Below are positions 1 to 64,000 of a stretch of 64,000 nt of DNA, in pieces. How positions within the stretch are numbered: position 1 is the first letter of the stretch; each line of letters opens with the position of its first letter. The position numbers were made by a program, and so were the translations under genes. The notes below the pieces were generated by a model. It had not been told where the DNA came from and ran no database searches. It was given only the letters and a program-made list of their open reading frames with translations. The stretch is taken from contig JAZDKW010000010.1 in NCBI GenBank assembly GCA_043802665.1, forward strand, positions 4,024 through 68,023. The letters are read 5' to 3'. The stretch is from Patescibacteria group bacterium. Its GTDB lineage: Bacteria; Patescibacteriota; Kazan-3B-28; UBA10110.

Positions 1-126
1 TCCACCTTTATAACTAACTGCCATTTTTCGCAGTCCTTTTCTCCTTTTAGTGACAGCTTTCACCATATAATCGGCTCTATCGCGATATTTCCTGGTTTCC
101 ATGGCCACATTATCTCATGAAAGAAA

Positions 127-166
127 CTTTCACAGGCAGCCGCTCTACCGCTGAGCTACCCCGGAT
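127..166 (-). tRNA. Possible 5' half of a tRNA (acceptor, D-arm and 5' anticodon strand with GTG in the loop), not closed by a 3' half before the window edge. May be an intron-containing or split tRNA gene.
   Basis: The minus strand reads CCGGGGTA-GCTC-AGCGGTA-GAGC-G-GCTGC-CTGTGAA, a canonical D-arm and anticodon 5' strand. The 3' anticodon strand (expected GCAGC) is absent; AGTTTCTTTCA follows instead. Only about 120 nt remain to the window edge. Confidence 0.25.
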
Positions 167-225
167 TGTTAAGTTACTTCGTAACTAATGTAACACCAAT
201 TTAACCAATCTTCACCAATTTCCAA

Positions 226-588
226 TCACGACGCAGAAACTTTACGCTTGATGGACGCCAATATCTTAACGATTTCACCACACTCCGTAGATAGAGCACT
301 GGATTTATCACCTATCAACTCCGTTTCGCGCAATAATCTCAACCAATACAACGCTTCTTTGGACTCCTTAATGGCAATCGATAATTTACTAACAAAGTCC
401 TTGCGCGATTCTGATTCACTAGCTTCCATCATATTCGCAGATATAGAGGTAGCTGATTTGACCAATTGCATCATCATCGGCCGATGAATTATAACCAGAT
501 CAGTTTCTTTAGACAAACAAACCACGGCTTTAGAAAAATCAAAGCAACGGGGATAAATATCTAATTTTTCAACAACACTTTCCCCCAT
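226..588 (-). CDS. Four-helix-bundle protein (the '23S rRNA intervening-sequence protein' family), typically found next to or in introns of RNA genes.
   Basis: 120 aa. The helical, heptad-like sequence (…KEALYWLRLLRE…) sits right upstream of the tRNA-like fragment. Confidence 0.5.
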   Translation of the reverse strand: MGESVVEKLDIYPRCFDFSKAVVCLSKETDLVIIHRPMMMQLVKSATSISANMMEASESESRKDFVSKLSIAIKESKEALYWLRLLRETELIGDKSSALSTECGEIVKILASIKRKVSAS

Positions 589-639
589 TCAATTGGTTAA
601 TTGGTGCACATTGGTGACATTGGAAATTAAATTAAAAGA

Positions 640-2157
640 TTACTCTAAATAATCTTTTAATTTTTTGCTATCTTTAGACTTCTTCAATTTAGCAAGGGCC
701 TTGGCTTCAATTTGACGAATACGTTCACGGGTAACTCCAAACTCCCTGCCTACCTCTTCCAAAGTATGCGCCCATTCCCCATCCAAACCAAAGCGCATCT
801 TTAGGATCCTTTGCTCCCGAGGAGTTAGCAGATGCAAGACAGTGCTGATATCTGATTTCAATAGATCCTGGGCTGATTGTTCGTCTGGTGTCAAACTATC
901 CTCGTCTTTGATGAAGTCACCCAATAAACTATCGTCCTCGTCACCAACAGATTTCTCCAACGATACAGTCTCCTGCGAAATCTTGAGGATATGATTAACC
1001 TTTTCTATCTCCAAACCCATTTCGTTAGCGATCTCTTCCGGCGAAGGCGGCCGACCTAATTCTTGCACCAATTGCCGTTGGGTGCGCGCCAACCGATTCA
1101 TCGTTTCAACCATATGCACCGGGATGCGAATCGTTCGAGCTTGATCGGCAATCGCCCGCGTAATCGCTTGCTTAATCCACCAGGTAGCATAAGTCGAAAA
1201 CTTAAAACCACGTTTGTAATCAAATTTGTCTACTGCCTTCATTAGACCGATGTTCCCCTCCTGAATCAAATCCAAGAGTGACAATCCGCGACCAATATAT
1301 TTCTTGGCGATGCTCACAACCAAACGCAAGTTAGCCTCCGCCAACTGCTTCGCCGCCATTTTATCACCGGCGGCCACACGCTTGGCTAACGCCACCTCTT
1401 CTGGTTTCTTCAACAGCGCAATCTGCCCGATCTCCTTAAGATACATCCTGACGGAATCTTCCCCGATTGCTTCCGTAGACTCCTCTGCACTCAAGCCTTT
1501 TTTGGTGGGCTTTTTGCTTTTTTTAACCTTCTTTGTCGCCACATCCGATGCACCCGTTTGCCAGATCAAATCCTCTCGCAGATCCACTACTTCGATACTT
1601 AGATCAAAGAAGGCTTCATATAATCTATCCAGCAGTTCAATGTTGTGCTCTGCATCTGGAACAGCTTGATTAAGTTCCTGCTGGGTAATAAAATTCTGAT
1701 CTTGCCCTTTTAGTAACAAGAACTCTACCTCGGACGGAAAATGGTACTTCTTTATCCGGTCCTTGAAACTTCTAACATCATCGAGTTCGTCTACTAATTC
1801 CAGCTCGGGCTCTTGCCCTTCTGTTCCAACAACCTTGGCTTCTATTTCCTCTGTCTTCGTTGTGGAGGCAAGTTCTTGGGATACATTTTTCTTTCGGGCC
1901 ACCTTTAGATTGCCGAATGGCCCCCGCAAAAGTGCGGTGGCAGTTTTTTTGGCCACTTTTTTTACTCGGCCCAGGCCCAGAGCCGCTTTTTTCACTTGCT
2001 TGGCCGGCTTCTTTGCCGACTTAGTCGCCTTCTTGGCTAACTTGACCTTCTTTTTCAAAGGCCGAAGTTGGCGCTTTTGCGCCTTATCACGAGTTTTTTT
2101 GCCCCGCCCAGTTGACCGGGAACGGGTCCCTTTGGTCAGGGATTTTTTCTTTGCCAT
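640..2157 (-). CDS. rpoD: RNA polymerase sigma-70 factor RpoD with a roughly 150-aa Lys-rich N-terminal extension.
   Basis: Regions 2, 3 and 4 of sigma-70 are recognisable: [16 protein letters not shown] and [27 protein letters not shown]. Confidence 0.92.
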
Positions 2158-2172
2158 ATGCTAATAGAATAA

Positions 2173-3954
2173 TTAAAATTGTCGGTTAAATTCCTCTAAA
2201 AGCTCTTTGAGTTTGACAGCGTTACCCGCTATCTCCGCCTCATTAATCTGGAGATTCAGATTGGCCATAGCTTGCCGCACCGAGCGTTGTTTCAATAAAT
2301 TGACGTAAAATTTCAGCTCCTGCGCCACCTCATCCGGTGGCATCTCGGCATAATATTCCTCAACCATTACCAGCATTTCCAGAAGGTCTACTTTGTCTTG
2401 GTACTCTAATTGTTCAATAAACCCGTCTAAGGAAAATTCTTTCCCAGTATAGCAATTTTTTAGCTCTGCGTAAACTTTTTTGCTTAGCGCATCGGGCCAA
2501 GTTACCTGATCTAAAGTTTCTTTAATCTCCTCTAATTGTTTTGGGCTGAAAACTAACATCCCTATAATCCGCCGTTCCAGCCAATCCGCCCTCTCCGTCG
2601 GCTTAGCCACCTCGTTTGGCATCACTCCGGACCGTTGAAAAGCCTTGCCAGGCCGCTCTCGTCTGATTCCTCCTCCTGGCCTGCGCTTAGCCTCTAATCC
2701 TTTTAGTGCCTCATACAAATTGGCCTGACTAACATCCAATGCCGACGACAGTTTTTTCACATATTGATCCTTCTCCACTGGGCTGGCTAACAGATTAATA
2801 GTCGGCAAAACCTCGGCCGCCACCTTTTTTTTGTCATTCACTGAAGACAAGCCGTATTTCTTAACAGCATAATCAATATAAAAATCCACGATCGGTACAG
2901 CCGCCTCCACTACCGCTCGCCATTTGGCCGGATCGGCCTTAGCGCATTCATCTGGATCTTTATATCCTTCTTCCAGAATTGCTACTTTAATCTCCAGATC
3001 ACTTTGCGAAGCTAATTCAATCGCCCGCTTGGTCGCTTCACTTCCCGCTCCATCCGCATCTAACGCTAAAATTAAAGTTTCGGCATAACGGCGAATCGTT
3101 TCTAATTGCTCCACGGTTAACGCTGTACCGGAAGAAGCCACCACATTCTGCACTCCAGCCTGATAAGACGACAGGGCATCCATTTGCCCTTCCACCAACA
3201 CTGCCGCTTTCTTTTCTTGAATCGCCTCCTTGGTAACAGATAAACCGTACAAAATTCTGCCCTTGTTAAAGAGGGGTGTTTCGGGAGAATTTAGATACTT
3301 GGGCTGATCCTTAGAATCCAACACCCGCCCCGTAAATCCAACCACCTTGCCACTGATGTCTGCGATCGGGAATATTAGACGGTGACGGAATTTATCTACC
3401 ACGTTGCCCCCTCGCCGAGACAGTAACCCTGCTTTTTCGCTATCTTCGCGGGTATAACCCCGTCGCGTCAGAAATTTAGCTAAATAATCCCATCCTGCCG
3501 GTGCATAACCCAGACGAAACTTCTTAGCCGTTTCTGCCGATAGTCCCCGATTAACCAAATAATTCATCGCTTGCCGCCCAGCGGTGCTATCTACCATATA
3601 TTTACCGAAAAACTTGGCCGCCAGCTCGTTAATAGCAAAGAGTTTGCTTTTTATCCCCCAATCCCTCGGCCGAGTTTTGAGTTCTACCCCAACCCGTTCC
3701 GCCAGTTGTGAAAGAGCTTCACCAAACTCTAACCCCTCTTTTTTCATCAAAAAACCAAAGACGTCTCCCCCAGCCCCACATCCAAAACAGTGCCAGATTT
3801 GCTTATCCGGGCTCACAATGAGCGAAGGGTCTTTATCTCCGTGAAATGGGCAAACCGCCCGAAAATTCCTTCCGGCCTTTTTCAAGGGTAAATATTGCCC
3901 AACAAACTCGACAATATCTACCTTGGCTTTGATCTCGTCTAACTGATCCATCAC
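2173..3954 (-). CDS. dnaG: DNA primase DnaG.
   Basis: Zinc-ribbon CPFHGDKDPSLIV…WHCFGCGAGGD and TOPRIM EGQMDALS; sits in the conserved dnaG-rpoD arrangement. Confidence 0.92.
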   Translation of the reverse strand: MMDQLDEIKAKVDIVEFVGQYLPLKKAGRNFRAVCPFHGDKDPSLIVSPDKQIWHCFGCGAGGDVFGFLMKKEGLEFGEALSQLAERVGVELKTRPRDWGIKSKLFAINELAAKFFGKYMVDSTAGRQAMNYLVNRGLSAETAKKFRLGYAPAGWDYLAKFLTRRGYTREDSEKAGLLSRRGGNVVDKFRHRLIFPIADISGKVVGFTGRVLDSKDQPKYLNSPETPLFNKGRILYGLSVTKEAIQEKKAAVLVEGQMDALSSYQAGVQNVVASSGTALTVEQLETIRRYAETLILALDADGAGSEATKRAIELASQSDLEIKVAILEEGYKDPDECAKADPAKWRAVVEAAVPIVDFYIDYAVKKYGLSSVNDKKKVAAEVLPTINLLASPVEKDQYVKKLSSALDVSQANLYEALKGLEAKRRPGGGIRRERPGKAFQRSGVMPNEVAKPTERADWLERRIIGMLVFSPKQLEEIKETLDQVTWPDALSKKVYAELKNCYTGKEFSLDGFIEQLEYQDKVDLLEMLVMVEEYYAEMPPDEVAQELKFYVNLLKQRSVRQAMANLNLQINEAEIAGNAVKLKELLEEFNRQF

Positions 3955-3960
3955 CCACCA

Positions 3961-4410
3961 TTATACCCCGATGGCTTCTTTGACTTTGACTTGATCAATA
4001 TTATCCATTGTCAGCCAGGCCGACATCAATCCAAACCCAGATTTATCGATATCAAACGGGGGGATTTTCTCGGGGTTTTCCAAAAAGATTAGCAGACAAT
4101 ATTTTTTGTCCTTAAACAACTCGAAAAACTTAGGCACCGCATCTTTGGATATACCGTCTTCACTGCCATAAGCCTCCAAAATTCTTTTAACTTTTTCCTG
4201 GGTCAAATGGGTAAAAGTAACTACTTTCTTCACCTGGGCTTTGGCTGACACCCAGTCCCCTGCATCTTTAAAATAAATTGTTTCACCAGCCTGGATCTTT
4301 CCCCACGGTGCTCGTTTAGTGGCATACCAGCGCGATTCAATAGTCTTCTCCCCAGACAAAATCTTGGGCAGAAGCTTCCACGACTTCTTCATTATCGCTA
4401 TATGATCCAT
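3961..4410 (-). CDS. ASCH (PUA-like) domain protein.
   Basis: 149 aa with …LSGEKTIESRWY…GETIYFK…, typical of ASCH. Confidence 0.45.
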   Translation of the reverse strand: MDHIAIMKKSWKLLPKILSGEKTIESRWYATKRAPWGKIQAGETIYFKDAGDWVSAKAQVKKVVTFTHLTQEKVKRILEAYGSEDGISKDAVPKFFELFKDKKYCLLIFLENPEKIPPFDIDKSGFGLMSAWLTMDNIDQVKVKEAIGV

Positions 4411-4433
4411 CGCCCCTATTATACTCTGACTGG

Positions 4434-4796
4434 CTAACTTTTTAGATCAATCCCACCAGCCTTTGTGTTGGCGTGTTTCCCCCTGGTTTGATCAACTGGG
4501 AAACGTTTTTCGTATTCTGCCATAACTTCATTAATCGCCTGCTCCGAATCAACTCCACAAAGATGAGCTATTTTTAGGATTAGAAAAACCATATCTCCAA
4601 CGAAATTAGCCACTTCTTCTTTATTTTCCTTTATTAGTCGCTGTTGTTCAGGAGCATCCACCCACTTAATCACATTCCAAAATTCCCCGATTTCCTCATT
4701 CATATTTAACAGCAAGTCCTTAATCTGCGAAGGGTTGCTCCATTCTCGCTCGTCATCAAATTTTTGAATCTTATCTTGAATGTTTTTCATAAGCAT
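4434..4796 (-). CDS. MazG-like nucleotide pyrophosphohydrolase.
   Basis: EEIGEFWNVIKW…EEVANFVGDMVFLILKIAHLCGVD matches the MazG/NTP-PPase helical motif. Confidence 0.55.
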   Translation of the reverse strand: MLMKNIQDKIQKFDDEREWSNPSQIKDLLLNMNEEIGEFWNVIKWVDAPEQQRLIKENKEEVANFVGDMVFLILKIAHLCGVDSEQAINEVMAEYEKRFPVDQTRGKHANTKAGGIDLKS

Positions 4797-4804
4797 GCTT
4801 CTTC

Positions 4805-5422
4805 CTAATTAACAGTTATGGATTCTGCCAGCAACTTTTTGACTGCCTGGGTGGCATCTTCCCAATTGTACGCGCGGATGACTCCGGTTGGGAGCTGGTC
4901 GTTTCTGTTCCAGGGTTTATCTATCAGCACCATTTTAATGTTATGCGCCATTAAGACATCGGCGTGGCGGGCATCATCATCAATAATCACCTCACATCCA
5001 GCTTGCTCACATAATTCACCTTTAGTCAATGCCGGGCTACCATCCATAGAGTAATGATTGGCAAATAATACTCCACGAAAGACACCGGGAAAGTTTTTCT
5101 CCAGATAAGTATGAGTAATGGCTTCGGCAACATGCTGGCGAGCTGTAACAATATATAGCTCGTGTCCGCACGCTAATTCTTGGATAAATTCTTGGGCGCC
5201 TGGTATCAGTGGCAAATTAGCAAACTCGGGGGTCAAGAAAAAATCATGCACATCTCGAACCGCCTGCTCCACTGTAATTTTCATAAAATTTGGCCAGTGA
5301 TAGTCCACCACATCCTCAAAACACCAATTAGTGCCATGCTGTGGGTTGTACCACTTCAAGAATTCCGCGATAAAACTACACAGCACATCATCTAAATCCA
5401 CCGCTATTTTCATATTCTTCAT
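4805..5422 (-). CDS. HAD-superfamily 5'(3')-deoxyribonucleotidase.
   Basis: N-terminal MKIAVDLDDVL (DxDxV HAD motif I); length about 200 aa. Confidence 0.6.
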   Translation of the reverse strand: MKNMKIAVDLDDVLCSFIAEFLKWYNPQHGTNWCFEDVVDYHWPNFMKITVEQAVRDVHDFFLTPEFANLPLIPGAQEFIQELACGHELYIVTARQHVAEAITHTYLEKNFPGVFRGVLFANHYSMDGSPALTKGELCEQAGCEVIIDDDARHADVLMAHNIKMVLIDKPWNRNDQLPTGVIRAYNWEDATQAVKKLLAESITVN

Positions 5423-5436
5423 TATACCCGAACGAG

Positions 5437-5790
5437 TTATTGTATTGGCGCCCGCAATTGTTTGCGGATAGTAGTATAATCCGGAATGGTTTTCGCTACC
5501 AAATTCCAGAATTTCTTTGAATGATTAAACTCCCCCAGGTGACAAAGCTCATGCACAATAATATAGTCCGCCACTTTTGGGGACAACAAAACAATTCTAT
5601 AATTAAAATTGAGGTTGCCCTTTCTTGAACAGCTCCCCCAGCGACATCGTTGATTTCTAATACTGATCCGATTAACCGCAAAATCATAATTTTGATTAAA
5701 ATAATCAATGCGCTCTCGCACCAAAGACCGGGCCAACTCTTTGTTGGCTAAAAACTCCACCCGATTTCGCCGTAATCTGAATCTAAACAT
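5437..5790 (-). CDS. YgjP/DUF45-like (SprT-like) metal-dependent hydrolase, short form.
   Basis: IIVHELCHLGEFNHSKKFW HExxH-type motif characteristic of DUF45. Confidence 0.5.
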   Translation of the reverse strand: MFRFRLRRNRVEFLANKELARSLVRERIDYFNQNYDFAVNRISIRNQRCRWGSCSRKGNLNFNYRIVLLSPKVADYIIVHELCHLGEFNHSKKFWNLVAKTIPDYTTIRKQLRAPIQ

Positions 5791-5803
5791 AGTTTTATTT
5801 TAC

Positions 5804-5872
5804 CCCGTTAGAAGCGATTAGCTATTTATATTAAGCAAGCGGAAATATGAATATTCCCTGCTTCTAACGGGG
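5804..5872. repeat. Inverted repeat ACCCCGTTAGAAGC … GCTTCTAACGGGGT (43-nt spacer) in the 5' leader of the gene at 5437..5790. Copy A of a three-member family.
   Basis: Read directly; related copies at 25727..25828 and 37103..37211. Confidence 0.6.
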
Positions 5873-5884
5873 TAAACTAAGCAA

Positions 5885-5908
5885 AAACCCGCACGGTGCG
5901 GGTTTTAA
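5885..5908. terminator. Bidirectional intrinsic terminator.
   Basis: aaaaaCCCGCACggtGCGGGtttta, a GC stem flanked by A and T runs. Confidence 0.55.
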
Positions 5909-5925
5909 AATGAGCATGGAAGAAC

Positions 5926-6264
5926 TTATAGTTGGTGCAACTTTCTTGGCTGCACCGTGGTATTGGCAGTTATCAAAGCAATAGCCATTGCCAGCATTGC
6001 CTGACGAACTTCGAATTTAAGATCGTCTGGGAATACTTCTTTGGATTCCCAAATTAACTTTGCTACCTCAGGATAGTTTGCTCTGAGGTATCTATTAATT
6101 TCGGTGATCTCGCTGTTTTTCAGTTCCTTGATCAATTCATCGCACGAAGATATTGATATCTTCTTCGGCAAACCACCCTCAAGGACTTTGATTACCGCAT
6201 GAGCTCCAAAGCTCTTTTGTCTTATTGACATACTGAATTCTCCTCCATGAGATATAAGGTGCAA
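5926..6264 (-). CDS. Hypothetical protein.
   Basis: 112-aa ORF followed by the terminator; no recognisable motif. Confidence 0.3.
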   Translation of the reverse strand: MHLISHGGEFSMSIRQKSFGAHAVIKVLEGGLPKKISISSCDELIKELKNSEITEINRYLRANYPEVAKLIWESKEVFPDDLKFEVRQAMLAMAIALITANTTVQPRKLHQL

Positions 6265-6430
6265 AATTTTGACAGACTTATACTATAAACCTTTACTCCT
6301 GATCAGTCAAGAGTATTCACAAAAACCACCCTTTTATCATCTGGCCACACCTTCATTTCCATCGGCTGGCGGATGACAAACAGTGAAAATAAAAACCCTG
6401 GGTTTAGCCCGTGAACAACTGCGAGTTTCC

Positions 6431-6622
6431 CTATAATTTATTAGTCGCCCAAGCGTAAAGCAAATACAACGCCAGCACAATTCCTACCACCAACAAAATG
6501 GTCATATACGGTGCCCAGATACTATACCAGTACGCACCGACTACGATCCCTAAAAGAAACATCGCCAACTTAAGCGAGCCTATCTCCCACCAGTCCAATT
6601 TATATTTCCCAAACAGCTTCAT
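6431..6622 (-). CDS. Small two-TM membrane protein (hypothetical).
   Basis: 63 aa with two hydrophobic helices. Confidence 0.3.
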   Translation of the reverse strand: MKLFGKYKLDWWEIGSLKLAMFLLGIVVGAYWYSIWAPYMTILLVVGIVLALYLLYAWATNKL

Positions 6623-6714
6623 ACTATTATTTTACATCCTGTGATTGGTAAAAACCATACTTATTCATTACATCGATTATTACCAACTCATACCTGCACC
6701 TACAGGGAACAAGT

Positions 6715-7893
6715 TTATTTTTTGTTCTTTTTGTGTACACCGTTTAGCCCCGGATTTTGTCTAATAATTTTCAGGTAAATTTTTATTAGCTTCCCGGCAA
6801 TTGCTTTGCTAGAAAATCTATGCGCCGTACGGCAAGCCGCCCGCGACAAACGGTAGCGTAGTGTCTTGTTCTGCAATAATTTATTAACCACTGCTATCGC
6901 TTCGTCTTGTGAATTGACCAAAAACCCATTTTGATTATTTTTGATTATTTCCGGCGCCACTCCTACTGGATAAGTCACAGGGATCAGTCCACAAGCCATT
7001 CCTTCCACTAAACTTAAGGAAAAACCTTCGTAGCGCGAAGGGATAAACAAAATACTTCCTGCCAAAGGACGAAGTAAGACAGGCAGACGGTCTTTCTTTA
7101 CATTAGTAAATAAAGCATGATTAGGTATGGCCCCACGCATCCAGTGGATTAATTTCTTGTTGGTGGTAATACAAAATGTCAATTTTTTGACATTAGGAAA
7201 TTGACGGTATAAATGCACCAGCCGATCCATGCCTTTGAGTTTTAAAGTAAAAGCATCATTTCCCAGCCGCCCCAAAAAAACAATGTCTGCCTGATCCCTA
7301 CATCTTTGAGCTCTTTTTGCTAACCAGTAATCCTCAATAGCATTGTGCACTAAATAAACTTTATTTTTATTTACTTTCATCGACAGGAGTTCTTGCTTGA
7401 CCGATTCTGACGTAGCAATCACAGCGGCCGCTCGCAAAGCCACATATTCTTCCACATCGGCAATATCCCGAAGTGGACGACGGGTTTTAATATCTAATTC
7501 CCCAATGGCTCCCTGTTTGCGCAAATCATACCAAGTTCTGCTGGTTTCCGCTTTTAACCTACGCGATAGAGGGACATTATTTAAAAACCCCTGGGTGGTT
7601 GACCCAAAGTGGCTTACTACCGGTCTATGAAAAGCCAAAAATGGCAACGGCGTGTATGTTGTACCCTGAATGATGTCAAATTTTAAAATTTCATTACGCT
7701 GTTCTAATAAAGAATAAAAAAATAGAATATTTTTCATACCGCCCAAGTAGACCGGAGTGTTAGTCAAAGATATGCGGGGATAAAAGTTTCTTATCTCTAC
7801 CCCCCGCTCTCTCAGTTTGGCAACCATTAAATCATTGATGTAATGAGCGCCTGTACCAATTTTCTTCTCATTGTGAATAAAAGCGATCTTCAT
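6715..7893 (-). CDS. Family 1 (GT4-type) glycosyltransferase.
   Basis: C-terminal EGFSLSLVEGMACGLIPV E-x7-E motif. Confidence 0.8.
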   Translation of the reverse strand: MKIAFIHNEKKIGTGAHYINDLMVAKLRERGVEIRNFYPRISLTNTPVYLGGMKNILFFYSLLEQRNEILKFDIIQGTTYTPLPFLAFHRPVVSHFGSTTQGFLNNVPLSRRLKAETSRTWYDLRKQGAIGELDIKTRRPLRDIADVEEYVALRAAAVIATSESVKQELLSMKVNKNKVYLVHNAIEDYWLAKRAQRCRDQADIVFLGRLGNDAFTLKLKGMDRLVHLYRQFPNVKKLTFCITTNKKLIHWMRGAIPNHALFTNVKKDRLPVLLRPLAGSILFIPSRYEGFSLSLVEGMACGLIPVTYPVGVAPEIIKNNQNGFLVNSQDEAIAVVNKLLQNKTLRYRLSRAACRTAHRFSSKAIAGKLIKIYLKIIRQNPGLNGVHKKNKK

Positions 7894-8092
7894 GACGCTT
7901 GTCGTTTATCGAATATACCCCATTATGGCTACATTAAATTGAATATGTCAAGATTTTATCTGTCCCAGACCACATTTTTTGCCATACCCCCTATCCGATT
8001 TCCCAATCAAAGTCATCAAGCAGAGTTTACTGAAGCTAATTTCTTAGATACACTTGATTATCACTCTTTGACAAATAAAAAGGAGGCGTCCT

Positions 8093-9136
8093 ATGAAAGA
8101 CGTCGTCATGAAAGATGTAATTATCCGTAGCACCGGGAGTTACACTCCTGATGATCGATTAACTAATGCTTGGTTCATAGAGCACCTCGATACCACCAAT
8201 GAATGGATTGTTAAGCGCACCGGGATCAAGGAAAGACGGAGAGCCGTCCCTGGAGAGACTACCTCAGATATGGGATACCAAGCCGTTAAACGGTGTCTGG
8301 AAAAAGCCAATGTCAAACCATCCGAAATTGGTTTACTCATTTGTGCAACGGTCACCGGGGACACTAATTTCCCCGCTACGGGGAAATGGATCCAGGCCAA
8401 GTTTAAGTTTAAGCATTTCGACTGTTGGTCCTGGGACCTCAAGTCCGGTTGCACATCATTTTTGGATGCTTTGGCCCCCGCCGCCGCTATGTTGCAAACG
8501 GGTATGGTTAAATACGCCGTGGTGGTCGCGGCAGAGATGATGACCAGCTTGGCTAATTACCAGGACCGAGCAACCTGTATTTTGTTCGGAGACGCCGCCG
8601 CGTGCGTATTGCTCGAGGCAGTTGATCCTTCGGAAAATCCCTTCGGTTACGGGATAAAGAATTTCCACTTCGACAGTGATCCGACTAAAACAGATTTATT
8701 GATACAACTTGCTGGCGGATCCAAAGAGCCAATTACCCAAGCCAATATAGCTTCTGGCCGACAATATTTGCATATGGATGGTAATCGGGTATATCGGGCC
8801 GCGGTAAATTCTATGGTTGCGTCGGCAAAGAAAATTTCTGAACAAGCTGGCCTCCGGGTGACTGATTTCGATTGGTGGGTATTCCATCAAGCCAATCAGC
8901 GCATCTCCGAAGAAGTAGCCCGGAGATTGCGGCTTCCCTTCGATAGGGTTTTTAATAATATTGCGGAGTTTGGTAACACCTCTGGTGCCACTCTGCCATT
9001 GTGCTTGGATCAAATGGCTACCCAAGGATTATTGCACCCGGGCCAACAAATCGGCTTCATTAGCTTCGGCACCGGCTTTTCCGGGGCAGGATGCCGAATT
9101 TCCATTGGGCATCTCCCTGAAACCGCTAAAAAGTGA
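8093..9136 (+). CDS. fabH: 3-oxoacyl-ACP synthase III (KAS III, FabH).
   Basis: Catalytic triad context: SGCTSFLDAL (Cys), HQANQRI (His), FGNTSGATLP (Asn). Confidence 0.85.
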   Translation: MKDVVMKDVIIRSTGSYTPDDRLTNAWFIEHLDTTNEWIVKRTGIKERRRAVPGETTSDMGYQAVKRCLEKANVKPSEIGLLICATVTGDTNFPATGKWIQAKFKFKHFDCWSWDLKSGCTSFLDALAPAAAMLQTGMVKYAVVVAAEMMTSLANYQDRATCILFGDAAACVLLEAVDPSENPFGYGIKNFHFDSDPTKTDLLIQLAGGSKEPITQANIASGRQYLHMDGNRVYRAAVNSMVASAKKISEQAGLRVTDFDWWVFHQANQRISEEVARRLRLPFDRVFNNIAEFGNTSGATLPLCLDQMATQGLLHPGQQIGFISFGTGFSGAGCRISIGHLPETAKK

Positions 9137-9167
9137 TCTGCATTGCTCTTAAAAATGTCCACTCTCT

Positions 9168-9195
9168 TCCCGCGACTACCAAGTCGCGGGTTTTT
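9168..9195 (+). terminator. Intrinsic terminator after fabH.
   Basis: CCCGCGActaccaagTCGCGGGttttt. Confidence 0.6.
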
Positions 9196-9198
9196 ACT

Positions 9199-9227
9199 TT
9201 GACAAACTCCCTAAAGTACCATAGTAT
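9199..9227 (+). promoter_or_regulatory. Sigma-70-like promoter for the SLH-domain gene.
   Basis: TTGACA, 17 nt, TAGTAT; AAGGAGG ribosome-binding site before the ATG at 9326. Confidence 0.35.
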
Positions 9228-9325
9228 TAGTTGACTTAACCGCAACCGATAAGAGCCACTCATGGCTTGATATAAATTAGTGCAGAAAGGTACCTTAATA
9301 ATTCGAAAAGGAGGTCGCAAAAACA

Positions 9326-10108
9326 ATGCGACAGCTACTTTCAGTTCTATCGATCGCTGTGCTGATAGCGATGATCGTTTTCTTCAATGTGGTCACACCG
9401 GTCCAAGCGGATGAAAATGCTCCGCCGCTGAGCCAGGCCGACCTGGATTATGTCAGTGAGAATATTCACATTCTGTACGAAACAGGAATTCTGGAGGGAT
9501 ATCCCGAAGGTAACGAGTTCGAGGGTGAAAATATGGTCACCCGATTTGAGGCAGGGGTAATTTTAAGCAGATTTTATAGTTTCCTGCTCAATGAGATCAA
9601 TGAGCATGGAATCGAAGTGATGGATTTTGTTGATATCCGATTCCCTTTGGATGAGCCTATGGATATGAACGATATCCCTAAAAACCACTGGGCTTATGAA
9701 GAAATTAAGAAAGTTGAGCACATGGGCGTAGTGGTCGGTAACCCCGAGGGTCAGTACCTGGGCTCGGAGCAAGCAAACCGCTACGAGTTTGCTGTAATGT
9801 TATTGCGAATGGTTGTTTTGATGGATTTTGGTCTATGGGAGGCTATCCCAGGTTATGATGCTGGTTTCCGGTATTCGCATCTGGCGAAACCGGAACTAAT
9901 CGGAGAAGCTCCTGAAGAATATTGGGCGCAAGTAGATGTAAGAAGGTTTCTGGGCGCACGCGAACCTCAATTGACCCCCGACGATATAGCAAAAGGAGGC
10001 GGACCATTTACGCGTAACGAGTTGGCCTTCATACTCCTTAGGCTATCAGACAAATTTACAGCCGAACTCGGCGAGATTGATGATTTTCTCGCGCAAAAAA
10101 AGAAATAG
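9326..10108 (+). CDS. Secreted protein with two S-layer-homology (SLH)-like modules.
   Basis: Signal peptide, then ILEGYPEGNEFEGENMVTRFEAGVIL and VVVGNPEGQYLGSEQANRYEFAVML (the SLH motif G-Y-P-D-G-x-F-x-P-x-x-x-x-T-R-A-E). Confidence 0.55.
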   Translation: MRQLLSVLSIAVLIAMIVFFNVVTPVQADENAPPLSQADLDYVSENIHILYETGILEGYPEGNEFEGENMVTRFEAGVILSRFYSFLLNEINEHGIEVMDFVDIRFPLDEPMDMNDIPKNHWAYEEIKKVEHMGVVVGNPEGQYLGSEQANRYEFAVMLLRMVVLMDFGLWEAIPGYDAGFRYSHLAKPELIGEAPEEYWAQVDVRRFLGAREPQLTPDDIAKGGGPFTRNELAFILLRLSDKFTAELGEIDDFLAQKKK

Positions 10109-10160
10109 AAACGGCTCCGGTACACAATACCGGCACGCAACAAATGAACCTTCTTGGATG

Positions 10161-10190
10161 ATGCTTCAAAACCCTTTGAATCTCAAGGGG
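10161..10190 (+). terminator. Intrinsic terminator after the SLH gene.
   Basis: AAACCCTTtgaatctcAAGGGGTTTTTT. Confidence 0.6.
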
Positions 10191-10225
10191 TTTTTTCATT
10201 CTCTAAAAAAGTTTACGGACAATTT

Positions 10226-10256
10226 CAACGGCTCAACCCGTTGAGCCGTTGAAATC
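10226..10256. repeat. Long palindrome TTCAACGGCTCAAC-cc-GTTGAGCCGTTGAA; family member 1.
   Basis: 11-15-bp arms read directly; a related palindrome is at 37316..37345. Confidence 0.6.
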
Positions 10257-10269
10257 TTGCTATAAATTC

Positions 10270-10383
10270 TGGCGGTGTGCGTTCGAAAAAATTCGAACCG
10301 ATTTCGCCCAAAATTTGTAGGGCGGGCGGAATTCCCCCCAGACCCCCCTTCCACCCGCCCGCAGAAGCGACCCTTTCGGATTG
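10270..10383. repeat. IR-a left copy (114 bp, perfect inverted repeat of 11542..11655). Begins with TGGCGG (the reverse complement of a tRNA 3' end) and contains an internal GC hairpin.
   Basis: Base-by-base comparison with the reverse complement of 11542..11655. Confidence 0.85.
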
Positions 10384-10421
10384 GACGATTTCAAGTTTTT
10401 CTTTGGCGGCAAATTCTTTTA

Positions 10422-11168
10422 TTATTCTTTTTGTGCATAACCAATATAACCCAATTTCGTATTTTTCCCGATACCAAATTTAAACTCACCTTTTTTTATT
10501 CCCGCTAATATTCCCGCTAGTATAAAACCTTTTGTTTCTATATTTTTTATATTATATTTTTGCATTAAAAAATTAAGTTCGTCTGGCTTGATGAATTTTT
10601 TCCATTCATGTATATCCACGTTTTCGCCTGATACCTTTAAAGTTTTAAATTGTTTCATCATAAAATAATTAAAAAACCAGTTCATAATTTTTGAAAGAAT
10701 AGTTCTATTTATAGTAAGATAACAAAATTTTCCGCCATGCTTTAGTACCCTTGAAGTTTCGCTTATTACTTTTTCAAGATTGTTTACATGTTCAAGACAG
10801 TCAGCGCAAACTACCACATCAAACGTATTATTTCCCATAGGAATATTTTCTGCAGAACCTACCCTGTAATCAATTTTCAAGTTATTTTTAAAGGCATGAT
10901 TTATTGCCACTTTTATAGCATTTTCAGAAATATCTATTCCAGTAATATTAGCATCTTTTTTAGCAAACTCTTCAGCTAAAAGTCCACCGCCACATCCCAT
11001 GTCTAAAATCTTTAATCCTTTTAATTCTCCAATTGCTTCACTGAAATAGGAAAATCTTACAGGATTCATTTGTTGAAGCGGGTTATTTTTAGTACTCCAC
11101 CAAAAATCATCTATCCGATTGTACATATTGTCTTTAACTATTTTATTTTCTTTAATCCATTTGTCCAT
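10422..11168 (-). CDS. Class I SAM-dependent methyltransferase (UbiG/SmtA-like small-molecule methyltransferase), AT-rich cargo gene.
   Basis: ILDMGCGGGLLAEEF (motif I) and FDVVVCADCLEHV; this stretch is visibly far more AT-rich than the flanks. Confidence 0.75.
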   Translation of the reverse strand: MDKWIKENKIVKDNMYNRIDDFWWSTKNNPLQQMNPVRFSYFSEAIGELKGLKILDMGCGGGLLAEEFAKKDANITGIDISENAIKVAINHAFKNNLKIDYRVGSAENIPMGNNTFDVVVCADCLEHVNNLEKVISETSRVLKHGGKFCYLTINRTILSKIMNWFFNYFMMKQFKTLKVSGENVDIHEWKKFIKPDELNFLMQKYNIKNIETKGFILAGILAGIKKGEFKFGIGKNTKLGYIGYAQKE

Positions 11169-11177
11169 ATGTTTATA

Positions 11178-11384
11178 TTATTTTAATAAATCCTCTATTG
11201 AAACGCCAAGAGATTTGGCTAATTTTGCCATAATAAGTACAGACGGCTTTTTAATAACATTGCTCTCAATCTTTGTAAGAGTAGTGTATTTCACGCCAGA
11301 TTTCTTGGCAAAATCCTCTTGGGATAATCCCTGCTTATTTCGGTACTTTTTTATATTTTCGCCTATGTTGATTTCTATTGCCAT
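11178..11384 (-). CDS. XRE-family helix-turn-helix transcriptional regulator.
   Basis: 68 aa with QGLSQEDFAKKSGVKYTTLTKIESN, the classic Cro/C1 HTH. Confidence 0.8.
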   Translation of the reverse strand: MAIEINIGENIKKYRNKQGLSQEDFAKKSGVKYTTLTKIESNVIKKPSVLIMAKLAKSLGVSIEDLLK

Positions 11385-11396
11385 ATTATCACTAAT

Positions 11397-11445
11397 TTGA
11401 TAGTATTAAAGTGTTATACTATCCTTTCAATATAATACTATCAAA
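11397..11445. promoter_or_regulatory. Operator-like array of half-sites GATAGTAT / ATACTATC (x2) overlapping a TTGATA-17-TAGTAT promoter for the XRE gene.
   Basis: Palindrome TTGATAGTAT-N9-ATACTATC plus a third half-site ATACTATCAA 13 bp further on, directly upstream of the XRE start. Confidence 0.5.
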
Positions 11446-11541
11446 TTTTATGAAAATAGTCCAATTAAAAATGAGGGAAGCCCGCTTTTGGCCCAAAATG
11501 AAATTCGAGCCGATATTTTTTCAGGTTCTTTGGCAGTTTTT

Positions 11542-11655
11542 CAATCCGAAAGGGTCGCTTCTGCGGGCGGGTGGAAGGGGGGTCTGGGGGGAATTCCGCC
11601 CGCCCTACAAATTTTGGGCGAAATCGGTTCGAATTTTTTCGAACGCACACCGCCA
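11542..11655. repeat. IR-a right copy (114 bp) ending in CCGCCA.
   Basis: Identical to the reverse complement of 10270..10383. Confidence 0.85.
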
Positions 11656-11656
11656 A

Positions 11657-11736
11657 TTGGGAAATGTCTTTGTTGGCTCGCCCTCTGCGAGGGCTCGCCA
11701 GCCGATTTTAAGCGCAAATCGGAATTTTTTATCTTT
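11657..11736. repeat. IR-b left copy (80 bp).
   Basis: Identical to the reverse complement of 13169..13248. Including CCGCCA, the match is 87 bp with one mismatch. Confidence 0.85.
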
Positions 11737-11806
11737 GCCCCGCTACTGCGGGGCTGGTCAAAAGCGGGCTTCCCGAATTTTCATTTTTAATTTTTAAGGA
11801 GAAACC

Positions 11807-13435
<1,629 letters not shown>

Positions 13436-14067
13436 ACGAACCAAAAATATTCAAATAAGAAATCACGCTTGGAACGCTGTATAAATAGATTCTTCTCCCT
13501 TCATCGGTGATGTGCGGATTTATCCCGACTTCCTTTAGGATCTTCGCTGTGGAAATAATCAGTTTTTTAGAAGAATTGGTGAAACAGAAACCAATATTAT
13601 GGTATGGCGCATTCCTTACAATATGGTTATGTATGAATAAGCAGCCATCTGTATCCACACATCCTCTGACAAATGCTTTCTGGTATTCAGGATTGTCATT
13701 TATCCATTTTGGAATATCAATTTGTTGAACAACTTTGTTCCCCCTTACTGCACCTTTACCGACTAGAAAATCTAATAGGTTGCTCCCCGAACAAATAAGA
13801 ACTAACGCATTTTGATTAGGCCTTTTTCTAATATACACGTTGATCTCAAATAATTTTCTTAAGAGTCTGTCAATGTACTGCGAATATTCCAGATCAGAAT
13901 TAGAGTTGAGGGTAATGACAAGTTGCCAATCATTGTTTATTCCTCCGTCACCAAAAATAATCCCAAATAATTCTGCCAGTTCCTTTGATTCGTTAGGAAT
14001 ATTAACAATTTTTCTGTGGCTTTTCTTAGGATATTTTAGTAACGAATAATCCATTGTTTAATAAATT

Positions 14068-14093
14068 GCACTCGGCCACTATGCGACCTCTCC
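14068..14093 (-). other. tRNA-Ser-like 5' fragment (acceptor plus class-II D-arm) 14 nt upstream of the endonuclease start.
   Basis: Minus strand reads GGAGAGGTC-GCA-TAGTGGCCGAG-TGC; shares GGAGAGGT with the intact tRNA. Confidence 0.3.
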
Positions 14094-14223
14094 TTAGGAT
14101 AAAGATAGTTAATTACCTTATTATTGTAGCAGGACTGAAATACATCCTTTATATTAAGTCTTCACTAATGCTACTATAATCATAGAGAGAATCAGCAAAA
14201 AGCACATTAAAAGGAGCGCTAAA

Positions 14224-14436
14224 ATGGCATCGGGAGTAACCGGTACGGGTTTTTATGGGCGCATTAGAGCACTGACTGATACCATAAAAATGGATAAGCA
14301 CCAGTTGGAAAATGCTCCTTTATCACCCGCCCAAAAGAAGAGTCTCAAACAACGGATCGCATCATACAAAGCCAGACTAAAGGAAGTCCGCGCCGAGCTA
14401 AGAGCCTGGAAGGCTTCACAGGCCTCTAAACCGTAG
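14224..14436 (+). CDS. Small coiled-coil hypothetical protein.
   Basis: 70 aa; AAAGGAG ribosome-binding site; followed by a hairpin terminator. Confidence 0.35.
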   Translation: MASGVTGTGFYGRIRALTDTIKMDKHQLENAPLSPAQKKSLKQRIASYKARLKEVRAELRAWKASQASKP

Positions 14437-14467
14437 TGTTGCAAGCCACAAGGTATCACAAGGTATT

Positions 14468-14507
14468 CAAACCGCTTATTCACTAAGTTGAATGGCGGTT
14501 TTGTTTT
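14468..14507 (+). terminator. Intrinsic terminator.
   Basis: AAACCGCttattcactaagttgaatgGCGGTTTTGTTTT. Confidence 0.5.
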
Positions 14508-14810
14508 AACCAGCCATTGGAGCTCGAGCGATCCGCCAGCTGGCGGAGTATTCCAAAAATTACCGCTTAGTGAAGCTGGTAATACCAGTGGGAACGGAAA
14601 GGTATATTTTTGGATTAATACCGAGTGAGAGCGACCCGCCCGAATGTACCATTCGGTACGGGCGGGCTGACCGGGACTTTTGCGCTACTTTTCTAGAAAA
14701 GTAGTAAATAAAATAAATGTTTTGAATTAGAACAAGATCCTGAAACCCGTCCTACGCTCTACGAGCTACGGAGGGCTAACGCAAGTTCAGGATGACGGGT
14801 TTGGTGAGAT

Positions 14811-14839
14811 TTGACAGGGAAGAGATTACCCCCTATAAT
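14811..14839 (+). promoter_or_regulatory. Consensus sigma-70 promoter for the rpsF-ssb-rpsR operon.
   Basis: TTGACA, exactly 17 nt, TATAAT. Confidence 0.55.
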
Positions 14840-14919
14840 CAGATTACTTTATAACTTAACCTTTTCTCCCTCGAGCATTGCCGAGAGGGATTCCCCATGG
14901 GAAAGGAAATTTTTTGCTT

Positions 14920-15642
14920 ATGGAAGATATCAAACCGGCCAGCACCTATGAATTAACAATTTTGATGGCGGCAGACCTCTCTGAGCTTGACGTTCAAAAA
15001 GTAATGGATAAGATCAAGGCTACCCTGACCGCTAAAAACGGTCTGATCCAAAAAGAGTACGACTGGGGGAAAAAACGGTTGGCCTATCATATAAACAAGG
15101 TCGATTTTGGCTATTATCACAGCCTGGTTTTTGAAGCCCCTAAAGAAGTTCTTGCTGAAATCGGTCAAGACTTACGGCTAATGCCAGACATATTACGCTA
15201 TCTGATCATCTCCCTGGACAAAGAAGGTATAACGGCTGATCAGCTCTTCACCCCAGACAAAGAAGCCGCTTTAGTCGCTTCGATGATGAAAGAAAAGATG
15301 GAGCCAGCCAGACCGCATCAAACCAGGGCAAGTAGAGGGAGGGCAACGCCAATCAAAACAGAGATTCCCAAGGTAGAAGATTCTGAAGCTACTGCCCATC
15401 CGTCAGCTGACGGAACTTCCCGGGATAACGTTGTAGAAGAGATTGCGGACAAAACTCCGTCCACCAGCCAATCAGAAAAAGATAAAGAAACCAAAAAAAC
15501 TCTAAAGACCCCTCGACCCGACCACGCCAAGGCCACAACGGATAAACAAACCCGCGATGATATGAAACTAACGAAAGAAGACGAGGCAAAACGAAGAGAG
15601 GAATTAGATAAGAAGTTAGATGAATTATTAAAAGAGGAATAA
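14920..15642 (+). CDS. rpsF: Ribosomal protein bS6 with a roughly 130-aa charged C-terminal extension. The ORF track starts at 14878, but the conserved N-terminus begins at MEDIKPASTYELTIL.
   Basis: YELTILMAADLSE…KNGLIQKEYDWGKKRLAYHIN…YYHSLVFEAP. Confidence 0.8.
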   Translation: MEDIKPASTYELTILMAADLSELDVQKVMDKIKATLTAKNGLIQKEYDWGKKRLAYHINKVDFGYYHSLVFEAPKEVLAEIGQDLRLMPDILRYLIISLDKEGITADQLFTPDKEAALVASMMKEKMEPARPHQTRASRGRATPIKTEIPKVEDSEATAHPSADGTSRDNVVEEIADKTPSTSQSEKDKETKKTLKTPRPDHAKATTDKQTRDDMKLTKEDEAKRREELDKKLDELLKEE

Positions 15643-15681
15643 GTTGAAATAAAAGTTATATTTGAATAACTTTTAAAACCT

Positions 15682-16230
15682 ATGCGTGATCTAAATAAAG
15701 TAATGTTAATTGGTAATATGGTGCGAGACCCCGAACTGCGCACCATCCCCTCCGGACAAAGTGTGGCATCCATTTCTGTTGCCACCAACCGCAGTTGGAA
15801 TAACACATCTGGTGAACTGCAAAAAGCTGTGGAATACACAGATATTGTAGCCTGGGGAAAACTCGCGGAAATTGCCGGACAGATTTTAAAGAAAGGCCGC
15901 CGCATTTATGTGGAGGGTCGCCTACAGACCCGCAATTGGGAAGGCCAGGACGGGGTTAAAAGATACAAGACCGAAGTTATCGCTAGCGATTTGATTGTGT
16001 TGGATAAGCCCCAAGGCATTAATATGAATGGGGTAACAGAACCCGCTACTACACTCGGCCAATCTACTCCTGCTACTCCTGCCACCACACTGCCCCCGAC
16101 CAGTGACACCTCTATGGGACAATCCTTGGACAAACAAACCGAATCGGCACCACAACCAGTCGCAGTCGGTAATGCCCCTGTTTCCTCCGCGACCGCCGAA
16201 GAAATTGATATTGAAGATATTCCTTTTTAG
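15682..16230 (+). CDS. ssb: Single-stranded DNA-binding protein.
   Basis: OB-fold MLIGNMVRDPELRTIPSGQSVASISVATNRSW and C-terminal acidic tip DIEDIPF. Confidence 0.88.
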   Translation: MRDLNKVMLIGNMVRDPELRTIPSGQSVASISVATNRSWNNTSGELQKAVEYTDIVAWGKLAEIAGQILKKGRRIYVEGRLQTRNWEGQDGVKRYKTEVIASDLIVLDKPQGINMNGVTEPATTLGQSTPATPATTLPPTSDTSMGQSLDKQTESAPQPVAVGNAPVSSATAEEIDIEDIPF

Positions 16231-16300
16231 ACCTTTTTAGACCAGACCACCAATCTCACTGACCAATGCTCTTTACATTCAAACAATAAATTAACTAATT

Positions 16301-16567
16301 ATGGCTTACAAAACATTCAAGAAAAAGAGAAAACCGGCAACATTTCCTCGCTACACCACAACAGTAAAAAAATACTGTCATTTTTGCCACGAAAAAGTTG
16401 ATTATATCGATTACAAGAATGTGAAAACATTGTCCAAGTACCTATCACGATATATGAAGATTGAGCCGCGTCGCCGAAGCGGCAATTGCGCCAAGCATCA
16501 ACGTATGGTAGCACGAGCATTAAAACGCGCTCGGCACATGGCGTTGATGTCTTTCACCCTGTATTAG
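16301..16567 (+). CDS. rpsR: Ribosomal protein bS18.
   Basis: [47 protein letters not shown]. Confidence 0.88.
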
Positions 16568-16568
16568 G

Positions 16569-17126
16569 ATGTTGGATATTACCGATCTCAAAACTGGTGT
16601 CATAATTGAATTAGAAGGCGCCCCCTATGAAGTGGTGCGCTATCAGCATACTAAGCTCGGCCGCGGTGGTGCGATTTTGCGTACCACTTTAAAGAATTTA
16701 CTCACCGGATCCAATATAGAACGGACTTTCCGGAGCGAAAAATTTAATGAAGCCGACATCTCCCGAAGCAAAGCCCAATTTTTATACAAAGATGGTGGAA
16801 GTTTTACCTTTATGGACAGTAAAACCTTTGACCAGTTTGATCTTAAACAAGAAGTGTTGAGCCACAATGCCAACTACTTAGCTGAAGGTCGGGAAGTAGA
16901 ATTGGTTTATTTTAACGGCAACCCCATCAGTATCCAACTTCCCCTCAAAATGAAGTTTAAGATCACGCAAGCCGATCCAGCGGTAAAAGGCGATACTGTA
17001 ACCAACCCATCCAAAAACGCCACAATTGAAACGGGATTAACGCTAAAAGTGCCGATGTTTGTGAAAGAAGGTGATACGATTTTGGTAGATACTCGGAATG
17101 GTTCATATATAGAAAGGGTTAATTAA
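16569..17126 (+). CDS. efp: Elongation factor P.
   Basis: KTGVIIELEGAPYEVVRYQHTKLGRGGAILRTTLKNLLTG. Confidence 0.9.
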   Translation: MLDITDLKTGVIIELEGAPYEVVRYQHTKLGRGGAILRTTLKNLLTGSNIERTFRSEKFNEADISRSKAQFLYKDGGSFTFMDSKTFDQFDLKQEVLSHNANYLAEGREVELVYFNGNPISIQLPLKMKFKITQADPAVKGDTVTNPSKNATIETGLTLKVPMFVKEGDTILVDTRNGSYIERVN

Positions 17127-17353
17127 TGAGCGAGATTCATAATAAAAAATTAGACGAACTAATGAAATTGCAGGAGAAACAAGCATCTTTGCATTGGAAT
17201 TTTTATCGTGGGATATTCTACGGCTTCGGATTTTTTATTGGATCTGTTTTATTGATAGGCGTGGTTATATATATTTTGTCTTTCATTAACACCGTCCCAA
17301 TCATAGGCGAATACACCGCCAAAATTATTGAATTTATACAGTACAACAAGTAA
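17126..17353 (+). CDS. Small membrane protein (hypothetical).
   Basis: 75 aa with one to two TM helices; translationally coupled to efp. Confidence 0.35.
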   Translation: MSEIHNKKLDELMKLQEKQASLHWNFYRGIFYGFGFFIGSVLLIGVVIYILSFINTVPIIGEYTAKIIEFIQYNK

Positions 17354-17357
17354 TAAC

Positions 17358-17489
17358 ATGGGCTTGTCGATTGGGATAGTTGGATTGCCAAACGTTGGTC
17401 CGTCCTTCGCCCTTACTGTTTTAGGGAGTACCTCCTCTACAAACAGTGCGGGCTACGGAGGACTGCACTTACTTAAATTAGCAAAGTAA
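17358..17489 (+). pseudogene. Diverged duplicate of the ychF 5' end: a 43-codon ORF whose first 14 aa copy the YchF N-terminus with the P-loop Lys changed to Pro.
   Basis: MGLSIGIVGLPNVGPS… versus authentic MSLSIGIVGLPNVGKSTLF 150 nt downstream; about 11 synonymous differences over 48 nt. Confidence 0.4.
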
Positions 17490-17507
17490 CTTAAAGGGTG
17501 TTTCAAA

Positions 17508-18599
17508 ATGAGCTTGTCTATAGGGATCGTGGGGTTACCCAATGTTGGAAAGTCAACGTTATTTAATGCACTGCTCGGGAAAGCCCAAGCAGCTGCCAGT
17601 AATTTTCCGTTTTGTACTATTGAGCCTAATGTCGGCACCGTGCCTGTTCCCGATCCCCGACTTGATGTATTAGCCAAGTTAGAACGATCCGAAAAAAGTG
17701 TTCCAACTGCGATAGAATTTGTCGATATTGCTGGATTAGTGAAAGGTGCCAGCGAAGGCCAAGGACTGGGCAACCAATTTCTGGGTCATGTCCGAGAATG
17801 CGATGCCATTATCGAGGTAGTGCGCATGTTTTCTGATAACAATGTCATTCACGTCAGCGGAACAGTAGACCCCAAAGAGGATATCGCTACCATCAACACC
17901 GAACTCCTGATTGCCGACATGCAAGCTTTAGAAAAAAGAGTCGGTCGAGAAACAAAAGAAGCAAAAACTGATGTTAAATTACAGCCCCGGATAGAATTTC
18001 TGCACAAAATCAAAACTCATATCGATGCGGGTCAGCCTGCCCGAACTTTTGCGGCAAACGACGCAGAAAAAATCTGGCTTAAAGAACTTTGCCTTCTTAC
18101 CAGCAAACCAATCTTGTATGTGGCCAATGTGGACGAAGAACAATTAGAACAGCTTGATTTAATTGAAAAGTTAGAACAACAGGTTGATGATGTCTTCCCG
18201 GAAATTATTGCTCTAAATGCTAAAGCAGAATCTGAATTAGCCCAGATGTGTGTAGAAGATCAAGATTTATTACTGAAAGAATTGGGCATGGATGAACCCG
18301 GATTAAACAAAGTAATCCGGGTTGGCTACAAACTGCTTAATCTGATTACTTTCTTCACTGCCGGTCCCAAGGAAGCCCGGGCCTGGACGGTACGCTCTGG
18401 CGCCAAAGCCCCTCAAGCAGCAGGAGCAATCCATACTGACTTTGAGAAAGGTTTTATCCGTGCCGAAACCGTAAGCTATACTGATTTTGTGCAGTATGGT
18501 GGGTGGAAAGGTGCCGGTGAAACGGGCAAGAACCGCCAGGAAGGAAAAGACTATCTCATCCAGGATGGCGATGTAATGCTCTTTAGGTTCAACGTATAA
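17508..18599 (+). CDS. ychF: Ribosome-binding ATPase YchF (Ola1).
   Basis: P-loop GLPNVGKST, TGS-like C-terminus …DVMLFRFNV. Confidence 0.9.
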   Translation: MSLSIGIVGLPNVGKSTLFNALLGKAQAAASNFPFCTIEPNVGTVPVPDPRLDVLAKLERSEKSVPTAIEFVDIAGLVKGASEGQGLGNQFLGHVRECDAIIEVVRMFSDNNVIHVSGTVDPKEDIATINTELLIADMQALEKRVGRETKEAKTDVKLQPRIEFLHKIKTHIDAGQPARTFAANDAEKIWLKELCLLTSKPILYVANVDEEQLEQLDLIEKLEQQVDDVFPEIIALNAKAESELAQMCVEDQDLLLKELGMDEPGLNKVIRVGYKLLNLITFFTAGPKEARAWTVRSGAKAPQAAGAIHTDFEKGFIRAETVSYTDFVQYGGWKGAGETGKNRQEGKDYLIQDGDVMLFRFNV

Positions 18600-18794
18600 C
18601 CCTGCGTCGTCATGCTAAATTTACGTGTCCCGCGTATGCTGGGATTTCAGCATCTCCAGGGGAAAGATCCTGAATCAATCCGCTAGCTGGCGGACAGGAT
18701 AACGGGAGGGGTGGTTCCCGCCATCGCCGAAAGGCTTCTGTCTTCGCATTAGCTACGCCGGACAGGATGGCCGGGCTTCGCAGGATGACAGCTT

Positions 18795-20252
18795 TTATTT
18801 ACGGAATTTAGTTAAGAAATTATTGAACAGTTTGATAGCGCTCTGATAGATCTGTTCAACGCGATCAGAGAAAAATAGTGTAGTACCGGGCTGGAATGGA
18901 GTTTCTACCTTACCGCCGGTGGACGGAGCTATCGGGGCAGGTGATGATACCACAGGCGGGACGAGAGGTTGGACTGTTTTCGGTTTAGTGAATAATTCCT
19001 TGAGCGTCTTTTTTTGAACAGTAATTATCCATTGCACCTGACTGCGTCCGCTCATCCAAGCTTTATACTCCGCTACTGGTTTAAAATATTCAGTATATGT
19101 TTTGGCTATCCACGGTGCTTTTATCACAAATTCAAAGCGGCCGATCTCGCCGGGTTTAACTACCTTGTTCACCAAGGCTGGCCGATTATTTTTAATCCAA
19201 GAGTTATGGTAAAACCCGCTTCTGCGATCGCGTTTATTATCCGTTCCCAATCGTACAGGATTGGAGCCATCTTGATACCATGTCGCTGTACCAGTGTTTT
19301 TAAATTCAACCCAAAGCACCGCTTCGTCTCCAACTTTCAGTGTGACATCGGGCGACTGTCCAGTTATCTTCTGTTCCGTTTGCAATGGTATTCCATCCCC
19401 TGGCTTAAGAGAAAATTGGTTAACTAAAGTAGCCTCGTAGGTTTCCACTGTCCCGCCTGTGGTTGGCGGAATAATTTTAGTTTTATCTGTGACAGTAATT
19501 AAATGGCGATAACAATCATACTCCCAAAAACTATTGTACACACACAAACGATACGTCCCCACATTCAGAGTATTAGACAAAAGGTCCATTGTCATAAGAT
19601 TTTGACTGTGAGGTTTTTGAACCGGGAAGATAACCTGGTTCAGTATCACCCAAGCGTAATCTTTGAAACCTAACCCCCTAATAATCAATTCCGTGGCGTC
19701 ATCGTGATAAAAATTCATTGGGCTGATACTATCAATCATCGGGTAAGTGGGTAGATAGCCACCGGGGCCACCAGGTGTTTCTGGAACCGCAGAAATCGTG
19801 AACACAGCATCGCTGCTATCCGTGATCGCCGGAACTGTTACACTGCTAACCCGCACTATGGCAGTGGTAGTAGCTGGAGTAGTAACTGGCCAAGGATAGT
19901 CTCCATCATTAACTGTTGAGGCAATCAAAGTTTCCCAATCGCCACCAACAGTTCTTTGCAACTCAATTTTAATACTCGCTATGCTTCCCGTACTAGTCCA
20001 AGTGATATGTTGGGAAGAATCAACTTGCCAATCTTCCCCTCCATTAGGAGCAGTGACAGTAATTGTACCTACATCTAAAATAATAAAGCTAAGATTGGTG
20101 GTGTCGGTGGCGGCTTTGGTTCCCCAAATCCCTAACATCAAAAGACACACGGCAAGAACCGTGATTAGCTCCTTTTCTATCCACCCCCATAAAATATTTT
20201 TGATGTTTGAGATCTGTTTTAGCATCCGCCTTAGATTATGATATTTAATCAT
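18795..20252 (-). CDS. Secreted or anchored protein with Ig-like regions and a C-terminal copy of a repeat (NPxRLGTDNxRDRxSxFYHxSWI…PGExGxFxF) shared with the SpoIID-domain protein at 44403..46757.
   Basis: N-terminal hydrophobic segment; repeat alignment by eye. Confidence 0.45.
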   Translation of the reverse strand: MIKYHNLRRMLKQISNIKNILWGWIEKELITVLAVCLLMLGIWGTKAATDTTNLSFIILDVGTITVTAPNGGEDWQVDSSQHITWTSTGSIASIKIELQRTVGGDWETLIASTVNDGDYPWPVTTPATTTAIVRVSSVTVPAITDSSDAVFTISAVPETPGGPGGYLPTYPMIDSISPMNFYHDDATELIIRGLGFKDYAWVILNQVIFPVQKPHSQNLMTMDLLSNTLNVGTYRLCVYNSFWEYDCYRHLITVTDKTKIIPPTTGGTVETYEATLVNQFSLKPGDGIPLQTEQKITGQSPDVTLKVGDEAVLWVEFKNTGTATWYQDGSNPVRLGTDNKRDRRSGFYHNSWIKNNRPALVNKVVKPGEIGRFEFVIKAPWIAKTYTEYFKPVAEYKAWMSGRSQVQWIITVQKKTLKELFTKPKTVQPLVPPVVSSPAPIAPSTGGKVETPFQPGTTLFFSDRVEQIYQSAIKLFNNFLTKFRK

Positions 20253-20286
20253 TATATCATAAATAATCTATTGCGTCAAGCTTCAT

Positions 20287-20838
20287 TCAGGAGACAAATC
20301 GGGATATTTTTAAGTAAAATCGCCACGGTCTTTTCGCATATTGCTTAGCGTAGGCCACTCCCCGCCGATTCGAGCGACCCAACTGCTTTGGTAACATTGC
20401 CCAGCCATCGTCTTCCACCCAAAGTCCGCGGGATTTACCTAATTTCTGACAATTCAAGCGGCGATCAATTTCAAGTTCTCTACATAGCCGGCCCGGCCCG
20501 ATTGGTTTTTGATTAGTCTCGAATAAGGGTTCAACCGAACGAATGAGAACAGCTTCGGCCTCCCCTTCTTCTGCTGTAACTAAATTCAAACAATGATACA
20601 TTCCGTAAATTAAATACACATAGATGTACCCCGCCGGGCCAAACATAATTTCCGTACGACGAGTTTTTCCTTTGGCGGCATGACAAGCTAAATCTTTGGC
20701 TCCACAGTAAGCTTCAACTTCCGTGATGCGATACCGAAAAATACCCCCCGGCAAATGACGTACTAAAACCTTGCCAATCAAAGCAGGGGCAACCAGCAGA
20801 GTCGGCCGAGCAAACCAGTTGGCTTTAAGCATTTTCAT
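20287..20838 (-). CDS. 3-methyladenine DNA glycosylase (AAG/MPG family).
   Basis: ITEVEAYCGAKDLACHAAKGKTRRTEIMFGPAGYIYVYLIYGMYHCLNLVT. Confidence 0.8.
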   Translation of the reverse strand: MKMLKANWFARPTLLVAPALIGKVLVRHLPGGIFRYRITEVEAYCGAKDLACHAAKGKTRRTEIMFGPAGYIYVYLIYGMYHCLNLVTAEEGEAEAVLIRSVEPLFETNQKPIGPGRLCRELEIDRRLNCQKLGKSRGLWVEDDGWAMLPKQLGRSNRRGVAYAKQYAKRPWRFYLKISRFVS

Positions 20839-21808
20839 GCGTGTGCATCTCCGAGGCCACCGGTTGGGTCATATTGTTTCCATTAGTGATAGTGGCAAAA
20901 ATCATTTTACCGGCAATAGTTTGAAAAACTCGCGTGACTAAAACTGTAACGTCTTGCCCAATAAACCGCTGGCCATTTTCTACCACCACCATTGTGCCAT
21001 CCTCTAAGTATCCTACGCCCTGATGCCGATCCTTTCCTTCTTGAATTAATTTAATCTGTAGTTCTTCTCCGGGTAAAACTACTGGCCGCAATGCGTTGTT
21101 CAATTCGTTCACGTTCAACACCATTACATTTTGAATTTGGGCCACCTGATTTAGATTATAATCCACTGTCATCAACCGAGTCCGGCGTTTTTTAGCCAAT
21201 CTAATAATTTTAGCATCTACTTCTAATTCAGTGGGAAAATCATCGTCAATTACAGCTACGGTCACTCCTTTTTCCTTGCGCAATTCCCCTAACACGTCCA
21301 GTCCGCGGCGACCCCGGCTCCGGCGGAGATCATCGGCCGAATCAGCGATATTTTGCAACTCCGTCAGAACAAAGCGCGGCACCAAGAGACGACCCGACAA
21401 AAATCCCGTTCGCACAATCTCTAAGACCCGACCATCAATAATCGCAGAGGTATCTATCAAAATATCTTCAGAGGTTGCTGGTGGCAAGATTTCCCGTTTA
21501 GTAATTGTCGCTAAAAAGCTAAATAAATTGGCAAAGAACTTTATGATTGATTTACGCTGGTTGTAAAAATATGTCGTTACAACCGCGGCGCTAAACACGT
21601 TAATCGCCAGTGGCACCCACTGGCCAAATGGATCCCGTAAGCGAGCCAGCGGTAACGAGATAAGGGTCCCTATCGACAAGCCCAAAATCACACCAGTGAT
21701 GATAATGGCAAAGTCGGCCGATTTAATTCCAATCGACCGCCGTACAAAAATTAAGTACGCAGTTAACAAGACTACAACAATCCCCCCGAGAATTTGTCCT
21801 ACTAACAT
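20825..21808 (-). CDS. PIN plus TRAM domain protein (YacL-like) with N-terminal TM helices.
   Basis: ILIDTSAIIDGRVLEIVRTGFLSGRLLVPRFVLTELQNIAD (PIN) and a C-terminal TRAM-like beta region. Confidence 0.65.
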   Translation of the reverse strand: MLVGQILGGIVVVLLTAYLIFVRRSIGIKSADFAIIITGVILGLSIGTLISLPLARLRDPFGQWVPLAINVFSAAVVTTYFYNQRKSIIKFFANLFSFLATITKREILPPATSEDILIDTSAIIDGRVLEIVRTGFLSGRLLVPRFVLTELQNIADSADDLRRSRGRRGLDVLGELRKEKGVTVAVIDDDFPTELEVDAKIIRLAKKRRTRLMTVDYNLNQVAQIQNVMVLNVNELNNALRPVVLPGEELQIKLIQEGKDRHQGVGYLEDGTMVVVENGQRFIGQDVTVLVTRVFQTIAGKMIFATITNGNNMTQPVASEMHTHENA

Positions 21809-21861
21809 AGGTGATAAAAAATAATTAAAGATAAATCCCTAAAAATTGTCTAAAGAACAAT

Positions 21862-24363
21862 CTATTTAATTACCTTGGCTTTAGCCTTAACACGTGCTTT
21901 TACGCTACTAATCGCCAATTTTCCTTGTTTAACATCAACTTTTACCGTGCTACCTTTTTTGAAATTGCCATTCAGAATTCCCTCTGCTAACGTGTCTTCA
22001 ACAGTGTTTTGAATGACTCGGCGAATTGGGCGTGCTCCACTATCCGGATCAAAACCTTGATCAGCAATCAATTGGCGAGCAACGAGGCTGACTTCTAAAA
22101 CAATACGTTGAGAAGTTAACCGCTGAGTTAACTGATTTAACTGTAAATCAACGATAGCACGAATATTGTCTTTGCTTAGTGGATGAAACACGATAATCTT
22201 GTCTACCCTGTTGAGAAACTCTGGACGAAAAGTCTTTTTCAAATCATTCATTACCTGATCCTGCAGATTTTGGTATGCAGTAGCGGATTGCTGATCGCTC
22301 TGTCCAAAACCAATCACTGCCTGCCGATTTAACAGGCCAGTGCCCACATTAGAAGTCATAATAACAATAGTATTTTTAAACGATACCCGGCGGCCTTTAG
22401 CGTCAGATAGGAAACCATCTTCTAAAATTTGGAGTAGAATATTCATTACGTCGGGATGCGCTTTTTCCACCTCATCCAAAAGGACTACCGCATAAGGCTT
22501 ACGCCGGATGGCCTCAGTGAGTCGGCCTCCTTCCTCATAGCCGACATAACCAGCCGGTGCTCCGATCAAACGCGCTACATTATGTTTTTCCATAAACTCG
22601 CTCATATCAATCCGGACGAGCGCGCTTTTATCCTTAAATATCTCTTCAGCTAAGGCTTTAGCCAGTTCAGTCTTGCCCACGCCAGTAGGGCCCAGGAACA
22701 TAAACGAACCCATGGGCCGGTCGGGATTGCCAATCTGCACCCGGGAACGCCGGATCGCAGCCGCCACAGCCTTCACCGCCTCGCCCTGTCCGATAATCTT
22801 GTTCTTTAAGGCCTCTTCTAAGTTAGATAGGGTTTGTACTTCTTCGCCGGCTAATTCACCTACGGGAATGTTTGTCCAGAGAGACACTACTTGGGCAATT
22901 TCTTTAGGCGTGACTCGAGGCCAAGTAGTTTTGTTCCCGTTGGCGGATTCTTTTTGGGCAGCTTCAATTCTCTTTTGCAGACGTAATTCCTGGGCACGCA
23001 ACTTAGCCGCTTTCTCGTAATCCTGTGCTTCCACTGCCGCCTCTTTTTCCTTAGCAACATTTTCAATCTGAGTTTTTTCTTCGGAGTTGTTCGCCTGCGT
23101 CAAACCAGCCGCAATCCGCACGGCGGAAGCCGCCTCATCAATTAAATCGATGGCCTTATCTGGCAAGTAGCGATCGTTGATGTAACGAACCGACAACCCC
23201 ACGGCCGCTTCAATGGTATCTACTGGAATAATCACTTTATGGTAACCTTCGTATTTCTCTTTTATACCCATTAAAATTCCGATTGTCTCTTGCGGGGTAG
23301 GCTCGTTTACTAAAATAGGTTGGAAACGACGTTCCAAAGCCGCATCCTTTTCGATATGTTTGCGGTATTCTTCTAAAGTCGTGGCTCCGATCATTTGCAA
23401 ATCCCCTCTGGCTAAAGCCGGTTTTAAAATATTAGCGGCGTCTAAACTTCCCTCTGCGCTACCGGCACCAACCAGTGTGTGTAATTCATCCACAAATAGG
23501 ATTACGTCTTTAGCTTTAGCTACCTCGGCCACAATTTGATTAATCCTTTCTTCGAACTCACCTCGGTATTTGGTGCCAGCCACCATCGCCGAAGGGTTTA
23601 ATACCATGATTCTTTTGCCAGCAATGTTTTCCGGCACTTCCTTATTTACTGTTTTGATTGCCAAACCTTCAACAATGGCAGTTTTTCCGATACCCGGATC
23701 GCCAATGAGTACAGGATTGTTTTTAGTGCGACGATTAAGAATTTGGATAACCCGCTGAATTTCTTTATCCCGCCCTACTATTGGATCCACTTTTCCAGAT
23801 TTGGCTAAGCTTGTTAAATCAATGCTAAAAGTATCTAAAATCGGGGTGCTGGATTTATTCGCCCCCCGAGCCCGACGGCCATCAGCTGTGCGCTCTCCCA
23901 TCGCCACCGTACTCTCTTGCACGCTCGCCTGGACTGCTTCTGCAGCTAATTGGGCTATCTCGGTAGGCGCCGCTCCCAACTCTTGTATTACTTGGAATGC
24001 CTTGGCTTGGTTGTCCTGCATCATTGCTAACAATAAGTGTTCTGTCCCAATGTAGTAACTACCATACTGAGCGGCAATTAACACCGCTGTCTCTACTAAA
24101 CGACGCGCTCCCGGAGTAAGGCCAACTTTGGTAATTATCTCCTCCTTACGCGACAGATTAATCACCATATCTACTTTTTCGGAGCTAACTCCCAAACTAC
24201 CTAAAATCTCAAAAGCTGTCCCGCTTTTGATGTTAAGCATAGCTAAAAGTAGGTGTTCAGTGCCCAAATGAGCCGACCCTAAATCCCGTGCCACCTTCTG
24301 CGCATTCGTGAGAACTTTCTTGGCATTGGTGGTAAATTTATCTAAATAGTTGTTACCATTCAT
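21862..24363 (-). CDS. clpC: ATP-dependent Clp protease ATP-binding subunit ClpC (Clp_N repeats, two AAA+ modules).
   Basis: Walker [11 protein letters not shown] and [15 protein letters not shown]; length 833 aa. Confidence 0.92.
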
Positions 24364-24393
24364 AATCTATTTATACCACTTTTAGTAGATGCT

Positions 24394-25644
24394 CTAAGCC
24401 TCTTCCGATGAAGAGGAAGGATTTTCTGGTTCTGTGGCAGAAGGTTCATCCGGAGCAGGAACCGCTTCTTCTGACGTGGGTTCCGAATTGGTCTCTGCGG
24501 AAACTTCCGATATTGCTTCTGACTCGGGACGAACTTCCTCTTTTTCCGAAACTAAAGGAATCTCGGTGTTACCTGTGCTTTCTTGAGCCATTCCCGCCGC
24601 AACGACTGGTGGCATTCCTTCCTTATCAACCTCTATTTGATAACCCGCCAATTTGCTAGCCAAACGTACATTCTGCCCGGACTTACCAATAGCTAAGGAT
24701 AATTGGTCGCTATCCACTCTAATTTTGGCCATTTTAGTTTTCTCGTCCAACTCTACCTCTCGGACTTTGGCTGGTGCTAAAGCATTCACGATAAAAGTTT
24801 TGGGATCGGGATCCCATAATACAATGTCTATTTTCTCATCTCCAATCTCTGCCATAACTGCTTGTACCCGTACTCCCCGACGACCAACCAACGAGCCCAC
24901 CGGATCGATCGCCTCTTGATTGGAAACTACTGCTACTTTCGAGCGGACACCTGCTTCTCTGGCAATAACTTTTAGTTCTACCGTCCCAGCCACAATCTCG
25001 GGCACTTCCATTTCGAACAACCGTCGCACCATATCCGGATGGGCGCGCGACAGGATAACTTGCGGGTCTTTACCGCTGGTCTGCACTTCTACTACATATA
25101 CTTTCAAGCGCTGGCCAACATAGTAGCGATCAGATTTGGATTGCTCGGAAGGAAACAAAATTCCTGATGCCTTGCCAATATCCACCATCACAACATCTCC
25201 TTCAATCCGCTGAATAGTTCCAGAAATAAGCTGGCCTTCTTTTGATTTATATTCCTGATAAATTACATCCCGCTCTGCTTCCCGCAATCTTTGCAAAATT
25301 ACTTGTTTGGCAGTTTGCGCGGCCACACGGCCATATTCGGCTGGAGGGAAAACCTCTTCCCTAATCTCTCCGCCAATCTCAGCATCGGGCTCAATCTTCT
25401 TTGCCTCCTCTAAAGAAATCTCCCGCATTGGCTCTTCTACTGTTTCAACAATTTTATGCACAATAAACAACCGCATCTTCTCGGTCGTGGGATCAATGCT
25501 GGCCGCGATAATTTGTTCTTTTTGGCCAAAATCCTTGCGATAAGCCGCAGCAATCGCCGCTTCTACCGTTTCTAAGATAACTTCTTTGCTAATGCCCTTT
25601 TCATCAGCAATCTGATTGATAGCTGAAATAAATTGTGAATCCAT
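24394..25644 (-). CDS. nusA: Transcription termination/antitermination factor NusA with an acidic C-terminal tail. The ORF extends to 25683, but the probable start is MDSQFISAINQIADEKGISKEV.
   Basis: S1 and KH domains are recognisable (…IQRIEGDVVMVDIGK…, …SLAIGKSGQNVRLASKLAGYQIEV…). Confidence 0.9.
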   Translation of the reverse strand: MDSQFISAINQIADEKGISKEVILETVEAAIAAAYRKDFGQKEQIIAASIDPTTEKMRLFIVHKIVETVEEPMREISLEEAKKIEPDAEIGGEIREEVFPPAEYGRVAAQTAKQVILQRLREAERDVIYQEYKSKEGQLISGTIQRIEGDVVMVDIGKASGILFPSEQSKSDRYYVGQRLKVYVVEVQTSGKDPQVILSRAHPDMVRRLFEMEVPEIVAGTVELKVIAREAGVRSKVAVVSNQEAIDPVGSLVGRRGVRVQAVMAEIGDEKIDIVLWDPDPKTFIVNALAPAKVREVELDEKTKMAKIRVDSDQLSLAIGKSGQNVRLASKLAGYQIEVDKEGMPPVVAAGMAQESTGNTEIPLVSEKEEVRPESEAISEVSAETNSEPTSEEAVPAPDEPSATEPENPSSSSEEA

Positions 25645-25726
25645 GATTACTCCCTTAAGTTTTAAAAAAGTGGGCGCACCCACTTCCAGACTATTTTTAG
25701 TTTAATATAGTTTTCTCGGGGTGTCA

Positions 25727-25828
25727 ACCCCATTAGAAGTAATGCTCCATTTTGCGCTCGATAATCCAAGGGGGGGGTTAAGTTTCTCTAAAAATTCATT
25801 GTCTGGCAAGAGAGAAACTTCTAACGGG
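25727..25828. repeat. Inverted repeat CCCCATTAGAAG … CTTCTAACGGGG (copy B of the CCCGTTAGAAG family), upstream of nusA.
   Basis: Read directly; one mismatch between arms; extended arms TCAACCCC(A/G)TTAGAAGT. Confidence 0.55.
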
Positions 25829-25842
25829 GTCAACCGGATCTC

Positions 25843-26196
25843 CTAAAAAGCGTGGGGAATAAAATTAACCTGGTAACAACGCCGTTTCTCATGATAGAGT
25901 ACCTCCACTACCCCAAATGCCACCACCCCCTCATGTTTATTCATCATTAAGTAATACAGGGCAATCTGGCGAAGTTTGGCTTGTTTGGTGGGAGTGACCG
26001 CCTCCGCTGGCCAACCGTAAGCCGTAGTCGTGCGGGTCTTTACTTCAATGAAATATAATATGCCACGATGAAGAGCGATGATATCAACTTCGCCTATAGG
26101 ACAACGGTAGTTAGTTGCCTGGAGGCGAAAACCTTGGGTGACCAGAAACTTCCCCGCTACTTTCTCTCCAACCTGACCTAAGCTTATCGTTAACAA
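25843..26196 (-). CDS. YraN-family (UPF0102) endonuclease.
   Basis: GEKVAGKFLVTQGFRLQATNYRCPIGEVDIIAL…YFIEVKTR. Confidence 0.7.
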   Translation of the reverse strand: MLTISLGQVGEKVAGKFLVTQGFRLQATNYRCPIGEVDIIALHRGILYFIEVKTRTTTAYGWPAEAVTPTKQAKLRQIALYYLMMNKHEGVVAFGVVEVLYHEKRRCYQVNFIPHAF

Positions 26197-26867
26197 GACA
26201 TCTCTAAATTAGCGTGATAAGAAACGGCTTGTTTAATAGGTTGATAGCTTTTACGATGCCACTCACAGATACCAATTTCTTTTAATTTCATTTGGTGGAA
26301 AGGTGTACCATAACCTTTATTAATATGGAAATTATAATGCGGAACCAATAAATGGATTTCCCTCATCATCCGATCTCGGGCTACTTTGGCTACAATTGAA
26401 GCGGCGGCGATAGAAACCGATTTGCGATCGCCATCAATAATACCCTGGGATGGCACTTCAGCAAAACCTACCTTAAATCCATCAACTAAAATATACTGGG
26501 GCGAACAGGACAAATTACCCACCGCTCGGCGCATAGCTAAATAGGTTGCTCGGCCTACTCCTAAATCATCAACTTCACTGGTTTCGGAGATACCAATACC
26601 AATATCCACTGCCAACTGGTAGATCTTTTCCAATAAAAGCTCTCGTTGCAACGGCGTTAGCAGTTTGGAATCATTAATGCCATAGTAATACTTTAAATGC
26701 GGCAGGACAACGGCCGCCGCCACTACCGGACCAGCCCAAGCTCCCCGCCCAGCCTCATCTACCCCCGCAATTGCTAAGTAACCCTCCTTTTGGAGTGTTT
26801 TCTCGACTCTAAGATTGGGAATCTTCTGTTTTCTGGCCAACATTTTCCTTCCCTTGCAGTGTATCAT
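26190..26867 (-). CDS. rnhB: Ribonuclease HII.
   Basis: [21 protein letters not shown]…DSKLL. Confidence 0.9.
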
Positions 26868-27387
26868 CTTTTACCTCTGCGGGGGATTGCTCTTCAACCA
26901 CTTCTGATTCAGTTTCAGTGTTAGTCTGGTCAGCAACGGCGGTTTCCTTTTCTTTTTCCTTCGCGGCCTCAACCGCTTCGGCTAATATCTCTTCTGTGAG
27001 CTCTTCGGGCTCCGCAGTCTTAACCACCAATTGCCACACGTCTTGGTCAATCTTCTTTTCTTTCATCTTAAGAGATTTGCCTGACAAATTGCGTAGATAA
27101 TAAAGCTTGGCCCGACGTATTTCCGACCCTTTTTTGAACTCAATTTTTACCACGCTGGGAGACTGTAGCGGATAAGTTTTTTCCACCCCTACTCCATAGG
27201 AAATTTTACGCACAGTGAAAGTGGCGTTGGGACCAGACTTACCATGGGTTTTGATGACAATACCTTCAAATACCTGGATTCTCTCCTTAGTGCCTTCCTT
27301 GATCTTCTGGTGCACACGGACAATATCTCCCGGGTGAACCTCAGGGAGGTCTTTGGTTTTGACTGATTGTTTTAACATTCCTGCCAT
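26809..27387 (-). CDS. rplS: Ribosomal protein bL19 with an acidic C-terminal extension.
   Basis: [58 protein letters not shown]. Confidence 0.85.
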
Positions 27388-27517
27388 AGGAGTTATTATC
27401 TTAATCTCCCGCTATGGTAGCAGAAAAAAAGCTATGAGGCAAGTCCACCAATTAAGCATGAAAATAGGGGTGGATCTCCACCCCTCAAAAAAACAAATGA
27501 ACACCAGTTAAGCCCTG

Positions 27518-27868
27518 CTAACCCCCTTCCGGGAAAAGGTCCTTGACCCGACCTTTGAATCCCTCTTTTAGCAGACACATGTGCCTGCCCCGATGCCGTC
27601 CTCCAGTAATTTTTTTAAGGACGGCCAACCGCTCGACGCTGCTAAGCACTGTTTCGATGTCCCCATCTGGCCATCCTTGTTGGCTCAAACGTTTTTGCAC
27701 CTCAGGCGCAAAAGACTTCGGGTCATCAAATATCCGTCCATTTAGGACACTGTGAAGATGCTTTCGGCGGTCACTGGGTTTAATACTTTTCCCATTAGCT
27801 GGTGTTTCTGACAATTCTCCGCCTCCTTGGAGAAAAAATGATAGATAATGTGCTGGGTGGTTGTTCAC
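27518..27868 (-). CDS. Hypothetical protein.
   Basis: 116-aa ORF followed by hairpin terminator AGGGGTGGAgaTCCACCCCT; no motif recognised. Confidence 0.3.
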   Translation of the reverse strand: MNNHPAHYLSFFLQGGGELSETPANGKSIKPSDRRKHLHSVLNGRIFDDPKSFAPEVQKRLSQQGWPDGDIETVLSSVERLAVLKKITGGRHRGRHMCLLKEGFKGRVKDLFPEGG

Positions 27869-27923
27869 CCTATCAAGCGCATTCTAACAAATAAAAGCAC
27901 TCTGGTAAACAAAATCCCGCCCA

Positions 27924-29897
27924 TTACAACTTATGAGCGGGGTTTAAATCTAAATTACAAGCGTTGGAGACAACTTCGCTGACTTCGTAGTCGAAGTTAA
28001 GCGAAAAATTATCTATCTTGCTGGTTAGGCTGAATAAGTAAATGCCTGGGTTATGATCAATTTCATTGGGAAGTTCCAGGTACAAAGCATATTCATCAGC
28101 TTGATCCAATACAGCCGATTGTAGAGATAAGTTCCGACTGGTTGACCAGCAAAAATTAAAATTGTCCCAAGTAAAGGACTCGCCACTGGTAGCATCTGCA
28201 GGAGTAATCTCAAATGAGATGTTAGACTCCAGCCAGTTAGAAACAATGGACATGCGGTATTTATCTTTCTGGCCAGAAATCGCCACTACTCCACTCACCA
28301 ATCCTCGAGCCAAAAATAATCCTTGGCAATTCGCTAAAACCTTTTTCACCCGAGATAAATCTTTGTTGCGGGCCCGTGGGCTGACAACATACAAATTAGT
28401 GGTGCCGTCACTGGCTTGGGCCACAAAATAAATGCGGCCGAGCAAACCTTTAGTCACCCAGAGTGGTGGACAGATTAGTTTGACATCTTTGACTATGCAA
28501 TATTGCTTTTGCTTGGCAAAACGCCAGGTGCATAGTCCAGCGCCACTCTCGTAAGTCATCCACTCACCGTTAGGCGACCAATCCGCATAGCGGCCAGCAG
28601 TAACTGGTGTCGCTTGGAGGCCTTCGGAGATTCTATAGACAGTCTGTTGACTACTAAAGACTATCGAGTCTCCGTTAGGGGAAAATCGCGGGTATTCACA
28701 TTGTTGGCCCAGGTCAAATTCTTTCACAGTTGACCATTGGTTATTGGCTAATGCCAGATTGCCTTGATGCACATAGGCAAACCGGCACTCAGACAAGTCT
28801 GCCAAGGTAAGATTAATCTCTGGTAGAGTTGGCAGATTGATTTGGGAAAGAGAATTATTATCTGCCTCTGGCAAATTAGGAATCACTTCACTCTCGGCAA
28901 ATTCTGGGCTCAATTGCAGAACCTGATCTAACCACTTTAGGGTAGCTCGGTCTAAAGTCATATCTAACTTTCCCGTAATCAAATCATAGTGGTCGTAATC
29001 CTCCCACACTTGTGTCTGTGCCCCCATGGTGGCTGATGACACCGGGACAACACCGTCACTTTCCTGATCGCTTTTCGAACGCTGGTTCCACTTGCAATGG
29101 GAGATAATCAGAGCTAAACTCTCGGCAAATTTACGGTTACTGCTTTCAAAACCAGTACCCGCCAAAAAATCCGCACCAATATCTCCAATAATATCTAAGA
29201 TATTATATGCCAGTTTGGCTGGAGAACATGGCTTAATCCGTCCAGCGTATAACATTAACTGGCTACGAGATTGGCCCGTCTCGGCATAATTGTTGTGTAG
29301 CCACTCGCTTCCATTTGCCCATTGATCAAGAGAGTTAGACAGGGTCTCTCCAACCTTATTACCCACGATACTTTTTACTGCCGCGTCTCGCACCGATTTA
29401 GTGGCTAAAGGACTCCCCAATACTGGGGCTCCCAATAACACACCACCTTTGACGAGATTGTAGCGTTGATCGAGCAGCCAACAGACTAAGCCACCCTCGC
29501 TATACCCCACCACGGCGATTTTCTTACCGTGCAAAGCAGAGTTAGAACAAATTTGTCGTGCCAAATCTGCGGCAATATCTTCTGGTGATTGCTGAGGATA
29601 ATATCCATACAACCAATATTCAGCCACCTCAGAAGTTGATTTGCCAAACATTTCGTCATGCCCGATAGTTTCAAAATTAGTGATTTTGAAACTAAAGATT
29701 TCTTCCAGTAACTTCCGGTCAGGACCGGTTTCTGGAATATCCAGACGGCGACCGTGCACAAACAAAATTACCTTGTCACTGGAAACCGTTTGCTGAGACC
29801 AGTGATACAATACCCCCGAATAAGAATTCGCTTCGGTGGTTTGGCAGATACATAGCAGAATACCGAACAGAGCGACCAAAACAAGACGACACCTCAC
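27924..29897 (-). CDS. Secreted alpha/beta-hydrolase (lipase/esterase-like GxSxG) fused to a TolB/PD40-like beta-propeller.
   Basis: Signal peptide; nucleophile elbow GYSEGG; C-terminal FSPNGDSIVF…YADWSPNGEWM PD40-like repeats. Confidence 0.5.
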   Translation of the reverse strand: MRCRLVLVALFGILLCICQTTEANSYSGVLYHWSQQTVSSDKVILFVHGRRLDIPETGPDRKLLEEIFSFKITNFETIGHDEMFGKSTSEVAEYWLYGYYPQQSPEDIAADLARQICSNSALHGKKIAVVGYSEGGLVCWLLDQRYNLVKGGVLLGAPVLGSPLATKSVRDAAVKSIVGNKVGETLSNSLDQWANGSEWLHNNYAETGQSRSQLMLYAGRIKPCSPAKLAYNILDIIGDIGADFLAGTGFESSNRKFAESLALIISHCKWNQRSKSDQESDGVVPVSSATMGAQTQVWEDYDHYDLITGKLDMTLDRATLKWLDQVLQLSPEFAESEVIPNLPEADNNSLSQINLPTLPEINLTLADLSECRFAYVHQGNLALANNQWSTVKEFDLGQQCEYPRFSPNGDSIVFSSQQTVYRISEGLQATPVTAGRYADWSPNGEWMTYESGAGLCTWRFAKQKQYCIVKDVKLICPPLWVTKGLLGRIYFVAQASDGTTNLYVVSPRARNKDLSRVKKVLANCQGLFLARGLVSGVVAISGQKDKYRMSIVSNWLESNISFEITPADATSGESFTWDNFNFCWSTSRNLSLQSAVLDQADEYALYLELPNEIDHNPGIYLFSLTSKIDNFSLNFDYEVSEVVSNACNLDLNPAHKL

Positions 29898-29931
29898 TCA
29901 TCATCACCTCCTTATTGTAATTGTTGAGTTT

Positions 29932-32900
29932 TTAAGGTGCTAAAACCGACATTAATTCTTTTTCTAATTCAGGGGTACGGGCAGTCCGAGTAGTAGTTTT
30001 TAATCTTTGCTGGCGCCCGTTTGTAAAAACCTCTAATTCTACACTGATTTCTCCCGGATGCCTTTCCAGAACGGTTTTGAGAGATTTCAACTTATCGCCA
30101 TTAAAACCTATGGGGACTTTGATTAACAAATTATTTTCACTAAAATACCACCGACTAACAGTAGCTCTGGAAGGCTCTATTTGACTACTTTCCGTAGATA
30201 AAGATGGCATCTGCGCTAAATATTCATCAGTGATCTCCACAATGCTATCGGCTACGATTTTAGCCTCGCTTTTTACTATCATTTCATCCCCCTCTTCTAT
30301 CGCCCTATCTTTCACATTAACTTTCCCTTCGATTAATAGAATCTTATCCGTGGTCAATAAATGACCATAATTATTCATCAAGTTAGGAAAAACAATGACT
30401 TCCAAACTACCGCTCAAGTCCTCAAGGCGCATAAAAGCCATCGGCTCCCGATTCCGCGTGATAGTTTTTTGCATCGATGTAACGATACCCCCCACTTTAA
30501 TTTTTTTATTATCAAAAGAATTATTAATCCGGGCAATTTCTCTTACTTTGCCTGCTAATTTAGGCATCATCTCTTTTAAAGGATGTTTGGAAACATAGGT
30601 ACCTAATAGTTCTTTTTCCCAAGCCAACCGCTCCCGTTCAGTCGATTGTTCACTGGCTTTTAATTGGAAAGTGGGAGCTTCTGTCGTCATCTCGCCAAAA
30701 ATTCCGATCTGATTACTATCACGATGCCGGTGAAAATTAGCTACAAAATCTACCATATTATCTACGTTGTTCAACAGCTCTTTACGATCACCAAAATCAT
30801 CTAAAGCACCTACTCGCGCCAAAGATTCTAAAACTTTTTTATTGATAGCCTCCTTGGGCACACGAGTAAGAAAATTGGTTAAGTCCTGATATGCTCCGTT
30901 CCGTTGGCGCTCATCTTCAATTAACTCAGAAACCTTGCGACCAACATTTTTAATTACATTTAGACCAAACCTAATGTGCCCCGTTCCCTTAACTACCGCA
31001 AAGTCAGTAAAGCTCTCATTAACCGAGGGCGGCAGCACTTTGATGCTGAACCGCTCCGCCTCAGCGATATCTTTAGCCACTCTATCCAGATCTCCTTGAT
31101 CCGAAGTAAGCAAAGCGGCCAAAAACTCATTAGGAAAATGCACTTTTAGGTAGGCCGTCCAATAAGCAATCACTGCATAGGAAGCCGCGTGAGCCTTATT
31201 AAAACCGTACTTAGCAAACGGTTTGACGAATTCAAACAGCTGTTCGGCAATCTTGCGGTCGATACCATTATCAATACCTCCTTTAATAAATTTGATTTGC
31301 TGTTGCATGAGCAAAACTTCATCTTTTTTTCCGATTGCTTTACGCAAGACATCTGCCTCTCCTAAAGTAAACCCGCACAAATCCCGAGCAATTTGCAATA
31401 CCTGTTCTTGGTACACGGCAATGCCATAAGTTGGTTTGAGAATGGGCTCTAATTTAGGATGTAAATATTCAATTTTTTTACGACCGCGTTTGCGATCAAT
31501 GAAATCTGGGATGAGCTCGATCGGCCCAGGCCGATAAAGTGCCACCATCGCGATCAGATCGTCTAAAGCCGATGGTTTTAACTCCTGCAAATTGCGCCGC
31601 ATTCCCTCGCTTTCAAACTGGAATACGCCCACTGTCTCCCCCCGGCTCAGCAAAGTATAGGCCGCCGGATCGTCAAAAGTAATCTTAGTGATATCAATTT
31701 CCTGATCACGCGTCTTGCGAATAATCCGAATGGCATTTCTAATAATAGTAAGGTTTTTGAGGCCCAAAAAATCAATCTTTAGAAGGCCCAATTTTTCAAT
31801 CGGCCCCATAGAATATTGGGTGACTAAAGATACTTCGCCCTTAACGGCACGTTGGGTAGGAGTATAATTTACTAAATCCTTGTCTCCAATAACTACTCCG
31901 GCGGCATGAGTAGAGGTATGTCGTGCCACTCCTTCCAATTTTTTCGATAGATCAATTAGACGTTTAATTTGAGGATCGGTGTCGTAGAGTTTTTTCAGTT
32001 CGCCTACCGTAGCCATGGCCTCGGTAAGACTAAGCCCAAACGGAATTAATTTGGCGATTCTATCTACATCGTTATACACGAGACCTAACGTGCGACCCGT
32101 GTCACGCACTGCAGCGCGCGATGCCATCGTCCCAAAAGTGATAATTTGAGCAACACGAGCTTCTCCGTGCTTCTCCACCACATAACGAATTACTTCTTCC
32201 CGGCGATCATCAGCAAAATCAATATCAAAATCTGGCATACTAATCCGTTCTGGATTTAGAAACCGTTCAAAAAATAAACCATATTCTAAAGGGTCTAAAT
32301 CAGTGATATTTAATACATACGACACCATACTGGCGGCACCGCTCCCCCGACCCGGACCTACCACTACCCCGTGCTCTTTGGCCCAACGAATTAAATCCTC
32401 TACTACCAAAAAGTACGACTCGTAATGCATCTGGTTAATAATTCCCAGCTCATATTTGATCCGGTCCAAAACTGCTTGACTGGGCCGGTCACCAAATCTA
32501 ACCTGAATGCCCCGCTGGACCAGCTGATCCAAATATTCCTGCTCTGAGATTAAACCTGCAGGCAGGTCAAATTTAGGTAAAATAATTTTACCTAACTCCA
32601 ATTCTACATTACAAAGCTCGGCAATTTTATCCGTATTGGCGATCGCTTCCGGAGTGTCAGCAAAGGCTTCAGCCATTACCCCCGGACTTTTTAAATCAAA
32701 AGTGTCACCGTGCATATTAAATCTGTTTTCGTCTGAAAGAAGCGACCCCGTTTGCACACACAGCAGTACATCTTGCGCTTCAGCGTCTTCCGGAGTCAAG
32801 TAATGCGCATCGCAAGTGACTACCAAGGGAATATTGATTTCGTGTGCCAATTCCTTCATAGCCGAATTCGCTTTGATCTGATCAGGCAGATTAAAATGTG

Positions 32901-33420
32901 GCATTAATTCAATATAATAATCTTTTCCAAACACTTCTTGATGCCAAAGAGCTACTTTTTTAGCCTCATCCATCCGGCCTTCTAAAATAGCTTGTGGCAA
33001 CTCTCCGGCCAGGCACCCAGACATCGCAATTAACCCCTCTTTATGCTGAGCCAAAAATTCATGGTCAATCCGCGGTTTATAGTAATACCCATCTAAGTGA
33101 GCTTTAGTGGTAATTTTTAATAAATTAAGATAACCCTGATAGTTTTTAGCCAACAAAGTGAGATGAAAATAACCCTTTTCTCCTTTGACAAAAGTGCGAT
33201 CATCTAACTTACCCTTAGCGACATAAATCTCACACCCTAATATGGGCTTGATGCCTTGTTTGTGGCACTCCAAATAAAACTCAACGATGCCGTACATCAC
33301 CCCATGGTCAGTCAAAGCCAAAGCGGTAGCTCCTTGCGCCTTAGCGGCAGCTACTAAGTCTGGGATTTTAGTCAGGCCATCCAATAAGCTGTAATGGCTG
33401 TGCACATGCAAATGGACCAC
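29932..33420 (-). CDS. dnaE: DNA polymerase III alpha subunit.
   Basis: PHP domain MVHLHVHSHYSLLDG and palm motifs; 1162 aa. Confidence 0.92.
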   Translation of the reverse strand: MVHLHVHSHYSLLDGLTKIPDLVAAAKAQGATALALTDHGVMYGIVEFYLECHKQGIKPILGCEIYVAKGKLDDRTFVKGEKGYFHLTLLAKNYQGYLNLLKITTKAHLDGYYYKPRIDHEFLAQHKEGLIAMSGCLAGELPQAILEGRMDEAKKVALWHQEVFGKDYYIELMPHFNLPDQIKANSAMKELAHEINIPLVVTCDAHYLTPEDAEAQDVLLCVQTGSLLSDENRFNMHGDTFDLKSPGVMAEAFADTPEAIANTDKIAELCNVELELGKIILPKFDLPAGLISEQEYLDQLVQRGIQVRFGDRPSQAVLDRIKYELGIINQMHYESYFLVVEDLIRWAKEHGVVVGPGRGSGAASMVSYVLNITDLDPLEYGLFFERFLNPERISMPDFDIDFADDRREEVIRYVVEKHGEARVAQIITFGTMASRAAVRDTGRTLGLVYNDVDRIAKLIPFGLSLTEAMATVGELKKLYDTDPQIKRLIDLSKKLEGVARHTSTHAAGVVIGDKDLVNYTPTQRAVKGEVSLVTQYSMGPIEKLGLLKIDFLGLKNLTIIRNAIRIIRKTRDQEIDITKITFDDPAAYTLLSRGETVGVFQFESEGMRRNLQELKPSALDDLIAMVALYRPGPIELIPDFIDRKRGRKKIEYLHPKLEPILKPTYGIAVYQEQVLQIARDLCGFTLGEADVLRKAIGKKDEVLLMQQQIKFIKGGIDNGIDRKIAEQLFEFVKPFAKYGFNKAHAASYAVIAYWTAYLKVHFPNEFLAALLTSDQGDLDRVAKDIAEAERFSIKVLPPSVNESFTDFAVVKGTGHIRFGLNVIKNVGRKVSELIEDERQRNGAYQDLTNFLTRVPKEAINKKVLESLARVGALDDFGDRKELLNNVDNMVDFVANFHRHRDSNQIGIFGEMTTEAPTFQLKASEQSTERERLAWEKELLGTYVSKHPLKEMMPKLAGKVREIARINNSFDNKKIKVGGIVTSMQKTITRNREPMAFMRLEDLSGSLEVIVFPNLMNNYGHLLTTDKILLIEGKVNVKDRAIEEGDEMIVKSEAKIVADSIVEITDEYLAQMPSLSTESSQIEPSRATVSRWYFSENNLLIKVPIGFNGDKLKSLKTVLERHPGEISVELEVFTNGRQQRLKTTTRTARTPELEKELMSVLAP

Positions 33421-33488
33421 TTTTTTCCTCCTACCATAAAACTACGATAAACGTACTTTTTATTCTAACAGATTAATCTCAACCTTGC

Positions 33489-34133
33489 TTAGCGGCGCCG
33501 GCGCTCAAAAAACAACCAACTGATAAGTACTAATGCGAATACAGCACCCAAGATTATTACTACTCCCCAGACCCAATTCAAAATAGAATGGGTGATCCAG
33601 ATCGCTGCATCTACTAATGCCCCGCCCCAAAGAGTATCGTTAAGAAACCATACCCCGACCAAAAAGATTAATATCCCCAAAAACATATCCCGCAACAGGT
33701 GGGGGTGAGACTCACCAAAATAAACTACCTCATTAACAAATACTTGCCATCCGCTCTTCTCGCGATAATCTTTCCCCATCATATCCAAAATTGACTTAAG
33801 ATAGATTCCCGTAGCTTCCTTCGCAGTTTTAGCATCTACAAAAAATCCGGGCACCTCTACGATGTCTTCATATACTTTCCGGCTCTCCAACAAACCTTTC
33901 ATATTGGAAAATAAATTCGCCGAATTTTGGATCGCTTCGTTCACTGTTTCGCCGAAACTAATCACACCCAAAACTTCACGAAAAAGTTTATCCGCCTCTA
34001 CTACGGCCATATTTAAAGCCGCTTTGCTTTTTTGAGCTAACAGTTTTTCAATACGATCCCATTCTTTCTCGATGATGATTTCTTCCTGCTCAATTTCCTG
34101 CTCGGGAGAAGGATCTAAAATTTCATCTTCCAT
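33489..34133 (-). CDS. Hypothetical membrane protein (acidic N-terminus, C-terminal TM helices).
   Basis: ORF with two C-terminal hydrophobic helices. Confidence 0.35.
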   Translation of the reverse strand: MEDEILDPSPEQEIEQEEIIIEKEWDRIEKLLAQKSKAALNMAVVEADKLFREVLGVISFGETVNEAIQNSANLFSNMKGLLESRKVYEDIVEVPGFFVDAKTAKEATGIYLKSILDMMGKDYREKSGWQVFVNEVVYFGESHPHLLRDMFLGILIFLVGVWFLNDTLWGGALVDAAIWITHSILNWVWGVVIILGAVFALVLISWLFFERRRR

Positions 34134-34135
34134 AA

Positions 34136-36496
34136 TTAATAGAAATTAATAATTTTATCCAGTACAAACTTATAATTCTTGTTTTCAACTAATTCCGCCA
34201 GTTTGGGATCTTGTTTAATTGCCGCAAGGACCTCTCCCTCATTCGCACCAGCTGGCATTTCCACGATACCCCGCTTTTTCCCGGTTTCCTGTACCACCAA
34301 GGTCACAAAGGTCAATTTGGCTTTAGCGGCATTAGCCTCTGGCCAACGAGTACTAAGCACACTCCCCTTTTTGCCCAAAACTCCCTGCCAAAGTTCTTCG
34401 GCCAAGTGCGGAGCAAACGGTGCTAACAAAATGATGAAATTTTCTATCCAACCGTTACTTTTGCAGTCAGCAATCGCCCCATTGATAAAAATCATAAAGG
34501 TACTAACCGCCGTATTAAAATGAAGCTCTTCTATATCTTTAGTAATTTTAATGATCAACCGATGCATATCGTTTTCTTTGCTATCATCCTGGGGCAACTT
34601 CACCCTTTCTTGAATTAAGCGATATGTCCGATCCAAGAATTTCTTTACTCCCTCAATCCCGGCCGTGCTCCACGGGATCGGCTGATCAAACGGTCCCATA
34701 AACATTTCGTACATCCTGAGGGCATCTGCGCCAAAACCTTCCACCACTTCATCTGGGTTAATGACATTGCCTTTGGATTTGCTCATTTTTTCACCGTTTT
34801 CACCTAAAATCAGCCCCTGATGACGCAATTTCAAGAACGGCTCATCAAAACTTAAGTAACCCAATTTATGCAGAACTTTAGTAATAAATCTAGCAAATAT
34901 TAGGTGCCCTGTGGCATGCTCCGCACCCCCAATATAGATATCCACGGGTAGCCAATACTTTAATTTATCAGGGTCAGCGAATTCTCTATTGTTTTGGGGG
35001 TCGGCATAGCGTAGATAATACCACGATGAGCAAACAAAAGTATCTAATGTATCGTACTCTCGTCGTACTGCTTTGGGATACCCCGCAGGCAATTTTTTAA
35101 ATTCTTCGGAATAAGTTAAGGGTGATTCGCCGGTAGGCCTAAACTCTACGTCGGTCGGCAAAATCACGGGCAGATCTTCCATTTTGATTGGAATCGGATT
35201 TTCATTTTTGTCATACAAAATAGGAATTGGTGTCCCCCAGTATCTTTGCCTACTCACCAACCAATCTCGCAACCGATATTTTATGGTAATTTCTCCGCCT
35301 ACCAGCTTAGTAATCGCTTTGCTTGCATCACTGTAATCTATCCCGTCAAACTTCCCGGAATTGATTAGTTTGCCAGTACCAGTAAACGGTAATTCTCCGT
35401 CGCCTGAGATAACTTCTTTAATTGATAAATCAAACTTTTGGGCAAAAACAAAATCACGCATATCGTGAGCAGGTACACACATTACTGCGCCATATCCGTA
35501 ACCAGCCAGTACATAATCCGCTACCCAAATAGGGATTTTTTCGTTATTAGCCGGATTAATCGCATAAGCTCCGGTAAAAACACCTGTTTTGTCTTTGGTT
35601 TCGGCTATCCGATCTAATTCGGTTTTCTTTGCAGTAGTTTCCTGATATTTTTTGACTTCCGTTTTGTATTCATCGGTTACAATGTTATCTAAATCAGTAT
35701 ATTCCGGCGCTAATACCATATAAGTGGCACCAAATAATGTATCTGGCCGGGTAGTAAAAACCTTTATCTTCATATCAGAGTCTTTGACCTGGAACTCAAT
35801 ATCTGCGCCTTCGGATTTACCGATCCAATTACGTTGGATCTCTTTAGTGCTCTCCGGCCAATCTAATTTGCCTAACCCTGCAATTAAATCTTCAGCAAAA
35901 TCAGTGATCTTGAAAAACCACTGTTTGCGTTTTTCCTGCACTACGGCTGTGCCGCACCGTTCACAACACCCCCCTACCACCTGTTCATTCGCTAATACAG
36001 TTTTGTCATTAGGACACCAATTTACAAATGCCTCTTTTTGATAGGCCAAACCATTTTTATAGAGCTCCAGGAATAACCACTGGGTCCATTTATAATATTC
36101 CGGGTCAGAAGTGACAATTTGCCGGCTCCAATCATAAGAAAGGCCCAACATATTAAGCTGTTGGCTAAAACGTGTGATGTTTTGAGCAGTATTCTCCGCT
36201 GGTGGCACCCCTTTTTTGATGGCCGCGTTTTCGGCAGGCAAACCAAACGCATCAAACCCTACCGGGTGCAATATACTGAAGCCATTTAGTCTAAAATAAT
36301 GCGACAAAATATCGCTGGCAGTGTAACTTCTGGGATGCCCAACATGTAATCCATCCCCCGAGGGGTATGGGAACATATCTAAAACGTATTTTTTATCCCC
36401 TGCTTCCTTTGCCAAAAATAACTGGTTTTTCTCCCAATATTTCTGCCATTTAGCATCCAATTTCTGGTGGTCGTATTTTTCCTTTATCTCTGCCAT
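34136..36496 (-). CDS. leuS: Leucyl-tRNA synthetase.
   Basis: HVGHP (HIGH-class) and KMSKSKGN motifs. Confidence 0.92.
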   Translation of the reverse strand: MAEIKEKYDHQKLDAKWQKYWEKNQLFLAKEAGDKKYVLDMFPYPSGDGLHVGHPRSYTASDILSHYFRLNGFSILHPVGFDAFGLPAENAAIKKGVPPAENTAQNITRFSQQLNMLGLSYDWSRQIVTSDPEYYKWTQWLFLELYKNGLAYQKEAFVNWCPNDKTVLANEQVVGGCCERCGTAVVQEKRKQWFFKITDFAEDLIAGLGKLDWPESTKEIQRNWIGKSEGADIEFQVKDSDMKIKVFTTRPDTLFGATYMVLAPEYTDLDNIVTDEYKTEVKKYQETTAKKTELDRIAETKDKTGVFTGAYAINPANNEKIPIWVADYVLAGYGYGAVMCVPAHDMRDFVFAQKFDLSIKEVISGDGELPFTGTGKLINSGKFDGIDYSDASKAITKLVGGEITIKYRLRDWLVSRQRYWGTPIPILYDKNENPIPIKMEDLPVILPTDVEFRPTGESPLTYSEEFKKLPAGYPKAVRREYDTLDTFVCSSWYYLRYADPQNNREFADPDKLKYWLPVDIYIGGAEHATGHLIFARFITKVLHKLGYLSFDEPFLKLRHQGLILGENGEKMSKSKGNVINPDEVVEGFGADALRMYEMFMGPFDQPIPWSTAGIEGVKKFLDRTYRLIQERVKLPQDDSKENDMHRLIIKITKDIEELHFNTAVSTFMIFINGAIADCKSNGWIENFIILLAPFAPHLAEELWQGVLGKKGSVLSTRWPEANAAKAKLTFVTLVVQETGKKRGIVEMPAGANEGEVLAAIKQDPKLAELVENKNYKFVLDKIINFY

Positions 36497-36561
36497 ACTA
36501 TTAAATTAAGCCACCCATAGTAGCAGCTTAATTTTATCACAAACCAAATTTAGGTCTGCCA

Positions 36562-37101
36562 TCACTTAACTGGCCTGGAAACTAATTGCCAGATTTTTTG
36601 GATAGCAAATTCTTCATTCCCTACTACCAATTTATACAGCACTGGACTAACTACCACCGCGAAAATTACATTTCCGCCCAGGTGCCAAAGGGTAAATGGA
36701 ATTTGGCCGATGAGCGCTTGCATAAATGACATCTTAAAAATTACACTGCTCATAATCGGGCCGGTGATAAAATCGTAAATCAGAGTGGCCACAACAGAAA
36801 ATCCAGCAAAATTCAAAGCACTGGCTGATCGATTCTTAAACCACCAGGCCGCTCCCAACCCCACCAAACCATACATCGCCGCAGTCACCCAAGTCCAAAC
36901 CCCAAACTTAGTCAGCAAATCAAAAATAATGATACTTAAAAATCCGAAAGCAAAACCGCCAAGATAGTTAAACCGTTTGCCGAATGGCATAGTGGTTGCC
37001 ATCACTGGTTCTATATTAGGCACTCTCCATGGGATTAGCCGAATTAGCAAAACCACCGCCAGGCCCAGGATATACTTTATCACAAGATTAACCTTTTTCA
37101 T
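36562..37101 (-). CDS. Polytopic membrane protein, ECF-transporter S-component-like (tentative).
   Basis: 179 aa with five to six TM helices; the assignment rests on architecture only. Confidence 0.35.
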   Translation of the reverse strand: MKKVNLVIKYILGLAVVLLIRLIPWRVPNIEPVMATTMPFGKRFNYLGGFAFGFLSIIIFDLLTKFGVWTWVTAAMYGLVGLGAAWWFKNRSASALNFAGFSVVATLIYDFITGPIMSSVIFKMSFMQALIGQIPFTLWHLGGNVIFAVVVSPVLYKLVVGNEEFAIQKIWQLVSRPVK

Positions 37102-37102
37102 C

Positions 37103-37211
37103 CCGTTAGAGGCAAACTGCCTTAGTTAATAATAAACTTCTGCACATACATTATCTGAGTTGAGAGTTAACCGTTAGTTCACGAAACCTTTTGAGGCCCC
37201 TGCCTCTAACG
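37103..37211. repeat. Inverted repeat ATCCCGTTAGAGGCA … TGCCTCTAACGGGAT (copy C), abutting the start codon of 36562..37101.
   Basis: Read directly. Confidence 0.55.
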
Positions 37212-37315
37212 GGATTCATCTCCACCCCGCCCTTAATAATAGGTAACCGTATAATACCACACTGATAAAATCGGTTAGCAGACTCGAACAGAGACTTTTA
37301 TTATCTTTTTTGAAC

Positions 37316-37345
37316 GGCCCAACGCGTTGGGCCGTTCAAATCAAG
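37316..37345. repeat. Long palindrome TTGAACGGCCCAACG|CGTTGGGCCGTTCAA; family member 2.
   Basis: 15-bp perfect arms. Confidence 0.6.
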
Positions 37346-37354
37346 CTTAAATTT

Positions 37355-37397
37355 GCGGGAGATTTTCCATTTTGGTGGACCGTACCGGATGATTTTC
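37355..37397. repeat. Direct duplicate of the tRNA-Ala 3' end plus part of its downstream hairpin (19 bp exact TGGTGGACCGTACCGGAT).
   Basis: Identical to 37537..37555; flanks GGGAGATTTTCCATTTTGG versus GGGGAGTTTTTCATTCTGG. Confidence 0.6.
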
Positions 37398-37502
37398 CCT
37401 GCTGCTGCAGGGGCCCTTCGTTCGCCGCAATAAGGAAAGACACATACATATAAAGCAGCTCACGGACGAACCTCTCCCCGGTTTTCATCTGCACTATCAC
37501 CA

Positions 37503-37536
37503 GAATGAAAATCTCCCGTCGGGGAGTTTTTCATTC
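37503..37536. terminator. Perfect hairpin immediately 3' of tRNA-Ala.
   Basis: GAATGAAAATCTCCCGtcGGGGAGTTTTTCATTC. Confidence 0.5.
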
Positions 37537-37613
37537 TGGTGGACCGTACCGGATTCGAACCGGTGACCTCTACGATGCCATCGTAGCGCTCTACCAAGCT
37601 AAGCTAACGGCCC
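37537..37613 (-). tRNA. tRNA-Ala (anticodon GGC) with the G3:U70 identity pair.
   Basis: Manual fold: GGGCCGT/ACGGTCC acceptor, D-arm GCTT…GAGC, anticodon stem CTACG/CGTAG with loop ATGGCAT, T-arm ACCGGTTCGAATCCGGT, ACCA. Confidence 0.82.
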
Positions 37614-37668
37614 TTCCTTTACCACAGGATAGCTGACAATTACCATTATCGCAAGTTATACTAAAAGC

Positions 37669-39021
37669 ATGAATACCTCTATCCAATTTTTAGGAGCCTG
37701 CGGCACCGTCACGGGCTCTAATTACCTCATTACTTTAGGGGAAACGAGGTTCTTGGTCGATTGCGGTCTGTTCCAAGGAGATTGGGCCAATCAACAACAT
37801 AACTACGAACCCTTCGCCTTCAATCCCCAAGAAATTGATTTTATGGTCTTAACCCATGCTCATTTAGACCACTGCGGCCGAATCCCCAAGCTTTACCGCG
37901 AAGGTTTCCGCGGAAAAATATATTGCACCCCCGCCACCGCCGAGCTCACCAAGACTATCCTCACTGATGCCGCGCAGATCCAGGAACATGGAGTACGCGA
38001 AGAACAAATTGAGGAATTATTTAACAGGCAAGATGCTACAGGTGCCACCAAGCTTTTCCACCGACTGGACTACCAAAATGAATTTAAAATTAATCCCAAG
38101 ATTAAGCTCCGCTTGCAGGATGCCGGACATATTTTAGGCTCTGCTATAGTAGAACTCTGGGTAGAAGACAAGAAATTAGTTTTTTCGGGTGATTTAGGAA
38201 ACAGCCCTGTTCCTATTCTCCGCGATCCTGCCATAATTCACGAAGCAGACTACGTTATTTGCGAATCCACTTATGGTAACCGCTTGCATACTCCTTTGCA
38301 AAATCGGGAGAAAGATCTTCTCCAGGCCGCTCTTTTTGCCAAACAACATAAAGCAGTGGCTATCGTCCCCTCTTTCGCACTCGAACGAACCCAAGACCTT
38401 TTATACACAATCAATTTATTAATCAACCAAGGCAAGTTCCCTAAAATACCAGTAATTTTAGACAGCCCCTTAGCCGCAACCATCACCACTATCTATAAAA
38501 AGTACACTCATTTATTTGATGAAACTTTTCAAAAATACCTCAAAGACGACCCCGATCTTTTCGATTTCCCTGGATTGCAAATTACCACTACTGCCGTGCA
38601 ATCCAAAAAACTTAATACTTTTGATAAAGCGGCGATGATTATCGCCGGTTCCGGTATGGCTGATGCGGGCCGGGTACCCCACCACATCTTGCACCATGGG
38701 AGTAATCCAAATACCCAAATCCTATTCACCGGCTTTCAGGTTCCTGGAACGTTGGGCCGCAAGATCTTGGAAGGAGCCAAGCGAATTCAGGCCTACGGAC
38801 AATCCACTACCATAAAGGCTAAGGTAGCCAATATCGAAGCCTTCTCTTCTCATGCTGACCAAGCAGGCATCCTTAAATGGTTAGGAGGATTTCGTACCCA
38901 TCCTCAAGTTTTTGTGACCCATGGCGACGATGAACCCCGCCAAATACTCTCGGGAAAAATAAGCCAAGAACTCAAACTCAAAAACCACCAGCCCACCCTG
39001 AAAGAAATTATCCAGCTTTAG
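37669..39021 (+). CDS. Beta-CASP family MBL-fold ribonuclease (RNase J/CPSF-like).
   Basis: VLTHAHLDHCGRIP (HxHxDH), later motifs and RMMBL-like C-terminus. Confidence 0.75.
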   Translation: MNTSIQFLGACGTVTGSNYLITLGETRFLVDCGLFQGDWANQQHNYEPFAFNPQEIDFMVLTHAHLDHCGRIPKLYREGFRGKIYCTPATAELTKTILTDAAQIQEHGVREEQIEELFNRQDATGATKLFHRLDYQNEFKINPKIKLRLQDAGHILGSAIVELWVEDKKLVFSGDLGNSPVPILRDPAIIHEADYVICESTYGNRLHTPLQNREKDLLQAALFAKQHKAVAIVPSFALERTQDLLYTINLLINQGKFPKIPVILDSPLAATITTIYKKYTHLFDETFQKYLKDDPDLFDFPGLQITTTAVQSKKLNTFDKAAMIIAGSGMADAGRVPHHILHHGSNPNTQILFTGFQVPGTLGRKILEGAKRIQAYGQSTTIKAKVANIEAFSSHADQAGILKWLGGFRTHPQVFVTHGDDEPRQILSGKISQELKLKNHQPTLKEIIQL

Positions 39022-39031
39022 TCTGGCTGAC

Positions 39032-39565
39032 TTAGATTTTGATGTTTTTAGCTACTGCTTCTACCCAAGGCAAGGATTTTTCTTTGCCAGATATAGCAAA
39101 ATAAACTCCGATTAGACTCAATCCTGCGAATCCCAACCAAGCTATTTGGTAAAGGAATTTGATTGCTCCTGCCGCGTGCAAAGAGAACAGGGTCAGTAAA
39201 AAAGATTCGACCAGCCAAAGCAAAAACCAAACTACTAACTCGGCAACAAATAAGGCTATCCCCCGTTTGATATGAAAAGCCACGAATGGGATATCTTTTT
39301 TGACTACCCAAGGTATGATAAACAAAACCGAGAGATAACTTAGAGCGGCGAATATTTTAGTATCACCATCTAATGCCGCTGGTTTTGGCTGAGGAGGTTG
39401 AGAAGAATTAGCAGAAATACTTGGGGTTGGCACAACCGAGGTCGGCTCCGATTGAACTGGGGTTGGTTCCGGCTGAGATGATGGGGCTATAGGTTGAACC
39501 TCCGGTGTTACAGGCTGGTTCTCGGGTTGGGTCTCGGGTTGAAGAGGTGATGATGAGTTATCCAT
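39032..39565 (-). CDS. Membrane protein with Pro/Ser/Gln-rich N-terminus and a DUF4870-like TM core.
   Basis: KIFAALSYLSVLFIIPWVV…FHIKRGIALFV. Confidence 0.4.
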   Translation of the reverse strand: MDNSSSPLQPETQPENQPVTPEVQPIAPSSQPEPTPVQSEPTSVVPTPSISANSSQPPQPKPAALDGDTKIFAALSYLSVLFIIPWVVKKDIPFVAFHIKRGIALFVAELVVWFLLWLVESFLLTLFSLHAAGAIKFLYQIAWLGFAGLSLIGVYFAISGKEKSLPWVEAVAKNIKI

Positions 39566-40986
39566 TAGGTTGCGTGATTAAGATTATTCTGCTGACAAAG
39601 TAAAGCAATAATACCAACACTCAAAAATAGTATAAGCCGCCCTTGTTGTAAAGTCCAAAGATAATGATCAAATGAACCTGTTAGCAAAACTGCTAAATAC
39701 GACACCGCGGCAGTAAAACTAACCAAGTCCTTGCGGATAATAACAAGGCGGATTACTGCCAATGCGGCGATTAAAACCACTAACAAGAACAAAATCCCTC
39801 CTATCCAACCCAATTCTGCTAACGCCATAAGCCAAAGATTATGCACTGGTTGATAATCCCAAACTTGGTGGCTCAAATTGTACACCCAGCCCGGCGAAGT
39901 TTGGTCATAATGCCAACCTACCGCCCCCAAATCTTGTTTTTCTAAATACAACGTGTATTGGCCAATCCCTATCCCTGTAAGGGCGTACTTATCATAAACG
40001 GATTTAAATTGGTCCAACTGTTCTACGCGAGAAACAACTGACTCTCTTTCTAAGGCAATTTGGTCCGTACCAAGACGGGATAATATCGCTGTATATTGAT
40101 TAATCATCACGGCCAAAACTACTCCGCCAGCCAACCAACTCAACCAGCTCCAGCGCCAATGGCGAGAATAAAAGAACTTTCCTACCCCCCAAACAATCAC
40201 CGCCACTCCAACCGCCAACCAAGCCGTACGGGAAAAACTAAACAAAATAGCCGTCGCCCCTGCTACTAATACCGCCCAGACTACCCAACGCCGCCACCAA
40301 GACTTTATTACTATGTACATCATCAATACCCATGGGAAAATAGCGGCTAAATACCCCCCTAAAATATTAGCGTGTGGCAGAGTGCCATGTGCCCGTAGAT
40401 GGCGCGCTCCATCAATCATCACCACTGGAATACCCAATACTGCCGGGTCTAAATCGGATTCTCCTAAAAACTTCCAGCCCAAGGAATGGTTAGCTAAATA
40501 CTGGCTAATGGCTATACCTGCTTGCAAAGCCATCCCCGCTATCAACGGTACGATCACCTCATAAATATGTTCTACCCGATTAACCAAATACAAATAAAAC
40601 AGATAGAACAGAGTGAAATGTGCGGCATTATTGATTCCCACTAGCCAATTGCCCGTGGTAAAACTCGTATACCATACTGACACCCACATCCAGGCAATTA
40701 AACCACTTAGCGACCAGAAAAGAACACGAGGCCCTATTTTAAATTCGGATTTTCCTGGGATTATCAACCAAGTAAGCAACAATGCCCCGATTAAGATATC
40801 CGACAAATAAATACTGATAGAGGCATATTCAAAAAATTCCCCTTGGTGTTCAGCGAATAAAAGCGTATGCCGCAACTGCCACGGTATTGCTACCAAGGTC
40901 AGCCACAACAGATATTTATTTATTCTTGCTAATGAGATCATGAATAGTTTGCTCCACCGCGTCGCGCACCAGGGACCGCCGATCAT
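39565..40986 (-). CDS. O-antigen ligase/polymerase (Wzy_C)-like polytopic membrane protein.
   Basis: About 12 TM helices and a large periplasmic loop; the call is tentative. Confidence 0.4.
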   Translation of the reverse strand: MIGGPWCATRWSKLFMISLARINKYLLWLTLVAIPWQLRHTLLFAEHQGEFFEYASISIYLSDILIGALLLTWLIIPGKSEFKIGPRVLFWSLSGLIAWMWVSVWYTSFTTGNWLVGINNAAHFTLFYLFYLYLVNRVEHIYEVIVPLIAGMALQAGIAISQYLANHSLGWKFLGESDLDPAVLGIPVVMIDGARHLRAHGTLPHANILGGYLAAIFPWVLMMYIVIKSWWRRWVVWAVLVAGATAILFSFSRTAWLAVGVAVIVWGVGKFFYSRHWRWSWLSWLAGGVVLAVMINQYTAILSRLGTDQIALERESVVSRVEQLDQFKSVYDKYALTGIGIGQYTLYLEKQDLGAVGWHYDQTSPGWVYNLSHQVWDYQPVHNLWLMALAELGWIGGILFLLVVLIAALAVIRLVIIRKDLVSFTAAVSYLAVLLTGSFDHYLWTLQQGRLILFLSVGIIALLCQQNNLNHAT

Positions 40987-41827
40987 TAAAGTGCAATTTA
41001 ATTATATCCCGAGTCGTAACCACACTGGGATTTACTCCCAATCTCTTAACATTTTCTTCAATAATCCTGCGCTGTTTATAATAAGCCCAGGTTTCTAATT
41101 GATTGCCTATTTGGTAGACCAAAATCTTTTCTATAATGCGCCGCCACAAAGACGGTCGCAAATAACGATAAACTTTTAATTTTGGACTTCGCCAAGCTAA
41201 AGGCAAGTCCTGGTTAAACCAACTATTATCCGCCCGAAATTGCCGATGTTCCCCGTCCGGCCAAATTGGGACAAGATCAGCTAACCAATACGATAAATAG
41301 TAATCATGCTCTATGGCAAGGTTGTGAATTGACAAGGATTTCTCGCTGATAAAAAACTCTGGCGAGAACTTGGCAAATCGCTTTAAGCTCCGAACACGTA
41401 ATTTTAATAAGTTCAAGATCAGCAACAAAAATAACCGCGCCGTCCAGGTACGACCAGCGGCAGTAATAATTAATAAATCTATATCACTATTGCTATGGGC
41501 ATTGTCGTAAGCTAAAGTATTGCTAACATAGACCTGCTTGATAAACGGTATATAAGAAAACAGTCCCCGCCACTTTTTTACCTGTGACCAGAGCTGATGG
41601 GCCAACACAGCAGAAGTAAATCTATCGCCAGTCATTCCTCGCCAACTTAGCCAGCCAGATTCGGAACGGATCTGCGGAATTTCCTTCAAGCTGGATATTA
41701 ATTCTTCCTCGGTCAAATCCCGCCGCCATAAATACCGCCTAAGCTCTCTTAAAGACAAAGGAAATCTAAACCAACCAAAGAAAATTAACGGCACCAGGAT
41801 TGATTTTTTTACCTCACGACTGATCAT
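40916..41827 (-). CDS. Nucleotidyltransferase-domain protein (hypothetical).
   Basis: …AHSNSDIDLLIIT… resembles the GS-x(n)-DxD NTase motif. Confidence 0.35.
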   Translation of the reverse strand: MISREVKKSILVPLIFFGWFRFPLSLRELRRYLWRRDLTEEELISSLKEIPQIRSESGWLSWRGMTGDRFTSAVLAHQLWSQVKKWRGLFSYIPFIKQVYVSNTLAYDNAHSNSDIDLLIITAAGRTWTARLFLLLILNLLKLRVRSLKRFAKFSPEFFISEKSLSIHNLAIEHDYYLSYWLADLVPIWPDGEHRQFRADNSWFNQDLPLAWRSPKLKVYRYLRPSLWRRIIEKILVYQIGNQLETWAYYKQRRIIEENVKRLGVNPSVVTTRDIIKLHFNDRRSLVRDAVEQTIHDLISKNK

Positions 41828-41903
41828 ATCTCGACAACTTACCTTATAGTATACCTCACTTTCAGGTTACCTCAGGGCCAAAACTGTGCTAATTTAGTGA
41901 TAT

Positions 41904-42887
41904 ATGGAAAAGATAGTTTTTAGCGGCATCCAGCCTTCGGGCATCCTGCATTTGGGCAATTATTTCGGCGCGATCAAACAATGGGTCGCCCTACAAAATG
42001 ATTACCAGTGCTATTTTTGCATTGTTGATCTGCACGCCATTACCGTCACTCAGGATCCCCAGCAACTCCGAGAACAAATTAAGCAGGTGGCTATGGTTTA
42101 TTTGGCGGCAGGGTTAGACCCTAAAAAAGTTACGATGTTCGTTCAGTCCAGCGTACCCGCTCATAGCGAGGGAGCCTGGTTGCTAAACAATGTCGCCTAT
42201 ATGGGCGAGCTGACGCGCATGACTCAATTCAAAGAAAAGAAAGCTGATCAAACCAACGTGTCAGTCGGTCTGTTCGACTACCCTATATTGATGGCGGCTG
42301 ATATCCTACTCTATGATACTAATTTAGTCCCGGTCGGCGAAGACCAGAAACAACACGTGGAATTAGCTCGTGACCTGGCTACGCGGTTTAATGGTCGCTT
42401 CGGTCCGACCTTTACTGTACCCGAACCGCTCCTGCCCAAAATGGGAGCCCGTATTATGGGGTTAGACAACCCCACTATTAAAATGAGTAAGTCTGCCTCC
42501 AGCGAAGCTAACTACATTGCTCTCACTGATACTCCCGATTCAGCCAAGAAAAAAATTATGCGAGCGGTTACCGATTCTGGTAGCAAGATAAAATTCGATC
42601 CTAAGACTAAGCCTGCTATTTCTAACCTGCTAACTATTTATACGCTACTCACTGATAAACCTATTTCTGAATTAGAAAAAAGATATGTCGGCAAGAATTA
42701 CAGCGATTTTAAACAAGACTTGGCCACAGTGGTAGCAGATTTCCTGGCCGATTTTCAAACTAAGCTTGCTAAACAAGATCCTCGCGACGTACAAAACATT
42801 TTAGTGGCTGGGGCTCAAGCCGCCAGCCAAGTTGCTAATCAAAAAATCAGCCTTCTCCACCAAAAAATGGGCTTGGGGATTAAATAA
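41904..42887 (+). CDS. trpS: Tryptophanyl-tRNA synthetase.
   Basis: GIQPSGILHLGNYFG (HIGH-like) and KMSKS. Confidence 0.92.
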   Translation: MEKIVFSGIQPSGILHLGNYFGAIKQWVALQNDYQCYFCIVDLHAITVTQDPQQLREQIKQVAMVYLAAGLDPKKVTMFVQSSVPAHSEGAWLLNNVAYMGELTRMTQFKEKKADQTNVSVGLFDYPILMAADILLYDTNLVPVGEDQKQHVELARDLATRFNGRFGPTFTVPEPLLPKMGARIMGLDNPTIKMSKSASSEANYIALTDTPDSAKKKIMRAVTDSGSKIKFDPKTKPAISNLLTIYTLLTDKPISELEKRYVGKNYSDFKQDLATVVADFLADFQTKLAKQDPRDVQNILVAGAQAASQVANQKISLLHQKMGLGIK

Positions 42888-42948
42888 ATTAATAGTATTA
42901 CTTGGTTTTTAATGCCGCCTGGTTTCTTTTGGTCGCCTCATTTTCCAG

Positions 42949-42977
42949 TTGACAAAATACAAAAAATGTAGTATAAT
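42949..42977 (+). promoter_or_regulatory. Consensus sigma-70 promoter.
   Basis: TTGACA, 17 nt, TATAAT, upstream of 43010. Confidence 0.5.
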
Positions 42978-43009
42978 AAAAGATAATCCCCCCTTAAAAC
43001 CAAAACAAA

Positions 43010-43705
43010 ATGACCTCTAAGTCCACTAACCAATTCCGACAAGTCGCTTTGGGACTAATCAGCCTTACTATTATTGTATTGGGGTTGGTTTACAACCAAA
43101 CCATCTCCCAATCAAAAGCAGAAATGCCAGGAATTACCAGTAGCACCCCCGTGTTAGATATACCTGTCATTAATAATATTATTAACTCTATTATCAACAA
43201 CCCCTCTATCACTACCAATGTAACCCCAGACACTTCTACCACTCCCGACTTGCCTGATCAAAATGAAATAACCCCCCCCTCTGAGGTTGTTATCCCTCCT
43301 GGCACTACAATTACTCTGCCTGACGCCATTGACCAACTCATAGCATCCTTGGATTGGTTAAATCAATTTATTGTTACGCCTTATATTGTTACTTTTGCTC
43401 AGAGCACCTTAGAGATTGCTTTGCCCGAACAACCAAATCTTAGTTTGCCAACAGAACCAACAACCGGCGGGGATTTGCCTTCCGTCGCCCCCACTTCCCC
43501 TGCTCCTGCTGTCTCTATCCCCACATCATCGCCCACCACTTCGGAGGTACCTTCTAATGAAGTTTTGGAGATAATTAAACGCATCACTGGATATGCTCAA
43601 TGGGAGGAGTTCCGTGACAACTTCCGTGAAGCTCAACAAAAATATGCCGGCACCGGGAAATGCATGATTGAGGTTAAAGGATTCGGCTGTTTGGTAACTT
43701 GGTAA
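43010..43705 (+). CDS. Secreted Pro/Thr/Ser-rich protein (hypothetical).
   Basis: N-terminal TM or signal; low-complexity PT-rich core. Confidence 0.4.
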   Translation: MTSKSTNQFRQVALGLISLTIIVLGLVYNQTISQSKAEMPGITSSTPVLDIPVINNIINSIINNPSITTNVTPDTSTTPDLPDQNEITPPSEVVIPPGTTITLPDAIDQLIASLDWLNQFIVTPYIVTFAQSTLEIALPEQPNLSLPTEPTTGGDLPSVAPTSPAPAVSIPTSSPTTSEVPSNEVLEIIKRITGYAQWEEFRDNFREAQQKYAGTGKCMIEVKGFGCLVTW

Positions 43706-43711
43706 ATCAAG

Positions 43712-44419
43712 TTACGCCTTAGCTAAAACTAAGCCCCAGACCTCACGGGCTCCTTTGGTTTTGAGTACTTTAGCACATTCGTTCAGAGTTGCCCCTGTGG
43801 TGATGACATCATCCACTAATAATATAGTTTGGCCGACCACATCATTGGAGTACCGCGCCAACACGTCAAAAGCTCCTGCCAAGTTATCCTGGCGAGCTGA
43901 ACGCCCCAAGCCAAACTGCGGCCGAGTGGATTTTTTTCGAACCAAGAATCGTTTTAGCGGCAAGTTTAATTGACTGGCAACCTCTTGAGCTAATAAATCG
44001 GATTGGTTAAATCCTCTATCCCACAATCTCCCTCGATGCAGAGGCACTGGAAGCACTAATATAGCTTTATCTACTCCGGCCAAGCGAGCATTATTCGCTA
44101 AAAGCTGGCCTAAACTTTTGGCAATGGGCTTAGCTCGATAATATTTTAACCCATAAATGAGCTGTTTGAGCGGTGACTGCCAATAACCACAAACAATAAC
44201 CCGACTCAAAGACAAATTATGCCGGCAGGTCGGACAAATTTTAAACCCATCCGATAAGCGTCGGCACCGATAGCAAATCGGGGTAATAATTAATTCGATT
44301 TTGTTCCAACACTCCGGGCAAACCCAATTACCAAAGCGCTGGCAATGTAAGCACCGAGGCGGAAAAATAAGATCCCAGAATCTATCGATTATCGCCGGTT
44401 GATTAGCTGACTCCGACAT
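43712..44419 (-). CDS. comF: ComF-family phosphoribosyltransferase-like protein.
   Basis: N-terminal Cys4 zinc finger; C-terminal PRTase motif LLVDDVITTGATL. Confidence 0.7.
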   Translation of the reverse strand: MSESANQPAIIDRFWDLIFPPRCLHCQRFGNWVCPECWNKIELIITPICYRCRRLSDGFKICPTCRHNLSLSRVIVCGYWQSPLKQLIYGLKYYRAKPIAKSLGQLLANNARLAGVDKAILVLPVPLHRGRLWDRGFNQSDLLAQEVASQLNLPLKRFLVRKKSTRPQFGLGRSARQDNLAGAFDVLARYSNDVVGQTILLVDDVITTGATLNECAKVLKTKGAREVWGLVLAKA

Positions 44420-46757
44420 TTACCCCTGTATAAAAATACTTCAGAATTTGGTCATAAGTTTGGCCCTGGCTCGCCATATTATAAGCACTCCATTGCGGTA
44501 AACCAACACCATGCCCCCAGCCTTTGCCAGTAGCCAAAAACGTAGGAGCATAATCCATTCCCGATTTAGTAATCGTTAAATTGGCACTCTTAACGTAACC
44601 CGTATCAATTAGAGCCTCAAACGTGGCCGTACTAATTGAAGTTTGCTTACCAGTACTTGTCACAATGGTCAGAGTCTTTAATCTTCCGGAAGGATATCTC
44701 TCGTTAATTAAAAGATCGGTGATGGTTTCGGAAACGGCGCCAATTTTGTTGAGAGTCCCCCCAAAAACATCGCGCAGATAGCTTTGGCTCAAAGTAGCCT
44801 CCCAAGTAATCGGTTTGGCATAAGGATCAGAAACTCCTTTCAAATATGGAAGAGCTTTAGCAGGGTTGCCATTGCTCCAAGCATTCTCAACATTCTCGGT
44901 GGACCCACCGCTATCCGAGAAATAATAGGCCGAGATCGGTTCACCATTATAAGTAATGATGACTCCGGGCGTGGCCGCGACAGCCTCAGCGATGCCAGGA
45001 CGATTAATTTCATAAGTATAACCGTAGTACACCTGATCGCGAGTATCGTCGTAAAGATGGAAAATGTCGGCTCGCGAATCGCGCATCCGCCGCGCGGCAA
45101 AGGTGCGAGCGGCCACCACTTGAGCTTTGCGCGCTTCCAGCGGCCAACTATCCGGAACCTCGGCTAAACCTTTAAGATAATCTTCTAATTCCAGCTCGTT
45201 TACCATCCAAACGTTATTACTCCAAGATGAGCGGCGAATAGTGACCACTCCCCGAAACCGATCATACTGATTACTTACCTTTTCATTGGTTACTTCAATA
45301 ATAGAATTGCGCAAAGGAATAAAGCGCACCCAATCGCTGACATCGTAAACCGCTCCGCCTACATTAATAATATAGCCGCCTGAACGGGGGGTTACCGTAG
45401 CACTGGTGCCAGCATTAATCCGCACCACCAAAGTTTTATCTGTTCCTCGCCGCACTACCATACCATTATTACTTTGTATGCTGATGTTAGTGGTAGTGGA
45501 ACTTAACCCTACCTGAATCGGATTTTTTAGCACCAGCTCCTCGCTTACAGTAATGTCCCAATAGATACCTATATCGGTGAACCATGTAACTTGCTCAGCT
45601 ACTAACCGGAAATATTCTTTATGCTGACCGATTTGATCCGGAGCTTTAATAGTGAAGCTAAAGCGGCCAATCTCGCCAGGATTAACCACCTTATCAGATA
45701 CTGCCGCACGATTGGGACTCAACCAGGTTGAACTATAAAAATCGCTGGCTCGATCCAAAGTTCGAGCTGTACCCAACTTAACGGCCCTGTCCCCAGTAAT
45801 GGGCCAAACCGTGTTGCCATCATTGCGTAAATCTACCCAGATAGTGGTCTCTTCACCTGGAGTAACAATTGAACTTTCAGACTGATTAACCCAACTCATT
45901 TTGTAGATTGCTGGTTGTACGGTAATAGCCAAAGTAAATTGGGTTGAATCAATCCAAGCCATTCCCTCGGCCACCAAAGAAAACTTTTCCTGATATACTC
46001 CGGTTTTATTCGGTGCGGCAATGGTAAAATCGAACGTCGCTGTTCCCCCCACTGCCGTTGGTGCAGCCGCTACAGCTACCCGATTAGCACTGAGCCAAGT
46101 CGTATTATAAAAACTACTGGAACGATCATAAAGACCAGCTGTGCCAAGTTTTACGGCTTGCGCTCCTGCATTGCTCCATGCAATTTCACTGTTATTAGTA
46201 ACTTTTACACTAACTGTCTTACTTTCTCCGGTTTTAAGAACAATAGCAGGAGGAGTTTCTACTAAAGTACCAGCAAACTTAACAGGCAAAATATTAACTT
46301 CTACATAAAATTTAAATTCATCGAACCAAGCCACGTTTTCGGCCACCAAACTAAAATATTCGCGGTACTTCCCCGCCGGCCCTCCGGCAGTGATCTGGAA
46401 AACAAAATGACCTGTTTCTCCTGGTGCTACTTGTTCCGCAACAGCAGAAGCAATGCGATTTTCGCTTAACCAAGAACTGTGATAAAAATTGCTTTGCCGG
46501 TCACGTGGGTTGATAGTAGCGATTTTAACCGCCTGGTTACCATTATTAAGCCAAGCCGCTGTACCTGTATTTTGGATATCCACCCAAACTTCGGTGCTTT
46601 CGCCTTGTTTTAGCGACACCCCCTCTAATTGATTAATCCATTTAGCCGCATAAGCTGAACCGGCCAGAACATTCGGGCATGGCAAAAGAGAGCCGCCAAA
46701 TAATAAAACTGCTCCTGCCACCATAACCAACCGTTGATAGAATCTAACTCTTTTCAC
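44403..46757 (-). CDS. Secreted protein with four roughly 110-aa repeats (WxxNxGxxxW…NPRDRxSxFYxSxWLSxNR…PGExGxFxF) and a C-terminal SpoIID/LytB domain.
   Basis: Signal peptide; repeats visible by eye; C-terminal …ARKAQVVAARTFA…SDSGGSTEN…GHGVGLPQWSAYNMA. Confidence 0.65.
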   Translation of the reverse strand: MKRVRFYQRLVMVAGAVLLFGGSLLPCPNVLAGSAYAAKWINQLEGVSLKQGESTEVWVDIQNTGTAAWLNNGNQAVKIATINPRDRQSNFYHSSWLSENRIASAVAEQVAPGETGHFVFQITAGGPAGKYREYFSLVAENVAWFDEFKFYVEVNILPVKFAGTLVETPPAIVLKTGESKTVSVKVTNNSEIAWSNAGAQAVKLGTAGLYDRSSSFYNTTWLSANRVAVAAAPTAVGGTATFDFTIAAPNKTGVYQEKFSLVAEGMAWIDSTQFTLAITVQPAIYKMSWVNQSESSIVTPGEETTIWVDLRNDGNTVWPITGDRAVKLGTARTLDRASDFYSSTWLSPNRAAVSDKVVNPGEIGRFSFTIKAPDQIGQHKEYFRLVAEQVTWFTDIGIYWDITVSEELVLKNPIQVGLSSTTTNISIQSNNGMVVRRGTDKTLVVRINAGTSATVTPRSGGYIINVGGAVYDVSDWVRFIPLRNSIIEVTNEKVSNQYDRFRGVVTIRRSSWSNNVWMVNELELEDYLKGLAEVPDSWPLEARKAQVVAARTFAARRMRDSRADIFHLYDDTRDQVYYGYTYEINRPGIAEAVAATPGVIITYNGEPISAYYFSDSGGSTENVENAWSNGNPAKALPYLKGVSDPYAKPITWEATLSQSYLRDVFGGTLNKIGAVSETITDLLINERYPSGRLKTLTIVTSTGKQTSISTATFEALIDTGYVKSANLTITKSGMDYAPTFLATGKGWGHGVGLPQWSAYNMASQGQTYDQILKYFYTGVNVGVS

Positions 46758-46841
46758 AGTACCAATATTATACTAACAACTGCCATCATTACCAAAATAA
46801 GGCCCGCTTAAGTTATAATTTAGACAGGAGCACATAGATTT

Positions 46842-47252
46842 ATGCGACACATCTATCGTCAACAACATTCTTTTTCTCCCACCAATGAAATTCATCCCGA
46901 AACGGATGACTTAGTTTGGAACGAAGAATCACAAATGGAGCTACCAGTAGATATTGCTCGTCAAGCTGACCATCTAATCATTAAGGCACCATTAGTGGGG
47001 GCAAAAAACAGTGATGTCAACATCACCGTAAACAACGATATCCTTTATATTCACAAAACTGGTTCCCCGCCCGAAGAAAAATTAGACAACTATTATGTCA
47101 AGGAGTGTCATTGGGGGCCAATCGCTCGAGAAGTGCAATTGCCTGTTTCCGTTGACCCCAGTGGAGCGCGTGCTTCTCTGCAGGAAGGAATTCTAACTAT
47201 CATCCTTCCTATTATTAATAATCGAAAAACACGGATCATTAAAATCCGCTGA
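46842..47252 (+). CDS. Hsp20/alpha-crystallin small heat-shock protein.
   Basis: Alpha-crystallin-domain features …ASLQEGILTIILP. Confidence 0.8.
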   Translation: MRHIYRQQHSFSPTNEIHPETDDLVWNEESQMELPVDIARQADHLIIKAPLVGAKNSDVNITVNNDILYIHKTGSPPEEKLDNYYVKECHWGPIAREVQLPVSVDPSGARASLQEGILTIILPIINNRKTRIIKIR

Positions 47253-47350
47253 TTCTTTTGGTCTGCCTGCTCAGTATCATAAATGATATACTACAGGTGA
47301 TCTACCTATATTAATATCTTGTCATAATTTTTATAAATGATACGCCATCT

Positions 47351-48715
47351 ATGAATAATTTTAAGTCACATTTACTTCTGTCTTTAATGGCAATTTTACT
47401 GCTCAGCTCTGCCAGTTGTAGCCGATCCGGTTCTCCTGATACCGGGGACGGAGGCACCGTTACCTACCCCAAAGAAGAGATCACTTTGGAATACTACCGC
47501 CTTTGGGATGATGACACTGCTTTGGATGAAATTATCAAAGAATACACCCGGGAACACAAAAATGTGCACATCTCGGTCCATAATATTGCTATGCCAGAAG
47601 GAAAAACTATTTATGACTATCAAAGAGACATCATCAAACAAATCGCTGATGGCGAAGGACCGGATATGTTTATGATCCACAACGATTGGCTACCTTATCA
47701 GATCAACCAAATTTCTCCCCTCCCCAGTAGCATTATGACTTTGGATTCTTACAAACAAAAATATCCCGAGGTGGTTGTTGATGATTTTGTGGCTAACAGC
47801 AAGATTTATGCGGTTCCTTATTATATAGATAACCTGATGTTGTTTTATAACACCGATCTGTTTAGCGATGCCCGCGTCCCCCGCGAAAAAACTCCGCCCA
47901 AGACTTGGAGCGATTTAGTAGATATCGTCCCGGCCCTCACTAAATACGACGCCAACCACAATATCGTCCAATCTGCGATTACTTTAGGAACAGACGATCA
48001 GTGGATTCCCCGTTTTGCCGAAATTCTCGCCACATTGATTATGCAATACGGCGGGACAATGACCACCACCGATCATACTAAAGCCACTTTCGATCTACCG
48101 GTTAACGCCGCTACTCCCTACTACCCGGGTGAAAATGCCTTGAAATTCTACACCGATTTTGCCAACCCCAGTTCACCTCTGTACACCTACTCGGATGCTA
48201 CTGACCCCAGCGGAAAAGCAAAGTTTCCCGGAGACATCCAAGCTTTTATGGAGGGCAAATCGGCTATGTTAATTGGTTACTCTTATCAGGTTAACAACAT
48301 CAAAAAATATTCCGGCGGAGCAGTTCACTTTGCTACCGCTAAACTGCCTCAATGGCGCCCAGAAGAACCAGTAGTTGTTGCCAATTATTGGGGCGAAACT
48401 GTGTCCAAAAATTGCAAATATCCCAATGTGGCCTGGGACTTTATCAACTATGTTTCCCTTAAATCCAATGTCCGTTCCTACCTGAACAATACCGGACATG
48501 TGCCTGCCACTAAAGAGCTCACCGAAACTTACCTAAATAAAAGCTATTTGGCTCCCATCGCCAGCCAAATTAAGTTCAGCAAATCCTGGTACCGAAGCAA
48601 TACTGCCGAAGTAGAAAAAATCTTCGCCAATATGGTGAATAATGTTTTGCATCAAGGCATCCCTGCCAAGACGGCGATTGATGTGGCTGTGCAAGAAATC
48701 AATGCTTTAATTTAA
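47351..48715 (+). CDS. ABC transporter substrate-binding lipoprotein (SBP family 1, sugar-type).
   Basis: Lipobox LLSSASCS; size and motif pattern of family-1 substrate-binding proteins. Confidence 0.7.
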   Translation: MNNFKSHLLLSLMAILLLSSASCSRSGSPDTGDGGTVTYPKEEITLEYYRLWDDDTALDEIIKEYTREHKNVHISVHNIAMPEGKTIYDYQRDIIKQIADGEGPDMFMIHNDWLPYQINQISPLPSSIMTLDSYKQKYPEVVVDDFVANSKIYAVPYYIDNLMLFYNTDLFSDARVPREKTPPKTWSDLVDIVPALTKYDANHNIVQSAITLGTDDQWIPRFAEILATLIMQYGGTMTTTDHTKATFDLPVNAATPYYPGENALKFYTDFANPSSPLYTYSDATDPSGKAKFPGDIQAFMEGKSAMLIGYSYQVNNIKKYSGGAVHFATAKLPQWRPEEPVVVANYWGETVSKNCKYPNVAWDFINYVSLKSNVRSYLNNTGHVPATKELTETYLNKSYLAPIASQIKFSKSWYRSNTAEVEKIFANMVNNVLHQGIPAKTAIDVAVQEINALI

Positions 48716-48730
48716 TAACGCGAAAATATT

Positions 48731-49009
48731 ATGACTGGCTCTGGTTGTGGTACTGACCAAATTTGTTTATTGGTAGAAAACATCAAGGCTGGTTTGGTCA
48801 ACACATATCATTACGCTATGCCAATCGTGGCAATTCTCTTAGTGATTATTGTCATCTGGGCGGGTATTCAATACATCACTGGTGGCCCTAAAGGAGCTGA
48901 GACTGCTAAAAAAACTATTATAGCCGCTGTTATTGGAGCCTTGATTATTATTTTGTCCAAAGTAATTTTGGACCAGGTCGTTGGCTTCATCAACCCGCCA
49001 ACACCATAA
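48731..49009 (+). CDS. VirB2/TrbC-like type IV pilin, paralog 1.
   Basis: Two hydrophobic helices; shared motif IQYITGGPKGAETAKKTIIAAVIGALIIILS with the next ORF. Confidence 0.4.
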   Translation: MTGSGCGTDQICLLVENIKAGLVNTYHYAMPIVAILLVIIVIWAGIQYITGGPKGAETAKKTIIAAVIGALIIILSKVILDQVVGFINPPTP

Positions 49010-49110
49010 AAATTATTCCATTATCTTCCAACATTCTGATTTTAATTGCGTAGTAAATAACAAATATTGTATAATTAAAAAGATATACATAATAAAATTA
49101 TGAGGAAACT

Positions 49111-49458
49111 ATGAAAAAGTTTTATCAGCGCGCTATAACTACCGTAGCAGGTTCTATTTATGCCGTGTTTGCCCTAACTCCCTTCGCCCATGCAGACCTA
49201 CAGGTACCAGATGTAAACCAGTATACAGGATCCTTGGATATATTAGGAATCATTGGAAACGTGGGTACTTGGATGATGGGACTGGCAGGTGTTTTGGCTG
49301 TAGTGTATCTCATCTATGGAGGTATTGTTTATATCACCGGCGGTGCCAAGGCGGCAGAAAGTGCCAAAACTATCATTATTAACTCTATTATCGGGTTGGT
49401 GGTGATTGCATTGTCTTATGTTATATTCACGACTGTATTCGAAGTGCTTGAAATTTAG
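49111..49458 (+). CDS. VirB2/TrbC-like type IV pilin, paralog 2 (with signal peptide).
   Basis: IVYITGGAKAAESAKTIIINSIIGLVVIALS; cleavable N-terminus. Confidence 0.45.
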   Translation: MKKFYQRAITTVAGSIYAVFALTPFAHADLQVPDVNQYTGSLDILGIIGNVGTWMMGLAGVLAVVYLIYGGIVYITGGAKAAESAKTIIINSIIGLVVIALSYVIFTTVFEVLEI

Positions 49459-49478
49459 AATCAATTCGCAATTTAATA

Positions 49479-49505
49479 ATAAAAAACCTCCCAAGGGAGG
49501 TTTTT
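49479..49505. terminator. Bidirectional intrinsic terminator.
   Basis: AAAAAACCTCCCaaGGGAGGTTTTTT. Confidence 0.6.
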
Positions 49506-49543
49506 TATTACCCCCTTCCCAGGGTTCAAATCCTTATATGGTA

Positions 49544-49582
49544 AAGAGAAATAGCAACTTCAAAATGAAGTTGCTATTTCTC
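49544..49582. terminator. 18-bp perfect hairpin immediately 3' of tRNA-Arg.
   Basis: AGAGAAATAGCAACTTCAaaaTGAAGTTGCTATTTCTCT. Confidence 0.5.
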
Positions 49583-49658
49583 TGGCGCGCCCGAGAGGAT
49601 TTGAACCCCTGACCTTTCGGTCCGTAGCCGAACGCTCTATCCCCTGAGCTACGGGCGC
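49583..49658 (-). tRNA. tRNA-Arg (anticodon ACG).
   Basis: Manual fold: GCGCCCG/CGGGCGC acceptor, D-arm GCTC…GAGC, anticodon stem TTCGG/CCGAA with loop CTACGGA, T-arm AGGGGTTCAAATCCTCT, GCCA. Confidence 0.82.
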
Positions 49659-49784
49659 ACTATGTTTCTACTGATAATAGAATACTATATTAGATACGGA
49701 TACTGAACCACGATAAATAATCTGATAGTCCTCCGTAGCTCTATTAAGAGCGAAGGACGGGCGGGCGCATCGCTTTAGTATATC

Positions 49785-50375
49785 CTATACTTTGAGAAAA
49801 CGGTTAATTCGATCAATCCAATCTTCGTCTTGACGATTTACTTCCGGAACAAACTGACTAAGCGCCTGGCGCAAAGAGGAAAGGTCTTGGGCATTAATTA
49901 ATATAGTGATGACGGGCATCAGACGAAAAGTGGAGATAACATTTAAATAGTTTTTGCCAGATTTATTATGAAACCAAAAACCTTTTAACTGTTCGAACGT
50001 CAATGTTCGCTCGTTGATATGTAGCCCTGCACTATCCAGCCGGTACTGCATCCGACGAGGTTTCAGCCGACCCGAAATTAATAATAACCCAGCTACGACT
50101 ACTGCCATCGCTAATAAAATCCACTGTCGCGCGTACCAACTATAGCCACCTACCACTAAAAAGGCGGCGATAAGAATAGTGTACCAACGCCAATCTCGCC
50201 GGTGCACTTCGAACTCTTCTGCCTGCCAAACTATCGGCTCAAAAGTAGATTGAGGAACTATTGGTTGCTCGGGTTGTTCTATCGGCTCTTGCGATAATTG
50301 TTCCTGTTGCTCCTGCGGCTCTTGTAATGGTTGTTCTTGTTCATCCATAAGTAAATACTCCCTTAAAAATAACAC
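49785..50375 (-). CDS. Membrane protein with Gln/Glu-rich N-terminus and two TM helices (hypothetical).
   Basis: ORF features only. Confidence 0.35.
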   Translation of the reverse strand: MLFLREYLLMDEQEQPLQEPQEQQEQLSQEPIEQPEQPIVPQSTFEPIVWQAEEFEVHRRDWRWYTILIAAFLVVGGYSWYARQWILLAMAVVVAGLLLISGRLKPRRMQYRLDSAGLHINERTLTFEQLKGFWFHNKSGKNYLNVISTFRLMPVITILINAQDLSSLRQALSQFVPEVNRQDEDWIDRINRFLKV

Positions 50376-50545
50376 CTGCCCCTGGTCTGATTATATGGCA
50401 TATCCAGGGAATACTAAAGAGTACTCGGGATCCAACCCATCCCTAAGCAATTTCAGCCTAAGCATTGTGATTTCGAATAAACCTTGCTCTGGGACACAAT
50501 TTCTGCTATATTCCGTTTGTCATATCGCGATCCCATACATCAGGT

Positions 50546-51121
50546 ATGACTATCCTGTTTTTTGAAAAAGAGGTGACCTATAAAATGAATAGATCAATTG
50601 TTGTTCTTTTGTTATGCACTCTGGCAGTGGCAACCATCTTTACCGTAACCTCCTGCAAAGGGAATATAAAAGGCGCTGGAGTTCCCCAAGAACCGGGCCA
50701 CTATCTGTATGATGGTAGTAAATGGAATAAGATCCCGACAGATAATATGATTACAGGTGGTGGGCAGATTAGTCTTGACCGGTTTAATAATGGAACAATG
50801 TTCGCTGTCCATGCCGGTAAACTCAAGTATGCTTACCGTATGACGCCCACTGAGATGAAAAGCGCAGGCAGTCCACTGAGTAATGTTTCGGATATCACTG
50901 TGAACCACATAGGGATCTTCCCTTTGTGCAATGCTCAGAACAATCAGGCTTTAGAATTTATATCATCAGGGTATACACAAAGCAACGGTATTGATAAATC
51001 TGATTACTCCGCCGGTTATGTGTTAATGGAGTATGACAGACTACCCGCTTCCCCAATTGGCAAATATTGGATGCACATTTTAGTGGCACCTGGTTATGGC
51101 ATAGGAATAATATCTCAATAA
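50546..51121 (+). CDS. Putative lipoprotein (hypothetical).
   Basis: Signal plus lipobox-like VTSC. Confidence 0.35.
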   Translation: MTILFFEKEVTYKMNRSIVVLLLCTLAVATIFTVTSCKGNIKGAGVPQEPGHYLYDGSKWNKIPTDNMITGGGQISLDRFNNGTMFAVHAGKLKYAYRMTPTEMKSAGSPLSNVSDITVNHIGIFPLCNAQNNQALEFISSGYTQSNGIDKSDYSAGYVLMEYDRLPASPIGKYWMHILVAPGYGIGIISQ

Positions 51122-51225
51122 ACCACCCACGTCAGCACTATTCCTTCACAGTGAAGTTGATAGTTATTTTTTTCACCACAAAAGACTCCTAATGATTTGT
51201 TACACCAAGCAAATCAACGGGAGTT

Positions 51226-51900
51226 TTATTTTAGGTTATTACTATGTTTGCCTGCGAGATGTCTTAATGATGATTTGGTCAGGGCAAACCCATAGATATC
51301 CTGGAAATTATAGGCAAATTGACGCGCGGTGGTATGGGAATCGACAGTCCGGATTAATTGCAATAATTTATTCTGGGGATACTTATCCAATAAATACTTC
51401 ACCCAATAATAACCTACTCCGTAGACTTTTTGCCCACCTACATTAAAGAAACCATTTAAGGATATTAGATCTCCCTCGGCCGGAATTGTTTTATTCTGCC
51501 CAGCCAAATAACAAGCTAACCCCTCATTTAACCATCTTGGTTTTCCAGTATTACTATCCGTAATAATATGGTAATACAGATGAACATATTCATGGACCAA
51601 GACTTGCCAAAATTGGCCGGCCGTATGATCGGATTCTTTGGCAAATACTTTAGGATCAAGGATATAAATTGTTTCTGATTTAGTCCAAGCACACAGCCAG
51701 CTCTCGGTTTTTTTGCCCCAAAATTTGTCGATCTCTCGTCGAGATTGGAGTAACACCACTGGCGGTAATTCTAGTTTGATACCAAAAAATTTATTCAGCT
51801 TTTTTTGAGCTAACTTAAGCGCAGAAATCACCTTGGGATCTCGAGTAGAAGTTGATTTGAAATTAGAGATGCTCATACCATAAGAATACCAGAAAAGCAC
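51226..51900 (-). CDS. Small gluzincin-type zinc metallopeptidase (M1-like HEXXH-X18-E).
   Basis: QVLVHEYVHLYYHIITDSNTGKPRWLNEGLACY: HExxH, exactly 18 residues, then a WLNEGxAxY-like third ligand. Confidence 0.5.
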   Translation of the reverse strand: MLFWYSYGMSISNFKSTSTRDPKVISALKLAQKKLNKFFGIKLELPPVVLLQSRREIDKFWGKKTESWLCAWTKSETIYILDPKVFAKESDHTAGQFWQVLVHEYVHLYYHIITDSNTGKPRWLNEGLACYLAGQNKTIPAEGDLISLNGFFNVGGQKVYGVGYYWVKYLLDKYPQNKLLQLIRTVDSHTTARQFAYNFQDIYGFALTKSSLRHLAGKHSNNLK

Positions 51901-51959
51901 TCTTGACCCGAGAGATTACAGACTAAACAAGCTTAATGATTTAATAAATTCATCAAGAG

Positions 51960-52487
51960 TTATTTTGAATAAACCATCTGGAGAGTTTCGGGCTGGCAAG
52001 GATTCTTGGGGTATTTTTTAATACCTCGGGGTTGAAATCCGACTTTTCCATAAGCCTTAACGGCACGAATGTTTTCTGGCCTTACTTCTAAATATATTCT
52101 ATGGATATCCAACCCTTTAGCCTTAGCCAGCAATAGCTTGATCGCTTTAACCCCATATCCCTTGCCCCAATATTTCTTATTGCCAATTACTATCTGGGTC
52201 TCGTAATTATCATCCTTTCTTTTCCCTAAGGAAATATGACCAATGGTTTGTTTGTTTAAATCGACCATGAAATGATGATCTGTTTTACTGCCCAGCATAT
52301 CGTGAAAATATTCTTCTACTTCCGCATCGTAAATCGGCTTAAAATCTCCGCTGGTGAGTGTAATTAGATCTTTATCTCTCCACCACTTCCGGAAATATCC
52401 GATATCTCCAGATCTGATCTTTCTTAAAGTTATCTTGTTCATAAGGTAATTATAACAACTTGTCCAATAACAATATTTTTCCAACAC
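51960..52487 (-). CDS. GNAT-family N-acetyltransferase (RimJ/RimL-like). GTG start at 52487; alternative ATG at 52442.
   Basis: …QIVIGNKKYWGKGYGVKAIKLLLAKA… acetyl-CoA-binding motif Q/RxxGxG/A. Confidence 0.75.
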   Translation of the reverse strand: MLEKYCYWTSCYNYLMNKITLRKIRSGDIGYFRKWWRDKDLITLTSGDFKPIYDAEVEEYFHDMLGSKTDHHFMVDLNKQTIGHISLGKRKDDNYETQIVIGNKKYWGKGYGVKAIKLLLAKAKGLDIHRIYLEVRPENIRAVKAYGKVGFQPRGIKKYPKNPCQPETLQMVYSK

Positions 52488-52556
52488 TACGGCGGCTACA
52501 GATACCCTGAATGACAGACATCTCCATGCGAAGTTTTTTGTATAAGAAAAGAGAAA

Positions 52557-52582
52557 AGCCGCCTCATTATAAGGCGGCTACA
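52557..52582 (-). terminator. Intrinsic terminator immediately after the precursor-peptide gene.
   Basis: Minus strand: AGCCGCCttataatgAGGCGGCTTTTCTCTTTTCTT. Confidence 0.6.
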
Positions 52583-52598
52583 CCGCGGTCTACCACAC

Positions 52599-52769
52599 TT
52601 AGCCGACACATCGGCAACTGGGACCGCCGGAATCGCAATCGCATGGATCACAATTGCAGTCGCAATTGTCACATGTGATACCGCGTTCCGTTAACTGTGG
52701 GGTGTTAATTGTGGATACAGCTGCCATGTCAATGATGGTTTCGAAGCCACAACCTGACAGATTATCCAT
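52599..52769 (-). CDS. Cys/Asp-rich precursor peptide (56 aa from ATG 52769; the ORF track extends to GTG 52790). The sequence is MDNLSGCGFETIIDMAAVSTINTPQLTERGITCDNCDCNCDPCDCDSGGPSCRCVG.
   Basis: GGGGA ribosome-binding site 7 nt upstream; starts 15 nt after the stop of the radical-SAM gene; nine Cys; terminator follows. Confidence 0.6.
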   Translation of the reverse strand: MDNLSGCGFETIIDMAAVSTINTPQLTERGITCDNCDCNCDPCDCDSGGPSCRCVG

Positions 52770-52783
52770 AGTATCATCCCCTT

Positions 52784-54115
52784 TCAGCACGATATTAATA
52801 TCCTCTGTTGATAGAGTGCTGATACAAACTTGGGTAGCAATAGCTCTGTGAGCTTATTCAAGCTACATGGAAACTCAAAAGTATTTATACGATCAGCGAA
52901 TAAGAATCTGGTTGCCTCCTCATTTAAGAAAGCGGCACACTGATTACCAATATAAACTATAGAGCCAAAATTCTCTTTACGCCAACGCAAATCTGGGTTA
53001 AGCGCTAGATTATTCGGCAACATAACAGAATCGTCTTGGAATTGCTTCAATTTATAGAAACTCTCCAAAGCATCTTGTGCATCAGATGGACTCACAAGAG
53101 AATCCTCGGCACCAAACTCCCCATTGATAACCTCGGCTTCCGCTCGACACCCTCCCCCACAAATCAAGAGCGCTTTGCACTTTTTACAAATCGGGGGTAT
53201 TAATGAACCGTCTCTCCACTCGTACATTCTTTGCCAAATAGCACACAGCGATTCATTGAAGATATTGCCATGACTAATGCTGACATGAGTGCAGACTCTT
53301 ACTTGTCCTAGCGCGGATACAGCTACAGCAGTGATGCCAGCCGAACATCTCTTTCCAGCTACCATGTGGTAACGGAAAACATCTTTGATAGCACATAGAG
53401 GATACACGGTCAAGACCCCTGTTCTTAGATTATATTCTTTCTCCAATTGGACTAGATCTTCCAAATAACTGCGTAATTCCATTAAATCTAACGAATATTC
53501 CCTAAATCCGGCACAACCTGACGGACATGTTGCTCTCGTGACATTAAAATTACTTATCCCGAGACTACGAACTAATTGTGCGGTTTCTCTAATGTAGTGC
53601 TGATTCAGGTGAGATACGACCATATTAACAGAAACATTCACTTGATTCTCTTTCAATAATCGTATGCCTTTGATCGTCTCTTGAAATGATCCGGATCTCT
53701 GTGCTATGTCATCATGAATCTTCTCATTCTGCCCCATGATCGACACTAAAACACTAGTGAGATGTTTATACCGACTTAATGCCTTAGCATCATCATTATC
53801 AAGGTTAATTAATGTAGAATTGACACTCGCTACGGCCAATGTGCTCTTTTCTATCCGATCCAGAGCACAGTACAGAGATTCTTTGTTCATCAGGGGCTCT
53901 CCTCCAGTCAGTACTACATAGAACACCTGAGACCTCTCTAATTCATCCAAAACATGCTCTGTTTGATTCAGAGACATTTGGGCACATTTCTCGGAGAGGT
54001 CAGAAGTCTTAACATCCTTTCTGCGCCAATAGTTATAGCAATGTATGCAATTATTTGGACACAGACTAGATATCTCCAACTGAACAGTTAGCGGAGATGA
54101 TAGGGTTTTGTACAT
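52784..54115 (-). CDS. Radical SAM enzyme with a C-terminal SPASM/twitch auxiliary Fe-S domain. Probable start is MYKTLSSP at 54115 with an AAGGAGG ribosome-binding site; the ORF track extends to 54175.
   Basis: CPNNCIHC (Cx3Cx2C) 18 aa from the N-terminus; C-terminal CKKCKALLICGGGC (Cx2Cx5Cx3C); a further roughly 120-aa C-terminal domain. Confidence 0.85.
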   Translation of the reverse strand: MYKTLSSPLTVQLEISSLCPNNCIHCYNYWRRKDVKTSDLSEKCAQMSLNQTEHVLDELERSQVFYVVLTGGEPLMNKESLYCALDRIEKSTLAVASVNSTLINLDNDDAKALSRYKHLTSVLVSIMGQNEKIHDDIAQRSGSFQETIKGIRLLKENQVNVSVNMVVSHLNQHYIRETAQLVRSLGISNFNVTRATCPSGCAGFREYSLDLMELRSYLEDLVQLEKEYNLRTGVLTVYPLCAIKDVFRYHMVAGKRCSAGITAVAVSALGQVRVCTHVSISHGNIFNESLCAIWQRMYEWRDGSLIPPICKKCKALLICGGGCRAEAEVINGEFGAEDSLVSPSDAQDALESFYKLKQFQDDSVMLPNNLALNPDLRWRKENFGSIVYIGNQCAAFLNEEATRFLFADRINTFEFPCSLNKLTELLLPKFVSALYQQRILISC

Positions 54116-54382
54116 AGTTAACCCCTCCTTATTGTTCGATTTATCAAAGGGCTTTATTATAATACCAGAAAGCAAAAACTATGTCCAGATAACACTTTTT
54201 GCCGAAAATTATTATAAAAATTAATAAAGGGGGGCAACTTAGACAGGTTTCTGCGATCTTTACACCATCCTGACTGTTCAGGCAAGCAGGATATCATTTT
54301 TAAACATTATCCTGAGTTATTAAAGAATATTAATGCCGGACAGGTCGCTCTAATAAACTACGCAGGGCGGTCTTCGCTTTTA

Positions 54383-54613
54383 TTAAAAATGTTTCTTCAA
54401 AAATGCCCGACCAGAACCTGACTTAAAATACTTTTCTAATTCAAAAGCTTTATATTTGTCTTGAAGCGCTATATAAAAACAAAGTTTTACTGGTAAACGG
54501 TCTTTGGTTGCTGAAACATAGCCTTTTCGATGTCTATTGACTCTATCTTTCAAGTCATCAGTGCAACCTATATAATAACCTTCTCGACATTTCAGCGAAT
54601 AAATATAATACAT
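54383..54613 (-). CDS. Small GIY-YIG nuclease (UPF0213-like), copy 1.
   Basis: MYYIYSLKCREGYYIGCTDDLKDRVNRHRKG. Confidence 0.7.
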   Translation of the reverse strand: MYYIYSLKCREGYYIGCTDDLKDRVNRHRKGYVSATKDRLPVKLCFYIALQDKYKAFELEKYFKSGSGRAFLKKHF

Positions 54614-54644
54614 AATCTGCTATGGTAGCCCGCTTTCATTCGTC

Positions 54645-54718
54645 TCTGGCGAACTTCGTCACGCCGTAGGCCCTGACTTCGTCCAGCCGAAAGCGGACTT
54701 CGTCACGCCGTAGCCGAG
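54645..54718. repeat. Three tandem units of about 22 bp, (G)ACTTCGTC(A/C)(C/A)GCCG(T/A)A…, just 3' of tRNA-Ser(TGA).
   Basis: GAACTTCGTCACGCCGTAGGCC / TGACTTCGTCCAGCCGAAAGC / GGACTTCGTCACGCCGTAGCCG. Confidence 0.55.
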
Positions 54719-54732
54719 CTCCAGCGAGGCGA

Positions 54733-54824
54733 TGGCGGAGAGGGTGGGATTCGAACCCACGATACCCCTTACGGGGTATGCCAGTTTTCAAGACTAGTGC
54801 CTTCAACCGCTCGGCCACCTCTCC
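54733..54824 (-). tRNA. tRNA-Ser (anticodon TGA).
   Basis: GGAGAGG-TG-GCC-GAGCGGTTGAA-GGC-A-CTAGT-CTTGAAA-ACTGG-[variable hairpin]-GTGGGTTCGAATCCCAC-CCTCTCC-GCCA. Confidence 0.85.
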
Positions 54825-54845
54825 ATATAGAGCCAAGTGCGGTTA

Positions 54846-54938
54846 TGGCGGTGAGGGAGGGATTCGAACCCTCGCGGGGAATTGCTTCCCCCTACCGGTT
54901 TAGCAAACCAGCCCCTTCAGCCTCTTGGGTACCTCACC
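54846..54938 (-). tRNA. tRNA-Ser (anticodon GCT).
   Basis: GGTGAGG-TA-CCC-AAGAGGCTGAA-GGG-G-CTGGT-TTGCTAA-ACCGG-[variable hairpin]-GAGGGTTCGAATCCCTC-CCTCACC-GCCA. Confidence 0.85.
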
Positions 54939-54958
54939 ATCATAACCGCACTTAGTAA

Positions 54959-55198
54959 TTATTTTAATCTACGATGCAAATCTTTGTGCCCATCGCTGGA
55001 CTTCAAGAACCTTTCTCTTCTCTGAGCTATCAGTTTATCTTGGTAGGCTTCATAGCAAACCAACACAAACGGGATTCTATATTTAGTAGATGTTACTTTG
55101 CCGGCTTGATGCTCAGCAAATCTTGATTTTAAATTATCGGTTGAGCCAATGTAATATTTACCATCTTTGTTACTTTTTAGCACATAGACATAATGCAT
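54959..55198 (-). CDS. Small GIY-YIG nuclease (UPF0213-like), copy 2.
   Basis: MHYVYVLKSNKDGKYYIGSTDNLKSRFAEHQAGK. Confidence 0.7.
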   Translation of the reverse strand: MHYVYVLKSNKDGKYYIGSTDNLKSRFAEHQAGKVTSTKYRIPFVLVCYEAYQDKLIAQRRERFLKSSDGHKDLHRRLK

Positions 55199-55239
55199 GG
55201 ATATATTTTATTAAAGGATTCGCCCTAAATTCTCAGGGC

Positions 55240-55392
55240 GCCCCGCCTGCCCCGCGTATGCTGGGGCGAATGCCGGGGCGAACCCTCGCGGGGAATTGCT
55301 TCCCCCTACCGGTTTAGCAAACCAGCCCCTTCACGTCCTGCGTATGCGGGACAGCCTCTTGCCCCACATGCACGGGGTGCAGGTACCTCACC
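55240..55392 (-). pseudogene. Degenerate copy of tRNA-Ser(GCT): a 53-nt identical core with two roughly 20-nt GC hairpins inserted in the D-arm and the 3' T-loop/acceptor replaced by a third hairpin.
   Basis: 55281..55333 matches 54865..54917 exactly; insertions CGTCCTGCGTATGCGGGACA and CCCCACATGCACGGGGTGCA; the 3' end is replaced by …CCCCGCGTATGCTGGGG…. Confidence 0.45.
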
Positions 55393-55741
55393 ACATAACG
55401 CCTTCGGCGTAACTTATCCAATTTATCAATGTAACACCGATTTCCAATTGATAACATCAGTAGCAACTATATCAAGGTGAGTATCTAACTATTTAAGAAT
55501 ACCATTAATCTCTCCCCCTTTAAAAAGAGGTTCGCCGAACTTTTCTTGGAATCCGAAGCGGTTATTGGAGCTGGGATTATTCTTGTCTTCATCCCGGCAT
55601 TGGAGCCCGAGCGTACTGTAGACAGAAAATCGCCGTTGTGTAGCCAACTGTTAGAGTATTCCTTTAAGGAATACGAGTTTGGCGAGAGCAGTAAGGAGAT
55701 TTTATGATGCTGCAGAGTGAGGGCGACTGCCGGAAGACTTT

Positions 55742-55766
55742 GGTTACTTTCCTCGGGAAAGTAACA
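55742..55766 (-). terminator. Hairpin after the gene at 55777..57879.
   Basis: GTTACTTTCCtcgGGAAAGTAAC. Confidence 0.45.
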
Positions 55767-55776
55767 AGAAAAATCC

Positions 55777-57879
55777 TCAAAAGGCCACATATAGGAACTT
55801 TTGATAGGTAATCGGGAAAGGCGGTAATTCAGTCAATCTTTTTTTTACTTTATTAATAAAAAAATTAGCAATGGCTTCTGGCACGGCCAAAAATTTTTGA
55901 GCGATGGTGGTAACTGGAGGCACCCCATTGATTATTGAATATATCCAATTAGTGCCATACTTGCTAAACACTCCGTTGTCTATCGGGCTATGGCTAAAAT
56001 GTATATCCGCATAAGTATATTTCCCATCGGCCCCGCTATTATTCATCGACACTCCCTCATCCCCTACTGCATCAATCCCAAATGGAAATACATCCCGACC
56101 CGAAGGACCATTATCTAAATCATCTTCTGGTGAAAAAGTAATGATCTGCTTTACCACCAAACTCTCATCAAAATGGGCTGGGTTATTAATAGTCTCCGGG
56201 TCTGTACTCAAGGTAGTTTTATTGGGCATCGCCATTAGTTCTTGAATAACCAAACGGATCTTATGGCGCGCTTCATACGCCTCCCGATAATCTAAATCCC
56301 CTTCTGCCCACCCTACCATATTGGCGACCTGGGTCCCACGATAAACATTATCGATTAACTCGCGCAGTGATCGAGTATTCGCTGGGCTACCCAACCCTTT
56401 AACTCTATCCGTTAACTCGCTATCTGGTATCAAATTCACCTCATCATAACTATCCAAATCATTAATCCCAATGACAGCGTTAAGATACTGAACCTTTGCC
56501 AAAGCAATATTAAAATGCTCTTTGGTATCTGAAGCTAAATTGGCTTGGTTAGACCAAGAGTCAACCCTTTCTAATAACTCCTGGGTTCGATGGAATTTCT
56601 CAAAGATCATCCTTAACAAACCTCGGGCGTATCTCCCATTAGCTAAATCGTTCTTGTATCCTTGCACTGTCTTCAAAGTCAAATCGCTTGTATCACTATA
56701 AAAATTTTCCAGAACAGAGATTTGTTTGTCCAAAAATCCGACCGTATAAGCCAGTTCTTCCCAGGTGTTGCGAACTATTTTCTGCATAGTTGTTTTCTGC
56801 CAATTGACCGCCACTGGTGCCGCTACCGGCAAGCCGCAAGCTGTATCAGCACTTTGCAGTTCTGGGATAACACTCCTATCTATTTCAGTAATCGCCATCG
56901 CCTGCCCAGTATTAAAAGCGGATAAGGTTTCTTTGGTCTCAAGTTTTTCTAAAGCCTTGCGATCATCGGCTGACAGCCCACCTATGTAAGATATTCGATC
57001 GGCCGTGCTCATATCATTCCAATCAGGAGGCAAAATAGCACTGTCTGTCCGATAACTATATTGGTCTAATCCAATCACTATGTCGTCACGTAAAATAACA
57101 GGCCCTCCGGTTTTTAGAAGATCCACCCGAATTCGCTGATGAATATCGGTAAGATAGTCTAATGTTTTAAGTAAACGGATATCCAAACGATGATGAAACT
57201 TTCCCGTGGTGTCATCAAATTGCCAATTTAAATCTTCTTTGCTCTCATCAGAAACTACTAATTTCGGGTCACAGCCAGACATCTTGGCTTGCAAATCATT
57301 CACAATAGCTCTGTCCTCGGCACTATCATAATTAGCCGCCATAAAGAGAGACCCCCCCGCCAAACTATTAATATAGTTCTTGCCCGACATGAAAATAGCC
57401 ATAAAGATCACAACTACCAGAATGATCGCCATAGTAATCCACCCGGCAGGGCTTGTCAAGAAAGCCGCAACAACTCTCGCTCCAGTTGCGACCGCCTGCC
57501 CTGTTCCCTTGCTTGATCGAGCTACTTTTTGAGCTACCTCTATAGCTTTACCTGCTCGTTGGGCTACATTCCCTTTTGCAAATTCAAAAGCATCTTTGCC
57601 TAATTCGGCAACAGATGGCTTTCCTGTAGATTTGCCGGCTCTGGCTTTAATGCCTGGCTTGAATTTAGGAGTACTCGCCGCAGTTTTTCCCTCGGTTTTT
57701 TTGGCTGGAATTTTTTCCTTAGGTTGCTGGTTTTTTTGTTTTCCTTCTGGACGCGATCTTCTATTTTGCCGAGTAGTTCGACGAGGTTGTGGCTCCTCCT
57801 CTTCTTGTTCTCCTTCCTCCTCCTCTTCCTCATCCGGAATCAGCTCATCTTCTGGTTGTAACAACTCTTCGTCTGCCAT
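55777..57879 (-). CDS. Large hypothetical protein: acidic/Lys-rich disordered N-terminus, one TM helix, roughly 480-aa extracytoplasmic domain. Possibly associated with the neighbouring type IV secretion-like genes.
   Basis: ORF architecture only. Confidence 0.35.
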   Translation of the reverse strand: MADEELLQPEDELIPDEEEEEEGEQEEEEPQPRRTTRQNRRSRPEGKQKNQQPKEKIPAKKTEGKTAASTPKFKPGIKARAGKSTGKPSVAELGKDAFEFAKGNVAQRAGKAIEVAQKVARSSKGTGQAVATGARVVAAFLTSPAGWITMAIILVVVIFMAIFMSGKNYINSLAGGSLFMAANYDSAEDRAIVNDLQAKMSGCDPKLVVSDESKEDLNWQFDDTTGKFHHRLDIRLLKTLDYLTDIHQRIRVDLLKTGGPVILRDDIVIGLDQYSYRTDSAILPPDWNDMSTADRISYIGGLSADDRKALEKLETKETLSAFNTGQAMAITEIDRSVIPELQSADTACGLPVAAPVAVNWQKTTMQKIVRNTWEELAYTVGFLDKQISVLENFYSDTSDLTLKTVQGYKNDLANGRYARGLLRMIFEKFHRTQELLERVDSWSNQANLASDTKEHFNIALAKVQYLNAVIGINDLDSYDEVNLIPDSELTDRVKGLGSPANTRSLRELIDNVYRGTQVANMVGWAEGDLDYREAYEARHKIRLVIQELMAMPNKTTLSTDPETINNPAHFDESLVVKQIITFSPEDDLDNGPSGRDVFPFGIDAVGDEGVSMNNSGADGKYTYADIHFSHSPIDNGVFSKYGTNWIYSIINGVPPVTTIAQKFLAVPEAIANFFINKVKKRLTELPPFPITYQKFLYVAF

Positions 57880-57885
57880 AACCGT

Positions 57886-59391
57886 CTACGCTTTAATACT
57901 GAATAATCGCGATCCATCAAATATGAACAACTGTTGCAAAAGCTGGGAATATAAGAGGCGCTGAGGAACTAATGCCCCGAATGCATTAGTAAATTTGACC
58001 GGTTTCTGCTGACCATCCATTCCCCAATACCACAAATTACCATCGCTGGCCGCCACAATCGCAGTATCATCGGCTTGCCATACAAAAGCCGTGGCCACTT
58101 GAGGAAAAACTGTTTCTACCGCTTGATTGGAAATATTCCAAACGGTTAATTTTGTCCCTTCGGTAGTATTGGCCAAATAAAGGATGTGGGAACCATCCGG
58201 AGAACCTACAACCAAACTCCCCGCTACCCTATCGGGCATTACCGCAGTAAAATCTTTACTGAAAGCATCAAACAGTTTATCTGGTTGGCCGGAATCATCA
58301 AGCAACAATACCCATCGTTCATCTTGCAACCAAATAAGCTCTGGATTGTTGGCATCAACATCACTTGTTAACCGCACCCAGCTTCCACCGTCAATATTGT
58401 CTGCTCGGATTAAAGATTTCTCGCCATTGGCCGCTTCGTAAAAATAAATTATCTGGGTACCGTCGGGCGAAAAAGCGACATCCCGTATATTTTCATTTAA
58501 CAACACCGGCTGAAGGCCCGCCGTGGTAGTCCGCTCACTATCAAATAACCAAGTGCCCACGCCATTATCCATAGTCGGCCCTTGCTCTGGCGTGTCCCCC
58601 AATGGAATATATTGTCCTTTTACCTTGCGGTTATCGTACATATTAGTTAGCCGCCATATATCGGAAAGTTTGGTAATAATAGCAATTCCATTCGGCGACC
58701 ATACCGCCTTCTGCAAATTTGGTATAGCCTTAGCATTAAATAAATCTGTTATGGTTTTGGTTGCTAAATCAACCGCCTTGAAGGTACTCGTAGAAGCATT
58801 CCAAAAACCCATCAATTGATCCCGGCGGACTAATTGCGGGAAAGCCATAGCGGCCTCGGAAACTAATTCCATATTGGGTACTGGGTCTAAAGTGATCTGC
58901 ATTTCGGCAGTTTCACGAGCATTTAAACTAAAAGATTGTTCAAAATCTAAATAACCTTCTTTGTTTACTTGGACTAAATGCTCCCCGGCCTTTAGAGAAA
59001 TGGTTAGAGAATTAATCCCTGTCTTAGTTAATTTCTGATCTAACACTACATTGACCCCTTCGGGATCAAAAGTAAATTTGATCTTACCTTGATTAAAACC
59101 AATTTGGCTTAAAACAAAATATACTGTAGCGCCAATCATCAAGACAGCTAAAATCCCCCACAACCATCCAACCCAGTTTGACCCCCCTCTTCGCTGTGGC
59201 GGCGGCTCTATCTCCCTGCTTATGACGGGAACCGCTGGTTCGTTGGATAAAGTAGTGGGAGTAAATGAAATTGGTCCCTTAGGTGCAGGGCTTGTCGGTG
59301 TAGGGGTAATCCGCGGAGCGCTTGCTGGCATACGTAAATCTGGCGGCAATCCCGCCTGCTCCTCCGGGTTATTTTGGATCTCTCCTTCCAT
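57886..59391 (-). CDS. Membrane-anchored PD40/TolB-like beta-propeller protein with Pro-rich N-terminus.
   Basis: …FSPDGTQIIYFYEAANGEKSLIRADNIDGG… PD40-like repeats. Confidence 0.4.
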   Translation of the reverse strand: MEGEIQNNPEEQAGLPPDLRMPASAPRITPTPTSPAPKGPISFTPTTLSNEPAVPVISREIEPPPQRRGGSNWVGWLWGILAVLMIGATVYFVLSQIGFNQGKIKFTFDPEGVNVVLDQKLTKTGINSLTISLKAGEHLVQVNKEGYLDFEQSFSLNARETAEMQITLDPVPNMELVSEAAMAFPQLVRRDQLMGFWNASTSTFKAVDLATKTITDLFNAKAIPNLQKAVWSPNGIAIITKLSDIWRLTNMYDNRKVKGQYIPLGDTPEQGPTMDNGVGTWLFDSERTTTAGLQPVLLNENIRDVAFSPDGTQIIYFYEAANGEKSLIRADNIDGGSWVRLTSDVDANNPELIWLQDERWVLLLDDSGQPDKLFDAFSKDFTAVMPDRVAGSLVVGSPDGSHILYLANTTEGTKLTVWNISNQAVETVFPQVATAFVWQADDTAIVAASDGNLWYWGMDGQQKPVKFTNAFGALVPQRLLYSQLLQQLFIFDGSRLFSIKA

Positions 59392-59556
59392 TCAATATGA
59401 TTAAACTTCTATTTTTACTATAGAACTTCTTTTATTATATCATATATCACCTATTTTGTAAATAATTGGAGTCCCAGAGCGTAGATTTAGATGTTCTTAG
59501 ATAACCATTGACTAAAATCAATTTATCTGATATAATAAAATAATAAATTAAAAAGT

Positions 59557-62364
59557 ATGCGCAAACAAAAACTACTCTTTTGGGCCACCTCTGCCTTATC
59601 TCTAATAAGTGTGTTTTTGGTAGTACAACCAGCAGGAGCCGCTGTCCCCGAGTGGGTAAAAACCTTCTTTGGCGGATTGGGTGGTATTGTAGGAGGGGCT
59701 CTTAGTCTTATTGCCCTAATGGTATTACAAATTATTGGATTACTAATAGCTCTGCTGCGGCTTCTCGTAGGTCCACTTCTACAAAATTTAACAGAGATAG
59801 GTATCAAGCAATCGGACTTCCTTGTCAACAGCGATACGGCCAGTCAACTTTGGAGTATCGCCATCACTGTCGCTAATGGTTTATTCTTGTTAGGACTGCT
59901 CATTGCCGCTATTGCTATTATGATCCGGATCAGCACAAGCTATAACCTCAAAAAAACTTTAGGAGCTTTTATAACAGCAGTGATCTTATCCAATTTAAGT
60001 TTGATAATTGTTAAAGCTTCGCTAACTTTAGGAAACAGATTAGAAGATGCTGTTTACATTATCGGCGGACAATTAGGAGCTATTTCTGGGGCAGAGGCCA
60101 TTAATAGCCGCTCAATACTTGTAGACTATCTCAACGGATTAATCGATATGAACCTTAATATTGAGATGTTTAAGGGGGGGGTGCATATTGATCTAAATAA
60201 TTTAGGTTCGCAATTGGGGCACACTCTGATGCAGTTCGCTATATTTGGACTTATTATTTGGATCATAGTTAAACTAATATTGATATTAATTGAGAGAATT
60301 ATCAGATTGTTTGTATTAGCCGTAACAGCACCCATAGTCTTCGCTACTAGCATTTTACCCACCTTCCAAGGATCCACTAAACAATGGTGGGAGAGTTTAA
60401 TCAAATGGATCTTAGTCCTGCCCCTAACAGTGGCTACGATTCTTGTCGCTATGTTCTTCTTCCAACAAGCTGGGATCAAAAGCGTGGATAATATCAAAGA
60501 TATAAGCGACAAGCTACCAGTCGAAACGAGTTATTCTCCTACTAATCCAGGCGATCAGTTAGCTATTGGCGCTACTATTGCCTATCCTGACCAAATCCAC
60601 GTCGCTGCCGAGGATACTACTCCCGACGATGGGTCAACCATTCCAATAGACCTAAAGAATCTCTTACTGGTGGCAGTGGGGTTTTGGGCTCTATGGATGG
60701 CTGGGATGGTGGGCCGCTCGCTCAACATCGGCAGTGTCTTGGGCGGAATCGTCGAAACCCCCCAAAAAGCATGGAAAGGTTTATCTGATACTGCCACTGG
60801 TAAAAACCTACTAGGTAAAACAGGCCATAGTATAGCCAAAGCTGGATATCGAGGATTCACTAATACCCCAAGAGGACAACAGTTCGAAGGATGGAGACAA
60901 TCTCGAAAAGGAATAACTGGTTTCATATTTAATAGGGCTAATGAAGCAGCTCGCACCAAAGCCGACCGCGAGAGATTCACCCAGGAACAAATACAGAATC
61001 AAGTTGGCAAAAGATATACTAATGCAAACAATGTATTAAATACTGCGACTACAGCCGCTGCTGTTACAATACCTGCATTCGCCGGAAAAACTTGGAACGA
61101 TTTGAATGACAGCGAAAAAGAACAGGTTAGAAATGCAAACCGTTCTAATAAGAAATTTACAGCCGCTGAAAAAACCTACAACAACGACCCGAGATGGATT
61201 ACTTGGGCTGCCAATAAACAAGCTAAGGATATGGATGTCAACCAAATGGAAGGCACTGACGAGATAATTCGCAAAATAGAGAAACATGATAGTGCGGGCG
61301 AAGCCGGGCAAGCCAACCTATTGCTAGCCCAGTTAAAGAAAAAATTGACCTCTGCTGGGGTCAGCGCGGCAGAAAAAGATGAAATCCGCGATTGGATATC
61401 CGATAAAGGCGGCTACGAGCTCAGTAAAAGAACTGGCTACACGTTGCCAACAAAACAGCAAGCCAAACAGCCTGAACCAACTGACTCTGATTCCTATGTT
61501 GACTTATTAAGATTGAGACGGCAACAAACCCATAACCAGACTGATCTCACAAACCAAGCCACAGCTGGAGGTAATAATTTAGACCCGCTTGACCAAGCCA
61601 AGCTAACCACAGGCACTCATGGAAAAGATGTTATCGATCCAAAGATATTATCTGATCTAAACAGGGATCTATCTACCGTTGCGACTGCCGACCTGCGCAA
61701 TTTGACCACAAACACAGCAGACATGACTAATCTAAAAAATGCTGTCGCTCGTGGCGACACCAAAGGGGCTGACACTATTCTGACCCGTCATAACATAACA
61801 GATCCCTCTGCCAAGAAGGCAATCATCGATAGGGCTAAGACTATGACAACGGCTGATTTGGAGCTCCAATTAAAATTAGTGGCTAGTGCTAAACAAGCCA
61901 CCCCTCCTGGTGGAAACGTTGGTCAAAATCTTAATCAGTTGGTTGACACTATCAAAAAATTACAGGCCACCAGAGAAACTATTAAACAAATCGAGAACAA
62001 CCAAGTCAATGTCAGAAACAGCTCTCAAGCCTCATATGACAATACGATTAATAATGAGATTACCAAACCAGGTGGTGCCACTATATATAATTCTGCAGGT
62101 ACTGCGCAGACCACCAACAACCGCATTGCGGTTGACGCGGCTATGGATATATGGAAAGGTCAATTAGAAACCTTTATGACTAATAATCCTACTCTTAAAA
62201 AAGATAGCACCTTAGCCAACATCCAATCAGCAGCCCAGGGCGCTGGCATAGACGTTACCCAACTGGTTAATACTTTGAAGAACTTGGGCGTGGGCACAGA
62301 CATCCAGGGAGGTAATATATCCATAGATGAGGTCCTGAAACGGCTGGATATTATCCATCATTAA
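59557..62364 (+). CDS. VirB6/TrbL-like polytopic membrane protein (six to seven TM helices) with a roughly 550-aa hydrophilic C-terminal domain.
   Basis: TM topology and context immediately upstream of the VirB3- and VirB4-like genes; no sequence motif confirmation. Confidence 0.4.
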   Translation: MRKQKLLFWATSALSLISVFLVVQPAGAAVPEWVKTFFGGLGGIVGGALSLIALMVLQIIGLLIALLRLLVGPLLQNLTEIGIKQSDFLVNSDTASQLWSIAITVANGLFLLGLLIAAIAIMIRISTSYNLKKTLGAFITAVILSNLSLIIVKASLTLGNRLEDAVYIIGGQLGAISGAEAINSRSILVDYLNGLIDMNLNIEMFKGGVHIDLNNLGSQLGHTLMQFAIFGLIIWIIVKLILILIERIIRLFVLAVTAPIVFATSILPTFQGSTKQWWESLIKWILVLPLTVATILVAMFFFQQAGIKSVDNIKDISDKLPVETSYSPTNPGDQLAIGATIAYPDQIHVAAEDTTPDDGSTIPIDLKNLLLVAVGFWALWMAGMVGRSLNIGSVLGGIVETPQKAWKGLSDTATGKNLLGKTGHSIAKAGYRGFTNTPRGQQFEGWRQSRKGITGFIFNRANEAARTKADRERFTQEQIQNQVGKRYTNANNVLNTATTAAAVTIPAFAGKTWNDLNDSEKEQVRNANRSNKKFTAAEKTYNNDPRWITWAANKQAKDMDVNQMEGTDEIIRKIEKHDSAGEAGQANLLLAQLKKKLTSAGVSAAEKDEIRDWISDKGGYELSKRTGYTLPTKQQAKQPEPTDSDSYVDLLRLRRQQTHNQTDLTNQATAGGNNLDPLDQAKLTTGTHGKDVIDPKILSDLNRDLSTVATADLRNLTTNTADMTNLKNAVARGDTKGADTILTRHNITDPSAKKAIIDRAKTMTTADLELQLKLVASAKQATPPGGNVGQNLNQLVDTIKKLQATRETIKQIENNQVNVRNSSQASYDNTINNEITKPGGATIYNSAGTAQTTNNRIAVDAAMDIWKGQLETFMTNNPTLKKDSTLANIQSAAQGAGIDVTQLVNTLKNLGVGTDIQGGNISIDEVLKRLDIIHH

Positions 62365-62389
62365 TTATCAAAGTTCATAATCTAAAAAT

Positions 62390-62938
62390 ATGGCGGAAAA
62401 GATACCTCAAAATATTGAACGGGAAGATAAGCTGGTTGGACCGCTTACTTTAAAGCAATTCCTATATCTATTAGGGGCGGCTGGTTTGATCTTCGCTACC
62501 TATCAATATTATTTAGCAGGTTATCTGTTCGCCCATGAATTTTTCATTATCAGCTTTATCGTAGGAGGGTTGGCTCTCGCCTTGGCCTTTTTAAAAATTA
62601 ATGGCCTGCCGTTTATCTCCTTTTTTGGCAACCTGATTGCTTTTATGTTCACCCGCAAAATGCGGGTCTGGGGCAAAGACAACACGATGGAGAGAACCCA
62701 TCTAACCTCTAAAAAAGATAGCGCCTTAACCCCTGCCACTCCTTCGGCTAAACCAACTTCGCGCAGTGAGTTAGAAAAATTAGCCACGATCTTAGATACT
62801 GGTGGTAAAATAAAGACAGAAAAAGGTTTCTTTGATACTCACATCATTAATACTATTCCTCAAACCAGCACCTCTACCCCCGAGATTGTGGAAGAAGATT
62901 TAGGAGTTGAGGATATTTTCGAGGATACCGATATTTAA
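62390..62938 (+). CDS. VirB3/PrgI-like small two-TM protein.
   Basis: Two adjacent TM helices near the N-terminus; located immediately before the VirB4-like gene. Confidence 0.35.
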   Translation: MAEKIPQNIEREDKLVGPLTLKQFLYLLGAAGLIFATYQYYLAGYLFAHEFFIISFIVGGLALALAFLKINGLPFISFFGNLIAFMFTRKMRVWGKDNTMERTHLTSKKDSALTPATPSAKPTSRSELEKLATILDTGGKIKTEKGFFDTHIINTIPQTSTSTPEIVEEDLGVEDIFEDTDI

Positions 62939-62939
62939 A

Positions 62940-63620
62940 ATGAAATCTAAAGCCAAAAAAACCAGTACCCAAAAATATCTCCCCTTCAAGACCATCAAAG
63001 AAGGGGTCGTTACACTCCAGGATGGAAGCACGATAGCAGTATTGATGGTTAATTCCATCAACTTTAATTTAAAGTCAAACGACGAGCAAGTCGCTCTATT
63101 GGGAAACTTTAAGGGTTTTTTGAATTCGCTGGAGACGCCTATCCAGATTTTGATTCAGTCCCGCATTTTGGATTTAGACACTTACTTAAAGGACTTGGAG
63201 AGATTGGGCACCAACCAGACTAACGAACTTTTGCAAGCCCACACTAAAGAGTATATCGAATTCGTTCGAGAACTGATTAGCATGACCAACATTATGAGCA
63301 AGACCTTTTATCTGATCATCTCGGATAAAAACCTGGCGGCGGCAAATCCCAGCCTACTCGCCCAGTGGTTTGGGCGTTCTACTTCCACTTCTGGCGGACA
63401 GTCACGGGACGCCCATAGTCAACTGCTTACTGCCGCTAATTTAATCGCCGGGAATCTAACATCAATGCAACTTAACTGTGTTCTTTTAAACACTAAGGAA
63501 TTGATTGATCTGCTTTATGCGACCTATAACCCCGATTTAGCCCGCCGGCAGAAATTATTTAATGTTAATAGCGTCGATGCCAGCATTATTGCTGGTTTGG
63601 CCAAAGAAAACCGAGGTTAA
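62940..63620 (+). CDS. Hypothetical protein in the type IV secretion-like gene set.
   Basis: ORF (probable start MKSKAKK) translationally coupled to the next gene. Confidence 0.3.
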   Translation: MKSKAKKTSTQKYLPFKTIKEGVVTLQDGSTIAVLMVNSINFNLKSNDEQVALLGNFKGFLNSLETPIQILIQSRILDLDTYLKDLERLGTNQTNELLQAHTKEYIEFVRELISMTNIMSKTFYLIISDKNLAAANPSLLAQWFGRSTSTSGGQSRDAHSQLLTAANLIAGNLTSMQLNCVLLNTKELIDLLYATYNPDLARRQKLFNVNSVDASIIAGLAKENRG

Positions 63621-63622
63621 CT

Positions 63623-64000
63623 ATGGCACTATTCCGCCGCAAAAAAAGAGCCACTCAAAGCGCCGATGCAATGGCCCAACAGGCTTTTGAACAAGGCTTA
63701 CTCTCGGTTCGGGATATTATTGCCCCGGCGGCAATGGTTATTCATTCCAACTACTTGGAATTAAACAGTTATTATGCCCGAACCCTGTTTGTTCTCACTT
63801 ATCCCCAATATATTGAAGCTAACTGGCTGTCCCCTATCATCAATTTTGATGCTGGCTTTGATATCTCCATGCATATCTATCCAATAGAAAGCGCTAACAT
63901 CGCCAGGATGTTGAGACGAAAAGTAGCCGAGATGGAGTCCAGTTTGCGCATTAACCAAGAAAAAGGGGCAATCTCGGACCCGGAATTAGAGATCGCTTAT
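63623..64000 (+). CDS. VirB4/TrbE-family ATPase, N-terminal part (continues beyond the window).
   Basis: …YARTLFVLTYPQYIEANWLSPIINFDAGFDISMHIYPIESANIARMLRRKVAEMESSL… resembles the conserved CagE/TrbE/VirB4 N-terminal block; no stop before the window end. Confidence 0.5.
   Translation, partial: MALFRRKKRATQSADAMAQQAFEQGLLSVRDIIAPAAMVIHSNYLELNSYYARTLFVLTYPQYIEANWLSPIINFDAGFDISMHIYPIESANIARMLRRKVAEMESSLRINQEKGAISDPELEIAY

Follow-up and report, generated by a model that had tools for sequence, protein, structure and literature searches.

The three loci considered here lie in one 64-kb window, that is, the whole stretch of 64,000 nt that was analysed. At each of them, a pair of inverted repeats with the same core is found upstream of a minus-strand gene. 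These loci raise the question of whether the repeats belong to a regulatory structure that the genes have in common, or whether they are the ends of a small element that has moved between the loci. A sequence-only reading of the window had kept both options in one description, a shared cis-regulatory or small mobile element. The mobile half of this description is supported by target duplications, by empty sites in relatives, by dispersed copies and by the lack of a coding gene, whereas the regulatory mechanisms that had been proposed are mostly unsupported. We consider it probable (at roughly 0.8) that each of the three loci carries a copy of a MITE-like element, which is non-autonomous and forms a hairpin, and that genes with a copy in their start codon would be expressed by translational coupling.

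Three inverted pairs in the window

The 11-mer CCCGTTAGARG, with at most one mismatch, occurs six times in the 64-kb window, and the six occurrences form exactly three inverted pairs. Shuffled sequences contained 1.5 +/- 1.2 matches per shuffle, and six matches were reached in 0 of 100 shuffles, which bears out the claim of an inverted-repeat family at three loci. The arms follow the motif CCCGTTAGARG/CYTCTAACGGG, and for the paired pattern with a gap of 41-101 nt the expected count in the window is 0.00. When the whole 64 kb were scanned with a relaxed motif, no fourth or degenerate copy of the element was found.

The bounds of the elements, as given in Table 1, include the first base outside each arm, as this base is always complementary to its counterpart in the three window elements (terminal Y...R). 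The arms of these elements have perfect complementarity over 13-16 nt, and the interiors are unrelated in sequence as well as in length. Folding of either strand gives a long hairpin for each of the three elements (z-scores between -3 and -7). A terminator was considered and rejected, as the elements contain no U-run and the true terminator close to locus 1 (5884-5906) is a separate structure.

Pfam supports the names that had been given to the three genes, namely a YgjP-like metallopeptidase, NusA and an ECF-S-like membrane protein. The distance between the element and the next start codon on the minus strand is 12 nt at locus 1 (YgjP-like, ATG at 5790), 83 nt at locus 2 (nusA, ATG at 25644) and 0 nt at locus 3 (ECF-S-like gene, ATG at 37101). 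The sequence-only reading had placed all three pairs in the 5' leaders of these genes. This is true for locus 3 only; at locus 2 the element precedes the conserved nusA promoter, and at locus 1 it precedes a -10-like TAAAAT.

Table 1. Element copies and neighbouring features in the window (positions are those of the window; a dot marks features without strand).
Feature	Position	Strand	Remarks
Element copy 1, C...G type, 70 nt	5803..5872	.	CCCCGTTAGAAGC...GCTTCTAACGGGG
-10-like hexamer TAAAAT, then 6 nt (AAAACT) and ATG at 5790	5797..5802	-	Read from the sequence; abuts the element
Intrinsic terminator of the upstream gene (5926-6264)	5884..5906	-	Distinct from the element; L134 and L135 have it too
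Element copy 2, C...G type, 102 nt	25728..25829	.	In the -35 box of the nusA promoter
Target-site duplication, copy 1	25724..25727	.	TCAA on +, TTGA on -
Target-site duplication, copy 2	25830..25833	.	TCAA on +, TTGA on -
nusA promoter-like site	25699..25727	-	TTGACA at 25727, 17 nt, TAAACT ending at 25699; 10/12 matches
Element copy 3, T...A type, 114 nt	37101..37214	-	Inserted in the ECF-S-like membrane protein gene, within its start codon
Target-site duplication, downstream copy TGAA	37097..37100	-	Source of the TG in the rebuilt start codon and of the first part of codon 2
Target-site duplication, upstream copy TGAA	37215..37218	-	With A at 37219, original start codon
uORF1, peptide MNPVRGRGLKRFRELTVNSQLR, then stop	37151..37219	-	Opens at the original ATG, runs into the element
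Mini-ORF2, peptide MCRSLLLTKAVCL, then stop	37106..37147	-	Begins 3 nt past the uORF1 stop

Filled and empty sites at the three loci

Locus 1: the element separates the -10-like box of the YgjP-like gene from the terminator/-35 region further upstream. The arrangement downstream of it (GGGG-TAAAAT-AAAACT-ATG) has the geometry of the leaderless type, and TAAAAT-6 nt-ATG is also present in the relatives L135/L136, where the site is empty. The canonical right end of this copy (CCTGC before the arm) is on the plus strand, that is, antisense to the YgjP-like gene. One relative (L134, protein 80% identical) carries an element in the same place, with a homologous interior and in the same orientation. 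The site is empty in L135/L136 and in L132 (two of the empty relatives have proteins that are 75% and 84% identical), and in L135/L136 it reads terminator, TTTTTGCTTG, 18 nt, TAAAAT, 6 nt, ATG. The element of locus 1 has no target-site duplication (its flanks are TTTA and TAAA) and is evidently an old insertion, which is common to the window and one relative.

Locus 2: the element lies 13 nt past the stop codon of a UPF0102 gene, and its left arm CCCATTAGAAG results in one A.C/G.T mismatch. The window reads TTGA[CCCCG...CGGGG]TTGACA, where the duplication at 25724-25727 together with 25722-25723 makes up the intact -35 hexamer TTGACA of the nusA promoter. In three genomes whose NusA is 78-83% identical, UPF0102 is followed by ~95 nt and nusA, with a single GGTTGACA; empty sites are found in L121/L122, L123 and L125. 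The NusA of the window itself reaches no more than 85% identity (83% over the full length) with proteins of the Kazan group and of Patescibacteria. The element precedes the promoter-like site, whose -35 hexamer does not vary among the relatives, and it is therefore placed outside the nusA leader. The insertion has split the -35 box of the nusA promoter.

Locus 3: the layout is A-TGAA-[element]-TGAA, and the last base of the element on the minus strand (A, 37101) is the A of the functional ATG. The original ATG is still preceded by the original GGGGTGGAG, so that the window reads GGAG-A-TGAA[element]TGAA-AAAGG, or, in a longer form, GGGGTGGAG-A-TGAA[TCCCG...CGGGA]TGAA-AAAGG. Empty sites that read GGAGATGAATAAGG are present in L127/L128, where the protein is 91% identical, and the contigs with the 91% identical protein read GGGGTGGAGATGAATAAGG at this site. 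For loci 3 and 2, we also looked for the exact junctions of an empty allele in metagenome contigs and found none.

Distribution and mobility of the element family

The element has the termini YCCCGTTAGARG...CYTCTAACGGGR and a length of 65-125 nt, with minimal forms of ~30-40 nt. We scanned one genome per species, for 185,579 species, with the pattern CGTTAGARG-(41-101 nt)-CYTCTAAYGGG and detected at least 120 loci. This pattern required intact arms, so that the 'conservation' of the arms across genomes is partly ascertainment. According to the record titles, ~86 loci among the matches listed belong to Patescibacteria/CPR (Saccharibacteria, Paceibacteria, Nomura-, Kaiser- and Yanofskybacteria, and others) and 11 to Planctomycetota. 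The window itself is from a Patescibacteria MAG close to genomes of the Kazan group; its ECF-like and YgjP-like proteins have 100% identity with NCBI entries of 'Patescibacteria group bacterium' on a 72.9-kb contig, and an exact look-up of window proteins gave no record. A few of the listed loci are from Elusimicrobia, from Desulfobacterota-type or from unclassified MAGs, and a few host assignments may be wrong through MAG binning. One match in Rossellomorea (L074) was rejected as a family member, as it is a chance match inside a gene. In the viral contigs that were scanned, only 11 matches were found.

With the bounds set at Y...R (i.e. YCCCG...CGGGR), 74 of the 124 copies among the matches listed are flanked by an exact 4-bp direct repeat, compared to ~6 of 124 when the flanks are re-paired randomly. 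The terminal base pair is complementary in 117 of these 124 listed copies, and the arms comprise 12-20 bp. Away from gene starts, 29 of 33 duplications among the matches listed are of the form TNNA (TAAA 13, TTGA 10, TGAA 4), and TTAA occurs 0 times among all 84 listed duplications. The element integrates with a 4-bp target-site duplication and prefers TNNA; about 25% of the copies among the matches listed, like locus 1, have no duplication.

In one MAG, the interiors of three copies are closely alike (alignment score per position 0.76-0.90); these copies are located at three different genes and have the duplications TGAA, TGAA and TGCG. As similar interiors are combined with differing duplications, the repeat derives from the target and is not carried along by the element. 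The three copies point to recent mobility in this MAG. Dispersal is also seen from the density of copies, with three in the 64-kb window and up to four per 8 kb in other MAGs. Even within one genome, the interiors are mostly unrelated, which is atypical of a MITE burst and means that the arms have been kept either by selection or through ascertainment.

The family combines a length of 65-125 nt, where MITEs have less than about 500 bp, with terminal inverted repeats, a duplication of fixed length, empty sites for all three window loci and dispersed copies. It contains no transposase gene, and its inner ORFs are only mini-ORFs of 4-27 codons. By its defining features the element is a MITE, with only the autonomous partner missing. 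It is apparently undescribed: in the literature searched on the motif, on MITEs in CPR and on leaderless genes in Saccharibacteria we found it described nowhere, and the phrase 'start codon' is absent from a 2024 review of prokaryotic MITEs.

Insertions that restore the interrupted signal

We observed that 65 of 129 copies among the matches listed directly abut an ORF of at least 80 aa, where the ORF starts with the last base of the element. A perfect 4-bp repeat together with a matching upstream start codon is present in 51 of the 79 listed start-site copies (48 ATG, 3 GTG). In this context, A-TGNN, the start codon is recreated as ATG or GTG from the terminal A (T...A type) or G (C...G type) of the element and the duplicated TG. 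The G-ending type is instructive in this respect. In its 13 start-site copies the following start codon begins with the G of the element (GTG), and five of them have an ATG upstream; the combination of ATG upstream and GTG downstream shows that the working start codon takes its first base from the element.

Two further contexts were found next to promoters. In the -35 context, G-TTGA-[element]-TTGA-CA, an intact TTGACA is kept, and locus 2 of the window is of this kind. The third context is TAAA next to -10 boxes, which locus 1 resembles. Copies survive where the duplication restores the signal that was cut, be it a -35 box, a site next to a -10 box or a start codon.

The two terminal-base subtypes are distributed differently over these sites. 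Among the matches listed, the T...A copies number 69 at ORF starts and 11 elsewhere, compared to 13 at ORF starts and 42 elsewhere for the C...G copies. The enrichment at start codons could partly be a consequence of ATGAAA being a very common TNNA site at the edges of coding regions.

Orientation, mini-ORFs and a proposed translational coupling

A common long subtype of the element has a second helix of 7 bp, which follows a 4-nt bulge (ACCT, TCCT or ATCT) that is present on one side only. Of the 45 long copies that are located at ORF starts among the matches listed, 42 have this bulged, asymmetric right end (YCTRY) on the side of the gene and 3 have it on the far side. Window copies 1 and 3 have the minority orientation. 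When sense and antisense interiors were compared, promoter-like scores and TATAAT counts were equal, and an outward promoter within the element was rejected on these grounds. SD-like words had sense-to-antisense counts of 19:2 (GGAG), 28:3 (GGGA) and 6:0 (GGAGG), and the counts for ATG were 100:61.

The right arm contains a TAA four bases ahead of the rebuilt start (CTTC TAA CGGG ATG). A mini-ORF that begins with ATG, has at least five codons and stops at this TAA is present in 36 of 63 long copies in sense, compared to 9 of 63 when they are read in antisense (Fisher p = 8e-7). After dinucleotide shuffling of the interiors, 10.2 +/- 2.8 copies had such a mini-ORF, with a maximum of 17 over 300 shuffles. 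The other 27 of the 63 long copies have no ATG mini-ORF. Counted by frame, with the TAA frame first, ATG occurs 53/24/23 times in sense and 19/27/19 times in antisense, and stop codons are rarest in the TAA frame. The peptides of the mini-ORFs are conserved only in the residues that come from the terminal repeat (...TCF, ...ICF, ...SYF).

As the element always inserts after A-TGNN, a uORF begins at the original start codon and continues into the element with M-x-P-V-R. Assuming re-initiation at the nearest start codon around each stop, a chain of ORFs leads from the original ATG to the host ATG in 19 of 51 copies among the matches listed; in controls with flipped or shuffled interiors this number is ~9. 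Such a chain is present at locus 3. Here, uORF1 is followed by mini-ORF2, which runs to the TAA of the right arm and stops 4 nt short of the host ATG (37101).

We propose the following mechanism for copies in start codons. Ribosomes would start at the retained original start codon or at the mini-ORF of the element, translate through the hairpin and open it. They would then halt at the UAA of the right arm (CUUC-UAA-CGGG-AUG) and re-initiate 4 nt downstream at the rebuilt start. Judged from sequence statistics only, the host gene would in this way stay expressed via translational coupling. A requirement for coupling would explain why insertions in start codons are tolerated and why the long subtype has a fixed orientation. 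The T...A subtype may even be a mobile element that is specialised for translation start sites, integrating one base into the start codon, donating the A of the new ATG and passing ribosomes on by means of a mini-ORF in fixed orientation, whose stop codon lies in the terminal repeat. It could then be either a selfish element with built-in coupling or a portable 5' regulatory cassette co-opted by the host, which a transposase has distributed over the reduced genomes of Patescibacteria. We regard this specialisation as possible, though not as the more probable case.

Expression of the host gene might also be achieved without coupling, either by an RNase III-type cleavage at the foot of the hairpin that yields a leaderless mRNA or by bypass of the initiator tRNA between the duplicated AUGNN. 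Either route would agree with the hairpin foot falling on the A or G of the new start codon and with the -10 box that ~19 of 54 targeted genes among the matches listed have at leaderless distance from the original ATG. For bypass, furthermore, the duplication leaves matched AUGNN on both sides, as in the known bypass elements, T4 gene 60 and the mitochondrial byp elements. However, neither cleavage nor bypass explains the 42:3 orientation or the frame-specific mini-ORF that ends at the UAA of the arm, and we consider expression by these routes unlikely.

Pairing of the stem

The stem could also be a structured cis-regulatory RNA, in which it masks the start region within the leader and its arms are bound by a shared trans-acting factor or an RNase. 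The hairpins are stable in all copies, and where a copy sits in a start codon, the last base of its 3' arm is the A of the ATG; at locus 3, where this is the case, the previously suggested sequestration of the start region by the stem is physically plausible. The sense-strand bias of the interior and the extended stem, which keeps its pairing through double changes, are further points in favour of an RNA. In the bulged stem of 20 pairs, 97.5% of the cells are paired and 6 pairs are changed on both sides. However, these double changes are non-discriminating, as they fit a folded strand and two ends bound by one protein alike, and they are equally expected for terminal inverted repeats.

The types of mismatch are informative about the strand on which pairing is kept. 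When the stems are oriented by the downstream gene, we count 49 G:U versus 53 A:C among the matches listed, so there is no excess of G:U on the sense strand. This parity gives no sign of selection on a sense-strand RNA helix, and the arms behave as terminal inverted repeats. Moreover, the downstream genes are unrelated, and no Rfam family matches: at the gathering threshold, a search of the window and of 18 other loci with ~25 copies returned tRNAs and noise only, and a permissive search (E <= 10) around locus 3 returned nothing relevant. The likely transcripts of the named genes do not include the elements of loci 1 and 2, and the empty sites and duplications mark insertions rather than conserved leaders. 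The conserved RNA stem on the sense strand that the sequence-only reading had envisaged is hence not indicated, and a cis-regulatory RNA is in our view quite improbable. Its second proposal, an operator for a dimer of dimers, does not account for the variable spacing of 43-100 nt, the duplications or the empty sites.

Candidates for the mobilising enzyme

For the MITE-like element, the terminal inverted repeats and the duplication suggest a DDE cut-and-paste transposase. An autonomous copy, that is, a pair of the same termini enclosing a transposase, was not found in ~1 Mb of fetched loci; long-range pairs of arms were considered as such a copy and rejected, as they are combinations of separate small elements or a chance match within a gene. 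The 541 ORFs of at least 200 aa in the fetched loci were clustered and turned out to be mostly housekeeping and pilus genes, plus one Y1_Tnp family. The 4-bp duplication with T...A outer bases and the CCC termini make piggyBac/IS1380 a lead for the source of the enzyme. A tblastn search of the fetched loci with an ISEcp1 sequence (IS1380 family) gave no match.

The Y1_Tnp family (PF01797, RAYT-like) has an ORF in 5-6 of the 120 fetched 8-kb loci, where ~1 would be expected for a single-copy gene if a genome of ~1 Mb is assumed. The copies could accordingly be REP/REPIN-like elements, which a RAYT-type Y1 (HUH) transposase moves by acting on single-stranded hairpins, and the two conserved inverted arms, the variable spacer, the long-lived diverse copies and the conserved bulges would be in line with this. 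However, a duplication is present in 60% of the copies and differs between closely similar copies, and Y1/HUH transposition is not known to produce target duplications, which is why we rate this lead low. In addition, the Y1_Tnp genes are located 0.2-1.9 kb from elements without being flanked by them, none is present in the window, and the arms do not have the GTAG motif of enterobacterial REPs. We thus regard a REPIN-like origin as very unlikely.

An inverton, with the repeats as recombinase sites around a short invertible segment that holds a promoter or a translation signal, would have the short conserved inverted repeats, the variable interior, the place directly upstream of genes and, as with global invertases, the same repeats at many loci per genome, but it is highly improbable given that 4-bp flanking repeats and presence/absence polymorphism are foreign to invertons, that interiors of 40-100 nt are short for recombinase synapsis, that the interior has an orientation of 42:3 in assemblies and is the same way round in the orthologous copies of the window and L134, that promoter-like sites are equal in sense and antisense, and that no recombinase gene recurs beside the elements in the fetched loci.

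Implications and comparison with known systems

The genomes of Patescibacteria are tiny and gene-dense, and they are known almost only from metagenomes. An element that precedes a sizeable share of genes, duplicates their starts and adds hairpins of 70-120 nt will affect gene calling, and it will also affect the prediction of promoters and leaders as well as intergenic alignments. If the proposed coupling is true, a mobile element can occupy a start codon, which is among the least tolerant positions of a gene, without silencing it. The presence and absence of copies provide ready strain markers in CPR populations, and the conserved ends of 12 nt are a handle on the mobilising enzyme and with it on a new transposition system.

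Several known systems have parts of this architecture. Like our element, integron attC sites form an imperfect hairpin: the conserved basal stem includes GTTAGA/TCTAAC, one strand is bulged, and the length of the tip varies. We nevertheless rejected attC, as the boxes are mirrored (5'-RYYYAAC...GTTRRRY-3' in attC versus 5'-GTTAGAAG...CTTCTAAC-3' here). The copies are also scattered at the 5' ends of genes and not arrayed after cassettes, no intI was noticed, and there is a target duplication. REPIN-RAYT systems have in common with our element the conserved inverted arms, the variable spacer, the long hairpins and long-lived, diverse copies without bursts. They differ in that the element described here has a target duplication, and a RAYT gene flanked by it was not seen.

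The element end CCCGTTAGAAG resembles the piggyBac end CCCTAGAAAG, although this resemblance may be chance. In IS1380, the duplication comprises 4-5 bp. Like piggyBac/IS1380, the element duplicates 4 bp, the outer bases of which are T...A, and its termini begin with CCC. The 5' terminal-repeat motifs of piggyBac are CCCTC, CCCTT and CCCAT, its duplication is TTAA or, rarely, TAAA, TCAA or TATG, and IS1380 serves as its prokaryotic outgroup (PMC10813416). Unlike in piggyBac, TTAA is absent among the 84 duplications of our element, and the ISEcp1 probe detected no such transposase near the copies.

The Rickettsia palindromic elements (RPE) are palindromic and mobile, and in reduced genomes they are tolerated within the boundaries of essential genes through an interplay with translation (PMC10969869). 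Both RPE and our element sit inside gene boundaries. However, RPE keep the reading frame and become part of the host protein, whereas our element lies between the duplicated start codon and the ORF, contains stops and is not translated into the protein.

Among the systems compared, the element appears to work most like the Correia elements (CREE) of Neisseria. Both are non-coding, ~100 nt long and bounded by terminal inverted repeats with a short target duplication. In both families the copies are scattered beside genes and co-transcribed as hairpins, and the ends together with the duplicated target recreate expression signals. In CREE, promoters can arise at the ends, and the element binds IHF and RNase III (PMC2649163). 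The two families have unrelated termini, and the duplication is 4 bp at TNNA in our element but TA in CREE. Furthermore, our element occurs in Patescibacteria and Planctomycetota and not in Neisseria, and its interiors are far more diverse. Lastly, and unlike in CREE, the signal that is rebuilt is most often a start codon, and one subtype carries a mini-ORF that is placed for coupling.

Forms of the element

Besides the single hairpin, the element also occurs as nested and tandem composites, and in minimal versions in which the two arms enclose a loop of only 3–15 nt (29–48 nt in total). Some of these minimal versions have a TNNA duplication of their own, which suggests that the arms alone may be sufficient for integration.

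A short, GC-rich subtype with copies of about 70 nt was found at eight of the fetched loci (L023, L063, L041, L113, L094, L059, L043 and L071). Its interior is conserved and branched, with a 7-bp hairpin followed by GTCC-loop-GGAC; compensatory changes occur here from genome to genome, and a T opposite a G beside the arm is constant.

Positions of the features (L-numbers are loci fetched from other genomes)
Feature	Locus	Position
Composite or minimal forms	L037	3724-3814
	L045	6014-6090
	L112	2935-3080
	L138	2497-2585
	L040	about 6507
Y1_Tnp ORF (PF01797)	L008	4170-4985
	L006	7211-7934
	L047	3585-4248
	L017	277-904
	L119	3765-4388
	L065	5606-5833
Element copies of JAMCZC01	L092	325
	L092	6262
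	L114	5990
YgjP-like gene	window	5437-5790, minus
Hairpin GAAGTGGGTGCGCCCACTTTTTTAAAA	window	25660-25689, minus
tRNA-Ser(GCT)	window	54846-54938
Inverted-repeat arms	window	54835-54856; 54932-54953
Palindrome TTTGAACGGCCCAACG/CGTTGGGCCGTTCAAA	window	37309-37340
Second palindrome	window	10222-10255

Further structures in the window

At only 117 aa, the YgjP-like protein matches just positions 109–205 of the 207 in the Pfam domain, its C-terminal half. Ten relatives have the same length, so the short form is genuine and did not arise through truncation by the element.

The nusA leader contains a terminator-like hairpin, with the nusA promoter on one side and the Shine-Dalgarno sequence on the other. 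In four relatives the hairpin is near-invariant even though the rest of their leader differs. It could act as an attenuator, perhaps one by which NusA controls its own synthesis.

The gene for tRNA-Ser(GCT) is enclosed by a 22-nt inverted repeat (91% complementary) that extends about 11–15 nt past the tRNA on each side and may form a precursor processing stem. Between tRNA-Ala and the element copy at the ECF-S-like gene lies a perfect palindrome of 32 bp, without a loop and without a U-run on either strand; a second, similar perfect palindrome (16+16) contains CAACGG.

Candidate mobilising enzyme and apparently recent copies

An ORF for a RAYT-like Y1_Tnp recurs in five to six of 120 loci among the element matches listed, all chosen solely for containing the element. 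These ORFs lie 0.2–1.9 kb from an element copy, and at none of the five to six loci are they flanked by element copies. A link to the enzyme that mobilises the element is possible.

The MAG JAMCZC01 has element copies at three genes, and the interiors of these three copies closely resemble one another. Each copy has an SD-ATG and the mini-ORF MNKIKIINKG(G/E)(Y/F)RQ(T/I)AICF. This looks like a recent burst of the element, and JAMCZC01 would be the most promising genome for finding its transposase.

Follow-up and report, generated by a model that had tools for sequence, protein, structure and literature searches.

Two near-identical perfect palindromes lie in a 64,000-nucleotide stretch of DNA from a Patescibacteria MAG (the whole stretch is referred to here as the window), each beside DNA that looks mobile, and the question they raise is whether they belong to that DNA or to something else. 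A sequence-only reading had suggested recombinase or host-factor sites marking element boundaries or, alternatively, a family of repetitive extragenic palindromes. Matching loci in public genomes support membership of such a family, and it is almost certain that both belong, as ordinary chromosomal copies, to a repeat family that is widespread in the Patescibacteria (CPR) superphylum and capable of forming a hairpin on either strand. A large part of bacterial diversity lies in the Patescibacteria, whose cis-acting DNA and RNA signals are almost uncharted.

Copy 1 (10222–10255, no strand assigned) reads ATTTCAACGGCTCAAC-cc-GTTGAGCCGTTGAAAT and contains the canonical AACGGCTCAAC core; its perfect 16-nt arms (10222–10237 and 10240–10255) are separated by a centre of 2 nt. 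Copy 2 (37309–37340, likewise without strand) is a 32-nt perfect palindrome, TTTGAACGGCCCAACG followed directly by CGTTGGGCCGTTCAAA, in which the centre is absent (arms 37309–37324 and 37325–37340). The core of copy 2 is a T-to-C variant that is compensated by an A-to-G change in the opposite arm. The copies differ at two positions, C/G at the fourth base and T/C inside the arm, and both differences are mirrored in the other arm so that each copy remains a perfect palindrome, as originally described. The 30-nt strings quoted in that description lie at 10224–10253 and 37310–37339, a shift of 2–3 nt at the first site and 6 nt at the second from the positions given there. Neither copy has a mismatch to the core AACGGCYCAAC–short centre–GTTGRGCCGTT, and the arms are complementary. 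This shared pattern is matched twice in the window and never in 100 dinucleotide shuffles; the two palindromes are far beyond chance.

A covariance model (R1) of 58 rows, derived from hairpins of other organisms that adjoin winged helix–turn–helix (wHTH) genes, recovers copy 1 at E 2.5e-10 and copy 2 at E 4.9e-9, values that are slightly circular since 2 of the 58 rows are the 14-nt left arms of both window sites. The model finds no third copy in the window, the next match having an E value of 0.037. Folded as single strands, both sites reach −16.5 to −17.6 kcal/mol (z −5.6 to −7.2), the DNA folds being −16.5 kcal/mol (z −7.2) for copy 1 and −17 kcal/mol (z −5.9) for copy 2. The flanks of the two cores are ATTTC and TTTG, and the sequences around the two copies are only weakly similar. 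Rfam gives no match at the gathering threshold at either window site, and at E values up to 10 it returns only noise (microRNA models at 20 bits, where 70–95 are required).

The SLH-domain gene at 9326–10108 (Pfam SLH) is followed by a canonical intrinsic terminator on the plus strand, a hairpin with a T6 run (10168–10200), so ordinary terminators are in use in the window organism, and one of them separates the gene from copy 1. A T-run had been said to precede both palindromes, which is true of copy 2 and not of copy 1, as the T6 run 26 nt upstream of copy 1 is part of this terminator (its 10168–10194 portion). On the other side, 10 nt from copy 1, the word CTGGCGG (10266–10272, no strand) also occurs at the 3′ end of tRNA-Ser(gga) at 13249–13255, and it is likely to be the left junction of a ~3-kb serine-recombinase region. 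Between the two words lies a ~3-kb mosaic of a methyltransferase, an XRE-like ORF and a phage-integrase-like large serine recombinase, which also holds nested perfect inverted repeats; the 114-nt inverted repeat at 10270–10383 does lie 14 nt from copy 1, as previously stated. Most simply, this region would have inserted at the 3′ end of the tRNA-Ser gene, and the palindrome would then be native flank that formerly lay about 13 nt after the tRNA. The relatives of the SLH protein are not syntenic at this locus.

Copy 2 lies 34 nt from a second copy of the tRNA-Ala(ggc) 3′ end and its downstream flank (37356–37390, minus strand), which is 86% identical to 37520–37554; the distance had been given correctly. 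This second tRNA-Ala 3′ end, together with the ~130-nt spacer, is conserved in relative L200, and the palindrome is absent at the orthologous tRNA-Ala locus in L200 and in two further relatives, which argues against a tRNA-linked island marker and means that copies are evolutionarily labile in position. Both window copies lie 13–35 nt beyond sequence resembling a tRNA 3′ end, an arrangement best explained if the element came to the palindrome rather than the palindrome with the element; the closeness to mobile-looking DNA would then arise because both copies adjoin tRNA 3′ ends, where elements insert. Neither window copy appears to be part of the neighbouring mobile-looking DNA. The palindromes therefore drop out of the evidence for mobile elements in the window, which is carried by the recombinase, the nested inverted repeats and the duplicated tRNA ends.

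A scan of one genome per species with the pattern AACGGCNCAAC-N0-4-GTTGNGCCGTT places AACGGCTCAAC-(2–4 nt)-GTTGAGCCGTT at 116 loci or more in public genomes, and 92 of the 116, among the matches listed, are labelled Patescibacteria/CPR. The labels include Saccharibacteria, Paceibacterota/Parcubacteria, Woesebacteria, and Wolfe-, Lipton-, Staskawicz-, Taylor- and Zambryskii-bacteria. The LeuRS encoded in the window is 100% identical to a protein from a MAG labelled Patescibacteria group bacterium. Nearly all CPR matches among those listed read AACGGCTCAAC...GTTGAGCCGTT. In clearly non-CPR matches (Ralstonia, Hydrogenophaga, Polyangiaceae and others) the free position is mostly G, A or C; these look like coincidental matches or ordinary terminators. 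Several nominally non-CPR contigs with the T form also hold the CPR-type wHTH gene described below (L012/L098, L087) and are probably mis-binned. Several genomes contribute at least 3–11 loci each among the matches listed, with at least 11 in CAYQPS01, at least 5 in JADFRL01 and at least 4 in each of JAHKAK01 and CAYZCN01; these copy numbers per genome are lower bounds, and the scan pattern fixed 20 of 22 bases, so that the diversity of the scattered copies is under-sampled. The family consensus, yyC-AACGGCTCAAC-(loop)-GTTGAGCCGTT-Grr, can form a tight 11–16-bp hairpin on either strand. The literature on the motif words and on Patescibacteria/CPR palindromes yielded nothing relevant, and the hairpin repeat family is apparently undescribed so far.

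The anatomy of the repeat is that of a stem with a free centre. CAAC and GTTG are separated by 2 nt in 67 copies, by 3 nt in 29 and by 4 nt in 16, with 0 or 1 nt never seen in this count, and the centre reaches 20 nt in loci selected by the linked protein; where it is long (10–20 nt), the extra bases are self-complementary. The core is preferentially preceded by T/C-T/C-C and followed by G-A/G-A/G on both strands, and non-conserved complementary bases often lengthen the stem, adding as many as 20 pairs. Where loci were selected without reference to the stem, the lower stem varies as AACGG:CCGTT, AATAA:TTATT, ATTAA:TTAAT, AATGG:CCATT and AACAC:GTGTT, and of the 74 left-arm positions that deviate, 56 are matched by a compensating change in the right arm. 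In 56 hairpins picked only by position and a CTCA/TGAG anchor, standard pairs make up 90.3% as against 78.1% in shuffles, double-change cells number 118 as against 41, and the covariation score is 0.341 as against 0.131. None of 500 shuffles reaches the observed values, and slid registers score far lower. Across 1.14 Mb there are 301 paired arms and 17 single ones. The strong covariation of the stem, the free length of the centre and the rarity of single arms show that the hairpin or palindrome is the unit, and that intrastrand pairing is kept rather than two independent half-sites.

The copies are intergenic and occur in any gene orientation: of 69 sites classified from crude ORF calls, 20 lie between convergent, 37 between tandem and 12 between divergent genes. 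All such context statistics rest on crude longest-ORF gene calls, by which the median distance to a stop codon is 89.5 nt, compared with 85 nt for random points in the same intergenic regions, and stops are no nearer than starts. The family consensus has no T-run directly after the stem on the transcribed strand, the flank there being G and then A/G-rich. The Pfam families of 140 immediate neighbour proteins in other genomes include ABC transporters, NUDIX, GTPases, LepA, RadC, sigma-70, HrcA and methyltransferases, and integrases and transposases are absent from the 25 commonest families. Of about 160 copies, 4 follow a tRNA gene within 30 nt (at 7–28 nt, three of them at 7–9 nt), with ~1.6% expected on a rough estimate of intergenic space, and tRNA linkage of the family is weak. 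The lack of a stop-codon bias, of a T-tail and of integrase enrichment, together with the few tRNAs, indicates that the copies are neither plain terminators nor boundary or recombinase sites. The sequence-only reading was to fail if copies were scattered irrespective of tRNAs and islands and always lay 3′ of convergent genes, as plain terminators would; the former is what is seen, and the latter is not. At outer stem positions read on the gene's sense strand, G.T and A.C occur 18 times each, as expected of a strand-neutral element.

Two further candidate functions were rejected. In both window copies TTGAGC or TTGGGC is followed 15–16 nt on by TAAATT, which resembles a promoter, but the family flanks contain no such box and promoter scans of the window do not list the arrangement. 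The other is a DNA uptake sequence. The paired DUS of Neisseria and USS of Pasteurellaceae, which double as terminators, are likewise short conserved words in inverted pairs after genes, in bacteria that depend on uptake; however, single words are not enriched in the present family (17 single against 301 paired arms) and its density is hundreds of times lower.

Clustering of the ORFs beside the palindromes gives one recurrent family, a gene present at 13 of the 116 loci among the matches listed. It encodes a protein of ~95–100 residues (~97) with an N-terminal hydrophobic or transmembrane helix, a basic stretch and a C-terminal wHTH domain (TM-wHTH), which matches HTH_24 and is annotated in Patescibacteria as ‘winged helix–turn–helix transcriptional regulator’, ‘DUF977 family protein’ or hypothetical. 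The palindrome follows the stop codon of this gene. In a reciprocal test, 80 metagenomic loci were fetched by protein similarity alone, from an alignment of TM-wHTH proteins, and in 48 of them a palindrome of the family, allowing no more than 2 mismatches per arm, lies between −30 and +250 nt from the stop, mostly at 0–20 nt and in some cases overlapping the TAA. With the looser CTCA...TGAG anchor a hairpin is found in 68 of the 80, and the ‘negative’ loci, when read, hold diverged versions of the same hairpin. Palindrome density is 2.22 per kb in the 280-nt stop window and 0.048 per kb elsewhere in the same loci, a 46-fold difference. If each genome has one gene-adjacent copy, 13 of 116 loci corresponds to roughly ten canonical copies per genome, which agrees with the at least 3–11 loci per genome counted. 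The TM-wHTH gene itself is not found in the window by tblastn.

The predicted structure of the TM-wHTH protein (pLDDT 78, rising above 90 in the wHTH domain) consists of a TM helix, a long helix and the wHTH domain. Among solved structures it comes closest to ArsR/SmtB proteins (CadC, SqrR, HlyU) and to MarR repressors that bind inverted repeats; the fold search also gave S25e and Z-alpha neighbours, all of them generic, which does not discriminate between DNA and RNA binding. The presumed recognition-helix residues, S-D-A-T-x-x-R-Y, are invariant or nearly so, an invariance that matches that of the DNA core. In many loci a longer paralogue with a Pro/Glu-rich N-terminus and the same wHTH domain directly follows the hairpin, and in several the family hairpin lies within the coding region of this paralogue, where it encodes TAQPVEPL or TAQIPPNEPL. 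Apart from the gene's own paralogue and the structured element described next, no conserved neighbours were found in the metagenomic loci.

A G+C-rich non-coding element of ~450–550 nt follows the short and long wHTH genes in at least 25 loci. RNAalifold predicts 56 pairs in this element, 17 of them with compensating changes, including a 22-bp long-range helix, and many G.U pairs occur on the strand of the wHTH genes. Hairpins closed by (A/G)CGGCTCA...TGAGCCG(T/C) are found at differing places in the element according to lineage. It has no Rfam match even at permissive thresholds, and it was not found in the 64-kb window.

Genomic adjacency suggests that the palindromes may well be the cognate sites of the TM-wHTH protein, a reading that we prefer but hold tentatively. 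The palindrome would be the nucleic-acid site of the ~97-residue protein, whose C-terminal wHTH domain would face the cytoplasm. Nearly every TM-wHTH gene has one palindrome at or just after its stop codon, with several more scattered between genes. Because the stem covaries, the length of the centre is free and insertions are self-complementary, what the protein recognizes would probably be an RNA hairpin, or DNA extruded into a hairpin or cruciform, and not flat duplex. Binding could then tether or mark loci at the membrane, or regulate neighbouring genes. Two points tell against this reading: a centre that varies from 2 to 20 nt is a poor fit to a rigid dimer on flat duplex DNA, and hairpin-reading wHTH proteins are, to our knowledge, an exception among wHTH proteins. 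Copies in divergent intergenic regions lean towards a DNA-level role, the same stem inside the structured RNA-like element leans towards an RNA role, and a site just after a stop codon also suits a terminator or an mRNA-stabilizing hairpin. In its most extended and rather doubtful form, the proposal is of a hairpin ‘address’ in many Patescibacteria lineages, in which the membrane-anchored wHTH protein and its Pro/Glu-rich paralogue would read the AACGGCTCA...TGAGCCGTT stem (as cruciform or RNA) and tether loci or transcripts to the membrane, the protein, the repeat and the ~500-nt RNA forming one system.

Systems such as parS/ParB, Ter/Tus, Ter/RTP and NBS/Noc have a few conserved sites, one of which lies in or beside the gene for the binding protein. 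By analogy, the arrangement of palindromes and TM-wHTH gene resembles the layout of parS/ParB, Ter/Tus-RTP and NBS/Noc, in that a conserved, (near-)palindromic site occurs in few copies, with one at the gene, and its conservation parallels that of an invariant recognition helix. Noc similarly links bound DNA to the membrane, and RTP has a winged-helix fold. However, the family has no sequence relationship to parS, NBS or Ter: the 16-bp parS consensus TGTTNCACGTGAAACA is not matched, and only the outer TTTC...GAAA of copy 1 resembles it. The TM-wHTH protein has no detectable homology to ParB, Tus or RTP, and the family differs further in its variable centre and covarying stems, which point to a hairpin. 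If it is tied to one small conserved protein, the 22-nt core conserved in Saccharibacteria, Parcubacteria and Microgenomates would be comparable in scale to parS, a rare case of a signal common to a whole lineage. The protein–site pair is directly testable, and the host organisms have recently become genetically tractable.

The main rival to the cognate-site reading, possible though on the unlikely side, is a REP-like structural repeat without a dedicated wHTH partner: a selfish or host-domesticated intergenic hairpin that acts generically as a 3′ exonuclease barrier, a weak terminator, or a topoisomerase or nucleoid-protein site, and of which the copy after the wHTH gene is merely one conserved in a 3′-UTR. 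The REP/BIME elements of Enterobacteria and Pseudomonas (with RAYT) are similarly short extragenic hairpin palindromes that are repeated, found in several gene orientations and have compensated stems, and both window copies are extragenic palindromes in the 20–40 bp range of imperfect palindromes that defines a REP. Placement within intergenic regions as if at random, the presence of copies in the window but not at the orthologous tRNA-Ala locus of relatives with 72–80% LeuRS identity, the incorporation of the repeat into longer units or an 8-nt-period AACGGCTC extension in some genomes, and the lineage-specific spots that same-stem hairpins occupy in the structured RNA-like element, like inserted modules, would all fit a repeat of this kind. 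The family nevertheless departs from REPs in how broadly it is conserved, in its partner gene and, it seems, in copy number. REPs number tens to hundreds per genome, and here a handful to about a dozen copies per genome are seen among the matches listed (2 in the 64-kb window, at least 3–11 per genome, and at least 11 in the richest MAG). The GTAG/CGTC head of REPs is missing, AACGG being preceded by T/C, T/C, C, and no RAYT gene is seen nearby, the Y1 (RAYT) transposase being absent from the 25 most frequent families of the 140 neighbours; the linked gene encodes a membrane-anchored wHTH protein, not a transposase. REPs are species-specific, whereas the 22-nt core here is identical across the superphylum, in very distant lineages, which would be hard to maintain without a sequence-specific reader. 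The 46-fold concentration beside one DNA-binding protein gene also speaks against a partnerless repeat, as do copies that are not confined to 3′ ends, the 12 of 69 classified sites between divergent genes being places where a role at RNA 3′ ends cannot act. A classical duplex operator, in which a wHTH dimer binds a 12-2-12 inverted repeat as a transcription factor and the hairpin is irrelevant, is improbable. It would account for the 2-nt centre of about 60% of copies, for the closeness of the fold to ArsR/SmtB and MarR repressors, and for one lineage in which the second wHTH paralogue is preceded by a TAGAAT/TATAAT box whose −35 region directly adjoins the site. Centres of 3, 4 and 10–20 nt are common, however, with extra bases that are self-complementary as in a hairpin and unlike half-sites on B-DNA. 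Moreover, 20 of the 69 sites lie between convergent genes, and the conserved position is after the gene rather than before it.

Plain factor-independent terminators, rejected above for want of a T-tail and of a stop-codon bias, are highly improbable. The window copies do have the stable G+C-rich stem of an intrinsic terminator, many copies follow genes, including directly after the wHTH stop codon, and a few (L086, L049, L061) have an A-run before and a T-run after. The family flanks, T/C-rich before and G/A-rich after on both strands, nonetheless provide no U-tail, and sites show no preference for stop codons over random positions in the same intergenic region. The scans of the window miss both copies yet pick up canonical terminators at distances of 28 nt (10168–10194) and about 170 nt (37513–37526), in keeping with the sequence-only reading, which had judged the palindromes poor terminators; nor is conservation of sequence across phyla a property of terminators. 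The alternative in that reading of a recombinase site, element boundary or tRNA-linked island marker found no support, and a recombination or attachment site at a mobile-element boundary, whether of the att type used by serine or tyrosine recombinases, attC-like as in integrons, or a Xer site, is scarcely credible. In its favour are the 114-nt inverted repeat of the large-serine-recombinase region 14 nt from copy 1, the 34-nt distance between copy 2 and the duplicated tRNA-Ala 3′ end, four copies within 4.5 kb in L034, and a copy that abuts a tRNA-Ala 3′ fragment in L023. The inner stem also fits the attC boxes R″ (RYYYAAC) and R′ (GTTRRRY), as GCTCAAC/GTTGAGC and as GCCCAAC/GTTGGGC, and attC sites are likewise read as folded single strands. 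Yet R″ and R′ are 0–4 nt apart in the family and 40–120 nt apart in attC, and the L″/L′ boxes, the unpaired central spacer and the extrahelical bases are absent, the perfect symmetry leaving no choice of strand. The window palindromes are 32–34 nt long with a centre of 0–2 nt, compared with about 55–140 nt for attC, and no integron integrase or cassette array was seen; the genes next to the window copies are of the SLH, methyltransferase, ECF-S-like and tRNA kinds. More than 100 loci have the same sequence beside housekeeping genes, with recombinases absent from the 25 commonest neighbour families, and its single occurrence on a viral contig weighs further against an element marker. Crossover sites do not tolerate a variable centre, and an attachment site of a large serine recombinase would lie exactly at the element junction, whereas 14 nt separate copy 1 from the inverted repeat, which it lies outside, and the palindrome does not include the junction word CTGGCGG of the tRNA-Ser 3′ end. 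For annotation, this counsels caution against calling such palindromes terminators, att sites or island borders.

A further point of comparison for the cognate-site reading is HlyU of Vibrio, an ArsR/SmtB-like winged-helix protein that acts at a perfect palindrome able to extrude as a cruciform (10.1101/2022.03.07.483294). HlyU is among the structural neighbours of the TM-wHTH model. It differs in that it is reported to act at single promoters and to be soluble, with a site that is not a genome-wide repeat.

The repeat is elaborated differently from genome to genome. In some copies the arm is extended by its own 8-nt period, AACGGCTC (L010, L011, L035, L070, L093), and some genomes have the repeat inside longer repeated units or with an 8-nt-period extension (L010, L035, L070, L053/L077, L024). 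In the 64-kb window AACGGCTC occurs three plus one times, two of these within a palindrome.

The longer wHTH paralogue, a protein with a Pro/Glu-rich N-terminus, contains the family hairpin (arms AACGGCYCAAC and GTTGRGCCGTT) within its coding region. This arrangement is found in loci from other genomes and metagenomes (L071 856-1440, minus strand; L074 5689-6180; L012 95-706; L133 4147-4680). The arms of the internal hairpin code for T-A-Q ... E-P-L, as in TAQPVEPL and TAQIPPNEPL. The hairpin arms thus double as codons of the long paralogue, and one stretch of DNA is under two constraints, that of the hairpin and that of the coding sequence.

In many Patescibacteria a G+C-rich structured element of ~450-550 nt is conserved 3' of the two wHTH genes, the short and the long one (L133 4690-5230; L125 1017-1566; L074 6175-6720; L071 330-870, minus strand; and at least 20 more loci). 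The predicted structure consists of 56 pairs, 17 of which show compensating changes. Family-type hairpins are also observed within the element, at positions that differ by lineage. The element has no Rfam family, is absent from the 64-kb window, and is a candidate for a new large non-coding RNA.

In some loci a second type of palindrome, unrelated to the first, is found repeatedly close to wHTH genes, with the sequences CAACATCC(C)TTACAAACTyrAGAATGTAAGGATGTTG and ACATTCTCAAGAATGTGAGAATGT (L165 763-800; L113 ~400-500; L174 815 and 1172; L135-L137 ~1970-2360). There may be more than one hairpin family in Patescibacteria. The family motif itself occurs in a single contig of a viral collection (L197 2865-2894; IMG/VR, 59,991 bp), where its centre is 8 nt. 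This contig may be from a Patescibacteria phage, or may be a cellular contig that was mis-classified.

Within the window (37356-37554), the 3' end of tRNA-Ala(ggc) and its terminator flank have a second copy of 35 nt with 86% identity, located 164 nt downstream. The related organism represented by L200 (1-210; 79% LeuRS identity) keeps the spacer of ~130 nt and a degenerate second tRNA-Ala 3' end. The repeat may be the scar of an old integration, or else a small RNA that resembles tRNA. ARAGORN detected no tmRNA across the window, and the Rfam model for permuted tmRNA gave an E-value of only 9.7. A perfect direct repeat of 55 nt is also observed at 54865-54919 and 55279-55333. The first of the two copies is part of tRNA-Ser(gct) (54846-54938, minus strand), and a fragment of this tRNA is thus duplicated 414 nt away; this is possibly another integration scar.

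The 3' end of tRNA-Arg(acg) is directly abutted by a perfect hairpin with 18-nt arms (49545-49583; AGAGAAATAGCAACTTCA tct TGAAGTTGCTATTTCTCT), near a bidirectional terminator at 49477-49510. Hairpins immediately 3' of tRNA genes seem to be common in this genome. Immediately upstream of an ECF-S-like gene (36562-37101), a stretch of ~115 nt (37100-37216, minus strand) lies between the 15-nt inverted repeats ATCCCGTTAGAGGCA and TGCCTCTAACGGGAT. An ORF of 22 codons in this stretch has a good ribosome-binding site. The stretch gives no Rfam match and might act as a leader or an attenuator, or be a small inserted element.

Finally, tRNA-Ser(gga) is adjoined by a ~3-kb mosaic (10266-13339) of nested inverted repeats, all of which are perfect (114 nt, 10270-10383/11542-11655; 87 nt, 11650-11736/13169-13255; 10384-10419/11891-11926; 11494-11520/13142-13168; 11522-11541/11944-11963). 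An ORF for a large serine recombinase (11807-13435) extends antisense into the tRNA, and its 5' part contains some of these repeats. Also encoded in the mosaic are a SAM methyltransferase (10422-11168, minus strand) and an XRE-like ORF. The mosaic resembles an integrated or multi-inversion (shufflon-like) element, or else inversion isomers mixed in the assembly. Both of its ends carry CTGGCGG.

Follow-up and report, generated by a model that had tools for sequence, protein, structure and literature searches.

A UbiG-like methyltransferase and its XRE regulator in the cargo module of a probable serine recombinase element inserted at tRNA-Ser(GGA) in a Patescibacteria MAG

The region 10422-11460 of the window, i.e. 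the whole 64-kb stretch of DNA analysed here, is best read as the cargo-and-control module of an integrative element of about 3 kb. As judged from its sequence, the element would be driven by a serine recombinase, inserted at a tRNA-Ser(GGA) gene, and carry an exchangeable payload together with a constant XRE regulator, and we give this reading a probability of about 0.8. The element spans positions 10270-13255 of a Patescibacteria MAG and lies between the 3' CCA end of the tRNA-Ser(GGA) and a hairpin, probably the original tRNA-Ser terminator, which is now found just beyond the attR-type end (Table 1). The location on a mobile element that an earlier note had proposed for the methyltransferase was borne out. 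What defines the locus had been missed there: the inverted repeats of 114 and 87 nt, the large serine recombinase, and tRNA-Ser as the target.

Table 1. Features of the element and its surroundings, with their positions in the window.
Feature	Position	Strand	Evidence or description
Host hairpin, 16-nt arms	10222..10255		Inverted repeat I13, sequence
Arm A	10270..10383		114 nt, 100% complementary to 11542-11655; junction alignment; fold
Piece B	10384..10419		36 nt, 100% complementary to 11891-11926
UbiG-like class I SAM-dependent methyltransferase, 248 aa	10422..11168	-	Pfam, NCBIfam, PDB, GC/GC3
XRE/HTH_3 regulator, 68 aa, first gene of the cargo operon	11178..11384	-	Pfam; PADLOC control-protein models
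Proximal operator box ATACTATCAA (gene strand)	11397..11406		Between promoter and XRE start codon
Middle box GGATAGTAT (gene strand)	11416..11424		Coincides with candidate -10 TAGTAT; unconserved in relatives
Distal operator box TTGATAGTAT (gene strand)	11435..11444		Overlaps candidate -35 TTGATA
Motif I4L (GGGAAGCCCGCTTTTGGCC...)	11454..11493		Resembles 11756-11795, immediately 5' of the recombinase gene
Piece E	11494-11520		Inverted copy of recombinase nt 1336-1362
Piece F	11522-11541		Inverted copy of recombinase nt 138-157
Arm A'	11542..11655		Inverted copy of A
Arm C	11650..11736		87 nt, 99% complementary to 13169-13255
Large serine recombinase ORF, 542 aa as integrated	11807..13435	+	Resolvase, Recombinase and Zn_ribbon_recom domains
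B'-x-F' in recombinase gene	11891..11963	+	x = 11927-11943, 17-nt palindrome GCCTCGCTTAGCGAGGC
E' and arm C'	E' 13142-13168; C' 13169-13255		Encode recombinase C-terminus
tRNA-Ser(GGA), integration target	13250..13339	-	ARAGORN; Rfam 55 bits

The repeats are inverted and nested, the pair A/A' being 114 nt long with 100% identity, C/C' 87 nt with 99% identity, B/B' 36 nt, E/E' 27 nt and F/F' 20 nt. No further copies of the A, B, C, E or F repeats were found elsewhere in the 64-kb window. The perfect pair A/A' brackets the cargo module and C/C' the recombinase. Arm A starts with the core TGGCGG (10270-10275), includes a GC-rich hairpin with the loop TTCCCCCCAGACCCCCC, and forms together with the host flank an attR-type junction. 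The 3' part of arm A' resembles a tRNA T-arm (GGTTCGAAT...CCGCCA), arm C includes a terminator-like hairpin (11702-11722), and E' and arm C' together with the tRNA end form an attL-type junction. On the tRNA-forward strand, tRNA-CCGCCA-C corresponds to attL, A'-CCGCCA-host to attR, and A'-CCGCCA-C to an inverted junction of the attP type. In the junction alignment all three have in common CCGCCA, the 3' end of the tRNA-Ser(GGA), and they exchange their flanks exactly as attL, attR and attP would. The junction of the empty site (attB) is predicted as ...CCCTCTCCGCCAGAATTTATAGCAAG... / ...CTCTCCGCCAGAATTTATAGC....

According to the proposed mechanism, the large serine recombinase would integrate and excise the element via the 6-nt core CCGCCA. 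The third, inverted attP-type junction splits the element into a recombinase module and a cargo module. Because the inverted A'-CCGCCA-C lies between the two modules, each of them is bracketed by long and near-identical inverted repeats. Also the module boundaries include inverted copies of segments of the recombinase gene. Piece B, the boundary of the cargo slot adjoining arm A, corresponds to nucleotides 85-120 of that gene and is kept at the same place in the relatives, several of which have an insert of 36-40 nt splitting it. Pieces E and F are joined to each other and adjoin arm A', and the identical junction was present in at least 63 metagenome contigs.

The recombinase matched PF00239 (E 2.9e-19), PF07508 (E 3.1e-15) and PF13408 (E 1.6e-6), and its N-terminus MKYFIYTRKST includes what we take to be the usual R-x-S serine. 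The final ca. 90 amino acids of the integrated ORF are encoded by C' and the tRNA antisense, and the tail differs in the attP context. The segment B'-x-F' is the part of the gene with the strongest synonymous constraint: in codons of invariant residues the third-position entropy was 0.28 inside the segment and 1.02 outside it (p = 1.7e-6). Relatives with 57-96% identity were present in 235 species genomes, and no recombinase of the reference phages or plasmids exceeds 30% identity to it. As IMG/VR, the reference phages and the plasmids included no close relatives, no vehicle of transfer was identified. An exact-sequence look-up of the recombinase of the window gave no match. Besides the XRE gene and the cargo, the element includes no candidate ORF for a recombination directionality factor; to our knowledge such factors have no common signature.

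The family with this mirror-image layout and swappable cargo slot is widespread, and no prior description of it was found in the searchable literature. Both arms were present at 24 genome loci, and the same layout was found in at least 63 of 120 metagenome contigs; a locus of a different genome (L004) repeats this layout, its cargo being an MFS transporter. The hosts include Patescibacteria, Kiritimatiellia, Nitrospira, Thermodesulfovibrio, Omnitrophota and others, among them the isolate Schleiferia thermophila DSM 21410. A circular contig of a whole element was found once (L028; 4,636 nt with a 51-nt terminal direct repeat), and it has a C'-A junction together with an internal A'. Homology between elements extends no further than the XRE stop codon at one end and piece B at the other, and the slot between them ranges from 1.0 to 5.6 kb. 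In most elements the cargo starts only a few nucleotides past the XRE stop codon, which fits an operon. Restriction-modification systems follow the XRE gene in eight of the 24 genome loci, and the systems found in the slots include NgoPII with Dcm, CfrBI with an MTase, TdeIII with an MTase, and type I and type IIG systems. The other slot contents include a P-type ATPase, a Na/Ca exchanger, a multicopper oxidase, a polyprenyl synthetase, HNH and HD proteins, and a UvrA-like protein.

The methyltransferase is a rare and recently acquired cargo of this family. The earlier note had described the methyltransferase and regulator region as more AT-rich than its flanks and consistent with a foreign origin, and both the GC windows and the GC3 values agree with this. 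In 200-nt windows the GC content was 0.26-0.35 over positions 10400-11500 compared with 0.42-0.54 in the immediate flanks. With a GC content of 0.295 the methyltransferase gene is the most AT-rich part of the 64-kb window, falling within the lowest 0.2% of its 747-nt windows (mean 0.434, sd 0.030). Its GC3 is 0.230 (z = -5.6), whereas the host ORFs, represented by 30 ORFs of at least 200 aa, have 0.439 +/- 0.038 with a minimum of 0.371; the value is also far under those of the element backbone, i.e. the XRE gene (0.353, z = -2.3) and the recombinase gene (0.385, z = -1.4). Among 211 related loci the methyltransferase is carried only by L085-L087, and the cassette of XRE and methyltransferase was also present in three other metagenomes. 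Database look-ups traced a methyltransferase with 98.8% identity, and an exact-sequence look-up of the window's own gave no match. The nearest relative outside the elements (L003) has 88% nucleotide identity across the gene only, and this copy forms a low-GC island in an unrelated contig. At ca. 60% identity the relatives are genes that stand alone in unrelated bacteria, including CPR, and in DPANN archaea.

The profile-HMM assignment that had been suggested to Methyltransf_11, 25 and 23 was obtained, together with a match to Methyltransf_31 (E 6e-27 to 6e-19 for the four). The methyltransferase reached 154.4 bits against the UbiG model TIGR01983, the best PDB relative was UbiG of E. coli (4kdc, E 1.3e-29), and the SAM-binding motif ILDMGCGGGLLAEE was found in the sequence. 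None of the 19 Pfam matches was to the DNA-methylase families N6_N4_Mtase, N6_Mtase or C-5 DNA_methylase, the methyltransferase sequence includes neither a DPPY/NPPY nor a PCQ motif, and its match to the PADLOC oMTase model was negligible (E 3e-4). These results are in line with the earlier assignment to the class I small-molecule type and not to DNA methyltransferases, and nothing was found in support of the toxin-like or epigenetic role also considered there. The enzyme would most likely O-methylate a small hydroxylated (phenolic) compound, not DNA.

The XRE regulator matched HTH_3 (PF01381, E 1.1e-17) and the Control_protein model of PADLOC (E 4.6e-11), and its PDB relatives include SinR and the 434 repressor. 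It had been counted as cargo, and the comparison of loci instead shows that it is a conserved backbone gene and that only the downstream gene is exchanged: L001 and L002 have an identical XRE protein followed by another gene, and the regulator is present in nearly all cargo slots of the family. No Shine-Dalgarno sequence was visible for the XRE or the methyltransferase gene.

An operator overlapping the XRE gene's own promoter had been predicted, and the prediction is backed by palindromic covariation throughout the family. The outer boxes form a perfect inverted pair of the 10-mer TTGATAGTAT (11397-11406 on the plus and 11435-11444 on the minus strand). They hold their position and co-vary as palindromes, being TTGATAGTAT/ATACTATCAA in the window and TTGGTAGTAT/ATACTACCAA or TTGATATCAT/ATGATATCAA in relatives, and the boxes of an XRE subtype with another recognition helix are TATAGTAGT/ACTACTATA. 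An inverted box pair was found upstream of 70 of the 90 XRE genes, while shuffled controls gave a mean of 36 and a maximum of 48. Of the three half-sites described earlier, GATAGTAT at 11399-11406 and the first ATACTATC at 11416-11423 were found as described, and the second ATACTATC (11435-11442) begins at 11435 and not at 11436. The operator of three half-sites was rejected, since the middle box is not kept in the relatives, not even beside the identical XRE protein (L002 has GATAGCCT). The conserved operator consists of the two outer inverted boxes, and the middle box may simply be the -10 region. The centres of the outer boxes lie ca. 38 bp apart, a wide spacing for one dimer. The promoter scan recovered the proposed TTGATA-17-TAGTAT on the minus strand (11444..11416) with nine of 12 matches, but TTTTCA-16-TATATT (11456..11429) had an equal score of 9/12; with this alternative the distal box falls between the -35 TTTTCA and the -10 TATATT. 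The XRE protein would bind both inverted 10-bp boxes over its own promoter and would thereby autoregulate the XRE-cargo operon in the manner of restriction-modification controller (C) proteins. A controller role over a linked restriction endonuclease has no counterpart in the window, the downstream gene being UbiG-like and not an endonuclease.

The XRE protein could also be mainly a mobility or immunity repressor of recombinase expression or excision, similar to phage CI or ImmR, with the cargo co-transcribed; we regard this as somewhat unlikely, and it is compatible with the main explanation. It would agree with the retention of the XRE gene whatever the cargo, with its divergent orientation from the recombinase gene in 23 of the 24 genome loci, and with the motif GGYCAAAAGCGGGCTTCCC... 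common to the upstream regions of both genes. However, the element has the operator box only at the XRE promoter and none near the recombinase gene, ca. 420 nt with the whole A'-C junction and the terminator-like hairpin separate the two genes, and the short distance from the XRE stop codon to the cargo is operon-like. Another explanation, which we hold to be unlikely, is that the cargo module is a programmed invertible switch, the flip between A and A' coupling and uncoupling the XRE-cargo transcript and the recombinase gene. Besides the perfect 114-nt arms around the module, it is favoured by the single locus with the opposite module orientation (L016), where the cargo is co-directional with the recombinase, and by arms that are 96-100% identical within elements (one 94%) and 74-98% between them, indicating frequent arm exchange. 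The decayed loci L024, L029, L049 and L056 are as well what would be expected from a flip followed by deletion between the now direct B' copies. Nevertheless, the other 23 of the 24 genome loci share one orientation, which makes inversion a rare event at most in consensus assemblies, and the classified metagenome contigs included no intact flipped copy. The flipped state also seems prone to loss of the 5' end of the recombinase gene, and RecA-mediated exchange between 114-nt repeats could explain the facts without a switch function.

The remaining alternatives concern the methyltransferase and the assembly. The regulator and the methyltransferase could form a pair of their own that has nothing to do with the recombinase, such as an orphan methylase of epigenetic or defence function and the protein that controls it. 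The XRE protein does match restriction-modification controller models, and the methyltransferase has a partial match to the methyltransferase domain of PADLOC mad2, but this match is confined to the generic SAM-binding domain (positions 281-420 of the 492 in the profile), the methyltransferase groups with UbiG without matching a DNA-methylase family, and the pair lies inside repeats common to the recombinase module in a layout kept in dozens of elements; the explanation is very improbable. Scarcely credible is also a genuine UbiG of host quinone biosynthesis, i.e. a core metabolic gene. The score does exceed the curated equivalog cutoff of TIGR01983 (102.95), but it is at odds with the expected absence of quinone biosynthesis in Patescibacteria, which, as far as we know, are generally held to lack respiratory quinone synthesis. 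Furthermore, the composition is extreme compared with the host, the gene lies in the cargo slot of a mobile element and is absent from ca. 200 other elements, and its nearest relative is in an unrelated context. Since the host is a Patescibacteria MAG and no quinone pathway neighbours were seen within the 64-kb window, the methyltransferase was not classified as a functional UbiG, and an automated 'UbiG' label on mobile-element cargo in such a MAG should not be taken as quinone biosynthesis. That the nested inverted repeats are an assembly artefact, a fold-back or a chimeric join, is suggested by their perfection and by the many related contigs that terminate within arm A'. The architecture recurs, however, in independent assemblies from many laboratories and assemblers, with element-specific differences and different cargo, and it is carried by contigs of 100-690 kb and by an isolate genome; also the window's own C/C' and E/E' have one differing position each. 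An artefact was rejected on these grounds, its chance being close to nil.

The origin of the layout was approached through several routes. Nested insertion into the palindrome x, head-to-head dimers and short-repeat inversion were considered, and none of them yields the architecture in one step. Only decayed forms could be derived, either by a flip with deletion between B' copies or by an F/F' inversion with deletion between C copies. A further reading, which we find distinctly unlikely, is that the module of XRE and cargo is a separately mobilisable cassette that recombines at a hairpin with the recombinase-derived pieces B' and F' on its two sides; the site arrangement may be like that of the constrained B'-palindrome-F' in the recombinase gene. 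Besides integrating at tRNA genes and inverting modules, the recombinase would then perform cassette exchange with an integron-like outcome, and this, if true, would explain very diverse cargo on a near-constant backbone. In its favour, a circular or tandem contig of 1,378 nt (L203) consists of one module that B'-[35-bp-stem hairpin]-F' closes, direct copies of B' flank some modules (L085), B' includes GCCGCCA, as in the integration core, and the segment B'-x-F' has the strong synonymous constraint given above. As the B'-hairpin-F' configuration was found in one of 211 loci, the cassette reading stays a lead. Tandem cassette arrays were rejected: the slots of L043 and L057 have second XRE fragments without the expected inter-cassette sites.

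Among known systems, the element shares with large serine recombinase elements (Bxb1, phiC31, CcrAB of SCCmec, TnpX of Tn4451) the domain architecture of the recombinase, attL, attR and attP junctions that follow the hybrid logic around a short core common to all, and a single integration target; the circular contig L028 may correspond to their circular form. It differs from them in that the family is only 3-8 kb in size and has no phage, conjugation or replication genes, and in having a second, inverted attP-type junction inside, with 114/87-nt module repeats evolving in concert. Further differences are the inverted copies of three recombinase-gene segments at the module boundaries, the nucleotide constraint on the matching sites within the gene, and no recognised directionality factor. 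Tycheposons likewise target tRNA genes in streamlined genomes and carry modular cargo including defence and niche-adaptation genes. In contrast to the present elements, 910 of 937 Tycheposons use tyrosine recombinases and many have replication genes (Hackl et al., bioRxiv 10.1101/2020.12.28.424599), whereas the elements described here have a large serine recombinase, no replication module, a fixed XRE regulator and the inverted-repeat layout.

As in the Hin and Gin segments, a segment bracketed by inverted repeats lies beside a serine recombinase gene; the two orientations are each seen when genomes are compared (L016 against 23 others). The recombinase is, however, a large one (ca. 490-540 aa) instead of a small invertase ending in an HTH, the repeats exceed hix/gix four- to fivefold in length and double as integration sites, and the family is nearly always in one orientation. 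The XRE protein resembles the restriction-modification C proteins as a small XRE-type HTH protein encoded first in its operon, with palindromic boxes over its own promoter. It differs from them in belonging to a mobile element and in being kept with cargo other than restriction-modification systems. The C-box consensus of C proteins is of the GACT...AGTC type, unlike the widely spaced XRE box TTGATAGTAT. The methyltransferase shares with the UbiG/Coq3 O-methyltransferases the class I Rossmann fold and the SAM motif LDMGCGGG, but its gene stands alone, was acquired horizontally and is carried by a mobile element of a Patescibacteria host. Integrons were considered because hairpin-bearing boundaries exist. 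This comparison, which involves the tyrosine recombinase IntI, promoterless cassettes and attC hairpins, was rejected, as the element uses a serine recombinase and its module comes with a promoter and a regulator.

The pair of methyltransferase and XRE regulator is modest alone. The element family to which it led is compact, with members in at least 235 species-representative genomes and in over 120 metagenome contigs. In many phyla this family brings restriction-modification systems, transporters and enzymes to the 3' ends of tRNA genes, and its recipients include the genome-reduced Patescibacteria, whose routes of gene flow are poorly known. The recombinase is a candidate genetic tool: it is a large serine recombinase from nature whose attP and attB are readable, and it apparently works in lineages for which few tools exist. 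Among cultured hosts, Schleiferia thermophila DSM 21410 has a copy of the element at about 208-215 kb of NZ_QPJS01000004.1. The layout in mirror image, the homogenisation of the arms and the cis-sites within the gene bear on how a serine integrase sets direction, and perhaps controls inversion, when no directionality factor can be recognised.

The methyltransferase and XRE genes are enclosed by nested inverted repeats (A, B, C, E and F), of which no further copies were found anywhere in the window, and they share these repeats with the gene of a large serine recombinase, the ORF of which contains B', F' and E'. On the tRNA-forward strand the order is tRNA-CCGCCA-C-(recombinase, antisense)-C'-TGGCGG-A-F'-E'-operator-XRE-methyltransferase-B'-A'-CCGCCA-host hairpin. 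When the three CCGCCA junctions were aligned, their flanks swapped as for attL (tRNA/C), attR (A'/host) and attP (A'/C), and the end of A' resembles a tRNA T-arm (GGTTCGAAT...CCGCCA). The flank swap and the tRNA mimicry together argue that the ca. 3 kb between 10270 and 13255 are an insertion between the CCA end of tRNA-Ser and the host hairpin, which probably is the former terminator of the tRNA. An unusual trait of the element is the third, inverted attP-type junction at its centre. In an attP context, seen in the related tRNA-Trp-adjoining element L073, the recombinase ORF continues through C' into A and ends in ...FPNWRCAFEKIRTEFAKN, whereas in the window it continues into the antisense of the tRNA, so integration alters the recombinase tail.

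Features of the element and its target, in positions of the window
Feature	Position	Orientation or strand	Remarks
A / A'	10270-10383 / 11542-11655	inverted	114 nt, 100%
B / B'	10384-10419 / 11891-11926	inverted	36 nt
Methyltransferase ORF	10422..11168	(-)	248 aa
XRE ORF	11178..11384	(-)	68 aa
E / E'	11494-11520 / 13142-13168	inverted	27 nt
F / F'	11522-11541 / 11944-11963	inverted	20 nt
C / C'	11650-11736 / 13169-13255	inverted	87 nt, 99%
Large serine recombinase ORF	11807..13435		Resolvase, Recombinase and Zn-ribbon domains (Pfam)
tRNA-Ser(GGA)	13250-13339	(-)	adjoined by C'

Both ORFs of the pair were found where the earlier note had placed them, and the AT-richness it had noticed is pronounced. 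In 200-nt windows the GC content is 0.26-0.35 across 10400-11500 and 0.42-0.54 in both flanks. The methyltransferase gene (GC 0.295) falls within the lowest 0.2% of all 747-nt windows in the 64 kb (mean 0.434, sd 0.030), the global minimum lying inside it, and its GC3 is 0.230 against 0.439 +/- 0.038 (minimum 0.371) in 30 host ORFs (z = -5.6). GC3 is milder in the XRE (0.353) and recombinase (0.385) genes. In a Pfam profile search the methyltransferase matched Methyltransf_11/31/25/23 and the XRE protein HTH_3. Judged by composition and by the non-core phylogenetic context, as the note had proposed, the view of the methyltransferase as foreign cargo stands. Low GC (0.356, z = -4.2) was also recorded for a free-standing LAGLIDADG_3 endonuclease ORF of 245 aa at 13317-14054 (-), directly upstream of tRNA-Ser(GGA) and overlapping its 5' end.

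Two other tRNA-linked features were present in the window. An exact 55-nt repeat (54865-54919 and 55279-55333, 414 nt apart), with one copy inside tRNA-Ser(GCT) (54846-54938, minus strand), could be an att scar left by another tRNA-targeting element that has since decayed. A 35-nt direct repeat of 86% identity (37356-37390 and 37520-37554) overlaps the 3' end of tRNA-Ala(GGC), with its second copy 164 nt downstream, and looks like another integration scar.

Recombinase relatives of 57-96% identity were detected in 235 species-representative genomes, the majority of them Patescibacteria. The other hosts were MAGs named Kiritimatiellia, Caldisericales, Nitrospira, Thermodesulfovibrio, Brocadia, Omnitrophota and Gammaproteobacteria, and one isolate, Schleiferia thermophila DSM 21410; no relatives of more than 30% identity were found in reference phages, plasmids or IMG/VR. 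The targets are tRNA-Ser GGA, TGA or GCT, once tRNA-Trp, always with a ...CGCCA end. L004, from another genome, repeats the order of A/A', C/C', B, E, F and tRNA-Ser(GGA), with an MFS transporter in place of the methyltransferase. Both arms were present in 24 of the 80 genome loci fetched, 23 of these oriented as in the window and one (L016) with a flipped cargo module, and the F'-E' junction occurs in at least 120 metagenome contigs, at least 63 of which have the layout of the window. The layout thus is no artefact but a conserved design. Arm identity is 96-100% within an element (one 94%) but only 74-98% between elements; the arms therefore evolve in concert. A contig of 4,636 nt (L028) with a 51-nt terminal direct repeat carries a C'-A junction and an internal A', and looks like an excised circle of the element. 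In L005, the element is adjoined by a 228-nt inverted repeat (98.7%; 7441-7668 and 12109-12336), and 5 kb downstream there is another recombinase-like gene (12738-13362; 67% nucleotide identity), which suggests two related elements at one locus.

The gene following the XRE varies. Two ENA contigs (L001 and L002) encode an identical XRE protein and are 90-94% identical to the window in nucleotides through the operator, but they have a small membrane protein after the XRE gene and no methyltransferase at that position. Their homology to the window ends at the XRE stop codon, and the homology of L004 is bounded by the XRE stop and by B. These boundaries mark the XRE as a backbone gene and the methyltransferase as payload. 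Among the 24 two-arm loci the slot measures 1.0-5.6 kb, with an XRE gene, of five sequence subtypes, at its operator end in nearly all (exception L016) and the next gene beginning a few nt past it. According to Pfam, eight of the 24 carry restriction-modification cargo (NgoPII with C5 methylase, CfrBI with N4/N6 methylase, TdeIII with methylase, type I M and S with Fic, type IIG, and others); further cargo includes a UvrA-like ATPase, P-type ATPase, Na/Ca exchanger, multicopper oxidase, polyprenyl synthetase, HD and HNH proteins, and several proteins without a family match. The slot of L073 (4465-6114) holds, by eye, a different, restriction-modification controller-like XRE type, followed by an IS-type transposase-like ORF of 416 aa. 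The methyltransferase of the window recurred in only three of 211 loci (L085-L087, short metagenome contigs; 98.8% identity, tblastn), each time accompanied by the same XRE, and is therefore a rare payload of one sub-lineage.

On the UbiG equivalog model the methyltransferase reached 154 bits (cutoff 103), with every other NCBIfam model far behind, and it had no DNA-methylase family match in Pfam, in line with the class I, non-DNA enzyme that the earlier note had expected. Its best solved relative in the PDB is E. coli UbiG (E 1.3e-29; next best family 9.3e-13), and its PADLOC match, to mad2, takes in only the generic methyltransferase domain of that model. The host MAG belongs to the Patescibacteria, which are generally considered to be without quinone biosynthesis. 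The enzyme is probably a small-molecule O-methyltransferase with a phenolic substrate. The closest relative outside the elements (L003; 84% identical in protein and 88% in nucleotides, the latter limited to the gene) is itself a low-GC island (0.31 vs 0.42) amid unrelated genes, and relatives of about 60% identity, from an unrelated bacterium and from Nanoarchaeota, are stand-alone genes.

Upstream of the XRE gene, GATAGTAT is found at 11399 and ATACTATC at 11416 and 11435, so that only the third box had been misplaced earlier, at 11436. The outer two extend into a perfect inverted 10-mer, TTGATAGTAT. The three-half-site operator proposed for the boxes does not hold, as the middle box is not conserved: L002, with its identical XRE protein, has GATAGCCT at that position. 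The distal box and the inverted proximal box keep their positions in relatives, and their sequences change in a compensatory way: TTGATAGTAT and ATACTATCAA, respectively, in the window, L039 and L044, TTGGTAGTAT and ATACTACCAA in L057, TTGATATCAT and ATGATATCAA in L034, and TATAGTAGT and ACTACTATA in L030 and L031, which have an XRE subtype with a different recognition helix. An inverted 9-mer pair (at most one mismatch, spacer 15-45 nt) was present upstream of the XRE in 70 of 90 modules; shuffled controls gave 36 on average and at most 48. The suggested promoter TTGATA-17-TAGTAT was recovered with a 9/12 match, but TTTTCA-16-TATATT scores equally, and in relatives its hexamers are conserved no less well. 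In PADLOC the XRE matches models for the controller proteins of restriction-modification systems (E 4.6e-11), and in the PDB it matches SinR and the 434 repressor. In our reading it would be an element-encoded, C-protein-like autoregulator setting the expression of any gene in the slot. No XRE boxes were apparent near the recombinase gene when the element was searched; a role in mobility control is conceivable.

The recombinase gene itself contains DNA sites. B'-x-F', where x is the palindrome GCCTCGCTTAGCGAGGC, spans codons 29-52 and shows the strongest synonymous constraint in the gene, the third-position entropy of invariant-residue codons being 0.28 there and 1.02 elsewhere (p = 1.7e-6, 47 sequences). 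E' is likewise constrained, and this argues for both being cis-acting. Inverted copies of these sites are placed at the module boundaries, and B' contains the integration core GCCGCCA. Two types of recurrent decayed derivatives were found. In L024, L029, L049 and L056, XRE-cargo-B'-x-F' is followed by a recombinase lacking its first 84 nt, which a flip and then a deletion between direct B' copies would give; in L085, L092, L124, L130, L146, L150 and L155, recombinase nt 1-157 are fused to E', as would result from F/F' inversion and then deletion between direct C copies. A 1,466-nt contig (L203; Ga0209542_10272938, 1-1466) has an 88-nt terminal direct repeat, implying a circle or tandem of 1,378 nt, and consists of a single XRE-cargo module closed by B'-hairpin-F'; the inner halves of A' and A form this hairpin, with its perfect 35-bp stem. 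This configuration, present in one of the 211 loci, is possibly a cassette circle. A one-step derivation of the architecture from a simple element was attempted, and none fits. In L004, L044, L060, L085 and L086 the B copy beside arm A is split by a 36-40-nt insert next to its TGGCGG, as if the site were a recombination hot spot. Upstream of the XRE module of L001, without recombinase pieces, two tandem hairpins (600-760) have differing stems but share their loop (AATTCCCCCCAAACCCCCCTTCC type) with the core of arm A; the constant loop and variable stems suggest a recognised structure.

The element works like serine-integrase islands and is akin to tycheposons in tRNA targeting and modular cargo. 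Tycheposons are, however, overwhelmingly tyrosine-recombinase elements, often with replication genes (bioRxiv 10.1101/2020.12.28.424599). The element differs from both systems in its minimal size, fixed XRE controller, internal inverted attP-type junction, long homogenised arms and recombinase-internal sites, and no earlier description of the family was found in the literature searched. The cultured Schleiferia thermophila DSM 21410 (L022, NZ_QPJS01000004.1) contains a complete element, the two 125-nt arms of which are 100% identical, and its slot holds TdeIII restriction-modification cargo and two opposite-strand ORFs resembling, by eye, an IS-type transposase. The element could be studied experimentally in this host.

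Follow-up and report, generated by a model that had tools for sequence, protein, structure and literature searches.

A serine-recombinase element in a bacterial tRNA-Ser gene with a probable second, inverted attachment site and a possible role for that site in DNA pairing

We analysed a 64,000-nucleotide stretch of DNA from a Patescibacteria group bacterium (contig JAZDKW010000010.1, assembly GCA_043802665.1), hereafter the window, around a block of 300 bp at positions 11475-11774. Directly downstream of this block lies the open reading frame of a large serine recombinase (LSR; 11807-13435, + strand, 542 aa as integrated), recognised by its translation and by Pfam matches to Resolvase, Recombinase and Zn_ribbon_recom. 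The resolvase catalytic domain, with its nucleophilic serine, spans residues 4-149 (PF00239, E = 2.9e-19) of a protein that begins with MKYFIYTRKSTD, and is followed towards the C-terminus by matches to PF07508 (E = 3.1e-15) and PF13408 (E = 1.6e-6, above the curated cut-off). According to ARAGORN, Rfam and the translation, the frame reads into a tRNA gene: from codon 483 it continues as read-through on the strand antisense to the integration target, tRNA-Ser(GGA), at 13250-13339 on the - strand (ARAGORN; Rfam tRNA, 55 bits). Homologues of the recombinase mostly end in NWR followed by RGRDSNPR, and no exact copy of this protein is on record in the public protein index. On the other side of the block the - strand carries the cargo (10422-11384), which by Pfam matches consists of a SAM-dependent methyltransferase (10422-11168) and an Xre-type HTH regulator (11178-11384); in relatives, restriction-modification systems occupy this position.

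The first-pass annotation had described the block as back-to-back repeat arms around CCGCCA with a GC hairpin, all enclosed by a 16-bp inverted repeat, and each of these features is borne out, coordinates included. The outer repeat has an exact core, GGGAAGCCCGCTTTTG at 11475-11490 with its reverse complement at 11759-11774 (BLAST E = 0.05 for the 16-mer alone), and continues imperfectly to 40 nt (78%), so that its left arm, IRL, spans 11454-11493 and its right arm, IRR, 11756-11795. Read along the + strand between these arms are S' (11494-11520), R' (11522-11541), the P' arm (11542-11649) with a GC hairpin at 11563-11603, the core CCGCCA (11650-11655), the T' arm (11656-11736) with a terminator-like hairpin and T-run at 11702-11731, and a small GC hairpin, hp (GCCCCGCtactGCGGGGC, 11738-11755), which IRR abuts. 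The hairpin had been placed immediately before the recombinase ribosome-binding site (AAGGAG, 11797-11802), which is incorrect, as the right arm of the outer repeat intervenes. Gene callers propose a protein of 118-128 aa over the block; its frame differs between close relatives and it has no Pfam match, and we discarded it.

Three short inverted copies had been overlooked, two of them linking the block to the interior of the recombinase gene. S' is a 27-nt inverted copy of gene nt 1336-1362 (96% reverse complement of S, 13142-13168) and occurs in all relatives, while R' is a 20-nt copy of nt 138-157 (100% reverse complement of R, 11944-11963). The third, Q (10384-10419, + strand), is a 36-nt copy of nt 85-120, a 100% reverse complement of Q' (11891-11926), and lies without spacer next to the distal P arm described below, a position that it keeps in nearly all loci. 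Within the gene, Q', a palindromic hairpin (pal, 11927-11943) and R form one continuous stretch at 11891-11963.

The two long arms connect the block to the outside. Positions 11542-11655 and 10270-10383 are reverse complements over 114 nt (100%), 11650-11736 and 13169-13255 over 87 nt (99%), and the two repeats overlap by the six nucleotides of the core. At the distal end, the left edge of the 114-nt repeat is a core copy, TGGCGG (10270-10275), marking the junction of host flank and element (an attR-type site), followed by the P arm (10276-10383, 100% reverse complement of P'). At the gene end (13142-13255), S is followed by the T arm (13169-13249, of which T' is a 99% reverse complement) and by a further TGGCGG (13250-13255), an attL-type site; this last copy, which forms the tRNA-Ser(GGA) gene's 3' end, had escaped notice as a partner of the block core. 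The earlier suggestion of an attP-like recombination-site cassette, two arms around a core, thus stands in an extended form: 11542-11736 corresponds to a full inverted copy of attP, its left arm matching the distal end and its right arm the recombinase-gene end at the tRNA. The window from 10270 to 13255 is therefore very probably a ~3-kb LSR element inserted in the 3' CCA end of tRNA-Ser(GGA), with the 300-bp block as its internal, inverted second attP copy.

Comparison of the three sites across ~30 loci reveals tRNA/core/T' at the gene end, P'/core/T' in the block and P'/core/host at the distal end, with CCGC(CA) common to all three. This junction structure points to attP x attB recombination by the LSR. 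CCGCCA, which is the discriminator plus CCA of the tRNA, is by the same comparison the putative crossover region, and in relatives the core changes with the tRNA that is targeted (Ser, CCGCCA; Phe/Leu, GCACCA; Gln, CAGCCA; Trp, CTGCCA; Val, TCCACCA). The P' arm also contains a mimic of the tRNA T-loop, GGTTCGAAT (11626-11634), exactly 5 bp farther from the core than the T-loop itself: the distance between GTTC[GA]A and the shared block is 23 nt in P' and 18 nt in the tRNA in 18 of the 18 scorable loci, on the P'/tRNA side only. The same offset is the published rule for serine integrases, in which attP half-sites carry their recognition motif 5 bp farther out from the centre than attB half-sites do (PMC3783163). 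By eye, the T' arm has no clear mirror of the GGTTCGAAT motif. Since one half-site mimics the T-loop, many tRNAs in many phyla can serve as targets.

In the free form, the recombinase ORF would run across attP (T-core-P). When joined in this way, the P arm encodes a native recombinase tail (CAFEKIRTDFAQNL-stop), with a motif conserved across the family, and a GC-rich hairpin. Integration would then split the ORF-borne attP, moving P to the far end of the element and leaving T beside the tRNA, while the block would retain an uncut P'-CCGCCA-T', flanked by the inverted S' and R' and closed by the hairpin and a 19-40-bp inverted repeat. With one attP in the ORF and a spare one in the block, the free element is predicted to be a small circle in which two inverted attP repeats of ~195 bp divide a recombinase segment from a cargo segment. 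Because two unoccupied tRNA-Ser targets lie 41 kb from the element, an intact attP within the integrated copy is a liability, and the benefit of keeping it must be substantial.

True free forms were found solely by a metagenome pattern scan. Both attP copies are present in contigs L089 and L090 (locus numbers carry the prefix L) as a 195-nt inverted repeat with 96% identity, and both ends of contig L088 fall within the repeat, which makes it a putative circle. The free forms occur in both inversion isomers, L087 and L088 against L089 and L090. Among integrated copies one isomer prevails by 32:1; L013 has its cargo segment flipped, and L061 its recombinase segment, exactly one flip from the common state and then a deletion. 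Inversion of the flanking segments thus does occur in relatives, but the proposal that orientation switching here couples recombinase expression to it stays conjectural. The 300-bp block itself never changes its orientation towards the recombinase gene in the 46 aligned loci. The 16-bp repeat is accordingly not a flip site.

The same architecture recurs in more than 40 independent assemblies, with recombinases 55-96% identical to that of the window, and the block layout is present in 32 of the 35 loci with enough flanking sequence. One family member resides in the genome of a cultured isolate, Schleiferia thermophila DSM 21410 (L024). With so many independent assemblies, an isolate among them, carrying the block, an assembly or MDA chimera is ruled out. 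Near-identical recombinases are found in Patescibacteria, Nitrospira, Brocadia, Kiritimatiellia, Gammaproteobacteria and Bacteroidota. The elements measure 2.5-7 kb and consist of the recombinase, a regulator and 1-6 kb of cargo, mostly restriction-modification genes; with a cargo of regulators, methyltransferases and restriction enzymes only, they show no autonomous replication function, and a directionality factor is not evident in them either. A search of a viral contig collection returned no relatives, so that carriage by phages is not supported. The literature searched contains no description of the family, which is very widespread and apparently undescribed.

Pairing between the block and its partners is maintained across this family. 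In an alignment of 46 sequences, 87% of pair cells are paired, compared with 34-55% in slid registers, and the observed covariation was reached in none of 500 shuffles, which together with the recurring layout goes far beyond chance. Compensatory changes occur in the outer inverted repeat (at 15 of 18 pairs in IRL, with 94% of cells paired), in hp (stem kept, sequence variable), in R':R (97% paired over the 46 loci, double changes at 7 pairs) and in pal (98.8% paired). Every repeat boundary abuts its neighbour with a gap of 0-1 nt, on both partner sides, as in a single-stranded fold with two four-way junctions. Q', R' and S' hardly vary in sequence, as would be expected of protein-binding sites too; synonymous variation is near zero at Q', and Q', R, S and T alike are frozen at their synonymous sites. 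A conserved antisense ORF was considered as the cause of this synonymous constraint and rejected, being open in only about half of the genes and with shifting limits. The attP arms are ~99.5% identical throughout within one element, so that a mismatch gradient away from the core, a clue to a copying mechanism, is uninformative here; ordinary RecA-type gene conversion could homogenise arms of 87-195 bp without a single-stranded fold.

To distinguish DNA from RNA pairing, we compared counts of G.T and A.C mismatches. These are balanced in the long arms (26/24 and 19/21), the outer inverted repeat (16/23), R:R' (12/16) and the intragenic helices (239/223). The comparison is able to detect a strand bias, as the terminator-like hairpin of T' shows one (37/17). 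The pairing constraint is thus strand-symmetric and looks like DNA rather than RNA, and RNA-specific selection on the long-range helices can be set aside, although the absence of a wobble bias says little where only few mismatches, and recent ones, occur.

The explanation that we favour overall, a spare attP together with a role in DNA pairing, has in our judgement about an even chance of being right. Its second part, that the block acts by base-pairing with its partner segments as DNA while the element is single-stranded, is put forward tentatively. Such a state could arise upon uptake by natural transformation or on the replication template. P' and T' would then pair with both element ends, which would be juxtaposed and the duplex attP rebuilt, with one junction formed by P:P', Q:Q', pal and R:R' and the other by T':T, hp, IRL:IRR and S':S; this pair of four-way junctions would hold the fold in place. 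Taken together, the helices form a pseudoknot, whose closure requires a kink or nick of the attP duplex at the core. One could further speculate that the pairing splints the two ends so that host enzymes can circularise the element precisely, which would explain why even the 20-nt copies co-evolve.

Taken to its full extent, the block might be a built-in DNA splint for a recombinase-independent excision coupled to transformation, a possibility that we regard as rather unlikely. Natural transformation is common in CPR hosts. DNA of an integrated copy would enter a new cell and turn single-stranded, whereupon the block would base-pair with the segments inside the gene as well as with the two ends, giving a defined junction structure. 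In this fold, the ends would make up a duplex with nicks and flaps; nucleases, polymerase and ligase of the host could turn it into a precise circle, which the recombinase would then insert at a tRNA gene. If true, this would account for the lack of a directionality factor and of transfer genes, for the spread across phyla and for the concerted evolution of the 20-nt copies.

The alternative that survives best, while still rather improbable, is that the block is the transcribed 5' leader of the recombinase mRNA, with antisense segments that find their partners in the coding region (R, S-T) and terminator-like hairpins, in P' and T', that attenuate read-through. In the free form only, the leader would pair with the 3' end (P, Q) as well, a partnership lost on integration, so that expression would depend on the intactness of attP as in lambda int/sib. 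The block had been thought likely to hold the recombinase promoter, and promoter prediction on both strands found no convincing site in it. Promoter-like sites lie upstream, at 11378-11447, around a conserved palindrome (TTGATAGTA...TATAATACTATCAA); within this stretch, the region at 11394-11447, which separates the HTH gene from the block (TTGATAGTAT... / ...TATAATACTATCAA; inverted repeat I10), has promoter-like matches on both strands, is conserved in relatives and is a candidate promoter/operator. Region-wide, 12 promoter-like matches compare with 8.7 +/- 3.1 expected. Downstream there is no room for a promoter, as block and start codon are only 10-50 nt apart in relatives, with no conservation of the stretch between them. 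The 32:1 excess belongs to the isomer that keeps the promoter-like region beside the block, which the pairing model alone does not explain and which fits a promoter upstream of P' and hence some transcribed-leader role. Free-form isomer A has all partners, from IRL to Q, on one transcript, and as RNA the block folds strongly (-155 kcal/mol, z = -7.2). Against the leader speak the absence of a G.U over A.C bias in any long-range helix, when the T' hairpin does show one, and the perfect 87-bp duplexes that form in the integrated and free states alike, leaving the on/off logic unclear. There is also no Rfam family match: in the window, nothing but tRNAs attains the gathering score, and the best permissive matches in the block have E values of at least 0.35, far below the cut-offs. 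The hairpin of T' matches the intrinsic-terminator consensus on the + strand (11702-11722 plus AATTTTTTAT) and has a twin on the - strand, 13203-13183, directly after the tRNA. As a by-product in the favoured pairing model, the two arms, terminator-like in their present orientation, may insulate the recombinase gene from upstream transcription.

The internal attP, possibly with S', R' and Q, could instead be a protein-binding decoy or operator, at which the recombinase or the HTH regulator binds between promoter and gene and thereby brings about auto-repression of the recombinase. Resolvase auto-represses at res. Both its sequence and the +5-bp rule mark the site as a complete attP, the gene lies on one side of it and the promoter-like region on the other, and the near-invariance of S', R' and Q' is in keeping with bound protein. 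However, ~50 bp is enough for recombinase binding, whereas the identity spans 195 bp plus the short copies, and the outer inverted repeat, hp and pal change their sequence yet stay complementary. Nor would protein sites be expected to abut exactly on both partner sides, and small hairpin insertions in relatives split Q with neither half lost, each staying intact. We consider this explanation unlikely.

It is very unlikely that the recombinase itself operates a programmed inversion switch, an extension of the idea in the first-pass annotation. Here, the internal attP would recombine with the att site at the tRNA and flip the recombinase segment between one state, convergent with the tRNA and ending in a tRNA-derived tail, and another, following the tRNA with the native tail and a terminator. 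Both orientations do exist (L061, L013 and the free forms in both isomers), and the tandem arrays of L004 and L085 suggest that the hybrid site at the tRNA can be re-used as a target. Yet more than 90% of integrated copies are in one state, and the flipped L061 is a decayed, frameshifted copy. Wild-type serine integrases are, moreover, reported not to recombine attP with attP or attL (PMC3783163), which makes host homologous recombination, for which perfect repeats of 87-195 bp are enough, the likelier cause of the isomers; under the pairing model, inversion by host recombination between the attP copies would be a by-product.

A functionless relic of an ancient inverted duplication of the recombinase-gene end, kept alike by gene conversion, would account for all block parts being copies of nearby DNA, for long arms within the reach of RecA-type conversion and for mismatches that look neutral, but is most improbable given that identical order, spacing and abutment are kept across recombinases diverged to 55% identity, that 20-27-nt copies too short for efficient conversion nevertheless co-vary, and that the outer inverted repeat, hp and pal carry compensatory changes.

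The site resembles the attP of phage serine integrases (LI/A118, phiC31, Bxb1) in having two half-sites around a short crossover sequence shared with attB and a motif 5 bp farther out in attP (PMC3783163), and the enzyme shares their Resolvase, Recombinase and zinc-ribbon domains. In contrast to the phage systems, attP lies inside the recombinase ORF and is present twice, inverted, with ~195 bp of identity rather than ~50 bp; no directionality factor is evident, and the elements, of 2.5-7 kb, are not phages and have no relatives among viral contigs. Features that are unusual for a serine integrase are thus the location of attP within the integrase ORF, the recognition through a T-loop mimic, by which several tRNAs can be targets, and the intact inverted attP that integrated copies keep in a conserved, junction-forming architecture.

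Other systems share parts of this organisation. The yeast 2-micron plasmid is a small circle of two unique segments separated by two Flp/FRT inverted repeats that contain the recombinase target, with two inversion isomers; Flp, a tyrosine recombinase, catalyses the flip for copy amplification. The predicted circle of the element is likewise split by two inverted repeats, each with a recombinase target, and both isomers are seen, but its enzyme belongs to the serine integrases and should not recombine identical sites, the element integrates in tRNA genes, and no replication function is seen. In archaeal integrases of the SSV1 type, which are tyrosine recombinases, the int ORF also spans attP and is partitioned by integration; here, unlike there, only the last ~16 codons are swapped for a tRNA-antisense peptide (...RGRDSNPR...), and the element retains, in inverted orientation, a spare copy of the end that is lost.

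Two further comparisons concern the pairing. The attP(+) of CTXphi is a folded attachment site in a single-stranded DNA genome, used by the host tyrosine recombinases XerCD in a single strand exchange, and the element, too, has two inverted att-like copies whose pairing within one strand can yield a duplex recombination site. The single-stranded genome of CTXphi is known, whereas the corresponding stage of the element is one that we infer. A serine recombinase acting on such a folded site would break the chromosome, so any role of the fold must differ from that in CTXphi, for instance as an end-joining splint. As in retroregulation of lambda by int-sib, sequences past attP (P, Q) are absent from the integrase transcript once attP is no longer intact, and as in the fold-back inhibition of IS10, a leader complementary to the gene could silence read-through transcripts. 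The pairing constraint of the element differs from both in being strand-symmetric, and its complementarity is far longer and multi-partite.

The elements are among the smallest self-integrating units known and could be a major, overlooked route for the exchange of defence genes among uncultured bacteria. Should the pairing architecture be functional, it would be a novel means by which an integrative element controls or bypasses excision. A further point of interest, for genome engineering, is a compact integrase family directed at the universally conserved T-loop/CCA end of tRNAs, with attP and attB that can be read directly from genomes.

Homologues with a native tail in L001 and L085 had been candidates as evidence of circles. 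They proved to be tandem arrays, as found also in L004, and the arrays of L001 and L085 borrow the P arm of their neighbour.

Self-comparison of the window revealed that the 300-bp block at 11475-11774 is a mosaic of nearby DNA copied in inverted orientation, made up of a near-identical second copy of the attP site of an element and short copies of segments of its recombinase gene. The first-pass annotation had described a 16-bp outer inverted repeat, a hairpin and a core with back-to-back arms, and all three were recovered: GGGAAGCCCGCTTTTG at 11475-11490 recurs exactly, in inverted orientation, at 11759-11774, the hairpin GCCCCGCtactGCGGGGC (hp) occupies 11738-11755, and the core CCGCCA, at 11650-11655, lies in the 6-nt overlap of two long repeat arms. 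The first arm, P' (11542-11655), is the reverse complement of P at 10270-10383 (114 nt, 100%), and the second, T' (11650-11736), that of T at 13169-13255 (87 nt, 99%). S' (11494-11520; 27 nt, 96%) and R' (11522-11541; 20 nt, 100%) are reverse complements of the gene segments S (13142-13168) and R (11944-11963). A further copy, Q, lies outside the block at 10384-10419 and is the reverse complement of gene segment Q' at 11891-11926 (36 nt, 100%).

The large serine recombinase ORF (11807-13435), with Resolvase, Recombinase and zinc-ribbon domains, runs in translation through TGGCGG into the antisense strand of a tRNA-Ser(GGA) gene, which ARAGORN and Rfam place on the minus strand (13250-13339); this TGGCGG (13250-13255) is thus the tRNA discriminator plus CCA. 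There are three copies of the core: at 10270 it stands between host flank and P, in the block between P' and T', and at 13250 between T and the tRNA. Judged from sequence, this corresponds to the classic layout of an integrated element, extending over 10270-13255 and carrying a SAM-dependent methyltransferase and an Xre-type HTH protein as cargo. Just beyond the distal end, a perfect 16-bp palindrome (ATTTCAACGGCTCAAC/GTTGAGCCGTTGAAAT, 10222-10255) is probably the original bidirectional terminator behind the tRNA before insertion. On the other side, an ORF with a LAGLIDADG_3 domain (13317-14054, minus strand) terminates within the 5' portion of the tRNA-Ser gene, with which it shares ~23 nt, and may encode a homing endonuclease adjoining or inside the tRNA locus. 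Tandem tRNA-Ser genes (TGA, GCT) at 54733-54938, whose 3' ends read TGGCGG...GGATTCGAACC as in the occupied target, constitute empty candidate attB sites at a distance of 41 kb from an element still bearing an intact attP.

Joining T to P yields, directly from the sequence, a recombinase C-terminus of ...NWR-CAFEKIRTDFAQNL followed by a stop. The P arm encodes a conserved tail, C-x-[FY]-[EK]-[KN]-[IV]-R-T-[DE]-[FIL], so the native recombinase gene spans attP, and the block is therefore a second, uncut, inverted attP copy. The K-I-R-T codons of this tail are themselves a mimic of the tRNA T-loop, present in P' as GGTTCGAAT. The distance between the shared sequence block and the start of the motif is 23 nt in P' and 18 nt in the tRNA, an offset of exactly 5 bp that recurs in 18/18 scorable loci; likewise, for LI integrase, the zinc-ribbon-domain motif of attP lies 5 bp farther from the centre than that of attB (Rutherford et al., PMC3783163). 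The earlier description of the block as "attP-like", with two arms around a core, is thus borne out by the offset T-loop mimic and the three-site comparison, which on sequence grounds argue that the block centre is a bona fide attP, and the recombinase and its site appear to agree with a serine integrase and attP in domain content, shared crossover sequence and the 5-bp offset.

Relatives of the recombinase number thousands, many of them 75-94% identical and from widely different phyla. In most, the C-terminus (...NWR, then RGRDSNPR...) is what the antisense strand of a tRNA T-arm encodes, so that the family is habitually located across tRNA 3' ends. We retrieved 80 genome loci, predominantly from Patescibacteria, with others from Kiritimatiellia, Nitrospira, Thermodesulfovibrio, Gammaproteobacteria and the isolate Schleiferia thermophila DSM 21410. 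Order and spacing upstream of the recombinase (outer repeat, S', R', P', core, T', hairpin, outer repeat) are identical in 32 of the 35 loci with sufficient flanking sequence. Partners are found in the gene, at nt ~138-157 and ~1335-1449, and also at a distal end 0.9-6 kb away. Copies belonging to one element share 95-100% identity, including in elements whose recombinase is no more than 55-60% identical to ours. Comparison of the three sites gives this picture in ~30 loci, where the core matches the target tRNA (Ser with any anticodon, Phe, Leu, Gln, Trp, Val or Arg). At several loci the distal copy stops at ...CCGC, followed by host DNA, which places the crossover within CCGC and implies that the element supplies CCA. 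Relatives mostly carry restriction-modification systems (NgoPII plus a C5 methylase, MjaI, TaqI, a type I-like system, N6/N4 methylases), which makes the family a compact vehicle for defence genes. Two MAGs hold two members each: L033 and L083 in JBAZRV01, at tRNA-Ser and tRNA-Val with recombinases 81% and 56% identical to ours, and L039 and L050 in JACRKQ01. Locus L086 encodes an 865-aa recombinase (165-2762; 94% identical over 67% of the query) that appears to contain a large in-frame insertion or fusion and stops at two tandem tRNA-Ser genes. In L074, targeting tRNA-Trp, the S'-R' pair (5185-5232) lies ~770 nt upstream of the recombinase start (6001) instead of the usual ~270 nt, and something may have been inserted in the block.

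Every repeat boundary abuts its neighbour on both partner sides with 0 nt between, except for 1 nt between T' and hp: P (to 10383) meets Q (from 10384); Q' (to 11926), a hairpin inside the gene (pal, 11927-11943) and R (from 11944) are contiguous; R' (to 11541) meets P' (from 11542); T' (to 11736) and hp lead into the right outer arm IRR (from 11756); the left outer arm IRL (to 11493) meets S' (from 11494); and S (to 13168) meets T (from 13169). Such boundaries supply the strand connections needed for two canonical four-way junctions, P:P'/Q:Q'/pal/R:R' and T':T/hp/IRL:IRR/S':S, situated at opposite ends of the duplex built by the two attP copies. In an alignment of 46 loci, 87.2% of cells are paired, as against 34-55% in slid registers, and the covariation score is 0.228, as against 0.114 in shuffles (0/500 reach 0.228). 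Compensatory changes occur in 15/18 pairs of the outer repeat, R':R is 97% paired, and pal, at 98.8%, is maintained within coding sequence by double changes that alter amino acids. Across relatives, hp varies in sequence and keeps its hairpin, and small hairpin insertions within Q spare both Q halves. These insertions are one or two small GC hairpins between GACGATTTCAAGTTTTTC and TTTGGCGGC..., found just past the P arm of the distal end in L002, L003, L006, L009, L019, L024, L030, L055, L078 and L079. Synonymous variation in the recombinase gene is nearly abolished at Q' (0.04 of maximum) and lowered at R, at S-T and in internal windows coinciding with nested intragenic inverted repeats, which are kept in relatives (79% Watson-Crick, compared with 25-39% in shifted registers). 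The nested repeats span 12015-13103 (gene nt ~209-1297) and pair gene nt 209-235/1271-1297, 264-278/1258-1272, 279-293/638-652, 736-749/969-982 and 1058-1074/1217-1233. Nearly every nucleotide of Q' (GAATTTGCCGCCAAAGAAAAACTTGAAAT, alignment columns ~685-720) is invariant among recombinases down to 55% identity, and its GCCGCCA is present even where the element core differs from CCGCCA. In full-text literature covering few subscription journals, we found no description of an attP inside an integrase ORF, of T-loop mimicry opening many tRNAs and many phyla as targets, of a retained inverted attP or of a junction-forming architecture.

One account of what the block does operates at the level of RNA: it could be an mRNA leader that regulates expression in the manner of lambda sib. 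Directly upstream of the block, at 11378-11447, are promoter-like hexamers and a conserved palindrome; P' and T' form terminator-like hairpins within it; and the gap to the start codon in relatives is a mere 10-50 nt and unconserved. These features speak against the recombinase promoter previously placed in the block, which is probably a transcribed, insulating leader instead. The isomer in which the palindrome adjoins the block exceeds the other 32:1, a ratio compatible with a promoter on the upstream side of P'. In a functional RNA helix, G.U pairs are tolerated and A.C mismatches are not. Counts of G.T and A.C are 26 and 24 in the P arms, 19 and 21 in the S/T arms, 16 and 23 in the outer repeat, 12 and 16 in R:R', and 239 and 223 in the intragenic helices; the terminator-like T' hairpin, whose other copy lies directly after the tRNA, provides an internal positive control with 37 and 17. 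Since the long-range helices show no bias towards G.T, the constraint is strand-symmetric, which points to pairing or copying of DNA rather than to sense-strand RNA structure. The arms are ~99.5% identical along their whole length. Gene conversion via host recombination can explain arms of 87-195 bp but explains poorly the covariation in copies of 20-27 nt, whereas heteroduplex formed within one strand folded on itself would account for the two alike.

We tentatively favour, at rather less than even confidence, a block that works by intramolecular DNA pairing while single-stranded. Such pairing would draw both element ends together on the template, possibly permitting precise circularisation without a directionality factor. 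Against it, the helices taken together form a pseudoknot, which would require the core to be kinked or nicked; moreover, the sequences of Q', R' and S' hardly vary, as expected of protein sites, and hence of an operator for the recombinase or a regulator, although the covarying outer repeat and hp do not share this invariance.

The block occurs in integrated and free forms, and its flanking segments are found in both orientations. A metagenome scan for an intact gene-end attP (the S/T boundary, core, then P), which the block itself cannot match, returned four contigs. Two (L089, L090) read IRL-S'-R'-P'-core-T'-hp-IRR-recombinase-S-T-core-P-Q, so that a single molecule carries both attP copies, which form an inverted repeat of 195 nt (96%), and there is no tRNA junction. 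The others (L087, L088) represent the second isomer, ...S-T-core-P-R-S-IRL'-cargo-Q'-P', and both ends of the L088 contig lie inside the repeat, matching the expectation for a putative circle of ~4 kb. Among integrated copies, L013 has its cargo segment flipped and L061 its recombinase segment (tRNA-core-T'-hp-IRR-recombinase); L061 also lacks sequence between its two S copies, which the flip made direct, and its recombinase is frameshifted, so that it is a decayed element fixed in the alternative state. A flip switch driven by the recombinase would produce such isomers, but published serine integrases do not recombine attP x attP or attP x attL (PMC3783163), which would leave host homologous recombination as their simplest source. 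The layout resembles that of the 2-micron plasmid. Least convincing is a relic, given a block conserved across the family and co-evolving with its partners.

Three loci, L004 (6001-7443 and onward), L085 (6390-6503) and L001 (1817-1871), are tandem arrays of different family members with hybrid junctions, in which the T arm of one leads through the core into the P arm of another; the tRNA-side hybrid site seems re-usable as a target.
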